In this document: piece by piece, positions 1-64,000 of the stretch
Position numbering within the stretch: the first letter of the stretch is position 1
Layout of the letters: every line of letters starts with the position of its first letter
Source: Sphingobacteriales bacterium
GTDB taxonomy: Bacteria; Bacteroidota; Bacteroidia; Chitinophagales; JADJOU01
Reading direction: 5' to 3'
Assembly: GCA_021297855.1 (NCBI GenBank)
Contig: JAJTHM010000010.1
Coordinates: 30,446 to 94,445 of the forward strand
DNA: 64,000 nt
Notes under the pieces: generated by a model
What the model saw: the letters and a program-made list of their open reading frames with translations, nothing else
The model's database searches: none
What the model was told of the DNA's origin: nothing
Translations under genes and position numbers: made by a program

Positions 1-2071
1 CAGAAGAATCAGTAGTAGTTATTACAGGCGGAGAACTAATCGTTAGGTTTAATGTAACAATACTATCGCATCCATTCGAAGATGCAAACGTATCCTTATA
101 AACTCCTGATGTGCTTCTCTGCAATCCATTGAAGAGATAAGTCATTCCTTTGCAAATCGTAGAATTTATGGTAGAACTAGACGTTGGTTTTATAGTTAGA
201 TTCAAGATAATCAAACTATCACAGCCATTTGTGGCAATCAAGGTATCTCTGTAAACTCCTGCAGATGTGAGATTGTTTCCGTTAAAACTATATGATGCTC
301 CATTGCAAATGGAAGTATTTAAAATGGAAGAGTCCTGTGGTAGTACAGTGATAAAAATATAATTTGTGTCGCATCTAGTTGTGGCCCCATTTGTTATACA
401 AATCACTCTATTAATAGTATCTCTACCTACAAAATTTGTGTTAGGCATATATTTTACGCTGCCATTTGTTTTAATTAAAACACTACCCTTTCGACAGTAT
501 ACACTCATAGTGACACCAGCCGATGAATAAACGGGCGCAAACCCTCCTATATCAATAGATGCACAAGCCTTAGTTGTTACTGATGTATCTCTTGTACAAT
601 TCAATACAAAAAGGTTAAATGTAACAAAACTATCACAACTTGAAATATTCGTAAGCGTATCATAATAAACTCCTCCTAATTTCAAAATATTTCCAGCAAA
701 ACTTAACGTATCTCCAAAACATATAGTATCATATACATCAATTTTTGAGACACAGTTATAGGTCTCTATCGCCCCTATATCAATATTACTATTCTGAATT
801 CTATCTGCACCAAGGAAATCAAGTTTTTCAGTCCAAGTATATAAACTACTGTCTCCTTTATCTAAAAGTGGGCTAGTGGGGAGTAAAGCAAGACTGTCAG
901 CCCCAGTGCCTCCTTTAAATAGAGGATTGATTTTGTATAAATTTTTAGTAGAACCGGCAGCTAAAGGTATGGTGCTTATTAAAGTGCTATCTATCTGAAA
1001 GAGATTGTTATTAGCTATGATAGTTGCGCCACCATTGCGAATGTCTGAATATAATGAATCGGCATACCCAGTCGGATTTTTATTTCCCCAAAAAATATTA
1101 TTGCGTAGATAGTTTATAGCAGAGCCTTGAGTAAAAAATCCACCAGTAAAAAATGTATTTACTCCATTTGAAGAAATAGTATTGTTCTCAATATAGTGCA
1201 CTCCTGCAGTTGTTTGCAGAGCAGTACCTCCCGAATTATTGGCAATGATATTATTGACTATTTTTGACGAGCTATCAAAAAATGAAATTGCATTTCCCCA
1301 TAAGTTTTTAGTGACTAGGTTTCCTATAAAATTAACTTTTGATCGAAATGAATATACGACATTTCCAATATGATTTTGAATGATATTGTTCGATATTAGA
1401 TAATTACCTCCCCATAGATAAATAGCTGTTCCCTGATTAGTGCCCAGATTACTATCAATAATACAATTTTGAATGGTGGTATTTGAATTATATGAAGCAA
1501 TTCCATCTCCAAAATCCCCAGCCCGATTCTTCCTAATTGTACAATGGCTTATCAAATTAGTCCCGCCATTTATGTATATGCCACCGCCAGCTACTGGAAT
1601 TATTGGACCCCACCCGCTGCTTGGCGCAGGTCTTCCTTTTTCTATAGTAAATCCATTAAGAACTGAGGTATCGGCTGAGCTAGAACCTCCCATCAGTACT
1701 ACGTGAATAAAAGAATCTGTAGCTGTGGCACCCGACAAGATAGTAGGATTAGCAGAGATATTTCTCATTCCTCCGCCATTTGGATAGCCTCCATAGACCT
1801 CTAGTCCTGCTCGTATGTGAAAAGCAGAAGAATGGAAAATACTTGTAGAATTGGTAGAGTTATAAGTTCCTTTTGCCACTAAGATAGAATCTACAGCTGA
1901 GTTATTAGAAGCACTATCTAGAGCTCTACCAAGAGACTTAAAGGCATTAGACCACGAAGAGCCATTTCCAGAAGTTACAATAGCACTATCTACATAGAGC
2001 GTTTGCGATTGAACATCTCCTAGAAACATTGTAAAAACAAAAATGAAGAAACTAATTAAAAATGGTTTCAT
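1..2071 (-). CDS. Large secreted protein, 3' end outside window: signal peptide, parallel beta-helix/choice-of-anchor-Q-like region, then Cys-containing 'CDS' repeats (probable T9SS cargo)
   Basis: Absent from the ORF track because it runs off the window edge. My manual translation from ATG 2071 is open to position 1: MKPFLISFFIFVFTMFLGDVQSQTLYVDSA..., N-rich beta-helix repeats (NNIIANN, NNIFWGN), a DIGAIE motif, then about 40-aa repeats IC.G....F.G.....GVY.DT......CDS....NL. Confidence 0.85.
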   Translation of the reverse strand, partial: MKPFLISFFIFVFTMFLGDVQSQTLYVDSAIVTSGNGSSWSNAFKSLGRALDSASNNSAVDSILVAKGTYNSTNSTSIFHSSAFHIRAGLEVYGGYPNGGGMRNISANPTILSGATATDSFIHVVLMGGSSSADTSVLNGFTIEKGRPAPSSGWGPIIPVAGGGIYINGGTNLISHCTIRKNRAGDFGDGIASYNSNTTIQNCIIDSNLGTNQGTAIYLWGGNYLISNNIIQNHIGNVVYSFRSKVNFIGNLVTKNLWGNAISFFDSSSKIVNNIIANNSGGTALQTTAGVHYIENNTISSNGVNTFFTGGFFTQGSAINYLRNNIFWGNKNPTGYADSLYSDIRNGGATIIANNNLFQIDSTLISTIPLAAGSTKNLYKINPLFKGGTGADSLALLPTSPLLDKGDSSLYTWTEKLDFLGADRIQNSNIDIGAIETYNCVSKIDVYDTICFGDTLSFAGNILKLGGVYYDTLTNISSCDSFVTFNLFVLNCTRDTSVTTKACASIDIGGFAPVYSSAGVTMSVYCRKGSVLIKTNGSVKYMPNTNFVGRDTINRVICITNGATTRCDTNYIFITVLPQDSSILNTSICNGASYSFNGNNLTSAGVYRDTLIATNGCDSLIILNLTIKPTSSSTINSTICKGMTYLFNGLQRSTSGVYKDTFASSNGCDSIVTLNLTISSPPVITTTDSS

Positions 2072-2176
2072 AAAAGTATAACTTAGTAATTAATAGTCCG
2101 CTAAGTTAAGGCAAGTGCGATTATTTAAATTAGATTTTTTACTTAGAATCAAAATTATAGAAATAAAATTCTAATG

Positions 2177-2184
2177 TATATTTG
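2177..2184 (+). promoter_or_regulatory. Bacteroidota sigma70 -7 box (TATATTTG)
   Basis: Matches TAnnTTTG and ends 15 nt before ATG 2200. Confidence 0.6.
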
Positions 2185-2199
2185 CATCAAACAATTCAC

Positions 2200-3156
2200 A
2201 TGAGTCAAAAAAATATTCTCGTCATAGGAGCAGGAGGTCAGATAGGAACCGTTTTGGTTGAAAAGCTAAAAGATGTGTACGGAGCCTCTTCTGTATTTGC
2301 TACTGATTTAAAAGAGAATACAGAGAAGGGAATTTTAGGACTAGATGTAATGGACAGAGCAGGGTTAGAAGCATTTATTGAAAAAAACAAAATCACAGAA
2401 ATATATCATCTGGCGGCTATCTTATCTGCTCGTGGAGAACAAAATCCTAAATGGGCATGGGACATCAATATGGGAGGATTGTTTAATGTATTTGAATCTG
2501 CCGTTAAATTTAAGGTAAAAAAGGTCTTCTACCCTAGTACGATTGCCGTATTTGGTCAGCATATCCCTCTGGAAAGTACCCCTAATCATGTGCCTCTGGT
2601 GCCCGCGACTGTCTATGGTATCAGTAAAGTCGCTGGTGAGTTGTGGGCAGAATATTATTTTACTAAATATGGATTAGATGTGCGCTCCGTTCGCTATCCG
2701 GGTGTCATAGGTTATCAATCGTTGGCCGGTGGAGGTACCACAGACTATGCGGTGGATATATTCCATGCCGAAGCGAAAAATGAGGTTTTCAATTGTTTCC
2801 TATCAGAACATACCAAACTACCTATGATTTATATGGACGACTGCATCAATGCCACGATTGATATCATGCGAGCTCCGAAAGAAGCTATAAAAATAAGAAC
2901 GAGTTATAATCTGGCTGGTATGAGTTTTTCTCCCGTTGAGATTGCCACGGAAATTCAAAAACGAAACCCAAACTTTAAAATCGAATACAACCCTGATTTT
3001 CGCCAAGCCATAGCAGCTTCCTGGCCTGCAAGTATTGATGATTCTGAAGCAAAAAAAGACTGGGGCTGGCAGCCAAAATATAATCTTTCGGCCTTAGTGG
3101 AGGTTATGATGACCGAGGTTAGAAAAAAATATTCTAGCCTTAAAGATTCTCTATAA
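2200..3156 (+). CDS. NAD-dependent epimerase/dehydratase family protein, probable SDR-type L-threonine 3-dehydrogenase
   Basis: GAGGQIG Rossmann motif, YGISK catalytic motif, GGGTTDYA motif typical of SDR-type threonine dehydrogenases. ATG 2200 is preferred over the track's TTG 2182, which lies inside the -7 box. Confidence 0.8.
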   Translation: MSQKNILVIGAGGQIGTVLVEKLKDVYGASSVFATDLKENTEKGILGLDVMDRAGLEAFIEKNKITEIYHLAAILSARGEQNPKWAWDINMGGLFNVFESAVKFKVKKVFYPSTIAVFGQHIPLESTPNHVPLVPATVYGISKVAGELWAEYYFTKYGLDVRSVRYPGVIGYQSLAGGGTTDYAVDIFHAEAKNEVFNCFLSEHTKLPMIYMDDCINATIDIMRAPKEAIKIRTSYNLAGMSFSPVEIATEIQKRNPNFKIEYNPDFRQAIAASWPASIDDSEAKKDWGWQPKYNLSALVEVMMTEVRKKYSSLKDSL

Positions 3157-3778
3157 TCGCCTCAAATTCTTTATAACCTATTTGCCCTTCTGCGGTCTTA
3201 CTTCCACTTATATAGTGCACATAGGTAAATGGAGCACCGAGAAACAATGAAGTTATCCTAGTAAATTTAGCGTCTTCTCCCATCCCAAACGCAACTATAT
3301 TTTCTTCCCCTTGATATAAATTCAAGAGATTGAGACAATCATCTCTAAAATTGACTTTGGTTGCTATCTTCACTATATCCGCCCCTATTTGCCTAGACTG
3401 ATCTATGATTTCTTTTAGTTCTTTTTGAGAGGGTGTTTTATCAAAATTATGATAGGAAATGATCACCTTGACACCATAACCTTTGGCAAATGAAATCAAA
3501 TCGTCTCTTTGCTGACTATTTAACATCAGCTCTACATCTATAAAACTTGCTCCTGCGCTCATGGCCTTTTTTAATTGCTCCATTTTTTGAACGCTGGCAT
3601 TCGTAGAGTCTGCTTCTCTGTAGGTCGCTATGATTTCTATTGGCAAAGAAAAAATCTCAGATAAATATTGAGATCTAAATTGACATAGATCCATTCGTAC
3701 CTCCGCTATGCTAAATTTCTCAGCTATAGAAATAGCACGCTTTATATTGCTTTCAGTAAAAATAACACAGGGTCTCAC
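3140..3778 (-). CDS. aroD: Type I 3-dehydroquinate dehydratase
   Basis: EVRMD, IATYR, FIDVE, IISYHNFDKTP, ADIVKIA and AFGMG motifs; sits in the aro cluster. Confidence 0.9.
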   Translation of the reverse strand: MRPCVIFTESNIKRAISIAEKFSIAEVRMDLCQFRSQYLSEIFSLPIEIIATYREADSTNASVQKMEQLKKAMSAGASFIDVELMLNSQQRDDLISFAKGYGVKVIISYHNFDKTPSQKELKEIIDQSRQIGADIVKIATKVNFRDDCLNLLNLYQGEENIVAFGMGEDAKFTRITSLFLGAPFTYVHYISGSKTAEGQIGYKEFEAIIENL

Positions 3779-3784
3779 ATGTTT

Positions 3785-5068
3785 TTATTTTAATACATAA
3801 AGACCGCCCAATTTTTCTAAGTCCGGATAAAAGTCCGGATAAGATTTTTGAACGGTCTCGCAACCTTTCAACTTACCTCCCATCAAAAATAATGCCAATA
3901 CACTGGCAGCCATAGCCATACGATGATCACCATTAGACTCAAACTCAATGTCATTCACTCTTTCGACAGCTAAATTTAATTTTGATTTTCCAAAAATCAT
4001 TAAATTATTTTCTTCTAAACTGTAGTGAATCTGCAACGATTCTAACCAATTTAGTATACCACTTAACCGATTACTTTCTTTGTGAATTAGCCTATTCACT
4101 CCCATCAGTTTGCTTTCCCCCTCTGCGAAAATGGCCAGCACCGCGAGAATTGGAGCTAAATCTGGAGCATCCCTTAGGTCAGCAGTGAACGGCCTATGAC
4201 GATTTGACTGAATGCTTAGTGAACCCTTTTCCCAATTTAGTTTAGCGCCAAATTCTTTGACAATATCCAAAATTTTTAGATCTGCCTGCAGACTATTCGG
4301 GTTTAAACCTTGCAGAGCGATATCGCCGCTGATAGCTGCTGCAACTATCCAGAAAGCAGCCGAACTCCAATCACCTTCCACTAGAATGGAGGCTTTAGAC
4401 TTTAAAATGGATGGACTTATTTGCAAGCCCCCATCAATCCAGTCAATGCTTGCCCCAAGACCACGAAGTAAGTCTATAGTCATATCAAGATAGGGTTTAC
4501 TCTTCAAATTTTTAATACCTAGCCTTAACACCTGCTGATGATTTAGCCCCACTAGATAATAGAGCAATCCTGAAATAAACTGCGAACTTATAGAACCATC
4601 TATTTCCAAATCTATGGCACGTCTATTCCCATGATAAGTAATAGGCAAATGATTTTGCTGTCCTTGGTAGGCTAGACCCAGTTGATCAAATACAGGATAT
4701 AGAGAATTCATTGGCCGATGAAGCAGACTTCCTGTTCCTTCAACTAGAGTTTTTCCCTTATTTAGCAGCATAAGTCCCAAAAATAATCTAGCACAGAGTC
4801 CCGATTCGTGGCAATGGATGGTCACATCCTTGGTAAAATCAAACGATGAATGAACCACTAAGTGTGTCTCTTCTCTCCAGACCAGTTCGGCTTCAGTAGA
4901 TTTAATTATATCGAGAACTGAGAGCTCATCCGTGGATTTACCTAAATTTAAAATTTCGAGCGTTGGAATTAAAAAAGAAGCTGCAAGCGCTCGTTGACTA
5001 TAGCTTTTAGACGGTGGCACTGATAAAACCCCCGCGAGTTTTTGACATGACTCTATGACAACATCCAT
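3785..5068 (-). CDS. aroA: 3-phosphoshikimate 1-carboxyvinyltransferase (EPSP synthase)
   Basis: PPSKSYSQRAL, ESGLCAR, RPM, SSQFISG, EGDWSSAA, PDL, KESNR and DHRMAM motifs. Confidence 0.95.
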   Translation of the reverse strand: MDVVIESCQKLAGVLSVPPSKSYSQRALAASFLIPTLEILNLGKSTDELSVLDIIKSTEAELVWREETHLVVHSSFDFTKDVTIHCHESGLCARLFLGLMLLNKGKTLVEGTGSLLHRPMNSLYPVFDQLGLAYQGQQNHLPITYHGNRRAIDLEIDGSISSQFISGLLYYLVGLNHQQVLRLGIKNLKSKPYLDMTIDLLRGLGASIDWIDGGLQISPSILKSKASILVEGDWSSAAFWIVAAAISGDIALQGLNPNSLQADLKILDIVKEFGAKLNWEKGSLSIQSNRHRPFTADLRDAPDLAPILAVLAIFAEGESKLMGVNRLIHKESNRLSGILNWLESLQIHYSLEENNLMIFGKSKLNLAVERVNDIEFESNGDHRMAMAASVLALFLMGGKLKGCETVQKSYPDFYPDLEKLGGLYVLK

Positions 5069-6114
5069 TTCTCCTGCTCTGCTTTGATGAGATACTCCTT
5101 CAGTTTATCTAAACTCATTTTTTCTATACTGGCTTTCCCTAGTTCTTTTAATAAAATAAAAAAAATGGCATCTCCTTCGCGTTTTTTATCTGCCTTTATT
5201 TTCTCATAAATAGCCATAGCGGAAAAGCTTTCTAGACCAGTAGGTAATTTATATAGACCTAGTACTTTTTGAACTTGACCTGTAAAGCCGAGATTTACAT
5301 GATAATAGCTTTCAGACATTTTGGCAGCAAATAGCATCCCTAGACCTACCGATTTTCCATGAGATAAGCCATAGATCGACTCTATAGCGTGTCCCACAGT
5401 ATGTCCAAAATTCAGAATGCGTCTTTTGTTCTCTTCAAATGGATCCTCCTTTACTATAGTGGATTTATGTATTATACAACGATAGATTATCTTTTGTAAA
5501 CTAGCTTTATCAATCATGATCTCATGCAAATTCTGGTTTGATAGTTCTTGAAAAAGACCAGCATCTAGGATCAATCCATACTTAATAATCTCTGCAAATC
5601 CATCTGCCATTTCTTCTGGAGGGAGCTGATTTAAAATTTCTGGAAAATAGTAAATGGACTTTGGCTGATAAATCGTACCTAGTTGATTTTTGAACTGTTT
5701 GAAATTAATCCCGTTCTTGCCCCCTATGCTTGCATCGATCAGACTTAGAAGTGTGCTGGGCACAATGGAAAACGAAACACCTCTTAGATAAACTGATGCT
5801 GCAAAGCCCGCTAAATCAGATACCGACCCCCCACCTATAGTCACTACATGACCCTTCCTATCCAGCTCCTGATTTGAAAATTGACCGACGAGCCAATAAA
5901 AAACCTCTAAACTCTTACCCTCATCTCCACCATCTAACTCTATGACACGGTCCGTAAGATTAAATGGTATATGGCGTCTAATTTTACTATCTATCACCCA
6001 AATGACTTTTGAATAGCCTTCACTCACTGCAGCGGATAGCTCCTTCCAGCTATCTACCTGCGCTACGTTTGTAGTCGATTCTCTAAACACTTGATAATGC
6101 GAAATTGACTTCAT
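5053..6114 (-). CDS. aroB: 3-dehydroquinate synthase
   Basis: GGGSVSDLAGF, PSTLLSLIDASIGGKNG, LNFGHTVGHAIE and HGKSV motifs. Confidence 0.95.
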   Translation of the reverse strand: MKSISHYQVFRESTTNVAQVDSWKELSAAVSEGYSKVIWVIDSKIRRHIPFNLTDRVIELDGGDEGKSLEVFYWLVGQFSNQELDRKGHVVTIGGGSVSDLAGFAASVYLRGVSFSIVPSTLLSLIDASIGGKNGINFKQFKNQLGTIYQPKSIYYFPEILNQLPPEEMADGFAEIIKYGLILDAGLFQELSNQNLHEIMIDKASLQKIIYRCIIHKSTIVKEDPFEENKRRILNFGHTVGHAIESIYGLSHGKSVGLGMLFAAKMSESYYHVNLGFTGQVQKVLGLYKLPTGLESFSAMAIYEKIKADKKREGDAIFFILLKELGKASIEKMSLDKLKEYLIKAEQEKWMLS

Positions 6115-6115
6115 A

Positions 6116-6538
6116 TCAAAACAATTCGAGTTCAGTTAGTTTATTATTCGCCTTAGTGACCCCTAAATGAGATATCCCATTGGTTATGATAAAGGTGTTT
6201 GCCCCGAGATTCAAGTTATAGCGTGCCAATTGTTCCATCACACTGCTGCTCAGTTTCTTCTGTGGAGCCTTACATTCTATGAGTATAGACGGTTTTGCTG
6301 CCTCATCATACACGCAAATATCAAATCGCTTTAATCGTTCATTAATATAGAAACCCTTCTCTACGGCTATTTTGCTAATTGAAATCTGCTTAGTCTCGGT
6401 CAAATAATGCAACCACAACTGTCGAACCTCTTCTTCAGGACTGGCTAGAACCCATTTTTTTCGCACAATATCATAAATAACTTTGGATTGATCCTGTGCC
6501 TTGGACTGAATTTTATACTGACCGAATTGGACTGTCAT
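6116..6538 (-). CDS. Stand-alone type I restriction enzyme HsdR N-terminal domain protein (HSDR_N_2-like)
   Basis: YDIVRKKWVLASPEEEVRQ, KRFDICVY, ILIECKAP, EQLARYN and ITNG motifs, a PD-(D/E)XK-type domain. Confidence 0.85.
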   Translation of the reverse strand: MTVQFGQYKIQSKAQDQSKVIYDIVRKKWVLASPEEEVRQLWLHYLTETKQISISKIAVEKGFYINERLKRFDICVYDEAAKPSILIECKAPQKKLSSSVMEQLARYNLNLGANTFIITNGISHLGVTKANNKLTELELF

Positions 6539-8349
6539 ATTTCATCTTCTAATTTCTCTCCACGCAGCTTTCGCAGCCGTTTTCTGGCATCTGCTGTGAA
6601 TACAGAATCTTTATACTTAGTCAATAAGTTTAGATAGGCAGCTTTGGCGCTTTCTATATTTTTAAAAACCTCTTCCTCTAGTTTTGCCCATTCATAGAGC
6701 GCTCTGTCGGCTAGGATTGACGTTGGAAATTTATCATAGAGTTCTTTGTAGAGTCTAGATGCAGCGCTATCATTTTCCACTCCTTTTTCATAATTTGCTT
6801 CTATGAGCAACACGTCGTCGATAAGACTAGAATTTGGAAATACCTTTTTTAAGGAAGCCAGCGTCTTGACAGCTTCTTCGGGTCTATTCTGATAAAATAG
6901 CAATTCGGCAGTGGACACATCCTTCATAGCTAATTCTTTGGCATTGTCTCCTTGGTTTTCTTGGATAAATACAGCCAATTGCAAAGCATCATTTGCTATC
7001 AACTCACTGGTAGATGATTTCAAAATAGATAGCAAATCCTCTGCCAATTCATAATCTCCATTAAAGTAAAAAACCTTAGAATTCTTATACCTGGCCTCCT
7101 CTCCTAAAGGTCCATCTTTCTCCTCCTTATCCACTTGACCATAGAGCAGAGAGGCTTCCCATATATCGTTCATCGCTAGTTTGATGTCGGCTAGGTCGAG
7201 CTTGGCTCTAGAGATATATTGACTAGCCAACATAGGTGTCTCTATCATTTTTTCGAGAATGCTTAATGCTTGTGGCAATCTTTTTAAGTACTTAACAGTA
7301 TATTCCGCATACAGCAACTGTATCTCTGCGGTTGTTTGATTGCTACCATATTGCTCCAGATACCGTATAATCTCATTATGTAGCTCGGATAAATGTGTCG
7401 AATCGCGAAGTCGTTCTCTTTTAAGTCTGGTATAGAGTGAGAGAATCTTTTTCTCATTCGCCAGTTTGGCATAGCCAGAAGAATTGTTTTTTATCACATA
7501 GTCATAGCCATCTATTGCAATTTTAAATTCATTTTCACCAGCGGCTATTTCAGCTATTTGATATACTTGCATACCTTGACCCCCTTTTCTTTTTTCATAT
7601 GATTTGGTGAGTTGCAATGCTTGCTCATAGTCTTTGACCGTCATGGCCATCTGCATAGCTAGTTCATTCCATTTATCACTTCCTGGTTCTGCGCCTAGCT
7701 TCGCGAATAGTTTCTTCTCCATGATTCGCTGTGCGGTCTTGCTCGTAGTCAAAAAATCATAGGTGGAGTAGAGATACATATAGTTATGATTGTCCAACTC
7801 CAGTTGACCAAAGGCTAAACTGACGGCCTCTTCCATTCGATCTTGTTTGACATAGACGGCTAATAAATTCGACTGAAAAGCGTCTTTTGATTTAGTCTTT
7901 TTCTGAAACTTGAGAATCAAATCCTCCGCCATGGACCAATTTCGATTCTCCATATACTTCTGAATAAATGAATTGGCTTCGTATTCATTTTCTCCTATGA
8001 GATCATTAATTTGTGTCCATTCTTTCTTGGCTTGGTTGCTATCATTGAGTTTCTCAAAAGCCAGTCCCAGATTGTATTTATAAATGAGGCTTTTGTTATT
8101 CGTCTTCAGAACTTGCTTAGTCAGTTCTATGGCCTCACTATATTTTTTAAGTTGAAAATAAGTCTTATAAAGATAATCGTAAAACTTAGTTGGCTTAAGT
8201 TCAAACTGTTTTTTCAAAAGAATCTCCGCCTTATCATATTCTCTCAGCTGAAAAAACTGTATAGCTAAGCGCTCGTCTTCTGGGGTCTGAGAATACCCTT
8301 TCCCTATTATAAGAAGAAAACATAAAACAAACCAAAAATTTTTCACCAA
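6535..8349 (-). CDS. Exported tetratricopeptide-repeat protein
   Basis: Signal peptide ending GYSQ, followed by many helical TPR-like repeats. Confidence 0.8.
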   Translation of the reverse strand: MVKNFWFVLCFLLIIGKGYSQTPEDERLAIQFFQLREYDKAEILLKKQFELKPTKFYDYLYKTYFQLKKYSEAIELTKQVLKTNNKSLIYKYNLGLAFEKLNDSNQAKKEWTQINDLIGENEYEANSFIQKYMENRNWSMAEDLILKFQKKTKSKDAFQSNLLAVYVKQDRMEEAVSLAFGQLELDNHNYMYLYSTYDFLTTSKTAQRIMEKKLFAKLGAEPGSDKWNELAMQMAMTVKDYEQALQLTKSYEKRKGGQGMQVYQIAEIAAGENEFKIAIDGYDYVIKNNSSGYAKLANEKKILSLYTRLKRERLRDSTHLSELHNEIIRYLEQYGSNQTTAEIQLLYAEYTVKYLKRLPQALSILEKMIETPMLASQYISRAKLDLADIKLAMNDIWEASLLYGQVDKEEKDGPLGEEARYKNSKVFYFNGDYELAEDLLSILKSSTSELIANDALQLAVFIQENQGDNAKELAMKDVSTAELLFYQNRPEEAVKTLASLKKVFPNSSLIDDVLLIEANYEKGVENDSAASRLYKELYDKFPTSILADRALYEWAKLEEEVFKNIESAKAAYLNLLTKYKDSVFTADARKRLRKLRGEKLEDEI

Positions 8350-8356
8350 AAAATGA

Positions 8357-9061
8357 TTAACTCACCAATGTCCCCAAGGCCTCTCCTTTCAATATTCGCG
8401 CTAGATTTCCTGGCTGATTCATGTCGAAGACCATAATGGGTTTTTTATTTTCTTCGCAGAGTGTAAAGGCTGTCAAATCCATGACCTCATACTTATTTTC
8501 ATAGACTTCTTTGAAGCTGAGTTTGTCAAATTTTTTCGCATTCGGGTCCTTGCGTGGATCTGCGGAATAGATGCCATCCACATTGGTGCCTTTCATGACG
8601 ATATCCGCATTGATTTCTATTGAGCGAAGCGCTGCAGCAGTATCGGTGGTGAAGTAAGGATTTCCAGTTCCCGCGCCGAATATTACAACCCGCCCTTTTT
8701 CCATGTGCCGGATAGCCCGTCTTTTTATATATGGTTCTGCTATCTGATCCATACGCACTGCACTCAATAATCTCGTATATATCCCTAAATTCTCTATCGA
8801 GCTCTGTAGAGCTAGACCGTTGATCACTGTCGCCAGCATACCCATGTGGTCACCTTGTACTTTGTCTATCCCGATTTCAGCGGCATCCTTACCTCGAAAA
8901 ATATTTCCCCCACCTATGACTAAAGCCAATTCAACACCCAAATCCACCGCAGATTTTATGTCTTCTGCATATTGCTTTAATCTTTCAGGATCATGTCCAT
9001 AATTTCGACTTCCCATAAGGGCCTCGCCACTTAGTTTGAGCAATACTCTCTTGTACTTCAT
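8357..9061 (-). CDS. pyrH: UMP kinase
   Basis: [34 protein letters not shown] and [14 protein letters not shown] motifs. Confidence 0.98.
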
Positions 9062-9090
9062 TGGAATAACCTTGGGGTTAAATAAAAAAA

Positions 9091-9345
9091 TTAGGATTGA
9101 AAAAACCCACTGATTTTATCTTTGATAGAATCTTTAAGTCTTTGTACATCACACCGACAAATATAATTATCCTTCAGTTTCTGACAGATTTTTGTCTTCA
9201 AATCTTGCTCATGACATATGTATTCTTGACATTCCGCACAGTCGTTTATGTGACTTACGAGTCCTATTCGTTTTTCTTCTGACAATTCATTGTCTATGTA
9301 GTACATGACTTGATTTCGTATGTCTTGACAAGCATTATCTGCCAT
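9091..9345 (-). CDS. Zinc-binding (ZAS, zf-HC2) anti-sigma factor, RsrA/RshA-like
   Basis: HINDCAEC matches HxxxCxxC; N-terminal Cys present; directly downstream of an ECF sigma. Confidence 0.85.
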
Positions 9346-9347
9346 GA

Positions 9348-9980
9348 TTAATCATTTTTATTTCGTTTATCTTTATAACCCATTTTGGCTCCATAAAGTT
9401 GCAGCTTTGATTTCAACATATTTCTAGCTCTAAATAACCTCGATCGAACTGTACCGATTGGTATCTCTAGGATATCACTCAGTTCTTCATAGGTAAAATC
9501 TTCTAAGTCTGCCAAAATGATAATTTGCCTGTAATCGGCAGGCAATCTCTCCAATGATGTAGTCACCTCGTCTCCCATCATTGATTTAAAATGATCCGTA
9601 GTATCTTTGACTACGACTCCATCTAGGTCTTGACTTGAATTTTCATCATTAGAATCTCCATCCTTGGTCTCAATGATATTGTCAAATGAATAGTGCGTTG
9701 GTTTTACCGACTTTTTCCTATAATCGTTTATAAAACCATTCTTCATGATTTTAAACAACCAGGCTTTTTCATTGGTGCCTTCCTGAAAGTTGTCCATAAA
9801 ACGGAAAGCCTTGACAAAGGTATCTTGAACCAAATCATTTGAATCCTCCTCCTCTTTGGTGAGGTAGAATGCATAATTGTATAGCGTACTTAAATGGGGG
9901 AAAAATTTATCATTAAAATAAATTTCTCTCTCCTTTGGTGTTCTGGTATTCGTTCTATAAAAATTTCCCTCTTCTTCCAA
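9348..9980 (-). CDS. ECF sigma-70 family RNA polymerase sigma factor
   Basis: Region 2 (DLVQDTFVKAFR..F.EGTNEKAWLFKIMKN.FIN) and region 4 (DLEDFTYEELSDILEIPIGTVRSRLFRAR). Confidence 0.93.
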   Translation of the reverse strand: MEEEGNFYRTNTRTPKEREIYFNDKFFPHLSTLYNYAFYLTKEEEDSNDLVQDTFVKAFRFMDNFQEGTNEKAWLFKIMKNGFINDYRKKSVKPTHYSFDNIIETKDGDSNDENSSQDLDGVVVKDTTDHFKSMMGDEVTTSLERLPADYRQIIILADLEDFTYEELSDILEIPIGTVRSRLFRARNMLKSKLQLYGAKMGYKDKRNKND

Positions 9981-9990
9981 GTAGTCCTAA

Positions 9991-12900
9991 CTATTTTTCG
10001 ATTTGTAGTTTTATTGATGTATGAACATCATCCTTGGAAATAACAAGTTGGTATAAGCCATTGGCCAAGTTTGGTATATTCATTGGAAACTCAGAATCTA
10101 AACCTGTCAATTTAAGTTCAGCATTATAGACCGTCTGTCCTAGATTATTAATCAATATTAGATTGACTTTACCTAATGTCCTGGAAACTATGCTTAAGTT
10201 AAATTGACCATTATTTGGATTTGGGCTTATGCCAGCTGACATATCTGCACTAGCACTTTGGATCGACCCTAGGTATCGACTACCTCCTTTAAACAAATAA
10301 GCGCCTGTTCCTCCTCCCGCTTCCAGAATATCTGGGAAAATGAAATACTTCAATCCATTTTCTGTTCCATCTACAAACTGACCAAATACGACAGAGTCGA
10401 AATTAAAACGGTTTCCACGAACCCCACCCAATAAAGCATTGGTAAATGGTAAGGTCTTTGATTTGAACCATCGGACATCCTTGTTCTCCAGTTCGAGCTG
10501 ATCGCCGTATAAATTTTTAGTTTCAAGCATTTTATTTTCCAAATCATCTATTTCTGATTGATTGACATAGAACTTTACTTCAATAGGGTTATTGATAACT
10601 CCTGATGTAAGTTTGAAATTCCAAAATCGTTTCAACATTATAGAGGCAGTATATTGTTTGCCTGTATTATCTACACTAACGAATGTATTAGGTCGAACGA
10701 CAACATCGGCAGACCCAGTTATACTATTGCCCTTTTTGTTTACAGCAAATAAATATTTGTTTGGTTCTTGCTTCGTAGCATAGTAGGTCCAATCGTCTGC
10801 GTCCGTGCATTGTTCTTCAAGGTTATAGGCTGATACAAGCGAAACCGCAGCATTTGTTTGTCCAGATCGATGAACCACGACGGCAGTATCTGTTAATATT
10901 GGAAGACAAGGCGAGGTGCCTGAAACGCGTAACCAATATTTTCCTGAATTGCTTCCTGTCATATTATTTATCACAAACGTATTGGTCGTAGCACCAGGTA
11001 TTTGACTACCATCCTTGAACCATTGAAAAGCAGTAGCAAAATTAGTGTTGGCTACTAGCTGAACCGTTTCACCCATGCACGCAATCCTGCCTTCAGGCTG
11101 AAGGGTTATTTGAGGCTTCGTCTTAATATCAATATTGAAGTTGTTTGATTTGACCTCTGGACATACAGCATCACTATTTACTGAGACGTAATAGCTGCCA
11201 TTATCCTTGTCAGATAAGAATTGAATCCATAGTTGAGAATCTATTTTCCCTTGAATTGGCACCCCATTTTTGTACCATTGATAAATCTTTCCGTTGGTAG
11301 AACTAAATCCAAACTTAAACTCACCATCTTGGCATGCTATTAGCGCAGGTCTGGTTCCACTTACTGTTGGTCTATTAATCACCTTTACATCGATCGTATC
11401 CGATTTGATATCTTGACATTTGTTTAACGCTTTCACGTTAAAATAATATTTGCCCGCACTCGCTAATCCAACAATAGGAATAACCACAGAGTCTTGTGAA
11501 ACTAATAATGTATTTCCCCTATACCACTGTATTTCTTGTTTGTTTAAGGCACTGGCCTCGATTTTCAACTTCTGTCCTTCGCAGAACTTCATTTCCTTTG
11601 GATAAAATCCTTGGATTATAGGACTTGGATTCACCGCCAACTTGGCTATATTTGAAATAGCTTCAGGACACCCAGGGTAGCTTGAAGCAATGAGTCGATA
11701 ACTACCTGAATCTGCTATTTTTGAAGAGAAGAGGGTTAAAGAATCCTTGATAAAACCATTCATAATTCCATTATCCTTATACCATTGATAGTTTAAGGCA
11801 TTGATTGGTTTTGATTTTATTACATACCTTTGTCCCTCACATATAACGGTATCTATTGGTTGGGTCACGAAAATTGGCGTGTCATGCACAGTCACCTTTA
11901 CCATGAGAGATTTAACATCTCTACAATAATTACTGTCCGTAGCTACAACATGATAAATCCCCGATTCCGAGAAACTAGCATTTGTAATGTTATACTCAGG
12001 GCTTATGGTATCTGACCCTGATTTATAAATAGTAGTATCCTTATACCATTTGAAGAATTTTGCATTCTTTGTGGTCACGCTCAGCTTTATATTTCTATTC
12101 AGACAAATATCAACTGGCGATAAATCCTTAACAAATTCAGGCTCCTTATGGAAGGATACTCTCACCTCCCTTGAGAAAGTATCTCGTGTACAGAATTTTG
12201 AGCTATAAATTTTTACCTGATACAATCCCGTATCGGTTGGTTTAGAAATTGGAACTCTATAAAACGAATCATTAGTTGTATCTGATGGAGGACTCACCGA
12301 AAAGTTTTGAATTACATTGCCATCCTTCAACCACACAAATCGATTGCCAAATGAATCCGATTTTACCTTAATATTTAACGTATCATCCTTACACAATAGA
12401 GTGTATTTTAAATCTTCAAAAAGTTTTGGTACTATAGGAGGCTTTACTTTGGCAGTAGTGGTATCTTTCTGACCTATACAGACTCCTTTTAACACCCTAA
12501 TATTATAAAAATAGAAATAGGCCGTAGCCGCTGGATTTCCAATCTGATAGGCCTTTTGAATTATCAATGGACGATTCGCAGGGGTATTAAATGGATAGGT
12601 GTAGCCCGCGGTATTATAGGTAAGCCCAGTTAGATTGGTAAATCCTAGTAAAATGAGCTTATAGCCAGTATCTGGTGTCGGCAGTGCAAAATTAAGGGGT
12701 ATTCTAGTCGGTCTCGTTAAAACGGTAGGTACAGGACTTAAAGCATAATTATTTAGCTGAGCTATCAAGGTCCCATATTTATCCAATAGGCCAATACTCA
12801 CTGTAGCTCCTGCGATACCTGTTAAATACATTTGGCAATCCCTTATGATAACAGGCTCGACAGCATCAAATTGCAAGCCGGCTGTAGGCATGACTCCTGT

Positions 12901-15900
12901 GGTAACCGTAGTTCCTGTTGTGTTCATTTTTCCTACTGAGTCAGAACTAGATCTTAAGGCTGCTACATAGAAGTCCTTGGTGGAGTTCAATGTAGGCGTG
13001 GTATACGTCTTTCCCATAAAGTCAAATTCAAATGGATTCGCAGTAGCTGACTGAAACCAATAAGCAGAGTCTGTGGCTGCAGTGGAAACGGTAATATTGG
13101 CTGTACCCCTATTGCAGATTATTGTTGTGTCTGGTACAAAAGTTAGCCTAGGATTATTAGGTCTAATGAAACCTATTCTCGAATATTGTGAGCCATTTTT
13201 ATCTGTGGCAGTCACTGTCAGAAATAATGTATCATTTAAAAGTGTTACTATTTGTGATGGCTCGTTCAGCGATGAATTGTTGCTCCAGCTGTAGCTATAT
13301 GGAGGACAGCCACCTGTGACATTTGCTCTAATAAGTACAGGAGTATTGTAGCATGCCGATGCAGGAGAAGTAAGGATTACATTCATACCAGCTACAGATG
13401 CTGTTATACTTAAAGGATTTGAAGCCGCAGTACATCCAGAAGAGTCCGTCATTTCTAAATAAACTGCAGATGGTAAGGCCGTTATGGTATAACTTTGTGG
13501 ATTATTGCCGCCTAGAGTGGTAACACCAGTTTTCCACACAGCTGATAATGGTCGTATGTATATCGAGTAGTCTTCTACCTCCCCACGGAAAACGTTAAAA
13601 AATGAATTGGTTATTGGTGCGTGACTGCATATAAATCGTATGCACGTTTTCCCTGGTCTCGCATTGGGTGGGATGTAGAGACTGAAATTTTCCGTTCGAG
13701 TTCCATTCGTTCTAGCTTGAGTTGTATTAAATACCATTTCGTTGGCGCTAGTAAAACTTCCATCCCCATCAAAATCTACAAAAGCTGCGAAATAGAGCTT
13801 AACGTTGGCGGTAGTAGATCCCGTAACTGATACTGAATAACTTCTCCCCAAACCTACCGTATCTGCCACAAAATTTCTAAAATTAGAATAAGCACCCCGC
13901 ACACCTGTAGCAGTTCCTATGGTTCCGACTAAGGAGTTGGTAGCTGGAGTTGTATTATCAATAGTGGTCAACTTAACATTGCTTATATTGGTCTGCATCA
14001 CTGTATCCAAGACATTTGGTGGGAAAATAAAACCCGTGGGATCAGGTGAAAACCGATAGTTTAACTGTACAGTACTTGTCACACAAGCCTGCGGTGGATC
14101 AGATAATAAAGTAGGCATCAAAGCTCTGCTGGCAGTATTGTCATTGTAGTAAAAATAATTGGAAAATACAGTATCCCTCACAGAGGTTAACGCCATCACA
14201 CGATAGCGAACGATTGCGTTCAAAGGGGTCACAGCAGGTATCAATCTAGTAAACCCTAAAGCGGAGACTGAATTCATTCTTAAATAATTTAAGGCGCCTC
14301 CATTGATTGAGTATTCAACTAATATACTATCTAGCGCATTACCTAAAGTAGTAAAAATGGCCTGCACTGTTCGTGCTGTAGCAGTAGCACAGCTCTGCGT
14401 TGTCGGGGTGTGACTTACGCTCAAGATAACGGGCGCTTGATAAGCAGTTCCTGCAAATTCGTCCGCACCTATGTCCGTAGGATTAGGGCGAACATCTAAA
14501 TCTACATCAAAAGCATAGCCTGTTGGCACAGCATTGCTCTCTAAAAGAGTGACCACTCCCGTTTGGATGTGGAGGTCATTTGCAGATATAAATGGTGGAT
14601 TTTCAAGAAAACTATTTTGATCCCTGCCAGTTACTGATTGCCAGTTCGCTAAAGTCGCAGGAGTTATGTTGGCCATTGAACCATTTGGATAGAAATAACA
14701 ATTCTTATTTAACGTCGTGGTCGCAAATGGCGATAGATTGGCCATAGTCCCGATACAATAGGCATTGGTTGATGCATTTCTATTGACGAGAATATTATTA
14801 TTTAATTCCAAAACATTCGTAGTACCCATAAGCGCAAGACAGCTACTCACGGTATTCGCTCCTGTTCCGATATAATTTGGAGTATTGAAAGCTATGGTAT
14901 TATGATTAAGTCGAACTGACCCGATATTATTAGCATAAATACCATAGTTGGCCTCTAAAAATAGACTAGTTTGCTTTCTAGCACCTACTACATCTTTGAT
15001 AATATTATTATTTATATCTATGTTTGTATTGTCCGTTCCGCTCATAAATATCCCGACAATCAATCCTCCAGCAACGGTTAAGCTATTGTTATTCATGATG
15101 TCTGACAACCGGTTGTAGCGGATTATGGTTGATGCATTTCCTAGTCTTAGATTTATGCCTAGAGTTACATCATTAAACCCTGAGGTGGTGTTGGTCCCTA
15201 CGCGAATTTGGTTGCGTTCGATAATCAATGGAGCTGCTGCGCTGGAAGAGCCCTGACAATCTATACCCATACTTCCTACAAAATCATTGGCATTGCCTGC
15301 TATACCGATTTCATTGCCCCGTATGATAATATTTGAGAATAAATTAGCCGCAGCGCCATTTGAGTATGAACCAATACCATTGTAACAGCGTATAATAGAG
15401 TTATTCTCAATCGTAATATCTCTATTTCTCGCGCCAAAAGTCAGTTGATTGGTTGTACTATTGGAACCTATAATGATGCCGTAATTGACCGAAGTACTAG
15501 TAGTACTTGGCCTCGGGCCCTCAATCTTACAATTCTTAATAATAATTCCTGCTGCAGAATCCGTCGGATTAGCCACAGAACCAATTCTAATAACCGAAGT
15601 ATTATTAAACGAAGCTGTACCGCCATAGAAGCCAATTGTTAAGCTTCTATCTACACCAGTCACCACTGGATCATCTCCGTCAATCGTTACATTTCGTGCA
15701 CCGAATAATTCTATGATGGCTCTATTCGCATTCAAATTGGTTAGGCCTATGGTTCTAACTCCTGATGGTATAATCTTTACGCTCGTATAACCAGAAGTTC
15801 CTGGTTTGAGTAGAGATATTGGCGCACCAGGCTCTGTAGTGTTTGCCGTAATGGTCAATACTACATCTCCGCCGTGAACACCTTTATTGATCGAATCAAA

Positions 15901-16053
15901 AGCCTGACTCACTGTGGTGTAGGTGGCTGTAGCTACCCCTGCTGTAGCCGTTAATGATACTTGGGAATACAAGGAAAAGAAATTGAAAATCATCAGCCAT
16001 AGTAGGAGCTGATATTTAAAAGTTAATAGTCTGTCTGAGTAGTATTTTCTCAT
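9991..16053 (-). CDS. 2020-aa T9SS cargo (type A CTD): beta-helix region, GEVED domain, Ig-like tandem repeats
   Basis: Signal peptide ending LYSQ; beta-helix ending DIGADEF; GEVED motif (FVDFDGDGSF...GEVEDY); repeated 'P..T.QP....CEG....YQWYK(D/N)G' Ig domains; CTD ISPNPNNGQF...NGLYQLVI...KLQIEK. Confidence 0.9.
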   Translation of the reverse strand: MRKYYSDRLLTFKYQLLLWLMIFNFFSLYSQVSLTATAGVATATYTTVSQAFDSINKGVHGGDVVLTITANTTEPGAPISLLKPGTSGYTSVKIIPSGVRTIGLTNLNANRAIIELFGARNVTIDGDDPVVTGVDRSLTIGFYGGTASFNNTSVIRIGSVANPTDSAAGIIIKNCKIEGPRPSTTSTSVNYGIIIGSNSTTNQLTFGARNRDITIENNSIIRCYNGIGSYSNGAAANLFSNIIIRGNEIGIAGNANDFVGSMGIDCQGSSSAAAPLIIERNQIRVGTNTTSGFNDVTLGINLRLGNASTIIRYNRLSDIMNNNSLTVAGGLIVGIFMSGTDNTNIDINNNIIKDVVGARKQTSLFLEANYGIYANNIGSVRLNHNTIAFNTPNYIGTGANTVSSCLALMGTTNVLELNNNILVNRNASTNAYCIGTMANLSPFATTTLNKNCYFYPNGSMANITPATLANWQSVTGRDQNSFLENPPFISANDLHIQTGVVTLLESNAVPTGYAFDVDLDVRPNPTDIGADEFAGTAYQAPVILSVSHTPTTQSCATATARTVQAIFTTLGNALDSILVEYSINGGALNYLRMNSVSALGFTRLIPAVTPLNAIVRYRVMALTSVRDTVFSNYFYYNDNTASRALMPTLLSDPPQACVTSTVQLNYRFSPDPTGFIFPPNVLDTVMQTNISNVKLTTIDNTTPATNSLVGTIGTATGVRGAYSNFRNFVADTVGLGRSYSVSVTGSTTANVKLYFAAFVDFDGDGSFTSANEMVFNTTQARTNGTRTENFSLYIPPNARPGKTCIRFICSHAPITNSFFNVFRGEVEDYSIYIRPLSAVWKTGVTTLGGNNPQSYTITALPSAVYLEMTDSSGCTAASNPLSITASVAGMNVILTSPASACYNTPVLIRANVTGGCPPYSYSWSNNSSLNEPSQIVTLLNDTLFLTVTATDKNGSQYSRIGFIRPNNPRLTFVPDTTIICNRGTANITVSTAATDSAYWFQSATANPFEFDFMGKTYTTPTLNSTKDFYVAALRSSSDSVGKMNTTGTTVTTGVMPTAGLQFDAVEPVIIRDCQMYLTGIAGATVSIGLLDKYGTLIAQLNNYALSPVPTVLTRPTRIPLNFALPTPDTGYKLILLGFTNLTGLTYNTAGYTYPFNTPANRPLIIQKAYQIGNPAATAYFYFYNIRVLKGVCIGQKDTTTAKVKPPIVPKLFEDLKYTLLCKDDTLNIKVKSDSFGNRFVWLKDGNVIQNFSVSPPSDTTNDSFYRVPISKPTDTGLYQVKIYSSKFCTRDTFSREVRVSFHKEPEFVKDLSPVDICLNRNIKLSVTTKNAKFFKWYKDTTIYKSGSDTISPEYNITNASFSESGIYHVVATDSNYCRDVKSLMVKVTVHDTPIFVTQPIDTVICEGQRYVIKSKPINALNYQWYKDNGIMNGFIKDSLTLFSSKIADSGSYRLIASSYPGCPEAISNIAKLAVNPSPIIQGFYPKEMKFCEGQKLKIEASALNKQEIQWYRGNTLLVSQDSVVIPIVGLASAGKYYFNVKALNKCQDIKSDTIDVKVINRPTVSGTRPALIACQDGEFKFGFSSTNGKIYQWYKNGVPIQGKIDSQLWIQFLSDKDNGSYYVSVNSDAVCPEVKSNNFNIDIKTKPQITLQPEGRIACMGETVQLVANTNFATAFQWFKDGSQIPGATTNTFVINNMTGSNSGKYWLRVSGTSPCLPILTDTAVVVHRSGQTNAAVSLVSAYNLEEQCTDADDWTYYATKQEPNKYLFAVNKKGNSITGSADVVVRPNTFVSVDNTGKQYTASIMLKRFWNFKLTSGVINNPIEVKFYVNQSEIDDLENKMLETKNLYGDQLELENKDVRWFKSKTLPFTNALLGGVRGNRFNFDSVVFGQFVDGTENGLKYFIFPDILEAGGGTGAYLFKGGSRYLGSIQSASADMSAGISPNPNNGQFNLSIVSRTLGKVNLILINNLGQTVYNAELKLTGLDSEFPMNIPNLANGLYQLVISKDDVHTSIKLQIEK

Positions 16054-16082
16054 AACATAGAAAATTTTAAGGTTTGAACTGA

Positions 16083-16090
16083 CAAAGATA
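16083..16090 (-). promoter_or_regulatory. -7 box TATCTTTG for the large cargo gene
   Basis: Reverse complement of caaagata, 29 nt upstream of ATG 16053. Confidence 0.55.
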
Positions 16091-16228
16091 GTAAACTATT
16101 TTGATTTTACCAATAAATATAACGGCTGCGCCATATTTTTTTCCTCATCTGGACTTTATTTCATATAAATTTCTTTATTTGTAAAAAAAATTGTACCTTC
16201 GTACGTACCAAAAGACAATTATTAAAAC

Positions 16229-17218
16229 TTGAAAACAAATAGTGGGATTGGCATTCTTATTTTTTTATCTCTTGGATTAAGGGGTCAAGATATCCATTTT
16301 TCGCAGTTTTGGGAACCTTCTGCTTTTGCCAACCCTACCCATATCGGCAATTTTGATGGCAATTTGAAATTGAGCGGGCAGTATCGCAATCAATGGTCTC
16401 AATTTAACACTCCTCTGACTACTATGTATGCAGATGCGACGTTTAAACTTGATAAAGAAGACCATTACTGGGCATTTTCGCTTTCCTTTCTTCGAGATCA
16501 GTTAAGTTATCTCATGTACCATCAAATTCGTCTGGCAGGAAGCATCTCCTATCAAAAAAGGTTCTCTCGAACTATATTGGGAGGCATTGGGTTCCAAGGC
16601 GGTACGCGAATGACTTCAATCGACTATAGCAAGCTAACCTATGACAGGCAGTGGGATCCCAGCACAGGACAGTTTCAGCATAGTATCCCTCATTTAGAAA
16701 ATTTCAATAATGAAAACATTTATACCCCATTCCTAGGAATAGGAACCAGCATCAATATCCAAAAGACAAAACTCCTTCATACACTAGATCTAGCAGCTTT
16801 ATATGTGGCCCAAAATCAAGGCTCTGATTTTGTATTTTACCAACCATTTAAACTCACATTCAACTATCATCTTTATTACCAGCTGAAAAAGAACATAACC
16901 TTAATGCCAAAGATTGGCATTATCAATACTGCTAGCACGAATAATATCAACACTGGGGCTTTGGTAAAATTTACAATGAATGAAAAAACAGACCTATACG
17001 GAGGCTTATTATACCGCTGGGGAATAGACAGAAATGCTGATGCCATAATACCCGTTGTTGGATTAAGGCTGCATAGAATGAGAATTGGAGTCAGCTATGA
17101 TCAAGTGACCTCTGGATTGGGTCAAGAAGGAATAAAAAATGTATATGAACTATCTCTTTCTTATATTTTTAAAGCTCCTAAGCATCAATATTATTCTATA
17201 GATTGTCTCCGGTTATGA
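16229..17218 (+). CDS. porP: PorP/SprF family T9SS outer-membrane protein
   Basis: QDIHFSQF...ANP, GQYRNQW and GVSYD...YELSLSY motifs; TTG start. Confidence 0.9.
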   Translation: MKTNSGIGILIFLSLGLRGQDIHFSQFWEPSAFANPTHIGNFDGNLKLSGQYRNQWSQFNTPLTTMYADATFKLDKEDHYWAFSLSFLRDQLSYLMYHQIRLAGSISYQKRFSRTILGGIGFQGGTRMTSIDYSKLTYDRQWDPSTGQFQHSIPHLENFNNENIYTPFLGIGTSINIQKTKLLHTLDLAALYVAQNQGSDFVFYQPFKLTFNYHLYYQLKKNITLMPKIGIINTASTNNINTGALVKFTMNEKTDLYGGLLYRWGIDRNADAIIPVVGLRLHRMRIGVSYDQVTSGLGQEGIKNVYELSLSYIFKAPKHQYYSIDCLRL

Positions 17219-19230
17219 TGCGCTGGCTATGTTCTACTTTCTTTTTACTGTTTGTTTTTTCTGCTCATAGTCAGGAGAAGGTGGATGTAAAAATCCCTTC
17301 TTCTAAATCCAAAATTTTTAAACAAGCACTTAAAGCTATTGAACTTAAGGATTATTTCCTAGCAAAACGATATTTCGATGCGCTCGTTGAAAAAGGCATA
17401 GAAAGCGACCTACAAAAATTTGAATATGCTAAATTACTTCACATTCTTGGAGAGAATAAGTTGGCTCTCCAACTAATCAATGAGTTAATAAAGAATAAAT
17501 ATGATCATCCATTGGTCTTTTACTATGCTGCCATTTTATACAATAGCGAACGGGAGCCAAAGAAAGCAAGAGACTACGCCTTGTTCTTTCTTAAAAAAAA
17601 GGGGATGTTGGCAGAATATAAAGCAGAGCATACCCACATGGCTAACTTAAAAATGTATCTCGATTCTTTTGGCGGCAAATCGGCCGATACCATTTCTTCC
17701 CGAATCTATGCATTGGAAGGACCAGTAAATGCCTCAGGCGCTGAATTCAATCCTATCATAACCAATGAGGGGATTCTCTTTGGTTCACAAGATATGAAAG
17801 CTGTAAATTATTACAAATCCACCAAGCTGGATAAGTCAAAGATAATGGCTACAAGAGCCATTTATTCGGCTAAAGGGCAAAAAGAGGTCTTTACGGAATT
17901 GCAAAATTTTCCCCTAGAAACTCCCGAAATGGAAATCAGCAGCTTTGCCTTTAGCCTAGATAAAAGAGTCCTCTACATAAGTGGGTGCAAGTACAGCGAA
18001 GAATTGAAGAAATATAAATGCGATATTTATCAATCCAAATTCAAAGATAAGGTCTGGACAAAACCCGAACTCATCCCTGAGTTGACTACCCCTGAATCCT
18101 CCAATACCCATGTTTCCATTGGTTTTGACGCAGTAAGAAATTCTCCTTTCCTATTTTTCGCTAGTGATAGAGCCGGCGGACGAGGCGGTTATGATTTAAA
18201 TATGAGTTTTTACAATACTCGTACTTTGACCTTTAGTACCCCTAGAAATCTAGGCGGCAAAATCAATACTCCAAAAGATGACATAACCCCATATTATCAT
18301 ACGCCAACGAATACGCTCTACTTTAGTTCGAATGGGAGAGGCGGCAAAGGTGGTCACGATGTATATTATAGTATTTTGAAAAGTAGTTTTTTTGAAAATG
18401 TATCCTCCTTGGGAGAAGAGATAAACTCTCCCCAAGACGATGTTTTTTTTACCCCCAATAAATCCGTAACAGAAGGCTATCTTGTCTCGAATAGATATAG
18501 CGAAAATTCACTCATCAACCCACATTGTTGTGACGATATTTTCTTTTTTGAGATGACAAGCGTCCTAAGAAATAAAAAATTTGGGAAAATAAAAGTGCAA
18601 GCGGTTAATAAAAAAACCAAAGAAGTGATCCCTGATTTTTCCTACCAGCTATTTAAAATTGATTCCAATGATTTATCCTTTATTGAAAATGGTGTTGGAC
18701 AGGATACTGCATTGATAAAAGATTTGATGATTAAAGCGATCTATGAAATAGAAGTTCATTCACCCAAATTTTATAGAAAAAAAGCCCTGATTGAGGTAAA
18801 AAATGATTCGCTTTATATCATAGAGTTTGAGCTTGATCCAATCGATTTCAACCCCATTCTATTGCCCTTGGTCGAATTTGAATTTGATAGCTTTACCTTG
18901 ACATCAGAGGCAAGGCACATTATAGACTCCTTAGTCGTTCCAGTATTAAGATCTAATCCCACATTGAAAATAGAACTCAGTGCACATACCGATAGCCGCG
19001 GCACGGATGAATATAACGAAACCCTTAGCCAACGAAGAGCAGAGGCCATTCGATTTTACATGATAGACAGTAAGAAAATATATCCCGAAAGGCTGACGAG
19101 CAAAGGATATGGAGAATATGTTCCATTGGCTCCAAATGAAAACCCAGATGGTACTGATAATGCCGAAGGGAGACAGCGAAACAGGCGCTGCGAGTTTAGA
19201 ATTTTGCTGGAAGAGTATGACCCTTACTAG
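17215..19230 (+). CDS. OmpA-family protein with TPR and PD40/beta-propeller regions (PorE-like)
   Basis: PD40-like FFASDRAGGRGGYDL and YFSSNGRGGKGGHDVY; OmpA domain IELSAHTDSRG...NETLSQRRA...NRRCEF. ATG 17215 overlaps the porP stop (ATGA). Confidence 0.88.
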   Translation: MMRWLCSTFFLLFVFSAHSQEKVDVKIPSSKSKIFKQALKAIELKDYFLAKRYFDALVEKGIESDLQKFEYAKLLHILGENKLALQLINELIKNKYDHPLVFYYAAILYNSEREPKKARDYALFFLKKKGMLAEYKAEHTHMANLKMYLDSFGGKSADTISSRIYALEGPVNASGAEFNPIITNEGILFGSQDMKAVNYYKSTKLDKSKIMATRAIYSAKGQKEVFTELQNFPLETPEMEISSFAFSLDKRVLYISGCKYSEELKKYKCDIYQSKFKDKVWTKPELIPELTTPESSNTHVSIGFDAVRNSPFLFFASDRAGGRGGYDLNMSFYNTRTLTFSTPRNLGGKINTPKDDITPYYHTPTNTLYFSSNGRGGKGGHDVYYSILKSSFFENVSSLGEEINSPQDDVFFTPNKSVTEGYLVSNRYSENSLINPHCCDDIFFFEMTSVLRNKKFGKIKVQAVNKKTKEVIPDFSYQLFKIDSNDLSFIENGVGQDTALIKDLMIKAIYEIEVHSPKFYRKKALIEVKNDSLYIIEFELDPIDFNPILLPLVEFEFDSFTLTSEARHIIDSLVVPVLRSNPTLKIELSAHTDSRGTDEYNETLSQRRAEAIRFYMIDSKKIYPERLTSKGYGEYVPLAPNENPDGTDNAEGRQRNRRCEFRILLEEYDPY

Positions 19231-19327
19231 TTTCTAGTGTTTAGTTATTAGTTATTAGCTATTTTTGCTGCAAGTTAATCTTGTGTCCAATCTCATTATT
19301 AATTATTAATTTTTAATTATTCATTGT
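19224..19327. repeat. Two arrays of five degenerate heptamers flanking a promoter box
   Basis: TTACTAG TTTCTAG TGTTTAG TTATTAG TTATTAG (19224-19258) and TCATTAT TAATTAT TAATTTT TAATTAT TCATTGT (19293-19327). Confidence 0.6.
19260..19267 (+). promoter_or_regulatory. -7 box TATTTTTG
   Basis: Matches TAnnTTTG upstream of the E2 gene. Confidence 0.5.
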
Positions 19328-19332
19328 TTTAA

Positions 19333-20670
19333 ATGGCTTTAGTAGAAGTATCACTCCCAGCGATGGGAGAAGGAATCATAGAGGCAACCCTCATTTCATG
19401 GATGAAGAACGAAGGAGACGCGGTAGCTATAGACGAGAATCTAATAGAAGTAGCTACAGATAAGGTAAACAGCGAGGTGCCATCGACTGCAGCTGGAGTT
19501 TTACATCAAAAGCTATTTGGTGATAATGATGTGGTACCTGTTGGGAAAGCTTTTGCGATCATTTCAACAGGAGGCGATACCGCTCCAATTATCGTGAAAA
19601 AAGAAGAAAAACCGATTGAGCCAGAGATTAAAAAAATAGTAGAAGAAGAAGTCGTCAAAATTGAAAAAAGTATATCGACACCCGAAGTTCAAATAACGAA
19701 CCATGGAGATAGATTCTATTCTCCTCTCGTTATGAATATAGCCAGAGAAGAGGGAATAAACCAGACAGAATTGGATCAGATACTCGGCACGGGTCAAGGT
19801 GGAAGAGTCACGAAAGAGGATATATTAATTTATTTACAAAATAGACGAAATCCAAATGCTATACAAATTACTAACACAGTTCAGTCTAATCCTGTTATCA
19901 AACAGGTTGAGATAAAGAATGAAACTGTAGAACAATCTGATGCCAGGATAGATTTTGGACCCAACGTAGAAGTGCAAAAAATGGATAGGATGCGCAAGCT
20001 AATTGGTGAGCATATGATGAAGTCTATTCAGACATCCGCTCATGTTTGTAGCTTCTTGGAGGCCGATATGACCAATGTTGTTCTTTGGAGAAATAAATCA
20101 AAGGATAAGTTCAAGGAAAAATATGGAGAAAATCTAACCTTTACTCCAATATTAATTGAAGCTATAGCCAAGGCCTTGATTGAGTTTCCTATGATAAACT
20201 CCTCCGTGGATGGAGGCAAAGTCTTATTGAAAAAAGAAATCAATATAGGCATGGCTGCAGCACTTCCCGATGGGAATTTAATAGTCCCCGTCATCAAAAA
20301 TGCAGATATGCTCAATTTATTGGGCTTAGCTAAAAAAGTAAATGACCTAGGACAACGCGCAAAGAAAAATCAGTTAAAGCCTGACGAAATTCAAGGAGGC
20401 ACCTATACCATGACCAATTTAGGTTCTTTTGGAAATCTTTTTGGAACTCCCATCATTAATCAACCCCAAGTAGCTATATTAGGAGTAGGAGCCATAGTGA
20501 AAAAACCCGTGGTTGTAGAGTCTCCTGAGGGCGATACCATAGGCATTCGTTCCATGATGTATCTTTCTCATAGTTACGACCATAGAATCGTAGATGGTAT
20601 GCTAGGTGGTACTTTTGTGAAAAGAGTAGCTGAGATTTTGGAGGCTTTTGACGTGAATAGAGAGGTATAA
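19333..20670 (+). CDS. 2-oxoacid dehydrogenase E2 (dihydrolipoamide acyltransferase)
   Basis: Lipoyl motif ATDKVNSEVPS, E3-binding GTGQGGRVTKED, catalytic SYDHRIVDG. Substrate specificity not assigned. Confidence 0.93.
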   Translation: MALVEVSLPAMGEGIIEATLISWMKNEGDAVAIDENLIEVATDKVNSEVPSTAAGVLHQKLFGDNDVVPVGKAFAIISTGGDTAPIIVKKEEKPIEPEIKKIVEEEVVKIEKSISTPEVQITNHGDRFYSPLVMNIAREEGINQTELDQILGTGQGGRVTKEDILIYLQNRRNPNAIQITNTVQSNPVIKQVEIKNETVEQSDARIDFGPNVEVQKMDRMRKLIGEHMMKSIQTSAHVCSFLEADMTNVVLWRNKSKDKFKEKYGENLTFTPILIEAIAKALIEFPMINSSVDGGKVLLKKEINIGMAAALPDGNLIVPVIKNADMLNLLGLAKKVNDLGQRAKKNQLKPDEIQGGTYTMTNLGSFGNLFGTPIINQPQVAILGVGAIVKKPVVVESPEGDTIGIRSMMYLSHSYDHRIVDGMLGGTFVKRVAEILEAFDVNREV

Positions 20671-20686
20671 AATTTTAGATAAAGAT

Positions 20687-22087
20687 ATGAAAAGAATAAA
20701 TCAATTATTTATTAAAAATATTGGACCATTCGATGAGGAAATGTTTGACTTTTCAATAGAGAAGGGACACCCAGACATACATATTTTTACTGGAAAAAAT
20801 GGAACTGGAAAATCAACACTTTTACATTCGCTAGCTAGTGCTTTTGATTGGTTTGAGAAAGATCATGAACAACATCGTTCAAATAATTTATTTAAAAAGT
20901 TTAAAGTGTTTGACGAAGATAATAAATCAATGGCTGAAAGCTATATTCATGTAAATCTAGAAGAAAATAATAGAATTATAGAAAAGGTATGTATTTATGG
21001 TTGTAAGAGTTGTAAAAATATTCATCAAAATTTCGAAAAGACAATAACAACCAATTCTACAATTTCAAAAACAGGCAATTCTTACAAAACTACTCCGAGT
21101 AATAAAGATTTGTTATCATACAAGAGTGCCATTAATGCAATCGATTTAACAAATAAAAAGTTTAGTTTTGCGGCTTTTGGATATTCTGGCTATAGACTAT
21201 TAGAAACTGAAAATATAGAAATAACAGATAAAGAAAAAGGAAATCCACTTCATCTAGCACTAGAGTTTAATAAAAGGAAAGACGATAGAGCTTTTAGTAT
21301 TTCCAATTGGATTGCATCGCGTTGGTCTAAAGCAGCTATTGAGGAAATCAGTGGAAATAAGGAAGGCGCAAACAAGATAAGGTTTGCCATAAATAGATTG
21401 ATAGAATGCATAAATAATTTTACAAACAACGATTATACGATTAAAATTGAAACAAATCCATGGAGAATTGGCATTAGCTATTGTGGCTCTATTTTAGAGT
21501 TTGATGTGCTTCCAGATGGACTTCGCTCTATTTTAAGTTGGTTAGGAGATTTATTAATGAGACTAGATGCTATTCCATGGGAAGAGAATAGTATCTCGAT
21601 AACAGAACAGAATATTATCCTTTTCTTAGATGAAATTGAAGTTCACCTGCATCCTACATGGCAGGATAAAATACTCCCACTGCTAAAAGAAATTTTACCT
21701 AATGCTCAAATCTTTATTACAACCCATTCACCATTTATATTAAATTCTATTGATAATGCTAAGATATATATGCTCAATAATGAAAATTGTGAAACAAGGT
21801 TGGAAAAAATTGTATTATCAGAAACAGGTGACTCATACCAATATGTTTATGAAAATATACTATACACAAAAAATATATTTGGACATGAAACAATTAAACT
21901 AATAGAAAGATTTAATGAAATTGATAAGGAGATTGTTCTATCTGATTTTTCAAATGAAAATGAATTTATTGATGTTATAGAAAAACTAAAATTGGATGGA
22001 GAAGAGGTTATGGCACTAGTTAGTTCAAAATTATTTAGACTTAAAAGAGTTATTGGTAAAGATTATTTAAATGGAAAAAATAACTAG
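20687..22087 (+). CDS. ptuA: ABC/AAA_21-type ATPase, PtuA-like (Septu defence)
   Basis: Walker A GKNGTGKS, signature LPDGLRS..SW.GDL, Walker B ILFLDEIEVHLHP.WQ, and ITTHSPF. AT-rich; overlaps the HNH gene. Confidence 0.8.
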   Translation: MKRINQLFIKNIGPFDEEMFDFSIEKGHPDIHIFTGKNGTGKSTLLHSLASAFDWFEKDHEQHRSNNLFKKFKVFDEDNKSMAESYIHVNLEENNRIIEKVCIYGCKSCKNIHQNFEKTITTNSTISKTGNSYKTTPSNKDLLSYKSAINAIDLTNKKFSFAAFGYSGYRLLETENIEITDKEKGNPLHLALEFNKRKDDRAFSISNWIASRWSKAAIEEISGNKEGANKIRFAINRLIECINNFTNNDYTIKIETNPWRIGISYCGSILEFDVLPDGLRSILSWLGDLLMRLDAIPWEENSISITEQNIILFLDEIEVHLHPTWQDKILPLLKEILPNAQIFITTHSPFILNSIDNAKIYMLNNENCETRLEKIVLSETGDSYQYVYENILYTKNIFGHETIKLIERFNEIDKEIVLSDFSNENEFIDVIEKLKLDGEEVMALVSSKLFRLKRVIGKDYLNGKNN

Positions 22088-22733
22088 ACCCAATTTAGAT
22101 ACAATTGCCGAATTAATTGAATTAAAAGATAATTGGGTTGCATGGGGGCAGGAATTTAAGTCCAAATTGGAAGCTGGAGGAAAAAGTTCTGATTTTTCTT
22201 GGAAAAGGAACATTAATAATCCTTTAGTTTCGATATTAACTAAATTAACATATAATCATTGCAATTTCTGTGATTCATATCTTGGGGAAAGCTCAACGTA
22301 TCAGTTAGAACATTACTATCCAAAAAATGAATTTCCATTATTATCATACAACTGGAGTAATTTATTTTTATGCTGTAATTTCTGCAATTCTAGCGCTAAT
22401 AAACAAAGAAGATTTATTGATAATCTTAAGCCAGACCATCCTGATTATTCCTTTGATTCTATTTTTTATTTTGATGCCTATACTGGTAAAATAGAAATTA
22501 TAGAAACTCTAGAAATTCAAAATAGCAATTTATTTTTAAAAGCTAATAATTATCTAATTCGCTACGGAATTAATAACGAAGATAATGAAAAAAACAAACG
22601 CTGTTTTTTAAGAAAAATGGAGTTTCAAAACATAAGAAATCATTTCAAAAATAAAAAAGATGATGATAGAGAAAGAGATGATTTTAAATTTAGATTCATT
22701 TATGATTGTGTAGGAAATTCAGAACTTATATAA
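22071..22733 (+). CDS. ptuB: HNH endonuclease, PtuB-like (Septu defence)
   Basis: HCNFCD...LEHYYPK...YNWSNLFLCCNFCN; 17-nt overlap with the ATPase gene. Confidence 0.8.
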   Translation: MEKITRPNLDTIAELIELKDNWVAWGQEFKSKLEAGGKSSDFSWKRNINNPLVSILTKLTYNHCNFCDSYLGESSTYQLEHYYPKNEFPLLSYNWSNLFLCCNFCNSSANKQRRFIDNLKPDHPDYSFDSIFYFDAYTGKIEIIETLEIQNSNLFLKANNYLIRYGINNEDNEKNKRCFLRKMEFQNIRNHFKNKKDDDRERDDFKFRFIYDCVGNSELI

Positions 22734-22742
22734 TCTCACCCC

Positions 22743-23660
22743 ATGCCAACCCTCACCTCATTTTTTTCTGACCACAAGCATCTTATAGCGAATAAGAAAC
22801 TCAAAGTTCGAGAACTTGATGAAGAGGCTATTGGAAATTTTGTCAGCTTTGTAGATGAAGGAAAGGAGTCTTTTGATGTGCATGTTTCTGTAGATGATAA
22901 CCATGAATTAATCAAACTCGAATGTGACTGTGAAAATAAAAAGCCCTGCTTACATCAGGTTTTTTTGGCAAAATATATTTCGGAGAAAAGGCAATTGTAC
23001 CCTGAAAAAATAAAACGAAAGTCTTCCAAAAAAACTCCTGAACATCATGTCCTCATTGACAACTTAGACGAAGTCAAACTAAGGGAATGGCTGAAAGATT
23101 TAATGGACAATAATAAAGCAGTCCGATTTGAGTTTTTACTTCAATTTAAAGAGAATTCATTTAGTGCAGAAGCAATAGAGCACAGAATGCTAGAAGCCAT
23201 AAGCTCCACGACCAATAATCGTAAAAAGCTGGATCAATTGCAAATCAAAAACCTACTCAATATCTTTGATAAAATAAATAAACCTATTTATGATAAAATC
23301 AAAGAGTCAAAGGATTTGAGGTCATCTATTTTATTGACAATAATGGTCTCTAAAATATTGAATAGTCACTATAATATGATTAAATCTAATTCAAAAAAAT
23401 ACGAGGCTTATCTAGATAATGTATTCCATTTGCTCAATACGCAATTTATAGAGGCATCTAGTGAAGTGTTTTCAAAGTCTATCGAAGAATTCATCCAAAA
23501 TGTACAAAGAGAAAGAAGCATAAAAACGCGTGCTTTTGACTATTTATATTTCTTGCGTGACCTAGTAGATACTAAAAAAAGACTACTATTGATGAGTCAT
23601 TTAAAGTTTATTGAATATTCCAAGCCATTTACTACACCCAATTACTCTGCTTCCTATTAA
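22743..23660 (+). CDS. SWIM zinc-finger family protein
   Basis: CDC....PCLH matches CxC...CxH, preceded by a beta-rich segment. Confidence 0.7.
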   Translation: MPTLTSFFSDHKHLIANKKLKVRELDEEAIGNFVSFVDEGKESFDVHVSVDDNHELIKLECDCENKKPCLHQVFLAKYISEKRQLYPEKIKRKSSKKTPEHHVLIDNLDEVKLREWLKDLMDNNKAVRFEFLLQFKENSFSAEAIEHRMLEAISSTTNNRKKLDQLQIKNLLNIFDKINKPIYDKIKESKDLRSSILLTIMVSKILNSHYNMIKSNSKKYEAYLDNVFHLLNTQFIEASSEVFSKSIEEFIQNVQRERSIKTRAFDYLYFLRDLVDTKKRLLLMSHLKFIEYSKPFTTPNYSASY

Positions 23661-23678
23661 CTTGTTAGATACTATCTT

Positions 23679-25484
23679 TTGAAATCATACCTGACCCTTC
23701 TCCGCCACGTTTTACCGCACAAAAAATTGCTCGGTTTTTTCATTCTTTTCAGTGTTTTGACTGTTATTTTTTCATTGGTCAGTTTAGTGATGCTTGTCCC
23801 CTTTCTAGAACTGCTGTTTGACAAAACACCGCTTGTTCTTGTAAAGCCAGACTTTAGTTTGTCCAAAACTTATTTTATAGATTCGTTCTATTATTTTCTT
23901 TCTACACAGATTCAGAATAATGGCAAAACAGCGGCACTTGCTTTTTTCTGTTGTGTGGTTTGTGTTGTTTTTTTACTGAAAAATTTATTTCGATATTTAG
24001 CCTTGTATGTCTTAGCTCCATTGAGGAATCATATGATCTATGACCTGCGAGATGCTATGTACCAGCGCTTGGTTCGACTGCCAATTTCGTTTTTCCAAAA
24101 GAATAGCAAGGGCGATATCATTACTAAATTCACCTCCGATTTGGGCGAAATAGAATACAGCATCATCAATACTTTGGAAACTTCTATCCAATCTCCTTTG
24201 AATATCTTTCTATTCTTAGCAGCCATGTTGACGATGAGCACGAAACTCACTCTTTTTGTCTTTGGCATGATACTCATCATGGCACTATTTATTGGACGAA
24301 TAGGTAAAAGCCTCAAAAAAGAAAGCAAGGAAGGAAAAGAAGTGACTGGCCGGTTGACATCAATTCTGGATGAAAGTATTTACGGTATAAAAATTATTCA
24401 GGCATTTTTTGCCCATAATTGGATTTATGCTAAGTTTAAAGAGCAAAATAAAAACTATTTTGACACCTACAATCGCATGTATCGCAAGCGAGACTTATCC
24501 TCTCCGTTAACCGAGTTTTTAGCTATCGGTGTAGTTTGCTTGGTCTTATGGTTTGGAGGACAAATTGTGCTCAATAATGAGGGACTCACTGCATCTACAT
24601 TTATTGCCTTTATGGTTGTATTTTCACAACTCATCCCTCCAGCCAAGAGCTTTTCATCGGCATTTTATGAAATCAAAAAAGGAATGGCTTCTTATGAAAG
24701 AATTCAAACTATTTTAGATGAAAACACGGTTGATTTTAATGAAGCAGGGCTTAAAAAAATAAATTTTGAATCCTCCCTTCAACTAGAAAATATTTCATTT
24801 CGTTATGAAAATTCGGAATCCGAGTCTGTAAAAAATTTAAGTTTCCACTTTGAAAAGGGAAAAAAATATGCCTTAGTAGGTCAGAGTGGTGCTGGCAAAA
24901 GCACGCTTATTGATTTGATTCTTGGGTTCTATCAACCCACTTCTGGCCATATAAAAATTGATGGGCTAGACATTCGAAAATTTTCGCTTGAATCCTATCG
25001 TGCTTTGTTTGGTTTAGTAACTCAAGAAGCTCTATTATTTAATGATACCGTAGATAATAATCTTTCCTTTGATCAACTCGACACAACTATGGCAAACCAA
25101 GCCTTAAAAATAGGCAATGCTACAGACTTTTCAAAACGATTAGGGAATCAACTTATAGGAGAACGCGGTGGCGTACTGAGTGGTGGAGAGAAACAGCGAT
25201 TGACCATAGCTCGTGTAGCCTATAGAAATCCAGAAATTGTTTTGCTAGATGAAGCCACTTCGGCACTCGATAGCCAGAATGAAGCTGAAGTTCAAAAAGC
25301 CTTGGATATTTTGTTAAAAAATAAAACGAGCATCATCATAGCGCATAGACTGAGTACGGTAAAAAATGCCGATTGCATTATTTTAATGAATCAGGGCGAA
25401 ATCTTAGCAACAGGAACACACGAGACGCTTTATGCCGAAAACACTAAGTATAAAAATATGGTGGACTTGCAGAGTTTGGGGTAA
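23679..25484 (+). CDS. ABC exporter, fused permease/ATPase (MsbA-like)
   Basis: Transmembrane domain plus GQSGAGKS, LSGGEKQR and LLDEATSALD. Confidence 0.9.
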   Translation: MKSYLTLLRHVLPHKKLLGFFILFSVLTVIFSLVSLVMLVPFLELLFDKTPLVLVKPDFSLSKTYFIDSFYYFLSTQIQNNGKTAALAFFCCVVCVVFLLKNLFRYLALYVLAPLRNHMIYDLRDAMYQRLVRLPISFFQKNSKGDIITKFTSDLGEIEYSIINTLETSIQSPLNIFLFLAAMLTMSTKLTLFVFGMILIMALFIGRIGKSLKKESKEGKEVTGRLTSILDESIYGIKIIQAFFAHNWIYAKFKEQNKNYFDTYNRMYRKRDLSSPLTEFLAIGVVCLVLWFGGQIVLNNEGLTASTFIAFMVVFSQLIPPAKSFSSAFYEIKKGMASYERIQTILDENTVDFNEAGLKKINFESSLQLENISFRYENSESESVKNLSFHFEKGKKYALVGQSGAGKSTLIDLILGFYQPTSGHIKIDGLDIRKFSLESYRALFGLVTQEALLFNDTVDNNLSFDQLDTTMANQALKIGNATDFSKRLGNQLIGERGGVLSGGEKQRLTIARVAYRNPEIVLLDEATSALDSQNEAEVQKALDILLKNKTSIIIAHRLSTVKNADCIILMNQGEILATGTHETLYAENTKYKNMVDLQSLG

Positions 25485-25635
25485 TTAAATGAGAGCAAAG
25501 AATATTTTTCTGATTCTAATTCTATTGGCTCTTGTCTTTGGAATTTATTTAGACTTCTCTTACAATTTCTCAGACCATCAATCCATATATAACGACATTA
25601 ATTTAAATTCAAAACTAGAATTCTGCATTTTTAAA

Positions 25636-25790
25636 CCCACATTACGCAATAGACTTTGACGAAGGAAAAGGATAGTGCGATAGGTGGTCTCGTTCAAAAA
25701 AACGAGACGTGATAGAGTTTTGGTCAGATATTCTAAAATATTGACCATAAAACTCTTATACGAATCCGCTTTTCTAATGCGGATTTTGGG
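25636..25790. mobile_element. Non-autonomous MITE-like insert 1 (155 bp between TTAAA direct repeats)
   Basis: TTAAA at 25631-25635 and 25791-25795. Imperfect terminal inverted repeats, 14/18 (ACCCACATTACGCAATAG at 25635-25652 vs reverse complement of 25774-25791). Internal hairpins; no coding capacity. Confidence 0.75.
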
Positions 25791-26019
25791 TTAAAAAAGC
25801 ACTAGTAGGTAAGAGAAAGCATTGCAAATACACTCGCTATATTTCCATCATAGATTTTACAAAACCTTCTACAGATAAGCGTTTCTATCTTTTAGATTTG
25901 AGAGAAAGGAAATTGCTTTTTCATTCCTATGTGGCGCATGGTAAAAATTCTGGCGAAAACTATGCTAGGCAATTTTCCAATAAAGAGGAATCTCTTATGA
26001 GCAGCTTAGGCTTTTATAA

Positions 26020-26141
26020 TACCGTAAGCGTATTAGTAATAGTCCAATGTCGCATGGCTCATTGCACTAAACAAATACAGCTACGGCATTTACCATAGCA
26101 AGGTTTTAAAATGGGTTGGACCATTTTAAAACCGCTATTGG
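26020..26141. mobile_element. Non-autonomous MITE/palindrome-like insert 2 (122 bp between TATAA direct repeats)
   Basis: TATAA at 26015-26019 and 26142-26146; ends read TACC...GGTA if the duplication is taken as TAA. Perfect 13-bp inverted repeat GGTTTTAAAATGG/CCATTTTAAAACC at 26102-26133. Confidence 0.72.
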
Positions 26142-26398
26142 TATAAGACAGGAAAAACTTATTATGGAAAGCATGGCTATTCGCTTAGATTGAAAGGATT
26201 ACAAGAAGGAGTTAATGACCAAGCAGAGAAGCGAGCTATTGTCATTCATGGAGCAGATTATGTCAGTAAAGAGTTTATTCAAAAACATGGACGTCTAGGT
26301 CGAAGCCATGGGTGCCCTGCACTGCCAAAGCATTTGGTCAAAGAGATTATAGATATAACAAAAGGCGGTAGTTGCCTGTATATATACTGTGAGAAAAA

Positions 26399-27796
26399 TT
26401 AAATAGAAAACTCTTGATGAATTTCAGGGATTTCTACAAAATCAAAGCCTACTTTTATCAACTTATTTTTAAAATTATTTTGAACTAGGTATTCGCCGTG
26501 TACTAGAAAAAATTTATCTACCTGTTTCGGATCTTGGCAGGATAGGTAGTGCAGCATATCTGAATAATCCCCATGAGCTGAAAATGACTTTATCTTTTTT
26601 ATCTGGGCTATTTTATTCATGTATTCGCCAAATATCTTGACCTTGGGATCCTCATTTAGCAGCCTAGCTCCTAGACTAAATGGCTCACAATATCCAACAA
26701 TGAGTATCGTATTTTTCTCTTGCTCGATATTATGGTAAATATGATGCTTTATTCTACCGAATTCGGCCATACCTGACGCCGAGATAATAATACAAGGACC
26801 TTTAAAATCATTTAGCGCTTGCGAATCTTTTCTTTCGCTGATATAGACTAGGTTTTTAAATCCAAATGGGTCTTCATCACCTTCCATCACTCCTAATATA
26901 TGCTTGTTATAACACTCCTTATGCTTTTTTGTTATTTCTGTAGCGGCTATAGAAAGAGGACTATCGACGAACACTCGTATCGGAGGAAGTTTCCCAGATA
27001 AATCCAATTTATTCAAGGCATAAACTATTTCTTGCGTTCTACCAACACTGAAAGCTGGGATAATAAGTTTGCCCTTATTTTTTACACACGTTTCCTGTAC
27101 AATATCATAAAACACTTGTTCATTTAAAGCTGCATCATCGTGCAATGAATCACCATAGGTACTTTCACAGATAATGATATCTGCTTGTGGGAATTTTTCT
27201 GGATTTTTCAACAGAGGGCTATTGTATCGCCCGATATCTCCTGTAAAGCAGATTTTTTTTGTTTTACCTTTATCTTCAATAGTTAGATTCACTGTACAGC
27301 TTCCCAAAATATGCCCTGCATCTGTATACAAGCAATGAACTCCTGGTATGACTTCGAATTGTTGATGTAATTTTCTGGTTACTAAAAGAGGTAAGGCTTG
27401 CTCTACATCTTTTAATGTGTACAAAGGCTTTACAAATTCCTTGCCAGTAGCCTCTCTTCTTTTATTAATAAATTTAGTATCCTCTTCTTGAATTTTGGCA
27501 CTGTCCTTCAATAAAATTTCTACCAGATCTGCGGTAGCAGGAGAACAATAGATTGGACCAGAGAAGCCCTCTTTGACTAGTCTTGGGATAAGCCCTGAAT
27601 GATCAATATGTGCATGAGATAAGACTAGTGCATCAATTTCCATTGGATTAAATCCAAAATGATTATTGAGTTGCTGCAACTCCTTTCCCCCCTGAAACAA
27701 CCCACAATCCAGAAGTACTTTTCTGTTATCCGAAAGGGTCAAAACGTGTTTACTACCTGTTACAGTTCTTGCTGCACCATGAAAGGATAATTTCAT
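26399..27796 (-). CDS. Metallo-beta-lactamase fold hydrolase of the beta-CASP RNA-processing family
   Basis: VTGSKH, LLDCGLFQG, SHAHIDHSG, AGHILGS, FTGDIG, CESTYG, PAFSVGRTQE and FSAHGD motifs. Confidence 0.92.
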   Translation of the reverse strand: MKLSFHGAARTVTGSKHVLTLSDNRKVLLDCGLFQGGKELQQLNNHFGFNPMEIDALVLSHAHIDHSGLIPRLVKEGFSGPIYCSPATADLVEILLKDSAKIQEEDTKFINKRREATGKEFVKPLYTLKDVEQALPLLVTRKLHQQFEVIPGVHCLYTDAGHILGSCTVNLTIEDKGKTKKICFTGDIGRYNSPLLKNPEKFPQADIIICESTYGDSLHDDAALNEQVFYDIVQETCVKNKGKLIIPAFSVGRTQEIVYALNKLDLSGKLPPIRVFVDSPLSIAATEITKKHKECYNKHILGVMEGDEDPFGFKNLVYISERKDSQALNDFKGPCIIISASGMAEFGRIKHHIYHNIEQEKNTILIVGYCEPFSLGARLLNEDPKVKIFGEYMNKIAQIKKIKSFSAHGDYSDMLHYLSCQDPKQVDKFFLVHGEYLVQNNFKNKLIKVGFDFVEIPEIHQEFSI

Positions 27797-27804
27797 TAAT
27801 TAGT

Positions 27805-29958
27805 TTATTTTATCAAACGCACCTCTGTTCTTCTATTTTTCTTCATTTCTTCATTGGAGCAGTCGTAGTTATTATTTCCATCGCAATGACAATTATTGGC
27901 AGGTTTTTCCTCGCCAAAATAGCGTCCTAAGATTTGCGACTCATTGGCTCCACGAGAAAAGAATAACTTAATAGCTTCAGCTAAGCGCTGTCTTGATAAA
28001 ACCATATTTGTTTTTGCATCTCCTTGACAATCTGTATGTGCGCTCAACTCTAATCGATAGCTTGGGTTCTTATTTAGTTCCATTATGACATACTTCATCT
28101 TTTTATCTATATCATTTGTTATATTCCATTGCGTAGTCTCATAGTAAATAGTGAAATTATCGTTTAACATTTCCTCCTTCACTTCCGCAACTGCTGCTGG
28201 CTCTTCTCTTTTGGCAGGTATATCACTAGTTATAAATATTTTATTATTATCTGCTGTGAATTTCATAACTGGACTCACAAAGCCAAGCTCCGGAACCTCT
28301 ACTTTGTACTCCTCATTAAGGTATAGAACCACCTGACCTTTACCAGTCTCATCAGTATACCCTGAATAATTGGAGCAATCCGCAGTATTTGTAATCTTAT
28401 AATATATATTTGGATAGGCATTCTCAAAAGGATGGGACAATAAGGAAAAGGTAACAAAATCCTTTGGCAAATTTCGTCTCGCCTCTATATCTAGCTTGGT
28501 CTCGAATGGATATAAACTCGTATCTACTAATTGGTGAAAGTCTCCCGATACCACAACCTTCTTATACCCAATAGGCGATAAACTGGCTGTTACCTGTCCT
28601 AATTGATTGGTCTTCATTTCAATTTTTTCTGAAGGAATGGAGACTTTCATTCCAGTGATGGGCCTTTTTAGTTCATCCTTCACCGTTATGGTTGTCTTTA
28701 TTTTATCAAATGATTGTTTGTATATTCTATCAGAATGATTATCATACTTATTCACAAATCTATTCGAAGAAAAGAATCCAACATTTTTCTTCTGATGGTA
28801 AAATAAGGCGTAGTCATCATTCTCAGAATTAAAATTGGCTCCCAGATTATACGTTCGGTTAAATCGCGCACCTTTACCTCTCACTCCAGCATATATATCT
28901 AACTTTCCCAAACCATAATGTCCATTCGAAGCAAAAAATATTACGTTATCATCATACACCGTAGGAAAACACTCATCTCCTGGCGTGTTGACATAAGTGC
29001 CAAGACTTTTAATGTTTTTAAGTTTAGTTTGATTTTCTATTTCTCCTATCCATAAATCATATCCTCCAAGTCCTCCTGGCTGATTACTTGAAAAGATAAG
29101 ATGGTTCTCATCACTGGTCAGCATGGGATGTATAAAGTTAAAATTTCCCTTATCTATTTCTATTTCTATAGGGATAAAGCGTTCCCAAGCCGTGCTGCCT
29201 TCTTCCACCTTTCTCTTTGAGAGGTATATAAACATTCTGTTATTCTCCTCATCCAATCGAGTAGTATAAATCACATCTAACTTCTTGGACATGGAATATG
29301 GTCCATATTCGAAGCCGCTCCATTTGTTAATTTGTGTTTTATGATCTACATCGAAAAACATAAAATCATTCCGTGAATATTTAGTTGTAAAATTTCCATT
29401 AAAATTCAGTGCATTCGAATTATTTTTACAAGACATTTTTGCATTCAGGGTATGAATAGTGTTGTCATCTATGATATATGAGTAGTATTCCGTTCTCTTA
29501 GAATCATACCCCATAAGCTCTGGCTCCTTTAAAGGCCGACTATAGATAAACTTATTACTCTGGCCCCCAGGCAGTAAATCAGACTTGACACAGGTAGGGC
29601 AAAGATTTATATATCGAATAAAAGATTCCTTGGCCAAGGCGGTATAGCCAGTCACAGAATACAGATGGTACATGTCAAAATGATAATTCATACTATCCTT
29701 CATCAGTTTTTTAGCTTGCTCCATATGATAAATCGAAGTCTCGTAATCATTTTGATTAAAATAATTCTTTCCTAACTTATAATGGATGTATTCGCTATTA
29801 GGGTCATTTTGCAGTGCACAATTATAATACTTGATAGCCCTGTAGTAGTTATGACTCCTCTCTGCCTTAAGGGCTTTTTGGATAATGTCATAGTTTTGAG
29901 CTATAAGCGTGGATGACATCAAGCATAGCATTAATAAGGATTTAAAAAACTTATTCAT
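27805..29958 (-). CDS. OmpA-family protein with TPR and PD40 repeats (second PorE-like gene)
   Basis: Signal peptide ending LIAQ; FSSNQPGGLGGYDLW and FFASNGHYGLGKLDIY; LELSAHTDCQG...NRRTEV. Confidence 0.85.
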   Translation of the reverse strand: MNKFFKSLLMLCLMSSTLIAQNYDIIQKALKAERSHNYYRAIKYYNCALQNDPNSEYIHYKLGKNYFNQNDYETSIYHMEQAKKLMKDSMNYHFDMYHLYSVTGYTALAKESFIRYINLCPTCVKSDLLPGGQSNKFIYSRPLKEPELMGYDSKRTEYYSYIIDDNTIHTLNAKMSCKNNSNALNFNGNFTTKYSRNDFMFFDVDHKTQINKWSGFEYGPYSMSKKLDVIYTTRLDEENNRMFIYLSKRKVEEGSTAWERFIPIEIEIDKGNFNFIHPMLTSDENHLIFSSNQPGGLGGYDLWIGEIENQTKLKNIKSLGTYVNTPGDECFPTVYDDNVIFFASNGHYGLGKLDIYAGVRGKGARFNRTYNLGANFNSENDDYALFYHQKKNVGFFSSNRFVNKYDNHSDRIYKQSFDKIKTTITVKDELKRPITGMKVSIPSEKIEMKTNQLGQVTASLSPIGYKKVVVSGDFHQLVDTSLYPFETKLDIEARRNLPKDFVTFSLLSHPFENAYPNIYYKITNTADCSNYSGYTDETGKGQVVLYLNEEYKVEVPELGFVSPVMKFTADNNKIFITSDIPAKREEPAAVAEVKEEMLNDNFTIYYETTQWNITNDIDKKMKYVIMELNKNPSYRLELSAHTDCQGDAKTNMVLSRQRLAEAIKLFFSRGANESQILGRYFGEEKPANNCHCDGNNNYDCSNEEMKKNRRTEVRLIK

Positions 29959-30040
29959 GTATATAATATTTGTTTAAGGTTTCGACTATCCTGCGCAAAA
30001 CAAGTTTCCGCAATTTCAAGTCTCTTTATAAAAGGATGGA

Positions 30041-30048
30041 CAAATTTA
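30041..30048 (-). promoter_or_regulatory. -7 box TAAATTTG for the OmpA-family gene
   Basis: Reverse complement of caaattta upstream of ATG 29958. Confidence 0.45.
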
Positions 30049-30311
30049 ACAATTTATCTCAAATTGCTTGTCTTTTTAAGCAAAAGAGGACAAATTAACA
30101 AAATAGCAATACGAGAAGCTATACTATTTCAAATCCTCAACCACTTATAACGAACTGATATCTGTAATGGAACAACTATATTGGCCTAAACTGCTATCCA
30201 ATCGGTATAAAATCCAGCTGGTGCGGAATTTAAATTTGGTCTATTTACACAAATCACATGGGTATTATATCTATTTAACGAAGTTCTAGGATTAAATTGA
30301 CCTTAACTTTC

Positions 30312-30319
30312 TAACTTTG
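30312..30319 (+). promoter_or_regulatory. -7 box TAACTTTG
   Basis: Ends 5 nt before the truA ATG at 30325. Confidence 0.55.
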
Positions 30320-30324
30320 TGCGA

Positions 30325-31092
30325 ATGGCTGAGAAGAAAAGATTTTTTATACGTCTAGCCTATGATGGGACCAATTATTGTGGCTGGCAAAACCAAAATG
30401 AACAAGAATCTGTCCAAGGAACTATTGAATCAGCGCTATCTACCTTGTATAGGGCTCCTCAAAAGATAGTGGGTTGTGGGAGAACAGATACTGGCGTACA
30501 TGCAGATGATTTCTATGCACATTGGGATTTCGACGGCATATTGGAGGAAAATACCTGCATAAAACTAAACTCTATTCTTCCTCGTAGTATTGCCATTAAA
30601 GAAATTTTTGAAGTGCCAGTCGAATGCAATAGTCGATATAACGCTACCAAAAGAACCTATCATTATTTTATCCATACTCAAAAAAATCCGTTTCGCAGAT
30701 TGTACAGTTATGAGTATACTCATCACCACCTCAATCTTGATTTAATGAAATTCGCTGCAAGTGAATTGCTAAATTACAATGAATTTCTGCCTCTAATAAA
30801 GCTAGATAAGGAGAAACAAAAGACCCATTGCACCCTATTTTCAAGTCATTTTGAACAGTTAGAGCCACATTATTATAGATACGAAATTTCTGCCAATCGT
30901 TTTCTGCACAATATGGTAAGGAGAATCGTCGGCACTCTTATGCTCATTGGCAGAGAAAAATTGACTCTTGAAGAATTTCAATATAGCATGAAACATCAAT
31001 CTCCCATGCGGTTGATAAATTTGGCTCCCGCTAATGGTCTTCATCTTATTAAATTAGATTACCCATTTATAGACAATGCAGAACAAGACTAG
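30325..31092 (+). CDS. truA: tRNA pseudouridine(38-40) synthase
   Basis: AYDGTNYCGWQ, GCGRTDTGVHA and ANRFLHNMVRRIVG motifs. Confidence 0.96.
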   Translation: MAEKKRFFIRLAYDGTNYCGWQNQNEQESVQGTIESALSTLYRAPQKIVGCGRTDTGVHADDFYAHWDFDGILEENTCIKLNSILPRSIAIKEIFEVPVECNSRYNATKRTYHYFIHTQKNPFRRLYSYEYTHHHLNLDLMKFAASELLNYNEFLPLIKLDKEKQKTHCTLFSSHFEQLEPHYYRYEISANRFLHNMVRRIVGTLMLIGREKLTLEEFQYSMKHQSPMRLINLAPANGLHLIKLDYPFIDNAEQD

Positions 31093-32821
31093 TGTTTACA
31101 GACATATTATTAAACAAGCTTTGCCTTATAAGAATTGGTTTATAGGTTGCTTTATACTTGCCGTTATCATTTCTGCTTTGACTCCTATCCGACCCTATAT
31201 TTTGCAGCAAATCATCGATGTGGATATAAAAACAGGACAGAAAGAGCGTTTAGTATTCAATGCCAGTTTGCTTTTTGGATTACTAATTTTTGAATCATTG
31301 CTTAAATATATATTCGTTTATGCTACATCTTTTTTCAGCCAAAATATAGTGAATAATTTAAGAAAAAAAGTGTTCTCCCACCTCATGAATTTACATGTTC
31401 AATACTATGATGAAACGCCTATAGGCCGTCTCACTACGCGCACAGTGAATGATGTAGAAACGATCAATGAAGTTTATTCCGATAATTTTTTCACCATCGT
31501 CTCAGATATTTTAACCATCATTTTCGTGCTAGGCTTTATGCTATACACAAATGTACAATTGACGCTCATATCGCTTGTCACATTGCCATTTCTTTATCTA
31601 GCTACTTATATTTTTAAGGAAAAAGTAAAGGTGGTCAATGAAAAACTGCGAGACAAGATTGGTGAACTCAACGCCTTCGTTCAGGAACATCTCATGGGGT
31701 TTAAAATCGTAAAGGCGTTTGCGGTTGAAGACAAGGAACAGACTAAATTCAATAAAATTAATGCTGAATTTACCGAATTAAATTTCAAAAGTATTTGGTA
31801 TTATTCTTGGTTCTTCCCAGTCTTAGAGACGTTGATTTCTATCAGTATAGGTCTTGTTGTGTCCTATGTTGCTATTTATAGTTTCGAACAGAAAGATTTA
31901 TCGGCTGGTGTCATTACCTCATTTTTGCTTTACCTCAATCTACTTTTTAGACCCATGCGCTTCATAGCGGATAAGTTTAATTCTATACAAATGGGTTTTG
32001 TGGCCTCCAATCGAGTATTTGATTTATTAGATACCCCAACACAAGAAGCTGATCAAGGAACGATAAATAATATTGCCATTCGTGGTGATATTCGATTTGA
32101 CAAAGTATCGTTTTCCTATAGTCCTGAAGTACCTGTGCTCAGAGATGTTTCTTTCCAAATAGAGGCAGGCAAATCTCTAGCCATAGTAGGTGCTACAGGA
32201 TCTGGCAAGACGAGCATTATTAATATTCTTAACCGATTTTATCCCTATCAGTCGGGTAAGATATATATTGATCAACATCCAATAGAAGATTTTAGCCTTA
32301 ACTTTCTTCGCTCTCAAATAGCCATGGTGCTTCAAGATGTCTATTTATTTAGCGGTAGTATACTCGACAACATTGTAGTGGAAAGCACTAACACATCGCG
32401 TGAAGAAATTATTCAAATGGCAACGCAATTGGATATTCATGATTTTTTCATGAAATTGCCCAATAATTATGATTTTGAAATCAAAGAACGAGGAAGCTCC
32501 TTATCACATGGACAAAAACAAATTATTTCTCTCTTTAGAGCAATAGCTAAAAAGCCAAGCATACTTATTCTAGATGAAGCTACATCGTCTATCGACTCCA
32601 ATACAGAGTTTTATATTCAAAAATTGATTTCGCAGAGTATCAAAAACACCACGTCCATAGTCATAGCCCATAGGCTATCTACCATCATGCAGGCAGACAA
32701 AATACTCGTGCTTGATCATGGAGTCATTGTGGGCGAAGGAACACACACAAGTCTGCTTCAAACAAATACTTACTATAAAAAGTATTTCCAATCGATAGAA
32801 AATAAAAAAGAACTAATTTAG
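31076..32821 (+). CDS. ABC exporter, fused permease/ATPase
   Basis: Transmembrane domain plus GATGSGKT, LSHGQKQ and ILDEATSSID. Confidence 0.9.
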   Translation: MQNKTSVYRHIIKQALPYKNWFIGCFILAVIISALTPIRPYILQQIIDVDIKTGQKERLVFNASLLFGLLIFESLLKYIFVYATSFFSQNIVNNLRKKVFSHLMNLHVQYYDETPIGRLTTRTVNDVETINEVYSDNFFTIVSDILTIIFVLGFMLYTNVQLTLISLVTLPFLYLATYIFKEKVKVVNEKLRDKIGELNAFVQEHLMGFKIVKAFAVEDKEQTKFNKINAEFTELNFKSIWYYSWFFPVLETLISISIGLVVSYVAIYSFEQKDLSAGVITSFLLYLNLLFRPMRFIADKFNSIQMGFVASNRVFDLLDTPTQEADQGTINNIAIRGDIRFDKVSFSYSPEVPVLRDVSFQIEAGKSLAIVGATGSGKTSIINILNRFYPYQSGKIYIDQHPIEDFSLNFLRSQIAMVLQDVYLFSGSILDNIVVESTNTSREEIIQMATQLDIHDFFMKLPNNYDFEIKERGSSLSHGQKQIISLFRAIAKKPSILILDEATSSIDSNTEFYIQKLISQSIKNTTSIVIAHRLSTIMQADKILVLDHGVIVGEGTHTSLLQTNTYYKKYFQSIENKKELI

Positions 32822-32841
32822 TATTAATTTTAATTTGACTT

Positions 32842-33540
32842 ATGTACAAATTTTTCCTTTTATGCACTTACTTTATTGCCTTTACTTCCTGCTCTAGTCA
32901 GAATAGGGAACTAAGTGCAAATGAATTTTCTGAAAAGCTAAAGTCCGAAAAAACAAAACATCTTATAGATGTCAGAACACCTGAAGAATATGCAGAAGGA
33001 TATATATTTGGAGCTAAAAATATAGATTGGAACGCAACAGATTTCGAAGCCCAGTTAGATAAACTCGATAGAAATACTCCTTTATTTGTCTATTGCCTGA
33101 GTGGTGGTAGAAGTGGGAATGCTATGAGAAAGGCAAAGGACATGGGTTTCAGAAACATTTATGGTTTAAACGGAGGAATCATGTCTTGGAGAGCCCATAA
33201 GCAGCCACTCACCTCGCCACGAGGAGAGAAAAAAGCAGGAATGACTTTAGTTGAGTATGAAGCCCTATATAAAGGTAAATCTAAAAAAGTTTTGATAGAC
33301 TTCTATGCCGACTGGTGCATACCATGTCAAAAAATGAAACTCTTTTTGAAAAAAATCGAAGTCAAAATGGCCGCGCAAGTAACAGTGATTAGAATAAATG
33401 CCGACGAACATCCAGAGCTTTGTCAAACGCTCGGAGTAAGTGGTTTGCCCTATATTCTAATCTATAAAAATGATACGATAGAATGGAAAAAACTCGGCTT
33501 TGCGAGTGAAGAAGAAATACTCAAAATACTAAATAAATAG
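32842..33540 (+). CDS. Rhodanese + thioredoxin fusion lipoprotein
   Basis: Lipobox FTSC; IDVRTPEEY and VYCLSGGRS (rhodanese); DFYADWCIPC (thioredoxin). Confidence 0.85.
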   Translation: MYKFFLLCTYFIAFTSCSSQNRELSANEFSEKLKSEKTKHLIDVRTPEEYAEGYIFGAKNIDWNATDFEAQLDKLDRNTPLFVYCLSGGRSGNAMRKAKDMGFRNIYGLNGGIMSWRAHKQPLTSPRGEKKAGMTLVEYEALYKGKSKKVLIDFYADWCIPCQKMKLFLKKIEVKMAAQVTVIRINADEHPELCQTLGVSGLPYILIYKNDTIEWKKLGFASEEEILKILNK

Positions 33541-33542
33541 CC

Positions 33543-34118
33543 TTGAAGTTCGTTACTAGTTTTCTCCTTAGTCTCTCGATTTTTTGCCTCCATGCACAAA
33601 TTAAGACGCTCATACCAATAGATGAGGAAGTTAATTTGCCCAATAACGATGAGTCAAAAATTGGTTTGAGTACTACCCTTGATGAAACCGTTATTCATAA
33701 AGATAAAATAGTCAAACTGTTTTCCAATCACATTGTTAATACAATGAATACTGAATTTTACCATTTATTAGATTCTGGAAAAAACTATATTGAACTATTT
33801 GTTGTTTACCCCTGTAAAGGCTTTAATGTAAAGGATATTCAAGATCATCAAATCATCAATGAAGGAATTATCACTTCCACTATTTTGATTAAATTTAATA
33901 CATCTACCTATGATATTCACTTGAAAGACTATTATTGGGTTAATAAAGATAAAAAAGGCACATCCATCGATGAAATTTATAAAGTCTATCGCAAAAATGA
34001 TGACCTCGTTTATAAATTAAAATATTATGGAATACTCAAATCATGTGAATATTCTATCGCCGAATCATTAAGTAATATCATGGCTGTAATCGATGAGGTA
34101 ATGAAAGGCAAGGGGTAA
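33543..34118 (+). CDS. Exported hypothetical protein
   Basis: 191-aa ORF with signal peptide ending LHAQ; no family recognised with confidence. Confidence 0.6.
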   Translation: MKFVTSFLLSLSIFCLHAQIKTLIPIDEEVNLPNNDESKIGLSTTLDETVIHKDKIVKLFSNHIVNTMNTEFYHLLDSGKNYIELFVVYPCKGFNVKDIQDHQIINEGIITSTILIKFNTSTYDIHLKDYYWVNKDKKGTSIDEIYKVYRKNDDLVYKLKYYGILKSCEYSIAESLSNIMAVIDEVMKGKG

Positions 34119-34170
34119 ATACTTTGGTATTATAAATAAATTGCCCAAATAGAAAATAGATTCTTTCCGC

Positions 34171-34178
34171 TACATTTG
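34171..34178 (+). promoter_or_regulatory. -7 box TACATTTG
   Basis: Matches TAnnTTTG, 20 nt before ATG 34199. Confidence 0.55.
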
Positions 34179-34198
34179 TACTTAAATCAAGCATCCTC

Positions 34199-35203
34199 AT
34201 GGGTATCTCTAAAGTTTTATTCTTAGTATTTTGTCTTTTTCAGCTTCATTCTTGTCAATTCTTTTCTTCCAAAGAAGAATCAAGTTCAAACACAGACACT
34301 TCTGTTCAGCCTATTGAAGCGAGTTATCTCCAATTTGATGAAAATCTCGCCTACAATTATATAGATAAACAGGTCTCTTTCGGACCGCGAGTGCCGAGCA
34401 CTGTGGGACACAAAGCTTGTGCAGAGTGGATTTTAACTACCTTAAAAGAAATGACAGATACTGCCTATATTCAGGAATTCGAATCGATTACTTATGATTC
34501 TAAAAAGCATAAAGGCAAAAATATTATTGCTAAATTAAACTCTAAAAATCCTACTAGAATTCTACTCTGTGCTCACTGGGATACGAGACCTATCGCTGAC
34601 CATGACCCGAAAAATCCTACAGGCCCTATCCTAGGCGCCAATGATGCTGGCAGTGGTGTTGGGGTCATATTGGCTCTACTCCAAAATTTCAAAGAAAAAC
34701 CAATCACCCTAGGCATTGACATTGTTTTTTTCGATCTCGAAGACTATGGCCAACCTGAGAATAGTGGCTTGACGCCAATGGAAAATAGCTGGTGTCTCGG
34801 CTCACAATACTGGGCTAAGAACACTAAACATGAGTTTCTCCCACGTTGGGGTATTTTACTCGATATGGTAGGAGGTAAAGATGCGACTTTTCTCAAAGAA
34901 GAAACGAGTATGAACTACGCTTCTAATCTCGTAAATCGAGTGTGGAGTCATGGCCAAAAATTGGGTTTTGAAAAGCATTTTCGTGGAGAATCCTCATCAG
35001 TAATTGACGACCACGTATATATTAATAAATTAGCCGGCATACCTACTATTGACATTATTCATTATAAATTAAACAACGGTGGTTTTGCGGACTACTGGCA
35101 TACGCATGATGATAATATGAGTTCTGTAGATAAGTCCACTTTAAAAGCTGTTGGCAAAACTCTTCTCAATACGATATACGAAGAAGATAAATATATGCAA
35201 TAA
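34199..35203 (+). CDS. M28 family lipoprotein, glutaminyl cyclase-like
   Basis: Lipobox LHSC; QVSFGPRVP, LCAHWDTRP, GANDAGSGVG, FFDLEDYG, LLDMVG, IDDH and WHTHDDN motifs. Confidence 0.85.
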   Translation: MGISKVLFLVFCLFQLHSCQFFSSKEESSSNTDTSVQPIEASYLQFDENLAYNYIDKQVSFGPRVPSTVGHKACAEWILTTLKEMTDTAYIQEFESITYDSKKHKGKNIIAKLNSKNPTRILLCAHWDTRPIADHDPKNPTGPILGANDAGSGVGVILALLQNFKEKPITLGIDIVFFDLEDYGQPENSGLTPMENSWCLGSQYWAKNTKHEFLPRWGILLDMVGGKDATFLKEETSMNYASNLVNRVWSHGQKLGFEKHFRGESSSVIDDHVYINKLAGIPTIDIIHYKLNNGGFADYWHTHDDNMSSVDKSTLKAVGKTLLNTIYEEDKYMQ

Positions 35204-35229
35204 TTTTTACATTTTTTGGTTCTTAGGAA

Positions 35230-36687
35230 ATGAGACTCCTTCTTATTCTTTTTTTAAGCAATGTGTTCAATTTCTCTTTTGCACAGCGCTACCTTGGAAA
35301 TCACATAGGTGGCTATTCTGGAATTTATGGTATCCAAGAAAATCCTGCAAGTTTCGTAACCAAAAAGCCTAATTGGGATGTAAATATCCTCGGTTCAGGA
35401 TTATTTTTTTTCACAGAATACGGATATCTTCAAGATGAAAGCCTGCTGTCTGCGTCCGGTAAATCAATTATGAACGGCATGGATACACTTCCTTTTAATT
35501 ATAGTAAGGATAAAAATTCACTATTTTTCGCGAATACATACGACCAAACCCTTACCGGACTCATGATCCAACAAACGATTCATCTTCCATCGTTTTGTTT
35601 TAAAGTCAAACGATTTTCTTTTGGCGTCTTCTCCAATATCAAAATAGCCGCCGATGGTTTGGATGCCCCAAATTTCTTTAACTATGGAAACTTGCAGCAG
35701 CTGATCGATTTTCAAGCATACAAAATCACACCATTCTCTGTCAATGCCATGGCGTGGGGAGAAATTGGACTTAATATTGGCTATGCTCTTGAGCTAGAAA
35801 ATGGACATACCCTAGCCGTCGGAGCCAACCCAAAGTATTTATTGGGATTTGAAGCTGCCTACATTCAAAATAAGTCAGATTATAACTTTTATCGCGAACG
35901 CGACACTTTTTTTGCCTCTAGCGCTAATGCTGCCGTCGGTTTTGCTAGTGGTGCTTCCCGCTCGTCAAATAACTATAATTTAGGCGTACAAGGCACCGGC
36001 CTTGGATTAGACTTGGGGGCTGAATATATAATTCCGAATGAAGAAGAGGAGTCTAATAGCCCCCATTACATGAAGTTTGGAATCGCTGTCAAAGACTTTG
36101 GTTCTATTAAGTTTGATAAGAATACCGAGCAACATAATTATTCTATTAGAGAAGTCGATTTTGGAGTTTTAACAACCATAAACAATAATTTAAATCACAA
36201 TTATGACCTAATAAAACGACTATCGGCAGCAGTTTATCAGGGAGATTCTTTCAAATCTAAAATCTCCAATGAAATGACCATACATACACCTACTTCAATA
36301 AACCTAACTTGGGACTATAATATTCGATCCGATTTCTATATTAATGCGTTTATAGGTCGTCGACTAAAAACCTTGGAAAGACAAATAGCCGCTCCGAATG
36401 TGATGGCTATCGGCGCTCGCTTTGAACAACGTTGGTTTGAGGCTGGAGCCAATATATCACTCACTGAAGATACATGGCTAGGTATTGGAACCTATATCCG
36501 ATTAGGTTTATTGACAATTGGCTCTGATCATATTAATGCTTTGCTCTTTTCTCAACCAAAACTTCGAGGAGCGGATGTTTATTTAAGTTTAAAAATCATG
36601 CCTTTTGGCAATAGGGAAAAAGAAGAGGGTATAGATTATGCAAAACCTAAAAAAGATAAAAGATCGGGCTGCTATAAGCAAAAATAG
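35230..36687 (+). CDS. DUF5723-family outer-membrane protein
   Basis: Signal peptide ending SFAQ; GGYSGIYGIQENPA start; GLGLDLGAEY; beta-barrel-like composition. Confidence 0.7.
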   Translation: MRLLLILFLSNVFNFSFAQRYLGNHIGGYSGIYGIQENPASFVTKKPNWDVNILGSGLFFFTEYGYLQDESLLSASGKSIMNGMDTLPFNYSKDKNSLFFANTYDQTLTGLMIQQTIHLPSFCFKVKRFSFGVFSNIKIAADGLDAPNFFNYGNLQQLIDFQAYKITPFSVNAMAWGEIGLNIGYALELENGHTLAVGANPKYLLGFEAAYIQNKSDYNFYRERDTFFASSANAAVGFASGASRSSNNYNLGVQGTGLGLDLGAEYIIPNEEEESNSPHYMKFGIAVKDFGSIKFDKNTEQHNYSIREVDFGVLTTINNNLNHNYDLIKRLSAAVYQGDSFKSKISNEMTIHTPTSINLTWDYNIRSDFYINAFIGRRLKTLERQIAAPNVMAIGARFEQRWFEAGANISLTEDTWLGIGTYIRLGLLTIGSDHINALLFSQPKLRGADVYLSLKIMPFGNREKEEGIDYAKPKKDKRSGCYKQK

Positions 36688-36917
36688 ATTTTAGATTCTT
36701 CAGTTTTAAATTAGAGGATGAAATTAAGCTATTGCATTAATTTTTTATAACTATCAAAGTCAATTATTATTAAAACAACCCCGACCCTAAAAAAGAATAG
36801 GGCAAACGAAAGGATACTCTTATTTATGCTCCCTTCTACCACTCTAAAAAGTCCGCTAAATAAATATTTATTTTGGTAGAAAAACAGGTAATATTGCCTA
36901 ACTAAAATTTAGAGACA

Positions 36918-37103
36918 ATGTTTAGAAAATTTTCGCTCGCAGATATTATCATACTTGCTGTAGCACTTTTATCATTAGTATTTTCTGAAATTATGTATTT
37001 TCAAGGTGAAAAAATTGATGCGCTATTCGTTGGTATCTGGGTGCCTTCCATATTGGGATTTGGGATTTATTTAAAACTAATTAAAAGAACAAAAAATGGT
37101 TAG
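36918..37103 (+). CDS. Small membrane protein (61 aa)
   Basis: Two hydrophobic helices, with motif ALFVGIWVPSILGFGIY. Confidence 0.7.
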   Translation: MFRKFSLADIIILAVALLSLVFSEIMYFQGEKIDALFVGIWVPSILGFGIYLKLIKRTKNG

Positions 37104-37194
37104 TTTACTTCCCTATTTTGCTGGTCTTGTTACCTTGTTGTTAATTTTTGGTTTTGCTTTAGAAATAAAGGAATTTACTGATGATGAGGAATAA
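37096..37194 (+). CDS. Putative 32-aa membrane peptide
   Basis: MVSLLPYFAGLVTLLLIFGFALEIKEFTDDEE; start overlaps the end of the previous gene; below the ORF-track size cut-off. Confidence 0.5.
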   Translation: MVSLLPYFAGLVTLLLIFGFALEIKEFTDDEE

Positions 37195-37357
37195 TTCGCT
37201 CGCCAACTAAGAATTTACCTCTTTGCTATCAAATAATTCATCCCTTGTATTATTTTTTCACATCTTAGTTTAAACTCCTGTTATCGCCTTATAAAATTTC
37301 TTATAAAAGTTAAATGTGCCAGCTCCAAAATAAGTTTTCACAAAACCAATTCTGCCA

Positions 37358-38875
37358 GTGAAAATTCTTAGTGCCACTCAAATCAGAGAAGCCGATGCTT
37401 TTACTATAAAGCATGAACCAATTGCATCTATAGACCTCATGGAAAGAGCCGCAAACGCTTGTTTCAACTGGCTAATCAATACCTATGATAAAACCAAAAC
37501 CCTCCACTGTCTTTGTGGCCTAGGCAATAATGGGGGAGATGGATTAGCTATCGCCCGACTTTTAATTGAAAAAAACTATTCTATTCGAGTTTATATTTTT
37601 AGATATTCCGATAAATTCTCTGCAAATTTTAGAAAAAATGAGGCTCGATTAATTAAAAACAAAACAAAGCTTATTTATATAAATGAGAATAACTACCGCA
37701 GGGTCTTAAAATCAATTCCACCGGATGGAATTGTCATTGATGCAGTATTCGGTTCGGGCTTGAGCAGGCCAATAGATGGTTGGTTAGCCAAAGCTTTTCT
37801 GCTCATCAACACTGCTGAAAATGATATTGTTTCTATAGACCTTCCTTCTGGACTATTTTGCGAAAATAATGCATCTGAAAATCTGGCTACTGCTATTAAA
37901 GCGACCATTACTTTGTCATTTCAAACACCTAAATTATCTTTTCTGCTGCCTAGTTCTGGAGAGTATGTAGGAAAATTTTATTTGCTCCATATCGGCTTAC
38001 ATAACGATTACTTATCTGAAGTCAAATGCCCAAATTATTATGTCGAGTTTAAGGATATTAAATCGATATTAAAAAAAAGAACTAAATTTTCTCACAAGGG
38101 CAGCCATGGTCATGCTTTACTGATTGCTGGTAGTTATGGGAAAATGGGTGCCGCCATATTGAGCGCTAAGGCTTGTATGAGATCAGGAGTGGGACTTTTG
38201 ACATCCCAAATTCCACAATGTGGTTATGAAATAATTCAGACCGCAATACCAGAAGTCATGGTCGTAGTGGACAAATCTAAGCATTGCATTACAAACTTCA
38301 TTCCACAAGAAAAATATAGCGCATTAGGCATTGGGCCTGCGATAGGCAGAGAAAAACAGACTCAAAAGCTTTTAAAAAGATTGATAGAAAATAGTCATGT
38401 ACCTATAGTTTTAGATGCGGATGCTCTAAATATTCTAGCAGAAAATAAAAATTGGCTATCTAAACTTCCTGCCAACTCGATACTGACTCCTCATCCCAAA
38501 GAATTCGAGAGACTTTCTAAAAAAGCGGTGGATGACACTGAAAGATTGGAACTGCAGAGGGCGTTTGCCATACAATATAAAATTTACCTTATACTAAAAG
38601 GTGCTCATACGAGCATTGCTTGCCCGAATGGAGATATCTTTTTTAACTCTACTGGGAATCCAGGAATGGCCACTGGAGGCAGTGGAGATGTGCTTACAGG
38701 AATCGTCACGGGGCTCTTAGCTCAAGGATATTCAGCTCTTGATTCTTGCTTATTAGGAGTTTATATTCATGGTTTAGCAGGCGAATTGGCGTCCAAGAAA
38801 TATAGCCAAGAGGCAATGATTGCATCAGATATTACTGAAAGCCTAGGACAGGCCTTTGACTGTTTGAGACGCTAA
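37358..38875 (+). CDS. nnr: Bifunctional NAD(P)H-hydrate epimerase/dehydratase
   Basis: DLMERAA, GLGNNGGDG, SIDLPSG, HKGSHGH, VLDADAL, LTPHPKEF and GMATGGSGDVLTG motifs. Confidence 0.95.
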   Translation: MKILSATQIREADAFTIKHEPIASIDLMERAANACFNWLINTYDKTKTLHCLCGLGNNGGDGLAIARLLIEKNYSIRVYIFRYSDKFSANFRKNEARLIKNKTKLIYINENNYRRVLKSIPPDGIVIDAVFGSGLSRPIDGWLAKAFLLINTAENDIVSIDLPSGLFCENNASENLATAIKATITLSFQTPKLSFLLPSSGEYVGKFYLLHIGLHNDYLSEVKCPNYYVEFKDIKSILKKRTKFSHKGSHGHALLIAGSYGKMGAAILSAKACMRSGVGLLTSQIPQCGYEIIQTAIPEVMVVVDKSKHCITNFIPQEKYSALGIGPAIGREKQTQKLLKRLIENSHVPIVLDADALNILAENKNWLSKLPANSILTPHPKEFERLSKKAVDDTERLELQRAFAIQYKIYLILKGAHTSIACPNGDIFFNSTGNPGMATGGSGDVLTGIVTGLLAQGYSALDSCLLGVYIHGLAGELASKKYSQEAMIASDITESLGQAFDCLRR

Positions 38876-39577
38876 AATTTTTTGAATCACATAGCTGGCC
38901 ATAGTTAAGCCAAACATAGCTGGCATGTAGGATATGGTACCATAATATGATTTTTTAAAATGCGTACCATCAGTTAACTCCATTTTATCTTTATCGACCA
39001 CCTCATCGGAGTATACTACTTTTATTCCATAATTGTAATGTTCCCTTCGAAGCCTCTTTCTAATCTCTCTTGAGAAGAAACAATCTCTCGTTTCATTGAT
39101 ATCTACTATTTTGATTCGAGCAGGATCTGTTTTACCGCCGGCACCCATAGATGAAATAAACTTGAGTTTGCGCTGTTTACAAAGCATTATTATTTGTAAC
39201 TTAGGAGTAACCGAGTCTATACAATCCAGCACATAAGAATAGTTTTTATTCAACAATTCATTTATATCTTCTGGATTTAAAAACTGACTCACCTCATGAA
39301 TTACAAGTTCAGGATTCACATCCTTTAAGCGCTTGGACATCAAATCAGATTTGGATTGCCCAATAGTGCTATGAAGCGCTTGCAATTGTCTATTAATATT
39401 GGATTGAACTACATAGTCTCCATCTACTATTGTAATTTCTCCAACTCCTGCTCTAATCAGGGCTTCCGCTGCATAGCTTCCTACTCCACCCAACCCCACT
39501 ACTAAAATATGAGCTTGTTTTAACTTTTCTAATCCACTTCTACCTAGTAAAAGTTCACTTCTACTTAAAAATTCCAT
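38843..39577 (-). CDS. tcdA: tRNA threonylcarbamoyladenosine dehydratase (ThiF family)
   Basis: GLGGVGSYAAEALIRAGVG, SNINRQ, LDCIDSV, SSMGAGGKTDP and GTISYMPAMFG motifs. Confidence 0.9.
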   Translation of the reverse strand: MEFLSRSELLLGRSGLEKLKQAHILVVGLGGVGSYAAEALIRAGVGEITIVDGDYVVQSNINRQLQALHSTIGQSKSDLMSKRLKDVNPELVIHEVSQFLNPEDINELLNKNYSYVLDCIDSVTPKLQIIMLCKQRKLKFISSMGAGGKTDPARIKIVDINETRDCFFSREIRKRLRREHYNYGIKVVYSDEVVDKDKMELTDGTHFKKSYYGTISYMPAMFGLTMASYVIQKILASQTVKGLS

Positions 39578-39707
39578 TTATAACAATAATCGTTAACAAA
39601 AATAGTGGAATTAGTTAATTCTCTAAAGAGATAGTGAGGTTAGCTAATTATATTTAAAATTACAACTACTTTGCTTATTTTATGTTAGACAGATAAAAAC
39701 TTTCTCT

Positions 39708-39715
39708 TAAATTTG
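39708..39715 (+). promoter_or_regulatory. -7 box TAAATTTG (a divergent box TATTTTTG lies on the minus strand at 39597-39604)
   Basis: Consensus matches in the divergent intergenic region. Confidence 0.45.
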
Positions 39716-39829
39716 CTATGACTATCATAAAAAAGGAATTTAAAATACTCCATAATTTTGTTTTGAGTCAAATGCTGAAAAATTACTGCAACTAAAAATG
39801 TCCATTTTAATACAATAATTCAGAATAGT

Positions 39830-40492
39830 ATGAAATTAATCTTCGCCTGCTTTCTCATTTTATCATCCATTTCGCTCTTGGCGCAAGACGAATATGATAA
39901 AAAAGAAAAAAATGATCAAAGAGAGCCTTTATATAAAAAGTCTGACTCCATAGATGTATCTGACAAAAAAAAAGAAGAACCACAAGGCGACGATAATAGC
40001 AAAGCCTATAGTGGTATGTCTGACTTTAAGCGAAATCTGCGCATCGGTGGAGCCTTTAACCTAGGTTCGTATTACTACCAATCGGGATTTTACGACGGAC
40101 AGCTATTTTTTATCATGTTAAGCCCTCAGCTGACCTACGTCATGTCAGAATACTTCGAAGGGGGATTGACTACATCTTATTCTTATACGGGTTCTTTTGG
40201 GGTTATCAATTCCCACTCAATTAGTGCTGGCCCCATTTTAAGAGCCTACCCTATTCCTGAAGTTTTTCTTCAAGTAGAAGGTGTAGGTTTTTACAATACT
40301 ACCAGTGTTTCTGGTTTTCCATCCTACAACAAAGTTAACTTCAACGCCTTTGCTGGCGGAGGTATAGTTTCTCGATTTTCCCAAACCGCCTACCTGATTA
40401 CAGGAATAAAAGTCAATCTGATGAAAAATGAATTAACCTATAATCAGATTATTCCAACGGCATTTACCTCAATCCATTTCGGACTTTGGTAG
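39830..40492 (+). CDS. Hypothetical outer-membrane beta-barrel protein
   Basis: Signal peptide ending LLAQ, charged linker, alternating beta-strands, aromatic C-terminus (HFGLW). Confidence 0.65.
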   Translation: MKLIFACFLILSSISLLAQDEYDKKEKNDQREPLYKKSDSIDVSDKKKEEPQGDDNSKAYSGMSDFKRNLRIGGAFNLGSYYYQSGFYDGQLFFIMLSPQLTYVMSEYFEGGLTTSYSYTGSFGVINSHSISAGPILRAYPIPEVFLQVEGVGFYNTTSVSGFPSYNKVNFNAFAGGGIVSRFSQTAYLITGIKVNLMKNELTYNQIIPTAFTSIHFGLW

Positions 40493-40532
40493 AATCAACT
40501 ATAACCATCTATCCAGCATTAATCCCCATAAA

Positions 40533-40910
40533 ATGAAAAGCACCATAGAAAAAAATGAACGATATACTATTTTCAGTATAAAAGAAAAAAATCTAACCAG
40601 CCACAATAGCTCCGATTTAAAATCAGAAATCGCCATTCTAGTTGCAGAAGGTTACAATTCCATTCTACTCAATTTGTCTGAGCTCGAATTCATGGATTCC
40701 AGTGGCCTTGGAGCACTTTTAAATGCTGACCGGACTACCAAAGAAAATAATGGTTTTCTCGTCATCTATGGTCTAAACGAAAATAACGGCAATTTGATAC
40801 GCATAGCAAAATTAGATAAGGTTCTAATCATAGCGCCTACGCAAAAAGAAGCCATTGATTTACTTATCCTTGAGGAGCTAGAAAGGGATTTATCTGCTGA
40901 AGACATCTAG
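40533..40910 (+). CDS. STAS-domain anti-sigma factor antagonist
   Basis: LLNLSELEFMDSSGLGALL, containing the phosphorylatable Ser motif. Confidence 0.9.
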   Translation: MKSTIEKNERYTIFSIKEKNLTSHNSSDLKSEIAILVAEGYNSILLNLSELEFMDSSGLGALLNADRTTKENNGFLVIYGLNENNGNLIRIAKLDKVLIIAPTQKEAIDLLILEELERDLSAEDI

Positions 40911-41810
40911 GTGAAATTAACGATTCTCGGCAGCAGCAGCGCTACGCCCTATTTAGATAGACATCCTTCCAGCCAGTTGCTCACTGTCAATGACCACATC
41001 TATCTCATAGACTGTGGGGAAGGCACCCTCTTTCGCCTTAACGGTTTTGGAGTCAAAAAAAATAAAATTAAAGCTATATTTATTTCACACCTGCATGGTG
41101 ATCATTATTATGGCCTCATTGGACTTCTAACCACAATGAGTATGCACGAAAAGACGGATGAACTCACCATCATTTGTCCTCCAGGGTTAAAGGATATAAT
41201 TGATTTGCAATGCAAAATTTCCAAAACTATTATCCGATTTCCTATTCGATTCATAGAAACTAGTATGGTGCATCAAACTATTTTTTTAGATGCCAATATT
41301 CATGTCAAAACGATTCCTCTAATTCACAAAATAGACACTTGCGGTTTCATTTTTCATAAACTATTTCCAAAAAGAAAAATAAGGAAAGATAAGATTGAGG
41401 AGCATGGGCTTTCCCCATTAGAAATTGCGGATTTGGTGAAGAACAATACTATTGTGAAGGACAATCAGATCATTTCACTAGATACTATTTCAGAGGAAAA
41501 TACATCCAAAAAATCATTCGCCTACTGCACCGATACCAGATTTGATGACTCCTACATTAATTACTTATATGAAGTTGATTTACTTTATCATGAATCCACT
41601 TTCTTGCAAAAGGACTTGACCCGAGCTATAGAGACGAAGCATTCCACCGCCGCTGAGGCCGCTCACGTAGCCTTGAAAGCAAATGCAAAAAAACTACTCA
41701 TTGGTCACTTTTCTGCTCGGTATTTGGACCTTCAGCCGCTACTATCCGAGGCCTCAGCGATTTTTTCTAATACCGACCTAGCCATAGAGGGTCTCACTTT
41801 TGAGTTTTAA
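40911..41810 (+). CDS. rnz: Ribonuclease Z
   Basis: ILGSSSATP, LIDCGEG, ISHLHGDH, YCTDT, HESTF, HST and GHFSARY motifs. Confidence 0.95.
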   Translation: MKLTILGSSSATPYLDRHPSSQLLTVNDHIYLIDCGEGTLFRLNGFGVKKNKIKAIFISHLHGDHYYGLIGLLTTMSMHEKTDELTIICPPGLKDIIDLQCKISKTIIRFPIRFIETSMVHQTIFLDANIHVKTIPLIHKIDTCGFIFHKLFPKRKIRKDKIEEHGLSPLEIADLVKNNTIVKDNQIISLDTISEENTSKKSFAYCTDTRFDDSYINYLYEVDLLYHESTFLQKDLTRAIETKHSTAAEAAHVALKANAKKLLIGHFSARYLDLQPLLSEASAIFSNTDLAIEGLTFEF

Positions 41811-41865
41811 ATGGCATCCGAAGTACTGATATCTATTTTATTTCAGTTAAAATATAAAAAAACAT

Positions 41866-41873
41866 TACCTTTG
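41866..41873 (+). promoter_or_regulatory. -7 box TACCTTTG
   Basis: Consensus match 37 nt before ATG 41911. Confidence 0.55.
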
Positions 41874-41910
41874 GGTTTTTAAAAATAACCCTTCCAAGTT
41901 ATATCAACAT

Positions 41911-44319
41911 ATGAGATATAGATTATTGATTTTGCTCGGAATTATTCCATTCCTCGCAATTGGACAAAACCCTCTAAAGAAAGAGTTAAAGGGTAATGGA
42001 ACATCCATGCATTATAGCCCTTCACAGTTTAGCTTTACCAATCAAAATGGCGTTACCGTATATATAGCAGAACTAAAAGATAGAAGATCTCTCAATTGGA
42101 ATAAACAGGTGAACGACTCTGTGAAGATTGAAGCGATTGGAGACTATTGGAACTACCCGATGAATGTTCTCTTCAAAAACAAACTAAACCAAGACCTAGC
42201 AAAAGCAAATATTAACGTAGATTACTCTGCCCAAGGCGATAATATTTATAAAGTTGAGCCGACCCTCGATGTACTTTATCCAAATTTTGTTTCTTTTCCA
42301 GAAAAGGGTTATTGGATGCTTTCTAAGATAAATATACAAGTGAGTAAAGGCTCTCAAGTACTTTTTACGAAATCTTATCAGGAATATACCTTCTTTAATA
42401 AGAATATTAATGGGTATAATGAATCCTACAATACAAACCTCAAGGAAGGCTCTAACGTAGCCATGTGGTCAAGTATCAAAAGACTTTTAGACCAATTCTA
42501 TACCGACTTAAACAATGCTTTCGGAGGCCAGGCCATAAAGAGTTCTGATATAGCTGTAACGAGCATTGGAGCCTCCAATATTGCTAATGACCAAAGTTTA
42601 AATAATCAAGTAACAAACTACTCGGGAAATAAAACCACGAAAGATGCAGTCAGCACTAATAATTATAGACTAGATGGAGACGTTCCGCCTCCACCCCCTC
42701 CTAGCGATGGCAAATTGAACAATGCGGTGAATGTTTTAGGTTCGGAATCTAAAATCAATACCCCTGTAAAAACTCCGACCCCAATGCCAGTGATTGATTC
42801 TGCTAAATTGGCTGAGAGAAGATTGAGAGAAGATTTGCGCAAAAAAGCCGTTGATAGCGCTAAAAAAGCCAGAGAGGAATTGGCATTAACATCCAAAAAA
42901 ATCGAGCAGGAAGAGAAGGATAAACTCCAGTTCAAGCGCGATTCCATTTTGAAAGTGAAAAAAGAAACAATAGCCCTTAAGATTCGAGAAAAATTTATTT
43001 CTGATTCAATAAAAAAGACAGAGGTCAATAAAAAAATAGAAGAAGCCAAAAGAAAAAGGGAAGAGGAAAAAGCAAAAATGAATCCAACGCCATCAGACAT
43101 AAGTTCTTCAGAAAAGTTAAATGCTTCCAAACCAAAAAACGCTGAACCCGCAGTAGAGAAAAAAAGGCCTCAAACTATTGCGAGAAAATCATATAAGAGA
43201 GCTGAAAATGAAACAGTCAGTGAGGCTGTTAGGAGAATTGCAAGAGAAATTGAAGAAGAAGAAGGATACCAAAGAACAAAACAAACAAGGGATGTTGAAC
43301 CTACTGAAGAAAATAATACTGCCTCAAAACGTGCGGAGGATATAGCAAGAGTAAAGGCTGAGCGAGAAAAATCTGCTACAGAAATGAAAATGAAGAAAGC
43401 AGTGCGTGATTCATTATTAGCCAACGAAAAACAAAAAAAACAAGATTCCTTGTTAGCGATACGAAGAGCCAAAGCAGCTGAAATTGAAGCTTCAATGGCT
43501 AGAGTAAAGGCATCAAAAGATAGCTTTAATAGAATCCTAGCTGCCAAGAAGTATGCAGAAGATAGTGCACAACTAGTGCGAGAAAAAGAAAGACGAAGAG
43601 AAGCAGTTCTAGCTGCCCAAAAATCTGCTATGGAAGCCGAGAGAGATGCATTGTTAAAAAATCCGAACTCTGGAGAAATGTTTGCTACGGTCTCTACGGA
43701 TCCTCCGAGTAAACTAGCAGATAACAGAACTCGTGAGCAAGTTTTAGCTGATAGAATTTTTACACCAAAATCAGAAAATACCAAGAACCTTTTAGCTAGA
43801 GTTAAACTTATAACACCTGAAGAGGAAGCAAGGTTATTGGCTCAAATGAAAACCGAAGATAAAGCGGTAACAGATTCTTTTTTCATACAAATGCAGAAAA
43901 ATAGACCCATTCCTACCTACACTCCCATTGATTCCACAGCAAAGACCGTGACAAAAAAGGAAGAAGTCATAACAAAAACCCAAACAAAAGAAGATAAGAA
44001 GACGCAAATAATTGAAAAAGGGTTAAAGGGGGCTAAGGATTTGAAAAACACAAAAGAATCAATACCAACCGAGAAAAAGAAAGAAAAAGCGCAGGACACA
44101 TTAGCTAAATCTTCAAACACGCAACCTACCGCAAAAGAGAAAACCCCAATCTCTAAGTCTGCCCAAAAAGAAATCCCTGCAAAAACTGAACCAGCAAAAG
44201 TGAACAACCAAGTTATCGACTCTATGACCTCTGAACAAAAAGCAAAAGATTTGGAGGCGGAGATTGAAAAAAAGAAAAAAGAAATAAACGAAAGACTTAA
44301 AAAAGCCAAATCTTGGTAA
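41911..44319 (+). CDS. Exported hypothetical protein: N-terminal globular domain, poly-Pro linker, long Lys/Glu/Ala-rich coiled-coil region
   Basis: Signal peptide ending AIGQ; PPPPPP; helical charged stretches; no family recognised. Confidence 0.75.
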   Translation: MRYRLLILLGIIPFLAIGQNPLKKELKGNGTSMHYSPSQFSFTNQNGVTVYIAELKDRRSLNWNKQVNDSVKIEAIGDYWNYPMNVLFKNKLNQDLAKANINVDYSAQGDNIYKVEPTLDVLYPNFVSFPEKGYWMLSKINIQVSKGSQVLFTKSYQEYTFFNKNINGYNESYNTNLKEGSNVAMWSSIKRLLDQFYTDLNNAFGGQAIKSSDIAVTSIGASNIANDQSLNNQVTNYSGNKTTKDAVSTNNYRLDGDVPPPPPPSDGKLNNAVNVLGSESKINTPVKTPTPMPVIDSAKLAERRLREDLRKKAVDSAKKAREELALTSKKIEQEEKDKLQFKRDSILKVKKETIALKIREKFISDSIKKTEVNKKIEEAKRKREEEKAKMNPTPSDISSSEKLNASKPKNAEPAVEKKRPQTIARKSYKRAENETVSEAVRRIAREIEEEEGYQRTKQTRDVEPTEENNTASKRAEDIARVKAEREKSATEMKMKKAVRDSLLANEKQKKQDSLLAIRRAKAAEIEASMARVKASKDSFNRILAAKKYAEDSAQLVREKERRREAVLAAQKSAMEAERDALLKNPNSGEMFATVSTDPPSKLADNRTREQVLADRIFTPKSENTKNLLARVKLITPEEEARLLAQMKTEDKAVTDSFFIQMQKNRPIPTYTPIDSTAKTVTKKEEVITKTQTKEDKKTQIIEKGLKGAKDLKNTKESIPTEKKKEKAQDTLAKSSNTQPTAKEKTPISKSAQKEIPAKTEPAKVNNQVIDSMTSEQKAKDLEAEIEKKKKEINERLKKAKSW

Positions 44320-44388
44320 GATAGAAGGCTAACAGAGGTCTAGTCGCCATTATCAAAAAGTTTATAATACAATCTACAGTAAATACAG

Positions 44389-44396
44389 TAGTTTTG
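44389..44396 (+). promoter_or_regulatory. -7 box TAGTTTTG
   Basis: Consensus match 19 nt before the guaB ATG. Confidence 0.55.
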
Positions 44397-44415
44397 CGCG
44401 GAAAGAAGCAACATT

Positions 44416-45885
44416 ATGCACTTTCATTCCGATAAAATCAAAACACTAGGACTAACATTTGACGACGTCCTTCTCATTCCAGCAGCCTCCGCTGTACTTC
44501 CTAGAGAAACGAACCTAAGTTCGCGCATAAGCAGAAATATCTCCCTCAATATTCCTCTTGTAACAGCCGCTATGGATACAGTGACAGAGTCAGCTATGGC
44601 CATTGCGATTGCCAGAGAAGGTGGAATCGGAATTCTTCATAAAAACCTGAGCATTGACAAACAGTCCGAAGAGGTTCGAAAAGTAAAACGTGCTGATAGC
44701 GGCATGATTGTAGATCCCATAACCTTAACCATAGATAAAACAGTTGGTGATGCCCTTAAAATCATGGAAGAACACAAAATTGGGGGTATTCCTGTTGTTG
44801 ATAATAACAACAAATTGCAAGGTATCATAACGAATAGAGATTTGCGCTTTGAAAAAAACAAAGCCCTTTGTATATCAGAAATAATGACCAAGGAAAACCT
44901 GATAACGGCCAAACTTGGAACAGACCTAGTGCAAGCAGAAGAAATTTTAAAAAATTACAAGATTGAAAAATTGCTCGTCTGCGATGATAATAATATTTTA
45001 AGAGGTTTAATAACCTATAAAGACATTCTCAAAGTAAAGAATAATCCCAATTCCAACAAAGATAGTATCGGTCGCTTGCTCGTTGGCGCTGCCCTCGGCA
45101 TCAATGCCACAATGTTTGAACGACTAGAAGCGCTCCTCTCAGTTGGTGCCGACCTCATATGTTTAGATACTGCACATGGACATTCAGCAGGAGTCCTAGA
45201 AAATATTAGAAAAATAAAAAAAGACTTTAAAAATATAGAACTCATCGCTGGAAACATTGCAACAAAAGCAGGGGCACAGGCCCTTATAGATGCTGGCGTC
45301 GATGGCGTGAAGGTGGGTGTAGGTCCTGGGTCCATATGTACCACCAGAGTGGTAGCTGGCGTAGGTGTACCACAGCTTTCTGCCATTCTCATGGCTGCCG
45401 AAGCATGCATACCTGCAGGGATTCCATTGATAGCAGACGGAGGAATACGCTATACTGGTGATTTGGCTAAGGCAATAGCTGCTGGTGCTGATTGTATAAT
45501 GGCGGGCTCTGTTTTTGCTGGCACAGAAGAGTCTCCAGGTGATACCATTCTATATGAGGGTAGAAAATTCAAATCTTACAGAGGCATGGGGTCTTTAGAT
45601 GCTATGGCAGAAGGATCAAAAGACCGATATTTCCAGGATGTAGAAGATGATATTAAAAAACTAGTCCCAGAAGGAATCGTAGGCAGAGTGCCCTTTAAAG
45701 GGAATATTAGAGAAGTGGTTTATCAATACGTAGGCGGCCTAAGAGCCTCTATGGGTTATTGTGGAGCGAAAAACCTCTCCGATTTAAAAAAGGCAGAATT
45801 CATTCAGATTACTGCTTCAGGAATTAAAGAAAGTCATCCGCACGATGTAAGTATCACGAAAGAAAGTCCGAATTATAGCAGATAA
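44416..45885 (+). CDS. guaB: IMP dehydrogenase
   Basis: [19 protein letters not shown] pair, [11 protein letters not shown] and YRGMGS motifs. Confidence 0.98.
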
Positions 45886-45910
45886 CAATCGCTATTAGTC
45901 TCTCTTTACT

Positions 45911-45918
45911 TATTTTTG
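45911..45918 (+). promoter_or_regulatory. -7 box TATTTTTG
   Basis: Consensus match; implies the yidC start is ATG 45940 rather than TTG 45916. Confidence 0.5.
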
Positions 45919-45939
45919 CCCCCTCATATTAAAACATCT

Positions 45940-47736
45940 ATGTTTAAAAATTTCGATAAGAATACGATTCTTGGTGCGTTACTCATAATGACCATGGTTG
46001 TGGTTTACTTTAAATACTCTACCAGTGAAGCAGAGAAAAGAATTAAAGATGAAAAATTAAAGGCAGTACTTAAAGCAAAAGATAGTCCCAAGAATACTGA
46101 AAGTATTGCCAATTCTACTGTAAAGGCAATCGGTGTGACCGATACAAATTCTTCTGCGGCCATAGTTCCTATAGTAGGAGAAGATATTACTTTATTCAAC
46201 GAATTGATAAGTCTAAAAGTAAATACAGCGGGTGGTAAAATACATTCCGCAAGTCTAGCCAAGCATACTACTTATGAAGAAAAACCGGTCGAATTGCTTT
46301 CAAATAAAAATACGGAATTTGAACTTGCTATAACTTCAGCCATTGGGACTGTCAATACAAACACCACTGGATTTCAGATTGTGTCCAAAGACAAACAAAA
46401 AATAGAACTTCAATCTTCTCAAGGTTTAAGAGTCATTTATGAACTAAAACCCAATTCTTATAAATTATCTCAAAAATGGATACTCTCTGGTGGAAAGGAG
46501 AATAAGGCATCCCTGCTTATTAAAACACAAATGAACAAACAAGAGGTCAATCTAGACCGTGAACGTTCGTTATCCACTATTAAATATTTGCCTGAAAACG
46601 AAGATGTTTTACAGAGCCTTAGTATGACGAGCAATGAGACGAAAGATGTTCCTACCCCAATTCAATGGGTGAGTTTTGGCCAACAGTTTTTCCATACAAC
46701 TATCATTCCTTCTGTGCCATTTGAAAATACCATTCTCGACGCCAAATATCAAGAGGCAGATAAGAATTATGTTAAAAATTACACCTTGAAAACAAAGCTC
46801 GCTGATATTGGCGATACGCTCTCATTTGATTATTTTATAGGTCCTATTGACTACAAACTTCTTAAGAAAGAAGATAAGGATTTAGATCTTCTAGTTCCTT
46901 TAAGTCAAGATATTTTGATATTTAGATGGATGAAAATATTCAATATTTACCTTATCATCCCCATTTTCAATTTTCTATCTCAGTTCGTCTCTAATTATGG
47001 CGTTATCATTATCCTTTTGACACTTTTTATCAAGTTAATTACTGCCCCTCTCTCCTACAAGACCTATGAATCTGGGGTAGCTATGCGAATATTAAAGCCC
47101 GAATTAGATAAACTTAAAGCCAAGTTTGGTGATGATCAGGCTAAGTTATCCCAAGAGCAAATGAAACTCTACGGAGAGTTTGGCGTCAGTCCATTTGGTG
47201 GATGCTTGCCCATGCTTCTTCAAATGCCCATCCTCTTCGCCATGTTTTCTTTCTTCCCCTCTTCTATCGAGTTGAGACATGAATCTTTTTTATGGGCCTC
47301 TGATCTTAGCACCTACGATTCGATTTTAAAACTTCCATTTAATATCCCTTTTTATGGGGCGCATATTAGTCTTTTTGCTATGCTAAGTGCACTGACCCAG
47401 ATAGGTATGAGCTGGTATTCACAAAGACTTCAGCCAAGTAGTCCCCAAGCAGATCAGATGAAAATGCTCATGTATGTCATGCCTGTCATGTTTTTATTTA
47501 TGTTTAATTCCTTCCCAGCTGCATTGACCTTTTATTATTTCTTGCAAAATATCCTAGGTATGCTACAGCAATGGTTCTTTACTACTTTTATTATCAAAGA
47601 AGATAAAATAAGAGCCAAAATGGAATTAGCTAAGAAAACCCCTAAGAAACAAAGTGCTTTCCAGAAAAAAATGGCTGATATGATGGAAGAAGCTGAAAAA
47701 CAAAAGAAATTGCAACAAAATCTTAAGAAAAAATAA
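45940..47736 (+). CDS. yidC: Membrane protein insertase YidC
   Basis: N-terminal TM helix, periplasmic domain, NYGVIIILLT, GGCLPMLLQMP, ELRHESFLWASDLS and LTFYY motifs. Confidence 0.95.
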   Translation: MFKNFDKNTILGALLIMTMVVVYFKYSTSEAEKRIKDEKLKAVLKAKDSPKNTESIANSTVKAIGVTDTNSSAAIVPIVGEDITLFNELISLKVNTAGGKIHSASLAKHTTYEEKPVELLSNKNTEFELAITSAIGTVNTNTTGFQIVSKDKQKIELQSSQGLRVIYELKPNSYKLSQKWILSGGKENKASLLIKTQMNKQEVNLDRERSLSTIKYLPENEDVLQSLSMTSNETKDVPTPIQWVSFGQQFFHTTIIPSVPFENTILDAKYQEADKNYVKNYTLKTKLADIGDTLSFDYFIGPIDYKLLKKEDKDLDLLVPLSQDILIFRWMKIFNIYLIIPIFNFLSQFVSNYGVIIILLTLFIKLITAPLSYKTYESGVAMRILKPELDKLKAKFGDDQAKLSQEQMKLYGEFGVSPFGGCLPMLLQMPILFAMFSFFPSSIELRHESFLWASDLSTYDSILKLPFNIPFYGAHISLFAMLSALTQIGMSWYSQRLQPSSPQADQMKMLMYVMPVMFLFMFNSFPAALTFYYFLQNILGMLQQWFFTTFIIKEDKIRAKMELAKKTPKKQSAFQKKMADMMEEAEKQKKLQQNLKKK

Positions 47737-47830
47737 AAAAAACTATAGGAAAAAAGCAGGAATTATCCTATTTTTGGAATCTAGTATATCTTTAGAAAAA
47801 ACAATTTTACCTTTATAATTTAAAATCCAC

Positions 47831-50509
47831 GTGATGAAAAAATTTTTATTCCTTCTTTTGAGTCTCATAATAGTCTCAGAATCTATTTCTCAAATTAGCA
47901 AAACGCATATTGGTACTACGCGATATGATCTTCAAACCAATAACTCAATTCAAAGAAGAGTTGCGGTGCACCCAACATCTAAAGATGTAATTGTAACTTT
48001 TTCTGGAAGTCTTAAAGATGATGGAAACTATGATGATAGAGGTACTGGCTATGTTTTTTGGAACAATGCCACTACACAATGGTTTAATTCTAAAAACCTT
48101 ATGTTGACTGCTCCTGTTGATACATTCTATGGAAGAATTGAGGCAGTAAGAGTAGGTTGGCCCAACCCTATGTTTATTGGAAATAAGGAATTAATTATGT
48201 CACATAAATCAAGTACTGGATCCAATGGCATCTATCAGTCATCTCGCGCAACTGCAGGGACAGGTACTTGGACGGATTTAAATGTGACTAGTGGTACAGA
48301 AACTTGGCCTAGAGGAGGAGCAAGTGGCAACAACGTTTTTCTTATTAGCTCTCATTTCCAAGCTCCATTTAATGAGGTAGACGCTGGGTTGATGTTTATA
48401 AAATCTACTGATGGTGGATCCGTTTGGTCTGCACCAGCGGCCATAGACGGTATAGATAAAGACAACTACACCGTGGTTGGCGGAGATAGATATGCCATGG
48501 ACATAAATGGCACCAATGTGGCGATACTCACAGGGATTAATGATATTACCCTTTATAAATCTACAAATCTAGGCACAAGCTGGACCAAGAAAAGTATTTT
48601 TCCTACTGCTTGGAATTTCATTCTGGATGGCGAAATATTAGAAAGAGCCGATAGATCTGATGGAGGTTATTCTGTTTTAATTGACAATAACAATAAAGTG
48701 CATTGCTTTTGGCCTCGCTATGTCACCTTTTCTGATCCAAGCCAAGGGGCTGGAACTTTTATCGATATTACTCGCTCTGGAATTATGTATTGGAACGAAG
48801 ATATGGGGAATGCGCCTCCAAAACTAATTCCTAATACTGATTTTATTCGTGAAAATACCAAAGGACCTCTTTCTCCTCTAAATAGATTCAATACGGCTAA
48901 TCAAACCCTTTCCTATATGGGTTCTGGAAGTGGATATAGAACTTCAACTACAACATGGCCCTCTACTGGTATTGATGCATCAGGAAATATTTATCTTACC
49001 TATGGATATAACAGAGGTATTATTGATACCACACCAGCCAATACTGGTATAGGAAAAGATGCAGATCCTACAGGATACAACTTGTATGATGTTTACGTAA
49101 TGAAATCTTCTGACAACGGTCAAACATGGGTAGGTCCTATAAATGTCTCGAACAGCCCAACACTTGAAAACACATATCCTTCTATGTCAAGACTTGTGGA
49201 TGACCACGTACATCTAGTGTATCAAGAAGATAACTTGTATGGCAATGCCGTAATGACTGCCACAGGTAGTTCGAATGGCACTGGCAGCCAAGCAGGTCCT
49301 GTGCACACTCGAAATAAAATGTTCTACGCCAAAGTACCAGTAGTTGACATTGTAAATCCCGCAGTGGATATCACCAATCCACTTCTAAGATTTAGTAATA
49401 ATTTTCAGAATCTGGTATTGAGAAAAAATTTACAACTTATAAGTGCCGTTTTATTTGTTGGATGTGGCACTGATACCGTAACAGGCAAAACCTTCGCTAA
49501 AAATAAAAGTTTCATAAGTGGAAACTATATAGAATTTAGTGACGATACTTCTTTCTTGACTATAATTGGGCTAGATACGATTAATACAAATATACCAGGA
49601 GACAGATTAATTCGAATTACGGGTAAAGATGCCGCAGGCAACCCAACTATCAGAATTGGAAACACATATTTTGACACCTTAAATATGGGTATACAAATAT
49701 TAGAAGATAAAGAGGCACCAACAATCACCCTTCTTGGTGCTAACCCAGGTTATGTTTATCTAAATGGAGCAAATTATACTGATCCAGGATCAGAAATTAG
49801 TGATAACAACCCTTGTACATCTGCTTCTGTAACTACAACAGGTACTGTAAATAAAGCGGTGAAAGGAACTTATACGATTACTTATAATGCAAAGGATGGT
49901 GCAAATAATCAAGCAACTGCGACTAGAAAGGTATTCGTTGGTGTAGCTCCTACGGCTGTCATCACAGAAGAAGCATTAACTTCTAATAACAAGATTAATG
50001 CTAAAGGTTCAACTAGTCTCGATTTATTAACTGAACCTGGCACCTCCAATGTATACAAATGGACCGTAAAAAAAGGTACCCAATCCAATACGGTAGCAGC
50101 AACTCACAATCTAGTGAACGCCAATATACCTGCAGGTGTCACAAGTTTTGACTCAATATGTTTGGAAGTATCAAACGGATTCAATACTGCGACTACTCCT
50201 CCAAAACCTATTTCTAAGGAATGTAAATCCTTGAAATACTCCGTTGGTATTTCTAGCGTCTCCAATTCACTTAATGTAAGCATTTTCCCTAATCCATCCA
50301 ATGGAGATTTCAATATCAAAGTTGAGGGTAATAAAGAAAATAAGGCAAGAATTATCATTACAAGTATGGATGGAAGAACCTTGTCAAATAGTCAAGTAGA
50401 AATCAATGGCACCATCGTTCCATTCAAATCTAACCTTGCCAAAGGCTCATATTTTATTAGCACAGAAATAGATGGCAATGTCTATTTAGAAAAAATAGAA
50501 ATAAGATAG
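47831..50509 (+). CDS. T9SS cargo (type A CTD) with Asp-box/beta-propeller region and a DUF5011-like Ig domain
   Basis: YDLQTN start; Asp-boxes STDGGSVW, STNLGTSW, SSDNGQTW; APTITLLGANP...GTYTITYNAKD; CTD IFPNPSNGDF...KGSYFI...KIEIR. Confidence 0.88.
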   Translation: MMKKFLFLLLSLIIVSESISQISKTHIGTTRYDLQTNNSIQRRVAVHPTSKDVIVTFSGSLKDDGNYDDRGTGYVFWNNATTQWFNSKNLMLTAPVDTFYGRIEAVRVGWPNPMFIGNKELIMSHKSSTGSNGIYQSSRATAGTGTWTDLNVTSGTETWPRGGASGNNVFLISSHFQAPFNEVDAGLMFIKSTDGGSVWSAPAAIDGIDKDNYTVVGGDRYAMDINGTNVAILTGINDITLYKSTNLGTSWTKKSIFPTAWNFILDGEILERADRSDGGYSVLIDNNNKVHCFWPRYVTFSDPSQGAGTFIDITRSGIMYWNEDMGNAPPKLIPNTDFIRENTKGPLSPLNRFNTANQTLSYMGSGSGYRTSTTTWPSTGIDASGNIYLTYGYNRGIIDTTPANTGIGKDADPTGYNLYDVYVMKSSDNGQTWVGPINVSNSPTLENTYPSMSRLVDDHVHLVYQEDNLYGNAVMTATGSSNGTGSQAGPVHTRNKMFYAKVPVVDIVNPAVDITNPLLRFSNNFQNLVLRKNLQLISAVLFVGCGTDTVTGKTFAKNKSFISGNYIEFSDDTSFLTIIGLDTINTNIPGDRLIRITGKDAAGNPTIRIGNTYFDTLNMGIQILEDKEAPTITLLGANPGYVYLNGANYTDPGSEISDNNPCTSASVTTTGTVNKAVKGTYTITYNAKDGANNQATATRKVFVGVAPTAVITEEALTSNNKINAKGSTSLDLLTEPGTSNVYKWTVKKGTQSNTVAATHNLVNANIPAGVTSFDSICLEVSNGFNTATTPPKPISKECKSLKYSVGISSVSNSLNVSIFPNPSNGDFNIKVEGNKENKARIIITSMDGRTLSNSQVEINGTIVPFKSNLAKGSYFISTEIDGNVYLEKIEIR

Positions 50510-50526
50510 AACACTGCTTTTAACTT

Positions 50527-50559
50527 AAAAATGCCGCCCTGAGAGGCGGCATTTTTTTT
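50527..50559 (+). terminator. Rho-independent terminator, potentially bidirectional
   Basis: AAAA-ATGCCGCC-CTGAGA-GGCGGCAT followed by a T run. Confidence 0.9.
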
Positions 50560-50566
50560 ACCTTTG
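50559..50566 (+). promoter_or_regulatory. -7 box TACCTTTG directly after the terminator
   Basis: Consensus match upstream of the next gene. Confidence 0.55.
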
Positions 50567-50571
50567 TCTCA

Positions 50572-51330
50572 TTGGGAATTATGTCAAAAAAATTAGTCTT
50601 TCTCTTATCATTCTTTTCAACTTTGAATTCTTTTGCTCAAGAAACCATTATTGGGGCTACAATGCATTACATGTACCAGCTTCCCTATGGATCTGTTGCC
50701 ACCCAATATGGCTCAAATAGCAATGCTGGCTTCGGTCTCAACATAAAGCTTATCAATAATTTTACTTTTGGTGCTGAGGGTCAATTTATGTTTGCTAGTA
50801 AATATAACGATTTCAGCGTATTAGGGTCTATGGTCACCTCAGGAGGTTTCATCATAGGCGAAAACAACACCATAGAGGTTCCTGAATTAGAAGGCAGAGG
50901 AGGAAATTTCTTTATTGAAGCCGGGAAAATATTTCCTTTAGGCACCAAAAATCTCAATAGTGGTTTACATATAAAAGCTGGAGTTGGTTATCTTTTCTAT
51001 TCTGTTTATAACAATGCAGATGTAGTGTCTGCAACGCAGCTTGGTGGAGAGTATTTCAATGGATACAATAGATTGGAAAGTGGTTGGAGTCTGCAGAGTT
51101 TTATCGGATATACCCTTTACTCCAATAGCAGACTGCTTAATGGTAGCATTGGGGTGCAGACTATCTATACCAGTACTAGCTTTAAAGGAGTCGCGGACTA
51201 TGCCACTAGTCTTATTCCTGACCAATCCGGCAGAAATAGCTTCTTTATTGGCCCTAAAATTGCCTTGACAATTGCCCTAAAAAGATTCCAGAAAAAAGAC
51301 CCCAAGGCAGATGGCTACTTTTATAATTAA
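50572..51330 (+). CDS. Hypothetical outer-membrane beta-barrel protein
   Basis: Signal peptide ending SFAQ (ATG 50581 is a plausible start); Gly/aromatic alternating strands. Confidence 0.65.
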   Translation: MGIMSKKLVFLLSFFSTLNSFAQETIIGATMHYMYQLPYGSVATQYGSNSNAGFGLNIKLINNFTFGAEGQFMFASKYNDFSVLGSMVTSGGFIIGENNTIEVPELEGRGGNFFIEAGKIFPLGTKNLNSGLHIKAGVGYLFYSVYNNADVVSATQLGGEYFNGYNRLESGWSLQSFIGYTLYSNSRLLNGSIGVQTIYTSTSFKGVADYATSLIPDQSGRNSFFIGPKIALTIALKRFQKKDPKADGYFYN

Positions 51331-51339
51331 TCCTTAGTC

Positions 51340-52551
51340 GTGGGTATTATTTACAACGCGTTTCTTGTATTTTATTACTTTGCTGTATGGCTATTTTCTT
51401 CGAAAAACGCGAAAGCCAAACAATGGATTGAAGGTAGAAAAACAACACACTCATATCTGTCAAATTTCCGAGACACTAATTGTCTTTGGTTTCATGCTTC
51501 CTCCTTAGGCGAATTTGAACAAATCAGTTTTCTTATAGAAACAATTAAGCAAAAGTTTCCTCACGAGAAGATTCTAGTCACGTTCTTTTCCCCTTCAGGT
51601 TATGAAATGAAGAAGAACTTCCCATTCGCCGACCATATATTGTATTTACCTTTTGATTTTTTCAGTTCGATAAAGCCCTTCATTGAATGTATTCAACCCA
51701 AAATGGTCTTTTGGGTTCGATATGAGTTTTGGCTCAATACACTTGAATATGTAAGAGAGAAGGACATTCCTTTAATTCTGCTCAATGGTGTCTTTAGAAA
51801 TAATATATCCTTTTTATACAAGCCGTACTTGAAGAGTTGTCTGCGTTCATTTTCTGAAATAGCCGTGATAAATAAATCTTCACAACTAAATCTAGATGCT
51901 CTTGGATTTTGCTCCACAGTTATTTATGATACGCGTTATAGTAGAATGCGGCAAGTGGCTTTGAATCCATTTGAAGATAAGATTATTCAACATTTCGTCC
52001 AAACCGAAAAGGTTGTGATTTGTGGTAGCATTTGGGCAAATGATGATGAAATTCTCAATACTACTATTCGACATAGAAATGATATTCATTGGATTTTAGC
52101 CCCTCACGAGGTTGATGACTCGAGAATTGCTCAACTGCTCTCTTATTATCCCCATGCTCAAAAATACTCACAATACGAAGAGTCAAAGCCAACCAATATC
52201 CTTATTATAGATTGCATCGGTTTGTTAGCCCGATTGTATCGTTATGCCGATCTAGCCTATGTCGGAGGTGGGTTTAATAAAGTGGTCCACAGCCTTGTAG
52301 AGCCCCTTGCCTATTCTCTTCCTGTGATTATAGGAAAGAATATAACTAAGAGCGAAGAAGCTATTGATTTTATCCAATTAGGATTTGTCCGAAAAATAAC
52401 ATCAGATCAAGAATTTCAATCCGCATTGAATGCCTTACTAGCCAATGATAATCTTAGTATTCGTAAAGAAAAAGAACACTACTTTGAACAAAGGGTAGAT
52501 TCTATAGATAAAATTCTGAATTTAACTCAGCGCTATATTTCCTTGGAATAA
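51340..52551 (+). CDS. waaA: 3-deoxy-D-manno-octulosonic acid (Kdo) transferase
   Basis: WFHASSLGEFEQ, TFFSPSGYE, YLPFD, RYEFW, GSIW, APHE and AYVGGGF...HSLVEP motifs. Confidence 0.93.
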   Translation: MGIIYNAFLVFYYFAVWLFSSKNAKAKQWIEGRKTTHSYLSNFRDTNCLWFHASSLGEFEQISFLIETIKQKFPHEKILVTFFSPSGYEMKKNFPFADHILYLPFDFFSSIKPFIECIQPKMVFWVRYEFWLNTLEYVREKDIPLILLNGVFRNNISFLYKPYLKSCLRSFSEIAVINKSSQLNLDALGFCSTVIYDTRYSRMRQVALNPFEDKIIQHFVQTEKVVICGSIWANDDEILNTTIRHRNDIHWILAPHEVDDSRIAQLLSYYPHAQKYSQYEESKPTNILIIDCIGLLARLYRYADLAYVGGGFNKVVHSLVEPLAYSLPVIIGKNITKSEEAIDFIQLGFVRKITSDQEFQSALNALLANDNLSIRKEKEHYFEQRVDSIDKILNLTQRYISLE

Positions 52552-52595
52552 TACTAATTTTTGACAATTAGTTAAGTCTTTAATCTCAACCCTTA

Positions 52596-52603
52596 TATTT
52601 TTG
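52596..52603 (+). promoter_or_regulatory. -7 box TATTTTTG
   Basis: Consensus match upstream of panB. Confidence 0.5.
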
Positions 52604-52636
52604 TAGAAAGAACAATTAAACGACTAGAAGATAATT

Positions 52637-53452
52637 ATGTCAACATATAAAGAAATTAAAAGAGTTACCACCCAAAGCATCCAAAAATTTAAATTGGACG
52701 GGAAAAAAATTTCCATGCTCACTGCTTATGACTACTCCATGGCAAAACTCATTGACGGAGCTGGAATTGATGTTATTTTAGTTGGCGATAGTGCCTCCAA
52801 TGTGATGGCTGGGCATGAAACAACCCTTCCTATTACGCTAGACCAAATGATATATCATGCCACATCTGTGGTGCGTGCTGTAGATAGAGCACTTATTGTC
52901 GTAGATATTCCCTTTGGTTATTATCAAGGAGATTCCAAGTTGGCGCTAACCTCTGCTATTCGCATTATGAAAGAATCGGGCGCACATGCTGTAAAAATTG
53001 AAGGTGGCGAGGAGATCAAAGAGTCCATCTCGAGAATACTAAGTGCGGGTATTCCAGTAATGGGTCATCTTGGATTAACCCCTCAAAGTATATACAAATT
53101 TGGTACCTACAACGTTCGCGCAAAGGGAAAAAAAGAAGCAGAGCAGGTTGAGTCCGATGCAGAGTTGTTGCAAAACCTTGGCTGTTTTGGTCTAGTACTA
53201 GAAAAAATTCCCGCTGTTCTCGCTACCAAGGTCGCCAAAAAACTCTCAATACCAGTTATTGGCATTGGAGCAGGAGGGCAGGTGGATGGACAAGTTTTGG
53301 TTATGCATGATATGCTCGGAATAAATGTTGACTTCAACCCGCGATTCATTCGCAAATATGCCAATTTAAACGAAATAATAGATTCTGCCGTTAAGAATTA
53401 TATACTCGATGTGCAATCAGGTAGCTTTCCTAACCAAAAAGAACAATACTAA
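52637..53452 (+). CDS. panB: 3-methyl-2-oxobutanoate hydroxymethyltransferase
   Basis: [31 protein letters not shown] and IGIGAG..VDGQVLV motifs. Confidence 0.97.
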
Positions 53453-53527
53453 AAAAATTGTAATGACTTTCCAATTGAAACTAATTAAAAACAAGGAGAT
53501 GTCCCTTAAAAAACCAAAAGTAAAAAG

Positions 53528-54172
53528 ATGAAAATCACCTCCCTAATTTTTCTTCTTTTACTATTTGCTGAACTTAAATCACAAAAAATAATAGAATACC
53601 AATGTACCGCAATTGATGGCACACCAGTATATTTAAATGTGACGCCTAGCACAGAAGCTATGGATTACCTAGGTCAGTCTTTTTACATATATAAATATGA
53701 TTTAATGATAGGCGCTGCGAGATACGACTCCTTTTACACCTATAAATTTAATAAAAGACTATATCTACTTGACGAAGATGCAAATACCATAAATTACACC
53801 AAGGATCAAATTTTGTTCGACTTAAATGAAGAAAATAGAGTCCTAGAAAAAGTCTCTGGTGTCTTTTCTGATATAGATTTAAAAATGGATGATAAACTGA
53901 GACTGAATAATCATTATTTCTACTTCTACTCTGCGAGTGCGATTGCCTTCTCTTATTTTAATGTTACGAGAATGGTGTTTGATCAACAACTAGATATAAA
54001 CCAAATAGAAATAAAATCTTATCTTGGCACTAGTCAATGTGTACTGAATGGCATAATAATTGAGCCTAAGGAAGGCACTATAAAAAATAGTTCAAAAATG
54101 AAAAAGTCTCGTAACCAAAAAAAAACGGCACTAAAAGATTCTATACTACCTGACGATTGGGGTAAAAAATAA
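53528..54172 (+). CDS. Exported hypothetical protein (paralog A)
   Basis: Signal peptide ending LKSQ; aligns by eye with the next ORF. Confidence 0.7.
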   Translation: MKITSLIFLLLLFAELKSQKIIEYQCTAIDGTPVYLNVTPSTEAMDYLGQSFYIYKYDLMIGAARYDSFYTYKFNKRLYLLDEDANTINYTKDQILFDLNEENRVLEKVSGVFSDIDLKMDDKLRLNNHYFYFYSASAIAFSYFNVTRMVFDQQLDINQIEIKSYLGTSQCVLNGIIIEPKEGTIKNSSKMKKSRNQKKTALKDSILPDDWGKK

Positions 54173-54174
54173 AC

Positions 54175-54717
54175 ATGATTAAAAAACTTGGTATTATACT
54201 CTTGCTTTTGATTGCTAAAAATTCTCTTGGCCAGAATTTGGAATATAAGTGCCGAGCCCTTTCAGGAAGCAAAATATTCTTAGATGTAACTCCTGGCTCG
54301 AAACCACTAATTTATAATAAGAAAAAAGTATTGCTTAGTAAATTTACCTTAAGCGATGGGAAAACTGAATCCATAAGTTTTTATCTCTACAAATATCTCG
54401 ATAAGCTTTATATTCTGGACCATACCGCAACTTCACTAAATCATGCTAAGGACCAAGTTCTTTTCTCGATTCCACATCAGCAGTATTATAAATTAGATAT
54501 AGCTGGATTTTTAGAAAATTCAACAACCGTCTTAAATAAATCTATTAACTTAAATGGAAATAGCTTTTATACATACAGTATTCTAAGTCCAGATAACAAA
54601 TTACAGGCCACTGAAATAATCTTTGATAAAAATCTAGACATCAATGAGCTTAAAATTACCGCTGGATCGAATCTCTGCGTATGCACGAAAACAAATATTA
54701 CCATTAGACTTAAATAA
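54175..54717 (+). CDS. Exported hypothetical protein (paralog B)
   Basis: Signal peptide ending SLGQ; aligns by eye with the previous ORF. Confidence 0.7.
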   Translation: MIKKLGIILLLLIAKNSLGQNLEYKCRALSGSKIFLDVTPGSKPLIYNKKKVLLSKFTLSDGKTESISFYLYKYLDKLYILDHTATSLNHAKDQVLFSIPHQQYYKLDIAGFLENSTTVLNKSINLNGNSFYTYSILSPDNKLQATEIIFDKNLDINELKITAGSNLCVCTKTNITIRLK

Positions 54718-54731
54718 TAATCATAACTTAC

Positions 54732-55916
54732 ATGCTATTACTTCGCGCTTATGCTTCGATTTGGGATTTTGTCAATACTATTTTTGGCACTAAAATTCCA
54801 TCTATGCCCCCAAATACCTATGGTTTTATCATGGCCATAGCCTTTATTGTGGGTTTCTTTTTAGCAAGAAACGAGCTGGCTCGTAAGACCAAGCTCGGTA
54901 TTTTTCCGCGTGCTACCAAGGAAATATACGAAGGACAAGGCATCATGCTCGGCGATGTTCTGCTATATGCACTCATTGGCTTTTTCCTTGGCTTGAAAAT
55001 AATAGGTTTTTATTTGGACAGTTCATCCTTTTTTACAAATCCTCAGCGCTATATAATCTCTATGCAGGGCTCTATGCCAGGTGGTCTGCTTGTTGCTCTA
55101 GTATTGGCTAGCCTTACTATGTACAATCAATGGAAAAATAAAAAAAATCCACCTGAAAAGAAAATTATATCAAATAACATTGAAGATAGAATTGGTGATG
55201 TACTTGTTATATGTATGATTGGAGGCGTGTTAGGCTCCAAACTCCTCGATACACTCGATAGTCCAGAGACCTTATCCGATTTCCTATCCGACCCCTTTGG
55301 CTCATTGACCTCTGGATTGAGCGTTCTCGGTGGCTTATTCACCGTTTCTATCCTTTTAATTGGATATGCAATAAAAAATAAGATCAAAGTACTCCCTTTT
55401 ACAGATAGTCTCTCTCCTCCCTTTTTTATTGGATACGCTGTTGGTCGTTTAGGTTGCCAATTCTCTGGTGATGGTTGCTGGGGTATTCCTAGCATAGGAC
55501 TTACAAAGCCTTCTTTCATTCCAGATTTTTTGTGGGGGAGCACCTATAACCATAATGTAAACAGAGAGGGTGTGCTTATACCTGGCTGTAATGAAGATTA
55601 CTGTATGAAATTGGCAGAGCCCCATTTGCCCACACCGCTTTATGAAACTATTTTCGTCAGTCTTTTATTTCTTATACTATGGAGTCTGAGAAAAAGATTG
55701 ACTGTTCATCCAGGCGCTATTACAGGACTATTTTTGGTATTCAATGGTATGGAGCGATTTCTCATCGAGTTTGTCCGTATCAATAATAAATACAATTACT
55801 TCGGCTTCGAACTCTCTCAGGCGCAGTATATGTCCATCTTTATGATTCTTATCGGCGCAGGGCTTAGTTTCTGGGCTATGAGGAGGAAGACAGATATTTC
55901 AACCATTCAAAATTAG
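54732..55916 (+). CDS. lgt: Prolipoprotein diacylglyceryl transferase (long form)
   Basis: TYGF, GSKL, GLSVLGGL, GYAVGRLGCQFSGDG.WG, HLPTPLYE and RFLIEFVR motifs. Confidence 0.92.
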   Translation: MLLLRAYASIWDFVNTIFGTKIPSMPPNTYGFIMAIAFIVGFFLARNELARKTKLGIFPRATKEIYEGQGIMLGDVLLYALIGFFLGLKIIGFYLDSSSFFTNPQRYIISMQGSMPGGLLVALVLASLTMYNQWKNKKNPPEKKIISNNIEDRIGDVLVICMIGGVLGSKLLDTLDSPETLSDFLSDPFGSLTSGLSVLGGLFTVSILLIGYAIKNKIKVLPFTDSLSPPFFIGYAVGRLGCQFSGDGCWGIPSIGLTKPSFIPDFLWGSTYNHNVNREGVLIPGCNEDYCMKLAEPHLPTPLYETIFVSLLFLILWSLRKRLTVHPGAITGLFLVFNGMERFLIEFVRINNKYNYFGFELSQAQYMSIFMILIGAGLSFWAMRRKTDISTIQN

Positions 55917-55932
55917 AACTTTAGTACCCCCT

Positions 55933-56760
55933 ATGTCTTTTAACCCACAAAAATATATCGACCAATTTCATGGCATAGTCGAAGTGCTTATTCCTAAAGT
56001 TATTGGGGCTATTCTAATTTGGATTATTGGTTCATTGTTAATTAAATGGGCGCACAAAGTCTGTAAAAAAATTCTGGATGCCAAAGACTTCGACCCATCG
56101 GTAGAAACATTTTTTCTTTCCTTTGTCAGGATAGGTCTCCGCATCGTCCTATTTATCATTATTATAGGTGTTTTAGGCATTCAGACCACTTCTATAGCAG
56201 CTATGTTAGCAGGGTTTGGAGTCGCTATTGGTTCAGCATTTAATGGCTCACTAGGAAACTTTGCTGGAGGCTTTATGATTATCATTTATCAACCGATTAA
56301 GGTAGGCGAATTCATCGAGTTCAATGGCGTCAGTGGGGTCGTGAAAGAAATAGGCATATTAAATACGTGCATTTTGACAGGCGATATGAAAACCGTCTTC
56401 CTCCCCAACGGGATGTTGTCCACAGGGATTATTATCAATTGGAGTCGCAATAGAAAAATACGGGTTGATGTACCCTTTAATATCGAAGCTAATATTGATA
56501 TTGATCTGGCGAAATCCATTATCCTCGAAGCGCTAAAAGAACACAAACTCATACTCAAGAGCCCTAAGCCTGAGGTACACATACAACAAATCCAATCGGG
56601 TTCAATACAGCTTATCGTAAGACCTTATTGCACGCAGCCAGATTATTGGACGGTATTTAATGACACCCATAGTTTGGTCATCAATGCCTTCAAAGAAAAG
56701 AATATCTCTCAGGGTATCCCTAAACAAATCCTAATCACGCAAACGAGTGGAAAAGATTAA
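55933..56760 (+). CDS. mscS: Small-conductance mechanosensitive channel family protein
   Basis: AGFGVAIGSAFNGSLGNFAGG, PIKVGEFIE and VFLPNG motifs. Confidence 0.9.
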   Translation: MSFNPQKYIDQFHGIVEVLIPKVIGAILIWIIGSLLIKWAHKVCKKILDAKDFDPSVETFFLSFVRIGLRIVLFIIIIGVLGIQTTSIAAMLAGFGVAIGSAFNGSLGNFAGGFMIIIYQPIKVGEFIEFNGVSGVVKEIGILNTCILTGDMKTVFLPNGMLSTGIIINWSRNRKIRVDVPFNIEANIDIDLAKSIILEALKEHKLILKSPKPEVHIQQIQSGSIQLIVRPYCTQPDYWTVFNDTHSLVINAFKEKNISQGIPKQILITQTSGKD

Positions 56761-57664
56761 AATTAGTCCTATACAATGGCTTACACTTATTCTTCTAGGC
56801 ACTATCTGGGGAAGTTCTTTTATTTTAATGAAAATAGGAACCAGAAGCTTTAGCACCATAGAGCTATCTGTTCTTCGTATGTTTTTTGGTGGATGTTTGG
56901 CTCTGCCTTTTTTATTCTCCATTTTGAAAAAGTATGATAAAAAGATTCTCTTCTGGATGCTGGTCTCTTCTCTCCTTGGAAGCGGTATTCCAAGTCTTTT
57001 CTATGCTTACTCTGCGAGTAGAATGGATAGCAATCTCAATGGAGTTATCAATTCGCTCACGCCTCTATTTACCCTTATTGTTGGGATTATTTGGTTAAAA
57101 TACAAAACCAGTTTATTGAGTTTAATAGGCATATTCATTGGGTTTTTTGGAGTCTTGATGCTTTTTACCCAGAAAAATACAACGTTTACCCAAGCACAAT
57201 ATGCTGTTTTTCCTTTATTGGCGACGATGATGTATGGTATCAATATGAATATAGTCAAGGTCAAACTAAGTCATTTGCCTTCCATTGATATTTTAAAAGG
57301 AGTTTTTGGCATTCTCGGATGGCTCTCTCTTCCTATTGCTCTTTATTTGGGCGTTTTAAATGACTTAGACTTTAGTCAGTGTTCTTTCAATTTTTGGGTG
57401 TCCAATTCTGATACGACTATTCAAAAAATGAAATCGATAGAAGCTATGTTTATCCTTGGTTTCATTGGTTCGTTTATTGCCTCTCTCGTGTTCTATAGAT
57501 TACTCAAGCAAACCAATGCACTCTTTGCATCTACTAACACTTATCTCATACCTTTAATGTCCATTTTTTGGGGGTTTATGGATGGGGAAATGATTACTTG
57601 GGTTCATTTTGCTTCGCTGCTGATCATTCTATTTGGGGTTTACCTAGTTGGCAAGAATAGATAA
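56747..57664 (+). CDS. DMT/EamA family transporter
   Basis: IWGSSFILMK, two EamA repeats, about 10 TM helices. Confidence 0.9.
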   Translation: MEKIKISPIQWLTLILLGTIWGSSFILMKIGTRSFSTIELSVLRMFFGGCLALPFLFSILKKYDKKILFWMLVSSLLGSGIPSLFYAYSASRMDSNLNGVINSLTPLFTLIVGIIWLKYKTSLLSLIGIFIGFFGVLMLFTQKNTTFTQAQYAVFPLLATMMYGINMNIVKVKLSHLPSIDILKGVFGILGWLSLPIALYLGVLNDLDFSQCSFNFWVSNSDTTIQKMKSIEAMFILGFIGSFIASLVFYRLLKQTNALFASTNTYLIPLMSIFWGFMDGEMITWVHFASLLIILFGVYLVGKNR

Positions 57665-57768
57665 GACTTGTAATATAAATTTAGCGTTGACTTATCATTC
57701 ATACCATTCTCAAAGAGAAATTTAACGCTCTTTATAAATAGAATTGCTGTTTTATTGCCAATATTTTA

Positions 57769-57776
57769 TATTTTTG
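57769..57776 (+). promoter_or_regulatory. -7 box TATTTTTG
   Basis: Ends 4 nt before ATG 57781. Confidence 0.55.
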
Positions 57777-57780
57777 TAAT

Positions 57781-60700
57781 ATGCCGCAAGAAGACCAGCT
57801 CGACGACTATTCATTACTCAAAACCAAACTACAAAAGTTCATCTCATCATACTACAAGCAGCGATGGATAAAAGGGTCTTTGCAAATATTGCTCGTTTTT
57901 ATATGCCTCTACCTTATATCCACCACTCTCGAATACAATCTCTATTTGAGTCCTATTATACGCAAGTTCCTTTTTTTCTTCTTTTTAATAGGCTTTTTCA
58001 CACTATTTTATTTATGGATTCTCCAGCCTTTCATACAATACTATCAGCATCGAAGTCGTCTAAATGACAAGCAGGCTGCTAAAATCATAGGCAATCATTT
58101 TCCTGAAGTAAAAGATAAATTACTTAACGTTCTCTATCTCGGGGAGATGTCTAATCGCAACACTTCGCAGGAATTAATCTATGCCTCCATCAAGCAAAAG
58201 TCGCAAGCCTTGCTTTGGGTAAAGTTCAATGAAGCGATCGATTGGACCAGGAATAGAAAATTGGCCAAGTATCTTATCTTGCCCCTTCTCATTACCCTCT
58301 TTGTGTTAGTATTTATGCCCAGCCTTTTTCGAGAAAGTACGCATCGATTAATTAATTATAACCAGATCTTTTCTCCGAAAGCACCATTCAATTTTGTACT
58401 CATAAATCAAAATTTAAAAGTACCTCAGTTCGAATCTTTAACACTCAATGCTAAATTGGAAGGTAAATCCCTTCCCGAAGGTCTTAATATTTTATATCAA
58501 GGAGTGAAGTATCCTATGATGGTAAACGAAAATAGAGTTTATGAATTTACTATTAAAAACATTGAAGAAAATACCGCTTTTCGGCTAGAATCATTAGGGT
58601 TTTTATCCGACGAATATGCTATTGACATTATCCCAAGACCTATTATCACTTCCTTCGACATAGACATTATCCCTCCGGCCTACACTGGTTTCAAGCCATT
58701 TAGACTTCACAATACAGGTGACATTCAAGCCCCGATTGGCAGCGTAGCCATCTGGAAATTTAAAACAGAAAATATTGACCAAATTAAAATAAGTCTTGGT
58801 TCAAAATTGCTTCAAGTAGAAAAGTATAGCAATGGATTTGGCGCTAAAGCGTCTTTAATTCACGCCAATAACTACAAAGTCTTTACCCATAACAAACAGT
58901 CTTTGTTGATTGATTCGCAAAGCTATAACTTATCTCTCATTTCCGATAACCACCCCATGATATCGATAACAGAGTTCAATGATAGTATAAATGAAATCAA
59001 GTATTATGCTGGCGATCTGGCAGATGACTACGGAATTTCAAATCTTTATTTTATTATTCAACATGCAGGCGAGTCTGAACGACTCCGAGTCAACATACCT
59101 CGAGGAAAAAATGCGTCTTTTCATTTTTCAACTCATAAATTGTTTGATAAATATCCAAAGGGCACTGAGCTGAATTATTATTTCGAAGTCTTTGACAACG
59201 ATCAGATAAGCGGACCTAAATCTTCCAGATCTGCATACTATTCATTAAAAAAACTCACAGCCAAAGAGCTAGAAAAAGTAGTAGATAATAACTCTATGCA
59301 GATTCAAAATAAAATAACTAAATCACTGCAAGATGCTAGACAATTCCAAAAAGACCTCGAACAGTTAAAAAAGAAAATGCTGCAAACTGAAAAATTAGAT
59401 TTTAATGATAAGAAATTGATTGAAGACCTTTTGAAGAAACAAGAAGACTTACAAAAAAAATTGGAAAATAGCAAAGAAGACATTCAAAGAAATTTTCAGA
59501 AAAAAAATGAACTCAATAAACAAGAACAAGCCCTTTTAGATCAGCAACAGCAGCTAGAAGAAATTATAGAACAAATGAAAAATCCAGAGTTAAAAGATTT
59601 ACTTCAAAAAATAAATGACTTACTCGAAGAACAAGACAAAAAAGAACTCCTTCAAAACATTAATCAGATGGATAATAAATCTGAGAAAATGGAGAAAAAT
59701 TTTGACAGACTTCTTAATCTTTACAAAAATCTTGAATATAAACAAAAACTAAATGATATGATAGACAAGCTCGACGCTATGAGCAAAGAGCAAAAAAAAC
59801 TTGCTATGGAATCTGAACAAAAAAAAGATACTAAGGAAAAACAGCAAGCGCTCAATGAGGAAATGAAAGATGCTCAAAAGAAAATGGAGGAACTAAGCAA
59901 ACTAAATAATGAAGTAAATAAAACCGATAATAAAGAAATGGATGAGGTCAAAAAAGACCTCTCCGATGCAGCCGAACAGCAGGAAGGAGCAGAAAAAGAA
60001 ATGAATGAAGGCGATAAAAATTCTAGTAGTCAAAAACAAGAAAAGGCTGCAGATAAGATGAACCAGGCAAAAGAAAAACTGGAAAAACTAAAAAAGAAAC
60101 AAAGGAAAAAACAAAATGCGGAGGATGCCCAGATGATGAGACGATTACTAGAGAATGTAATTTTTCTCTCTTTCGAACAAGAAAAGATTTTAGAAAAAAC
60201 GAAAATAACGCCAATCCAAAGTCCTAGTTTTCTCAAACTCATTCAATCACAACAAAAATTAAAAGAAGATTTCAAGTTGGTTGAAGATACTCTCTATAAA
60301 ATAGCATCTCGACAAACAAAAATTAGAAAATTCTTATTTGAAGAAGTTGATAAAATTACAAACAATACAGATTTGGCCATTAAGAGACTTGTGGATAGAA
60401 GAACTGATTTGGCCATTTCCAACGAACAATTTACTATGTCTTCATATAATAAACTTGGCTTAATGATGAGCGAATCATTAAAAAAAATGCAGGAAGAAGA
60501 GGAAGAAGAAACCCCTGGTTCAGATCAGCAATGCGATAATCCTAAGAGTGGGAAAAAGAAAAAGAAAAGTATGAGTATGGAAAAACTAGGAGAAATGCAA
60601 CAACAACTCAACGAACAAATGGAAAAGCTACAACAACAGATGAAGGAGAAAGGAGAAAAATCAGTTAAAGAAGGGAAAGCCCCCTCTGGAGAAAAACCTA

Positions 60701-61188
60701 GCGAAGATGGTCAACAAGGAAAAAACCCTAGTCAGAAGCAAGGCGATGCCAGAGAAGCAGCTGAATTCGCCAAAATAGCCGCCCAACAACAAGCTATCAG
60801 AAACCTTCTTAAGAAATTGGAAGACGAAGGCAATCAACCAGATAAATCAGGCAAAAAACCATTTGGAAATGAACTCAAAGATGCCATGGAAAAAATGAAA
60901 GAAACAGAACGAGATCTAGTAAACAAGCGACTATATGATGAAATGATGAAGAGGCAGCGTGAAATTCAGGTCAAACTACTTGAGTCTGCCAAGGCAGAAA
61001 GAGAGCAAGATGAGGAAACTAGAAGAGAAAGCGAGCGAGCAAAAAATGTGAAGCCCGATATGCCTCTAGAATTAAGACAGTATTTAGAAAACAAACGGCA
61101 AAATGAATCCCAAATACAGCGCACACCTTTGGGTTTAACTCCTTTTTTCAAAAGTCTTAGTGAAAAGTATTTCCAAATGATAAAGTAG
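57781..61188 (+). CDS. DUF4175-like membrane-anchored coiled-coil protein (1135 aa)
   Basis: Three N-terminal TM segments, Ig-like beta region (DDYGIS..YF; YYFEVFDND..SGPK), long Q/E/K-rich coiled coil. Confidence 0.75.
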   Translation: MPQEDQLDDYSLLKTKLQKFISSYYKQRWIKGSLQILLVFICLYLISTTLEYNLYLSPIIRKFLFFFFLIGFFTLFYLWILQPFIQYYQHRSRLNDKQAAKIIGNHFPEVKDKLLNVLYLGEMSNRNTSQELIYASIKQKSQALLWVKFNEAIDWTRNRKLAKYLILPLLITLFVLVFMPSLFRESTHRLINYNQIFSPKAPFNFVLINQNLKVPQFESLTLNAKLEGKSLPEGLNILYQGVKYPMMVNENRVYEFTIKNIEENTAFRLESLGFLSDEYAIDIIPRPIITSFDIDIIPPAYTGFKPFRLHNTGDIQAPIGSVAIWKFKTENIDQIKISLGSKLLQVEKYSNGFGAKASLIHANNYKVFTHNKQSLLIDSQSYNLSLISDNHPMISITEFNDSINEIKYYAGDLADDYGISNLYFIIQHAGESERLRVNIPRGKNASFHFSTHKLFDKYPKGTELNYYFEVFDNDQISGPKSSRSAYYSLKKLTAKELEKVVDNNSMQIQNKITKSLQDARQFQKDLEQLKKKMLQTEKLDFNDKKLIEDLLKKQEDLQKKLENSKEDIQRNFQKKNELNKQEQALLDQQQQLEEIIEQMKNPELKDLLQKINDLLEEQDKKELLQNINQMDNKSEKMEKNFDRLLNLYKNLEYKQKLNDMIDKLDAMSKEQKKLAMESEQKKDTKEKQQALNEEMKDAQKKMEELSKLNNEVNKTDNKEMDEVKKDLSDAAEQQEGAEKEMNEGDKNSSSQKQEKAADKMNQAKEKLEKLKKKQRKKQNAEDAQMMRRLLENVIFLSFEQEKILEKTKITPIQSPSFLKLIQSQQKLKEDFKLVEDTLYKIASRQTKIRKFLFEEVDKITNNTDLAIKRLVDRRTDLAISNEQFTMSSYNKLGLMMSESLKKMQEEEEEETPGSDQQCDNPKSGKKKKKSMSMEKLGEMQQQLNEQMEKLQQQMKEKGEKSVKEGKAPSGEKPSEDGQQGKNPSQKQGDAREAAEFAKIAAQQQAIRNLLKKLEDEGNQPDKSGKKPFGNELKDAMEKMKETERDLVNKRLYDEMMKRQREIQVKLLESAKAEREQDEETRRESERAKNVKPDMPLELRQYLENKRQNESQIQRTPLGLTPFFKSLSEKYFQMIK

Positions 61189-61197
61189 TCTTAGCCC

Positions 61198-61205
61198 TAT
61201 ATTTG
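61198..61205 (+). promoter_or_regulatory. -7 box TATATTTG
   Basis: Ends 1 nt before ATG 61207 and 7 nt before ATG 61213. Confidence 0.5.
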
Positions 61206-61206
61206 T

Positions 61207-63108
61207 ATGTATATGTATAACTCGATCAGAATTTTATACCTAGCTGTTTTTTTACTTTGCCATAGCCTCTTTTGCCATGCCCAAAAGAAAATGACCGCAG
61301 AAGAGTATATCAACAAACACTATCCTCTCGCCGTACAAGAAATGAATCTATATAAAGTGCCAGCAAGTATAACCTTAGCCCAAGGCCTAATAGAAACGGA
61401 AAGTGGCAACTCACTTTTGGCCACCAAAGCCAATAATCACTTTGGAATTAAATGTAAAACTGAATGGACAGGTGTCACATTTATCAAAGATGATGATACA
61501 AAAAACGAATGCTTTCGTTCCTATGGAACTGCTGAAGAGTCCTATCGAGACCATTCTATCTTTCTTCTCAAGCCTAGATATAGTATACTTTTTAGTTATG
61601 ATATGACCGACTATAGATCGTGGGCTTATGGACTCAAGCAGGCTGGATATGCAACCAATCCAAATTATCCAACCATGTTGATTAAGTACATCGAAGATTT
61701 TAAATTGTTTCAATTTGATAATTATGGGCTTGAGAAAGCTATAGTTTCTGCACCGAAACCCGACGAAAAACCTAAGCCTAAACTAAGCCTTGCTGAATTA
61801 ATAAAACTGAGAAGAGAACTTGCTAATAACCTAGACTTAGTTATCGTTGATGAATCGTTTGATATTTATAAACTAGCCTCAAACAAAAACCAAAGCGTAG
61901 GGTTTCTAATGGAGATCAATGATCTGGAAGGAGAACAACCTATCCGAATGGGTCAAAATTTCTTTCTTGAAAAAAAGGGGAAAATGAATCTCAAAGACAA
62001 ACACACGGTGCTCATCGGAGAAAGCCTTTATGATATTTCTCAAATGTATGGAGTAGGTCTTAAACTTCTAAGAAAATATAACAAATTAGAAACCTGGGAG
62101 CAACCCGCTGTCGGAGAAACAATATATCTAAGTAAGCTTAGGGATGACTTTATAAAAACACGTCCTTTTTATCAGGTCTATATGGAACGAATGGATAAGA
62201 ACCTTGAACTTTTTATTCCCATCAAATTACCTAAAGAAATTTCACCAAAGATTGACACACCTATCCCGGCTGAACCTAAAAATATTGCAGTCTTAGAAAT
62301 GCCAGAAGTCAAGCAAACCATACCTGCTGCGACCCAAATAGAGCCTCCAAAAATTAAGATTGACACACCCCTGACTCCTATTGTTCGTCATGTTGGTGCA
62401 CCACCTATCCAAATCGAACCAATGGATACCATCCCTTCTAAGGGCAACCAAGTTTGGATAAACCATCAAGTAAAGCCGAAAGAAACCATTTTTAAAATAT
62501 CTAAATTCTATGAGTGCAAGCCCAATGAAATTTTGAATTGGAATGGGTTAACGATTGAACAAGGTTTAAAAATAGGACAAGTCCTTCGCATCTTCACAAT
62601 ACACCCGAAAGGACTAGTTTCAGACCTTCCTCCAGTCAAAGAAGAAATAATCCCTGAGCCACCAACATTCAGTAAACTAAAAGCTACTAAAACATCCAAG
62701 TTGCCATTACCTACCACTAAGACTAGCTCGGCGCAAACTGCCCAACTTACAATAGCTGATTCCGCTAAGACGCCAATCCTAAAAATAGAAACTACTATAG
62801 ATACAAAAGCGCCAACACTTCCACCAGCGATTAAAAAAACAGAAGCACCAGTTACAACAAAACCTGCTGCAGCAAAAGTAATAAAAACAGAGCCTGCTAT
62901 CGCGCCAATTGAAACGAACAAGAAGTCGCCAAAGGAGCCTCAAAAGCCACGCATTGTCATACTTCGGGCGCCTGCCGCTGCACCCACTAAATCAAAAGAA
63001 AATAGCGTCAATACAGAAAAATCCAATATTTCCGATTTATATAAGTCTATAATGAAAGACACTGAAGCGGATACCTCAATTAAAAGAAGGATAAAAGTTT
63101 CAGAATAA
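61207..63108 (+). CDS. Glucosaminidase (GH73) peptidoglycan hydrolase with LysM domains
   Basis: VPASITLAQGLIET, NNHFGIKC and AGYATNPNY; LysM motifs HTVLIGESLYDISQMYGV and HQVKPKETIFKISKFY; Pro/Thr/Lys-rich tail. Confidence 0.9.
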   Translation: MYMYNSIRILYLAVFLLCHSLFCHAQKKMTAEEYINKHYPLAVQEMNLYKVPASITLAQGLIETESGNSLLATKANNHFGIKCKTEWTGVTFIKDDDTKNECFRSYGTAEESYRDHSIFLLKPRYSILFSYDMTDYRSWAYGLKQAGYATNPNYPTMLIKYIEDFKLFQFDNYGLEKAIVSAPKPDEKPKPKLSLAELIKLRRELANNLDLVIVDESFDIYKLASNKNQSVGFLMEINDLEGEQPIRMGQNFFLEKKGKMNLKDKHTVLIGESLYDISQMYGVGLKLLRKYNKLETWEQPAVGETIYLSKLRDDFIKTRPFYQVYMERMDKNLELFIPIKLPKEISPKIDTPIPAEPKNIAVLEMPEVKQTIPAATQIEPPKIKIDTPLTPIVRHVGAPPIQIEPMDTIPSKGNQVWINHQVKPKETIFKISKFYECKPNEILNWNGLTIEQGLKIGQVLRIFTIHPKGLVSDLPPVKEEIIPEPPTFSKLKATKTSKLPLPTTKTSSAQTAQLTIADSAKTPILKIETTIDTKAPTLPPAIKKTEAPVTTKPAAAKVIKTEPAIAPIETNKKSPKEPQKPRIVILRAPAAAPTKSKENSVNTEKSNISDLYKSIMKDTEADTSIKRRIKVSE

Positions 63109-63124
63109 TGCTTTATTAACATCC

Positions 63125-63811
63125 ATGAGTTTAAATAAACTTCAAAAGTTTGAGGCATTAAAAACCATGCCCAATGTCTATGAAAATTTTTCCTTTACAG
63201 AACCAAAATTGATTCGTAACAATCAGCTAGATAATCCGCGGGGAAAATGGAAATCACAGCACTTTGGCAATTCTAATCCCCTCGTTCTAGAATTGGCTTG
63301 CGGCAAAGGAGAATACGCAGTAGCGCTCGGAGGAATGTTCCCAAATAAAAATTTTATTGGCATTGACATTAAAGGCAATAGAATACATAATGGGGCACGG
63401 ATTGCCTTGGAGAAAAATCTGCTAAATGTTTGTTTTTTACGAACCAAAATTGAATTACTTCATGAGTTTATGGATGGCGAGGAAATAGATGAAATTTGGA
63501 TTACATTCCCAGACCCTTTCCCCAGCTTCTCAGACAGAGGCAATCGCTTAATTTCTCCTAAGTTTTTAGATTACTATAAAAAACTTTTAAATGGTAAGAA
63601 AATCACCTTTCACCTAAAAACGGATAATTTCCCCTTATTCCGATATGCCGTTGGGGTTCTAGATGGCCGAGGAGAAAGAATTCTCCGCTGTTTGGAAAAT
63701 ATCTACGGGAATGACAAAAAAATTGACGATATCCTAAAAGTTCAAACCTATTATGAACGGCTGCATGCGGGTCAAGGAAGTCAAATCCACTATGTAAAGT
63801 GGGAAATGTAA
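63125..63811 (+). CDS. trmB: tRNA (guanine-N7)-methyltransferase
   Basis: LELACGKGEY, FIGIDIKGNRI, EIWITFPDP and HLKTDN motifs. Confidence 0.95.
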   Translation: MSLNKLQKFEALKTMPNVYENFSFTEPKLIRNNQLDNPRGKWKSQHFGNSNPLVLELACGKGEYAVALGGMFPNKNFIGIDIKGNRIHNGARIALEKNLLNVCFLRTKIELLHEFMDGEEIDEIWITFPDPFPSFSDRGNRLISPKFLDYYKKLLNGKKITFHLKTDNFPLFRYAVGVLDGRGERILRCLENIYGNDKKIDDILKVQTYYERLHAGQGSQIHYVKWEM

Positions 63812-63849
63812 CGCAATTTTAGACCCATTTTAGCTGAGCTGCCTATCAG

Positions 63850-64000
63850 CTAGAGCCCTAACAACTTATCCAACAAGGGAACTAACTTTTCAGGTTGACT
63901 AGGCTTCGGCACCCGGTTGGATATAATATTGCCACTCTTGTCAATAAGTAGATAAGACGGCAAAGTCTGTATAGCATATTTGCGAGCAAAGTCCGAATTG
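63850..64000 (-). CDS. C-terminal end of a TlpA-like thiol-disulfide oxidoreductase (5' part outside window)
   Basis: My manual translation gives ...NSDFARKYAIQTLPSYLLIDKSGNIISNRVPKPSQPEKLVPLLDKLLGL*, a typical TlpA/redoxin C-terminus. Confidence 0.65.
   Translation of the reverse strand, partial: NSDFARKYAIQTLPSYLLIDKSGNIISNRVPKPSQPEKLVPLLDKLLGL

Follow-up and report, generated by a model that had tools for sequence, protein, structure and literature searches.

In the bypass of T4 gene 60, a stop codon stands right after the take-off codon, the gap is 50 nt, and the take-off and landing codons match. Rickettsia palindromic elements (RPEs), which also lie within ORFs, are in frame and are translated together with the host protein. 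IS5-family (IS1031-type) elements and the eukaryotic PIF/Harbinger-Tourist MITEs make 3-bp TNA/TWA target duplications. Prokaryotic MITEs are AT-rich, form stable stem-loops and are mostly intergenic, with occasional gene inactivation and clustering in pseudogenes (PMC10969869); the Chunjie MITE of Geobacter disrupts a phosphate-uptake operon, and MITEs are found in the mcy genes of Anabaena and, as SM MITEs, in pyrE of Sulfolobus (PMC10969869). [quoted passage not shown]

We examined the L,D-transpeptidase gene (ldt) at 25489-26402, a gene for a small cell-wall enzyme, in a window of 64,000 nucleotides, the whole stretch of DNA analysed, and compared it with its relatives. We consider it very likely that this locus is a recent insertional pseudogene that took two independent hits by MITEs from two families. 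The earlier note had already preferred the recent inactivation of a gene by two MITEs, and this reading is borne out by genome-wide copies, target duplications and unoccupied targets in relatives.

The interrupted gene and its restored frame

The coordinates of the gene segments and inserts are collected in Table 1. As the earlier note had claimed, removal of both inserts (25635-25794, 160 nt; 26020-26146, 127 nt) yields a single stop-free ORF of 627 nt encoding 208 amino acids. The restored protein matched YkuD_2 (Pfam, PF13645; E=3.9e-69) over residues 41-204 and profile positions 3-169 of 169, a full-length domain match that scored 231.8 bits against the curated cut-off of 27, and its catalytic His...Cys motif, HGADYV...GRSHGCPAL, is unbroken. 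In the DNA as it now stands, the three gene segments are each in a different reading frame, and the ORF that begins at the ATG at 25489 stops at 25657-25659, 23 nt inside the first insert, to give only 56 amino acids. Translation from the native start cannot reach the catalytic domain, as is the case in a pseudogene, and we infer from this sequence that ldt has probably lost its function.

Table 1. Positions of the ldt segments, the two inserted elements and their target-site duplications.
Feature	Position	Strand	Description
ldt segment 1	25489..25634	+	Start codon, signal-peptide-like N-terminus, codons 1-48 plus 2 nt; from ORF list and orthologue alignment
ldt segment 2	25795..26019	+	Codons 49-123; frame shifted by +1 with respect to segment 1 as the DNA now stands
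ldt segment 3	26147..26402	+	Codons 124-208 and stop; carries the catalytic His...Cys motif
Catalytic residues, segment 3	26247-26249; 26313-26315		His codon; Cys codon of SHGC
MITE-1	25635..25791	.	157-nt non-coding; imperfect terminal inverted repeats, four or five hairpins
MITE-1 target-site duplication, left	25632..25634	.	TAA; like triplets flank other young copies
MITE-1 target-site duplication, right	25792..25794	.	TAA
MITE-2	26020..26143	.	124-nt non-coding; ends TACCGTAAGCG...CGCTATTGGTA, two long imperfect palindromes
MITE-2 target-site duplication, left	26017..26019	.	TAA
MITE-2 target-site duplication, right	26144..26146	.	TAA

The search of relatives for uninterrupted alleles, which the earlier note had proposed, turned up two syntenic orthologues that align with the restored gene without a gap (627 versus 627 nt). 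One, on the Logan contig L102, is 82% identical in nucleotides and 85% in amino acids; the other, in the same-genus genome G004, is 71% and 72% identical. Both are unoccupied at both insertion sites: L102 has a single TAA at each target position, and G004 has a TAA at site 2 and a TGA at site 1. We took the empty-site evidence from this coding-region comparison; intergenic alignments between G004 and the present genome (G000) are too divergent. In such divergent, poorly aligned intergenic DNA, G000 lacks an element at the loci orthologous to three MITE-2 insertions of G004.

The genome also has a YkuD_2 paralogue (at C63; E=3.9e-59) that is open across the catalytic domain, with an ambiguous start codon. 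No YkuD_2 match was found in 10 of 12 same-genus genomes, several of which are incomplete assemblies, and the family looks dispensable.

Two MITE families in one gene

Both inserts are classical MITEs, of two different families: they have terminal inverted repeats, matching target duplications that vary among copies, and dispersed copies of high identity, and at 157 nt and 124 nt they contain only short ORFs. The longest of these, 36 amino acids at 25684-25794, ends in the right-hand duplication of MITE-1. The flanking direct repeats had been described as 5 bp long, but the true repeats are 3-bp target-site duplications, with bases four and five matching by chance. Since insertion duplicated the 3-bp target, the ORF becomes whole again, to the base, when each element is deleted together with one duplicate (157+3 and 124+3 nt). 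The inserts are indeed hairpin-rich, as had been noted, and both fold far better than shuffled sequences (z=-7.45 for MITE-1 and z=-5.99 for MITE-2), with 0 of 200 shuffled controls as stable in either case.

The observation that the 64-kb window holds no other copies was correct for the window, but both inserts are multi-copy across the whole genome. Genome-wide copies with target duplications, named beforehand as the check that would favour a pseudogene over a switch, were found for both. Most of these further copies lie between genes or at their ends, and in four instances in this genome a pair of MITEs lies less than 1.5 kb apart.

MITE-1 ends in ACCCAC...TTGGGT, and its inverted termini (ACCCACATTACGC versus ACCCAAAATCCGC) match at 10 of 13 positions, an imperfect pairing that is nonetheless conserved across copies. 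There are about 12 copies in this genome, with 75-100% identity, and diverged copies in the same-genus genomes G003, G004, G006 and G009. The young copies have common termini and target duplications of TAA, TTA or TCA. The family is modular, such that internal hairpin modules are interchangeable between copies. A third family, about 149 nt in length, shares the ACCCACATTACGC terminus with MITE-1 and has TAA or TTA as its left flank.

The inverted termini of MITE-2 (TACCGTAAGCG versus TACCAATAGCG) match at 8 of 11 positions and are likewise imperfect and conserved across copies. We found 17 full copies in G000 together with fragments at contig ends (about 20 loci), at 94-100% identity, and one of these, C55, is the sole other MITE-2 copy that splits an ORF. 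In G000, each of the 17 full copies is flanked by matching 3-bp TAA/TTA triplets, and matching triplets (TAA, TTA, GAA or TGA) flank 18 of 20 copies in G004, so that 35 of 37 copies in the two genomes have matching, variable duplications. More than 20 MITE-2 copies, 98-100% identical, are present in G004 at sites other than those in G000, although the genes flanking them are just 74-77% identical between the two genomes. MITE-2 has clearly been active recently. It also occurs in lake, wastewater, activated-sludge and bioreactor metagenomes, and weak relatives of its second palindrome occur in further members of the genus. No MITE-2 match was found in plasmid and phage records, nor an exact MITE-2 23-mer in GTDB genome contigs or IMG/VR viral contigs, although these collections may mask near-identical records. 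The two inserts are previously undescribed sequence families, with no match in the Rfam, plasmid or phage databases.

Mobilisation of the elements and competing explanations

Many MITEs have been described without a partner in the same genome, and our searches of G000, G004 and G009 brought up no autonomous transposase bounded by the same ends. Matches to DDE_Tnp_1 (PF01609) and DDE_Tnp_1_2 (PF13586) were rejected as partners, their termini being unrelated, as was a multi-copy IS1182-like element (C1:1-1601) with the unrelated ends TAGGGCTTGCTGAA; a comparison of ends by BLAST yielded no partner. DDE_Tnp_4 (PF13359) was absent from G000, the one genome searched for it, and DDE_Tnp_1_3 (PF13612) was absent as well. 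Inverted terminus pairs 400-4000 bp apart and enclosing an ORF gave noise only, and the ORFs adjoining partial copies included no autonomous partner. The missing IS partner weakens the family assignment, not the status of the inserts as MITEs. We infer from the duplication pattern alone that the mobilising enzyme is a DDE transposase that makes 3-bp duplications, IS5-like or similar.

In the scheme we favour, a transposase supplied in trans would have inserted each non-autonomous element by a cut-and-paste or copy-and-paste reaction, and each insertion would have duplicated a 3-bp TNA/TWA target, here TAA both times. In the presumed order of events, the first hit would have cut the protein short at 48 native residues and left the gene selectively neutral, and the second would then have been cost-free. 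The remainder of the gene would be clean since both insertions are young; further mutations are not yet expected because both still match sister copies at 100% identity. By our own estimate, two hits within one 627-nt gene have a probability of roughly 0.04-0.08 under uniform random insertion, and we ascribe the double hit either to selection that relaxed once the first hit had occurred or to local clustering.

We considered whether a RAYT (Y1 tyrosine transposase), and not a DDE enzyme, might have moved the inserts, which would then be REP/REPIN-like palindromes rather than MITEs, based on the two long palindromes of MITE-2, the second with its weak relatives in the genus, and on the presence in the genome of several Y1_Tnp genes that are flanked by short palindromic or tandem repeats. 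However, Y1/HUH elements (IS200/IS605, RAYTs) insert without target duplication, which does not fit the variable matching triplets at nearly all MITE-2 copies, and the sequence that any Y1 gene locus has in common with either MITE amounts to about 14 nt at most. The ACCCAC terminus beside one Y1 gene (C65) belongs to a separate family-3 MITE inserted upstream. The Y1/RAYT genes were rejected as mobilisers, being unrelated in sequence to the inserts and incompatible with the target duplications, and we regard this explanation as very unlikely.

It is similarly improbable that the MITEs both move between species, mobilised by an unseen transposase that itself moves horizontally, and occasionally have the ldt knock-out reversed through precise excision by that enzyme, as a rare, conditional switch resembling phase variation. 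This joint reading takes as its starting point the 98-100% identity of MITE-2 across species, with no matching transposase in either genome.

A simpler switch at the DNA level, in which precise excision of both MITEs in a subpopulation or under some condition restores ldt, is less probable again. The 3-bp duplications make exact restoration formally possible, and MITE-2 has moved recently, but two independent precise excisions would be needed in a genome that has no transposase partner. Moreover, all four occupied junctions were crossed by contigs from eight freshwater metagenome runs (2019-2025, at least seven studies), and none of the contigs from those runs contained an empty-site joint, although Logan contigs drop rare variants. 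Nor did the junctions branch in the unitigs, which extend 26 nt into each element. With only occupied junctions in these runs, the excision model raised in the earlier note is unsupported. Exact empty-site 24-mers were also absent from JGI metagenome contigs, in a search that had no positive control and is weak, and a 3% sample of the raw-read runs X53-X55 contained no reads from this organism. Among 5.8 billion sequences, the closest uninterrupted protein is 85% identical, and none lies above that.

Removal at the RNA level, such that the inserts are spliced out as introns (self-splicing or protein-assisted) or bypassed by the ribosome and the full enzyme is made, is in our view extremely unlikely. 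Both inserts are highly structured, their ends pair in a way that would draw the flanks together, and matched codons flank each one; but a transposon accounts for both features, the end pairing through its terminal inverted repeats and the matched codons through its target duplication. Thus, the matched take-off and landing codons reported previously are present, but are a mere by-product of the target duplication and lend no support to bypassing. The splicing model finds no support either: a cmscan of 25000-27000 against Rfam yielded no group I or II intron and no ribozyme even at E<=10, only chance snoRNA and miRNA matches below gathering scores. Nearly all other copies are intergenic, where splicing has no role. 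For bypassing specifically, the take-off codon AAA (25633-25635) is followed by CCC, not by a stop, and the ribosome would have to clear 160 and 127 nt, in agreement with the earlier remark that this arrangement departs from that of T4 gene 60. The RNA runs with any word matches contained MITE-2 from other organisms, not the ldt gene.

The chance that the repeats were misplaced into an intact gene during assembly or binning is practically negligible: the draft has 134 contigs, several of which end within these repeats, but independent Logan assemblies of the eight runs join the gene to each element end, with unitigs that connect unique gene sequence to the elements over 25300-25660, 25766-26045 and 26117-26600.

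On the reading of two MITE insertions, the locus shows a gene very shortly after insertions inactivated it, and both families, their duplications and the unoccupied sites of the ancestor are defined. For annotation, ldt is to be treated as a pseudogene, and there are three new MITE families to mask in this freshwater Bacteroidota genus. The locus also marks very recent transposon activity and a probable spread of MITEs across species. It calls for no new mechanism; any transposon that duplicates its target would be expected to leave a footprint that allows such clean restoration.

Comparison with known systems

The locus shares with T4 gene 60 and with group I and II introns an interrupted ORF, a structured insert and flanks that join cleanly. 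Unlike T4 gene 60, it has no take-off stop and its gaps are 2.5 to 3 times longer; unlike the introns, it has no covariance-model match and bears the hallmarks of transposons instead. The palindromic repeats within an ORF recall RPEs, but at 160 and 127 nt the inserts are not multiples of three, and a stop follows after 23 nt. The interchangeable hairpin modules of MITE-1 and the clustering of MITE pairs are like those of BOX, RUP, SPRITE and BrickBuilt, although we found no sequence relationship between those repeats and MITE-1 or MITE-2. With IS5-family and PIF/Harbinger-Tourist elements, the inserts have in common the 3-bp duplication, here with a strong preference for TAA/TTA; they differ from the IS5 family in that the three genomes we checked contain no IS5-like transposase whose ends match. 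The gene-inactivating prokaryotic MITEs resemble these inserts in being small and non-coding, with terminal inverted repeats, short target duplications and strongly folding transcripts, and in their dozens of copies, which are mostly intergenic and occasionally in a gene. What sets this locus apart from them, besides the fruitless search for an autonomous partner, is the presence of two different, previously undescribed families in one 627-nt gene, in an uncultured freshwater Bacteroidota host.

A transpeptidase gene split by two repeated elements

An earlier note read this L,D-transpeptidase gene (ldt) most simply as recently inactivated by two MITEs, a reading borne out by genome-wide copies of both inserts with target duplications. 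We consider it very probable that ldt was inactivated by two MITEs mobilised in trans, each of which would have inserted with a 3-bp target duplication. As first claimed, deletion of the inserts restored the ORF exactly, yielding on translation a stop-free 627 nt and 208 aa, with an intact His/Cys motif (HGADYV...GRSHGCPAL). Pfam found the catalytic domain of a YkuD_2 L,D-transpeptidase in full, covering profile positions 3-169 of 169 (E=3.9e-69), and a weaker match to YkuD. In the present DNA, reading from the ATG at 25489 ends at 25659, 23 nt inside insert 1, and each of the three gene segments is in a frame of its own.

Coordinates of the elements and loci discussed (plain positions, window; C-numbers, contigs of the source genome)
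Feature	Position	Length (nt)	Ends or remarks
Interrupted ldt gene	25489-26402		
Insert 1 (MITE-1)	25635-25791	157	ACCCACATTACGC...GCGGATTTTGGGT
Insert 2 (MITE-2)	26020-26143	124	TACCGTAAGCG...CGCTATTGGTA
Deletions restoring ldt	25635-25794; 26020-26146	160; 127	
Junction unitigs	25300-25660; ~25766-26045; 26117-26600		Logan, eight runs
MITE-1 hairpin swaps, same position as in window copy	C46:17623-17768; C50:22276-22437; C85:8383-8568		GGTCTCGTTC-A7-GAGACG to GGGATTAACCCC; CCGCTTTTCTAATGCGG to CCGTCCCGTATGTACGGGACGG
Third-family copies	C6:29000-29148; C8:10533; C95:4140; C42:15867; C130:27493; C55:8276; C5:1860; C67:14994	~149	
MITE-2 in split gene	C55:3576-3699		extracted locus L025, 1501-1632
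MITE-2-rich contig	C133:1-8229		
IS1182/IS5-like element	C1:1-1601		L101; ends TAGGGCTTGCTGAA
Y1 (HUH) transposase genes	C65:6980-7691; C42:4406-4750; C48:12927-13271; C130:12779-13123; C57:419-757		all but C65: L104, L106

Both inserts fold almost wholly into hairpins, as the sequence had suggested, and are far more stable than dinucleotide shuffles (-60.8 kcal/mol, z=-7.45, for insert 1; -46.6 kcal/mol, z=-5.99, for insert 2); their end-to-end pairing is due to terminal inverted repeats plus the duplication. Each is multi-copy across the source genome (3.1 Mb, 134 contigs). MITE-2 is present in 17 full copies, each exactly 124 nt (94-100% identity), besides contig-end fragments, and since all 17 carry a matching flanking triplet (TAA or TTA), the 127 nt to be deleted are the element plus one target duplication. 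Younger MITE-1 copies have matching TAA, TTA or TCA on both sides, and therefore 157+3 = 160 nt. Exact restoration of the ORF is the expected footprint of such transposition. The 5-bp flanking direct repeats described earlier comprise these 3-bp duplications and further bases that match by chance.

The MITE-1 family (~12 loci, 75-100% identity) is built of modules: after position ~28, certain copies have an additional 23-nt hairpin or ~57-nt module, and in some copies single hairpins are exchanged for different ones. These swaps keep the structure and change the sequence, which suggests that the stem-loops as such are important for the element. A third family (~12 copies, 84-100% identity) starts with the MITE-1 terminus, preceded by TAA or TTA, and differs from MITE-1 in its internal hairpins. 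The two may form a superfamily with common transposase-binding ends, served by one transposase. The MITE families here appear to be undescribed.

The interrupted allele and its uninterrupted relatives

In eight freshwater metagenome runs, dated 2019-2025 and drawn from at least seven studies, Logan unitigs connect unique ldt sequence to every element end, and such junction-spanning unitigs in eight independent runs rule out an assembly artefact. The unitigs end not at the junctions but where 31-mers turn fully repetitive; assembly thus yielded no alternative allele, and the double insertion is the only one assembled in every run examined. No insert-skipping joint was found in Logan contigs of these runs, although contigs may miss rare excision events. 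A search of JGI metagenome contigs for exact empty-site 24-mers gave none, a weak negative given the lack of a positive control. Of 5.8 billion clustered proteins, none was an intact ldt product of >85% identity. In the 3% sampled of raw-read runs belonging to one of these studies, this organism had no reads, and ldt was covered by no RNA run.

The earlier note also allowed for splicing of the inserts or ribosome bypassing, with matched take-off and landing codons. The codons are indeed present, but are a trivial outcome of target duplication rather than a bypass signal. Both alternatives lack any positive signal: there was no Rfam match for splicing or a ribozyme, no stop stands at take-off, and the same elements lie mostly in intergenic DNA.

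The double MITE insertion is set against uninterrupted orthologues. In the same-genus genome G004, ldt is syntenic, with the same two neighbours, an ABC-transporter gene and a convergent beta-CASP/MBL gene, and its 627-nt CDS aligns gapless with the restored gene (71% nt, 72% aa identity); its site 1 reads TGA and its site 2 TAA. A protein search led to a closer orthologue, P0001 (85% aa), carried by Logan contigs L102 and L103; its gene is again syntenic, has 627 nt and aligns without gaps (82% nt identity), and L102 has an empty TAA at both target positions. From these empty, gapless, syntenic orthologues, we infer that the uninterrupted gene is ancestral and the insertions lineage-specific. 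Synonymous to non-synonymous differences from L102 were 7:6, 18:7 and 34:19 in segments 1-3, an excess that reflects the long history preceding the insertions. The clean remainder of the gene is uninformative on selection, because the inserts show no differences from sister copies.

The gene looks dispensable. A paralogue lies on C63, with an open YkuD_2 domain and an ambiguous start codon, and a YkuD_2 match is missing from 10 of 12 same-genus genomes, several of which are incomplete assemblies. As judged from sequence, the locus appears to be an ordinary pseudogene of recent origin that was hit twice.

Candidate mobilising enzymes

The 3-bp TNA/TWA duplication presumably points to a DDE transposase of IS5/IS1031 or Harbinger type, which we take as a lead only. 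We found no autonomous partner for either MITE; DDE_Tnp_4 (searched in the source genome only) and DDE_Tnp_1_3 were absent. The termini of the DDE_Tnp_1 genes and of a multi-copy IS1182-like element are unrelated to the MITEs. The latter element (508-aa open frame, DDE_Tnp_1_2 domain) lies at six or more contig ends and is probably behind many assembly breaks. Y1/RAYT-like genes were likewise rejected, as their sequence is unrelated and their mechanism, which yields no target duplications, is incompatible. Short palindromes or tandem repeats of 99-269 nt flank these diverged, single-copy genes, which look like RAYT/REP-type loci; one has a third-family MITE inserted just upstream.

Spread and clustering of the elements

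G004 carries >20 MITE-2 copies 98-100% identical to those of the source genome, with 3-bp duplications (TAA, TTA, GAA, TGA) at 18 of 20, whereas MITE-2-flanking genes are only 74-77% identical (orthologous genes about 71-77% nt) and insertion flanks match at 67-83%. The G004 loci (L081-L100) are non-orthologous sites, and at three, source-genome DNA aligns across the insertion point with the element missing. MITE-2 words or the same 124-mer occur in lake, wastewater, activated-sludge and bioreactor metagenomes, and sludge RNA-seq contigs carry MITE-2 with other flanks. MITE-2 is thus a recently active element that has probably spread between species; near-identical copies in diverged species, a mildly interesting feature, suggest that this non-autonomous element has recently moved horizontally. 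MITE-1, at 68-91% identity in four same-genus genomes (G003, G004, G006, G009), is older and genus-wide, yet the window insertion is also young, since it is 100% identical to two other source-genome copies over >90 nt.

Computational excision of the other MITE-2 copies gave one plausible split gene, on C55, the rest being intergenic or a few codons from gene ends. The C-terminus of the restored C55 ORF (201 aa) is Crp/Fnr-like, and the ORF has a cNMP-binding match below threshold (E=2.5e-4). C133, an 8.2-kb contig with murA and a toxin-antitoxin-like pair, is a local hot spot with four MITE-2 copies, one at the contig end.

The earlier note saw no other insert copies in the 64 kb; genome-wide, however, both are repeated, and MITE pairs within 1.5 kb occur on four contigs (C27, which holds the window at 30446-94445, C31, C36 and C133). 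MITE clustering, pseudogenes included, is known in other bacteria (PMC10969869). Since pairs cluster both here and there, a second MITE in an already dead gene is unremarkable.
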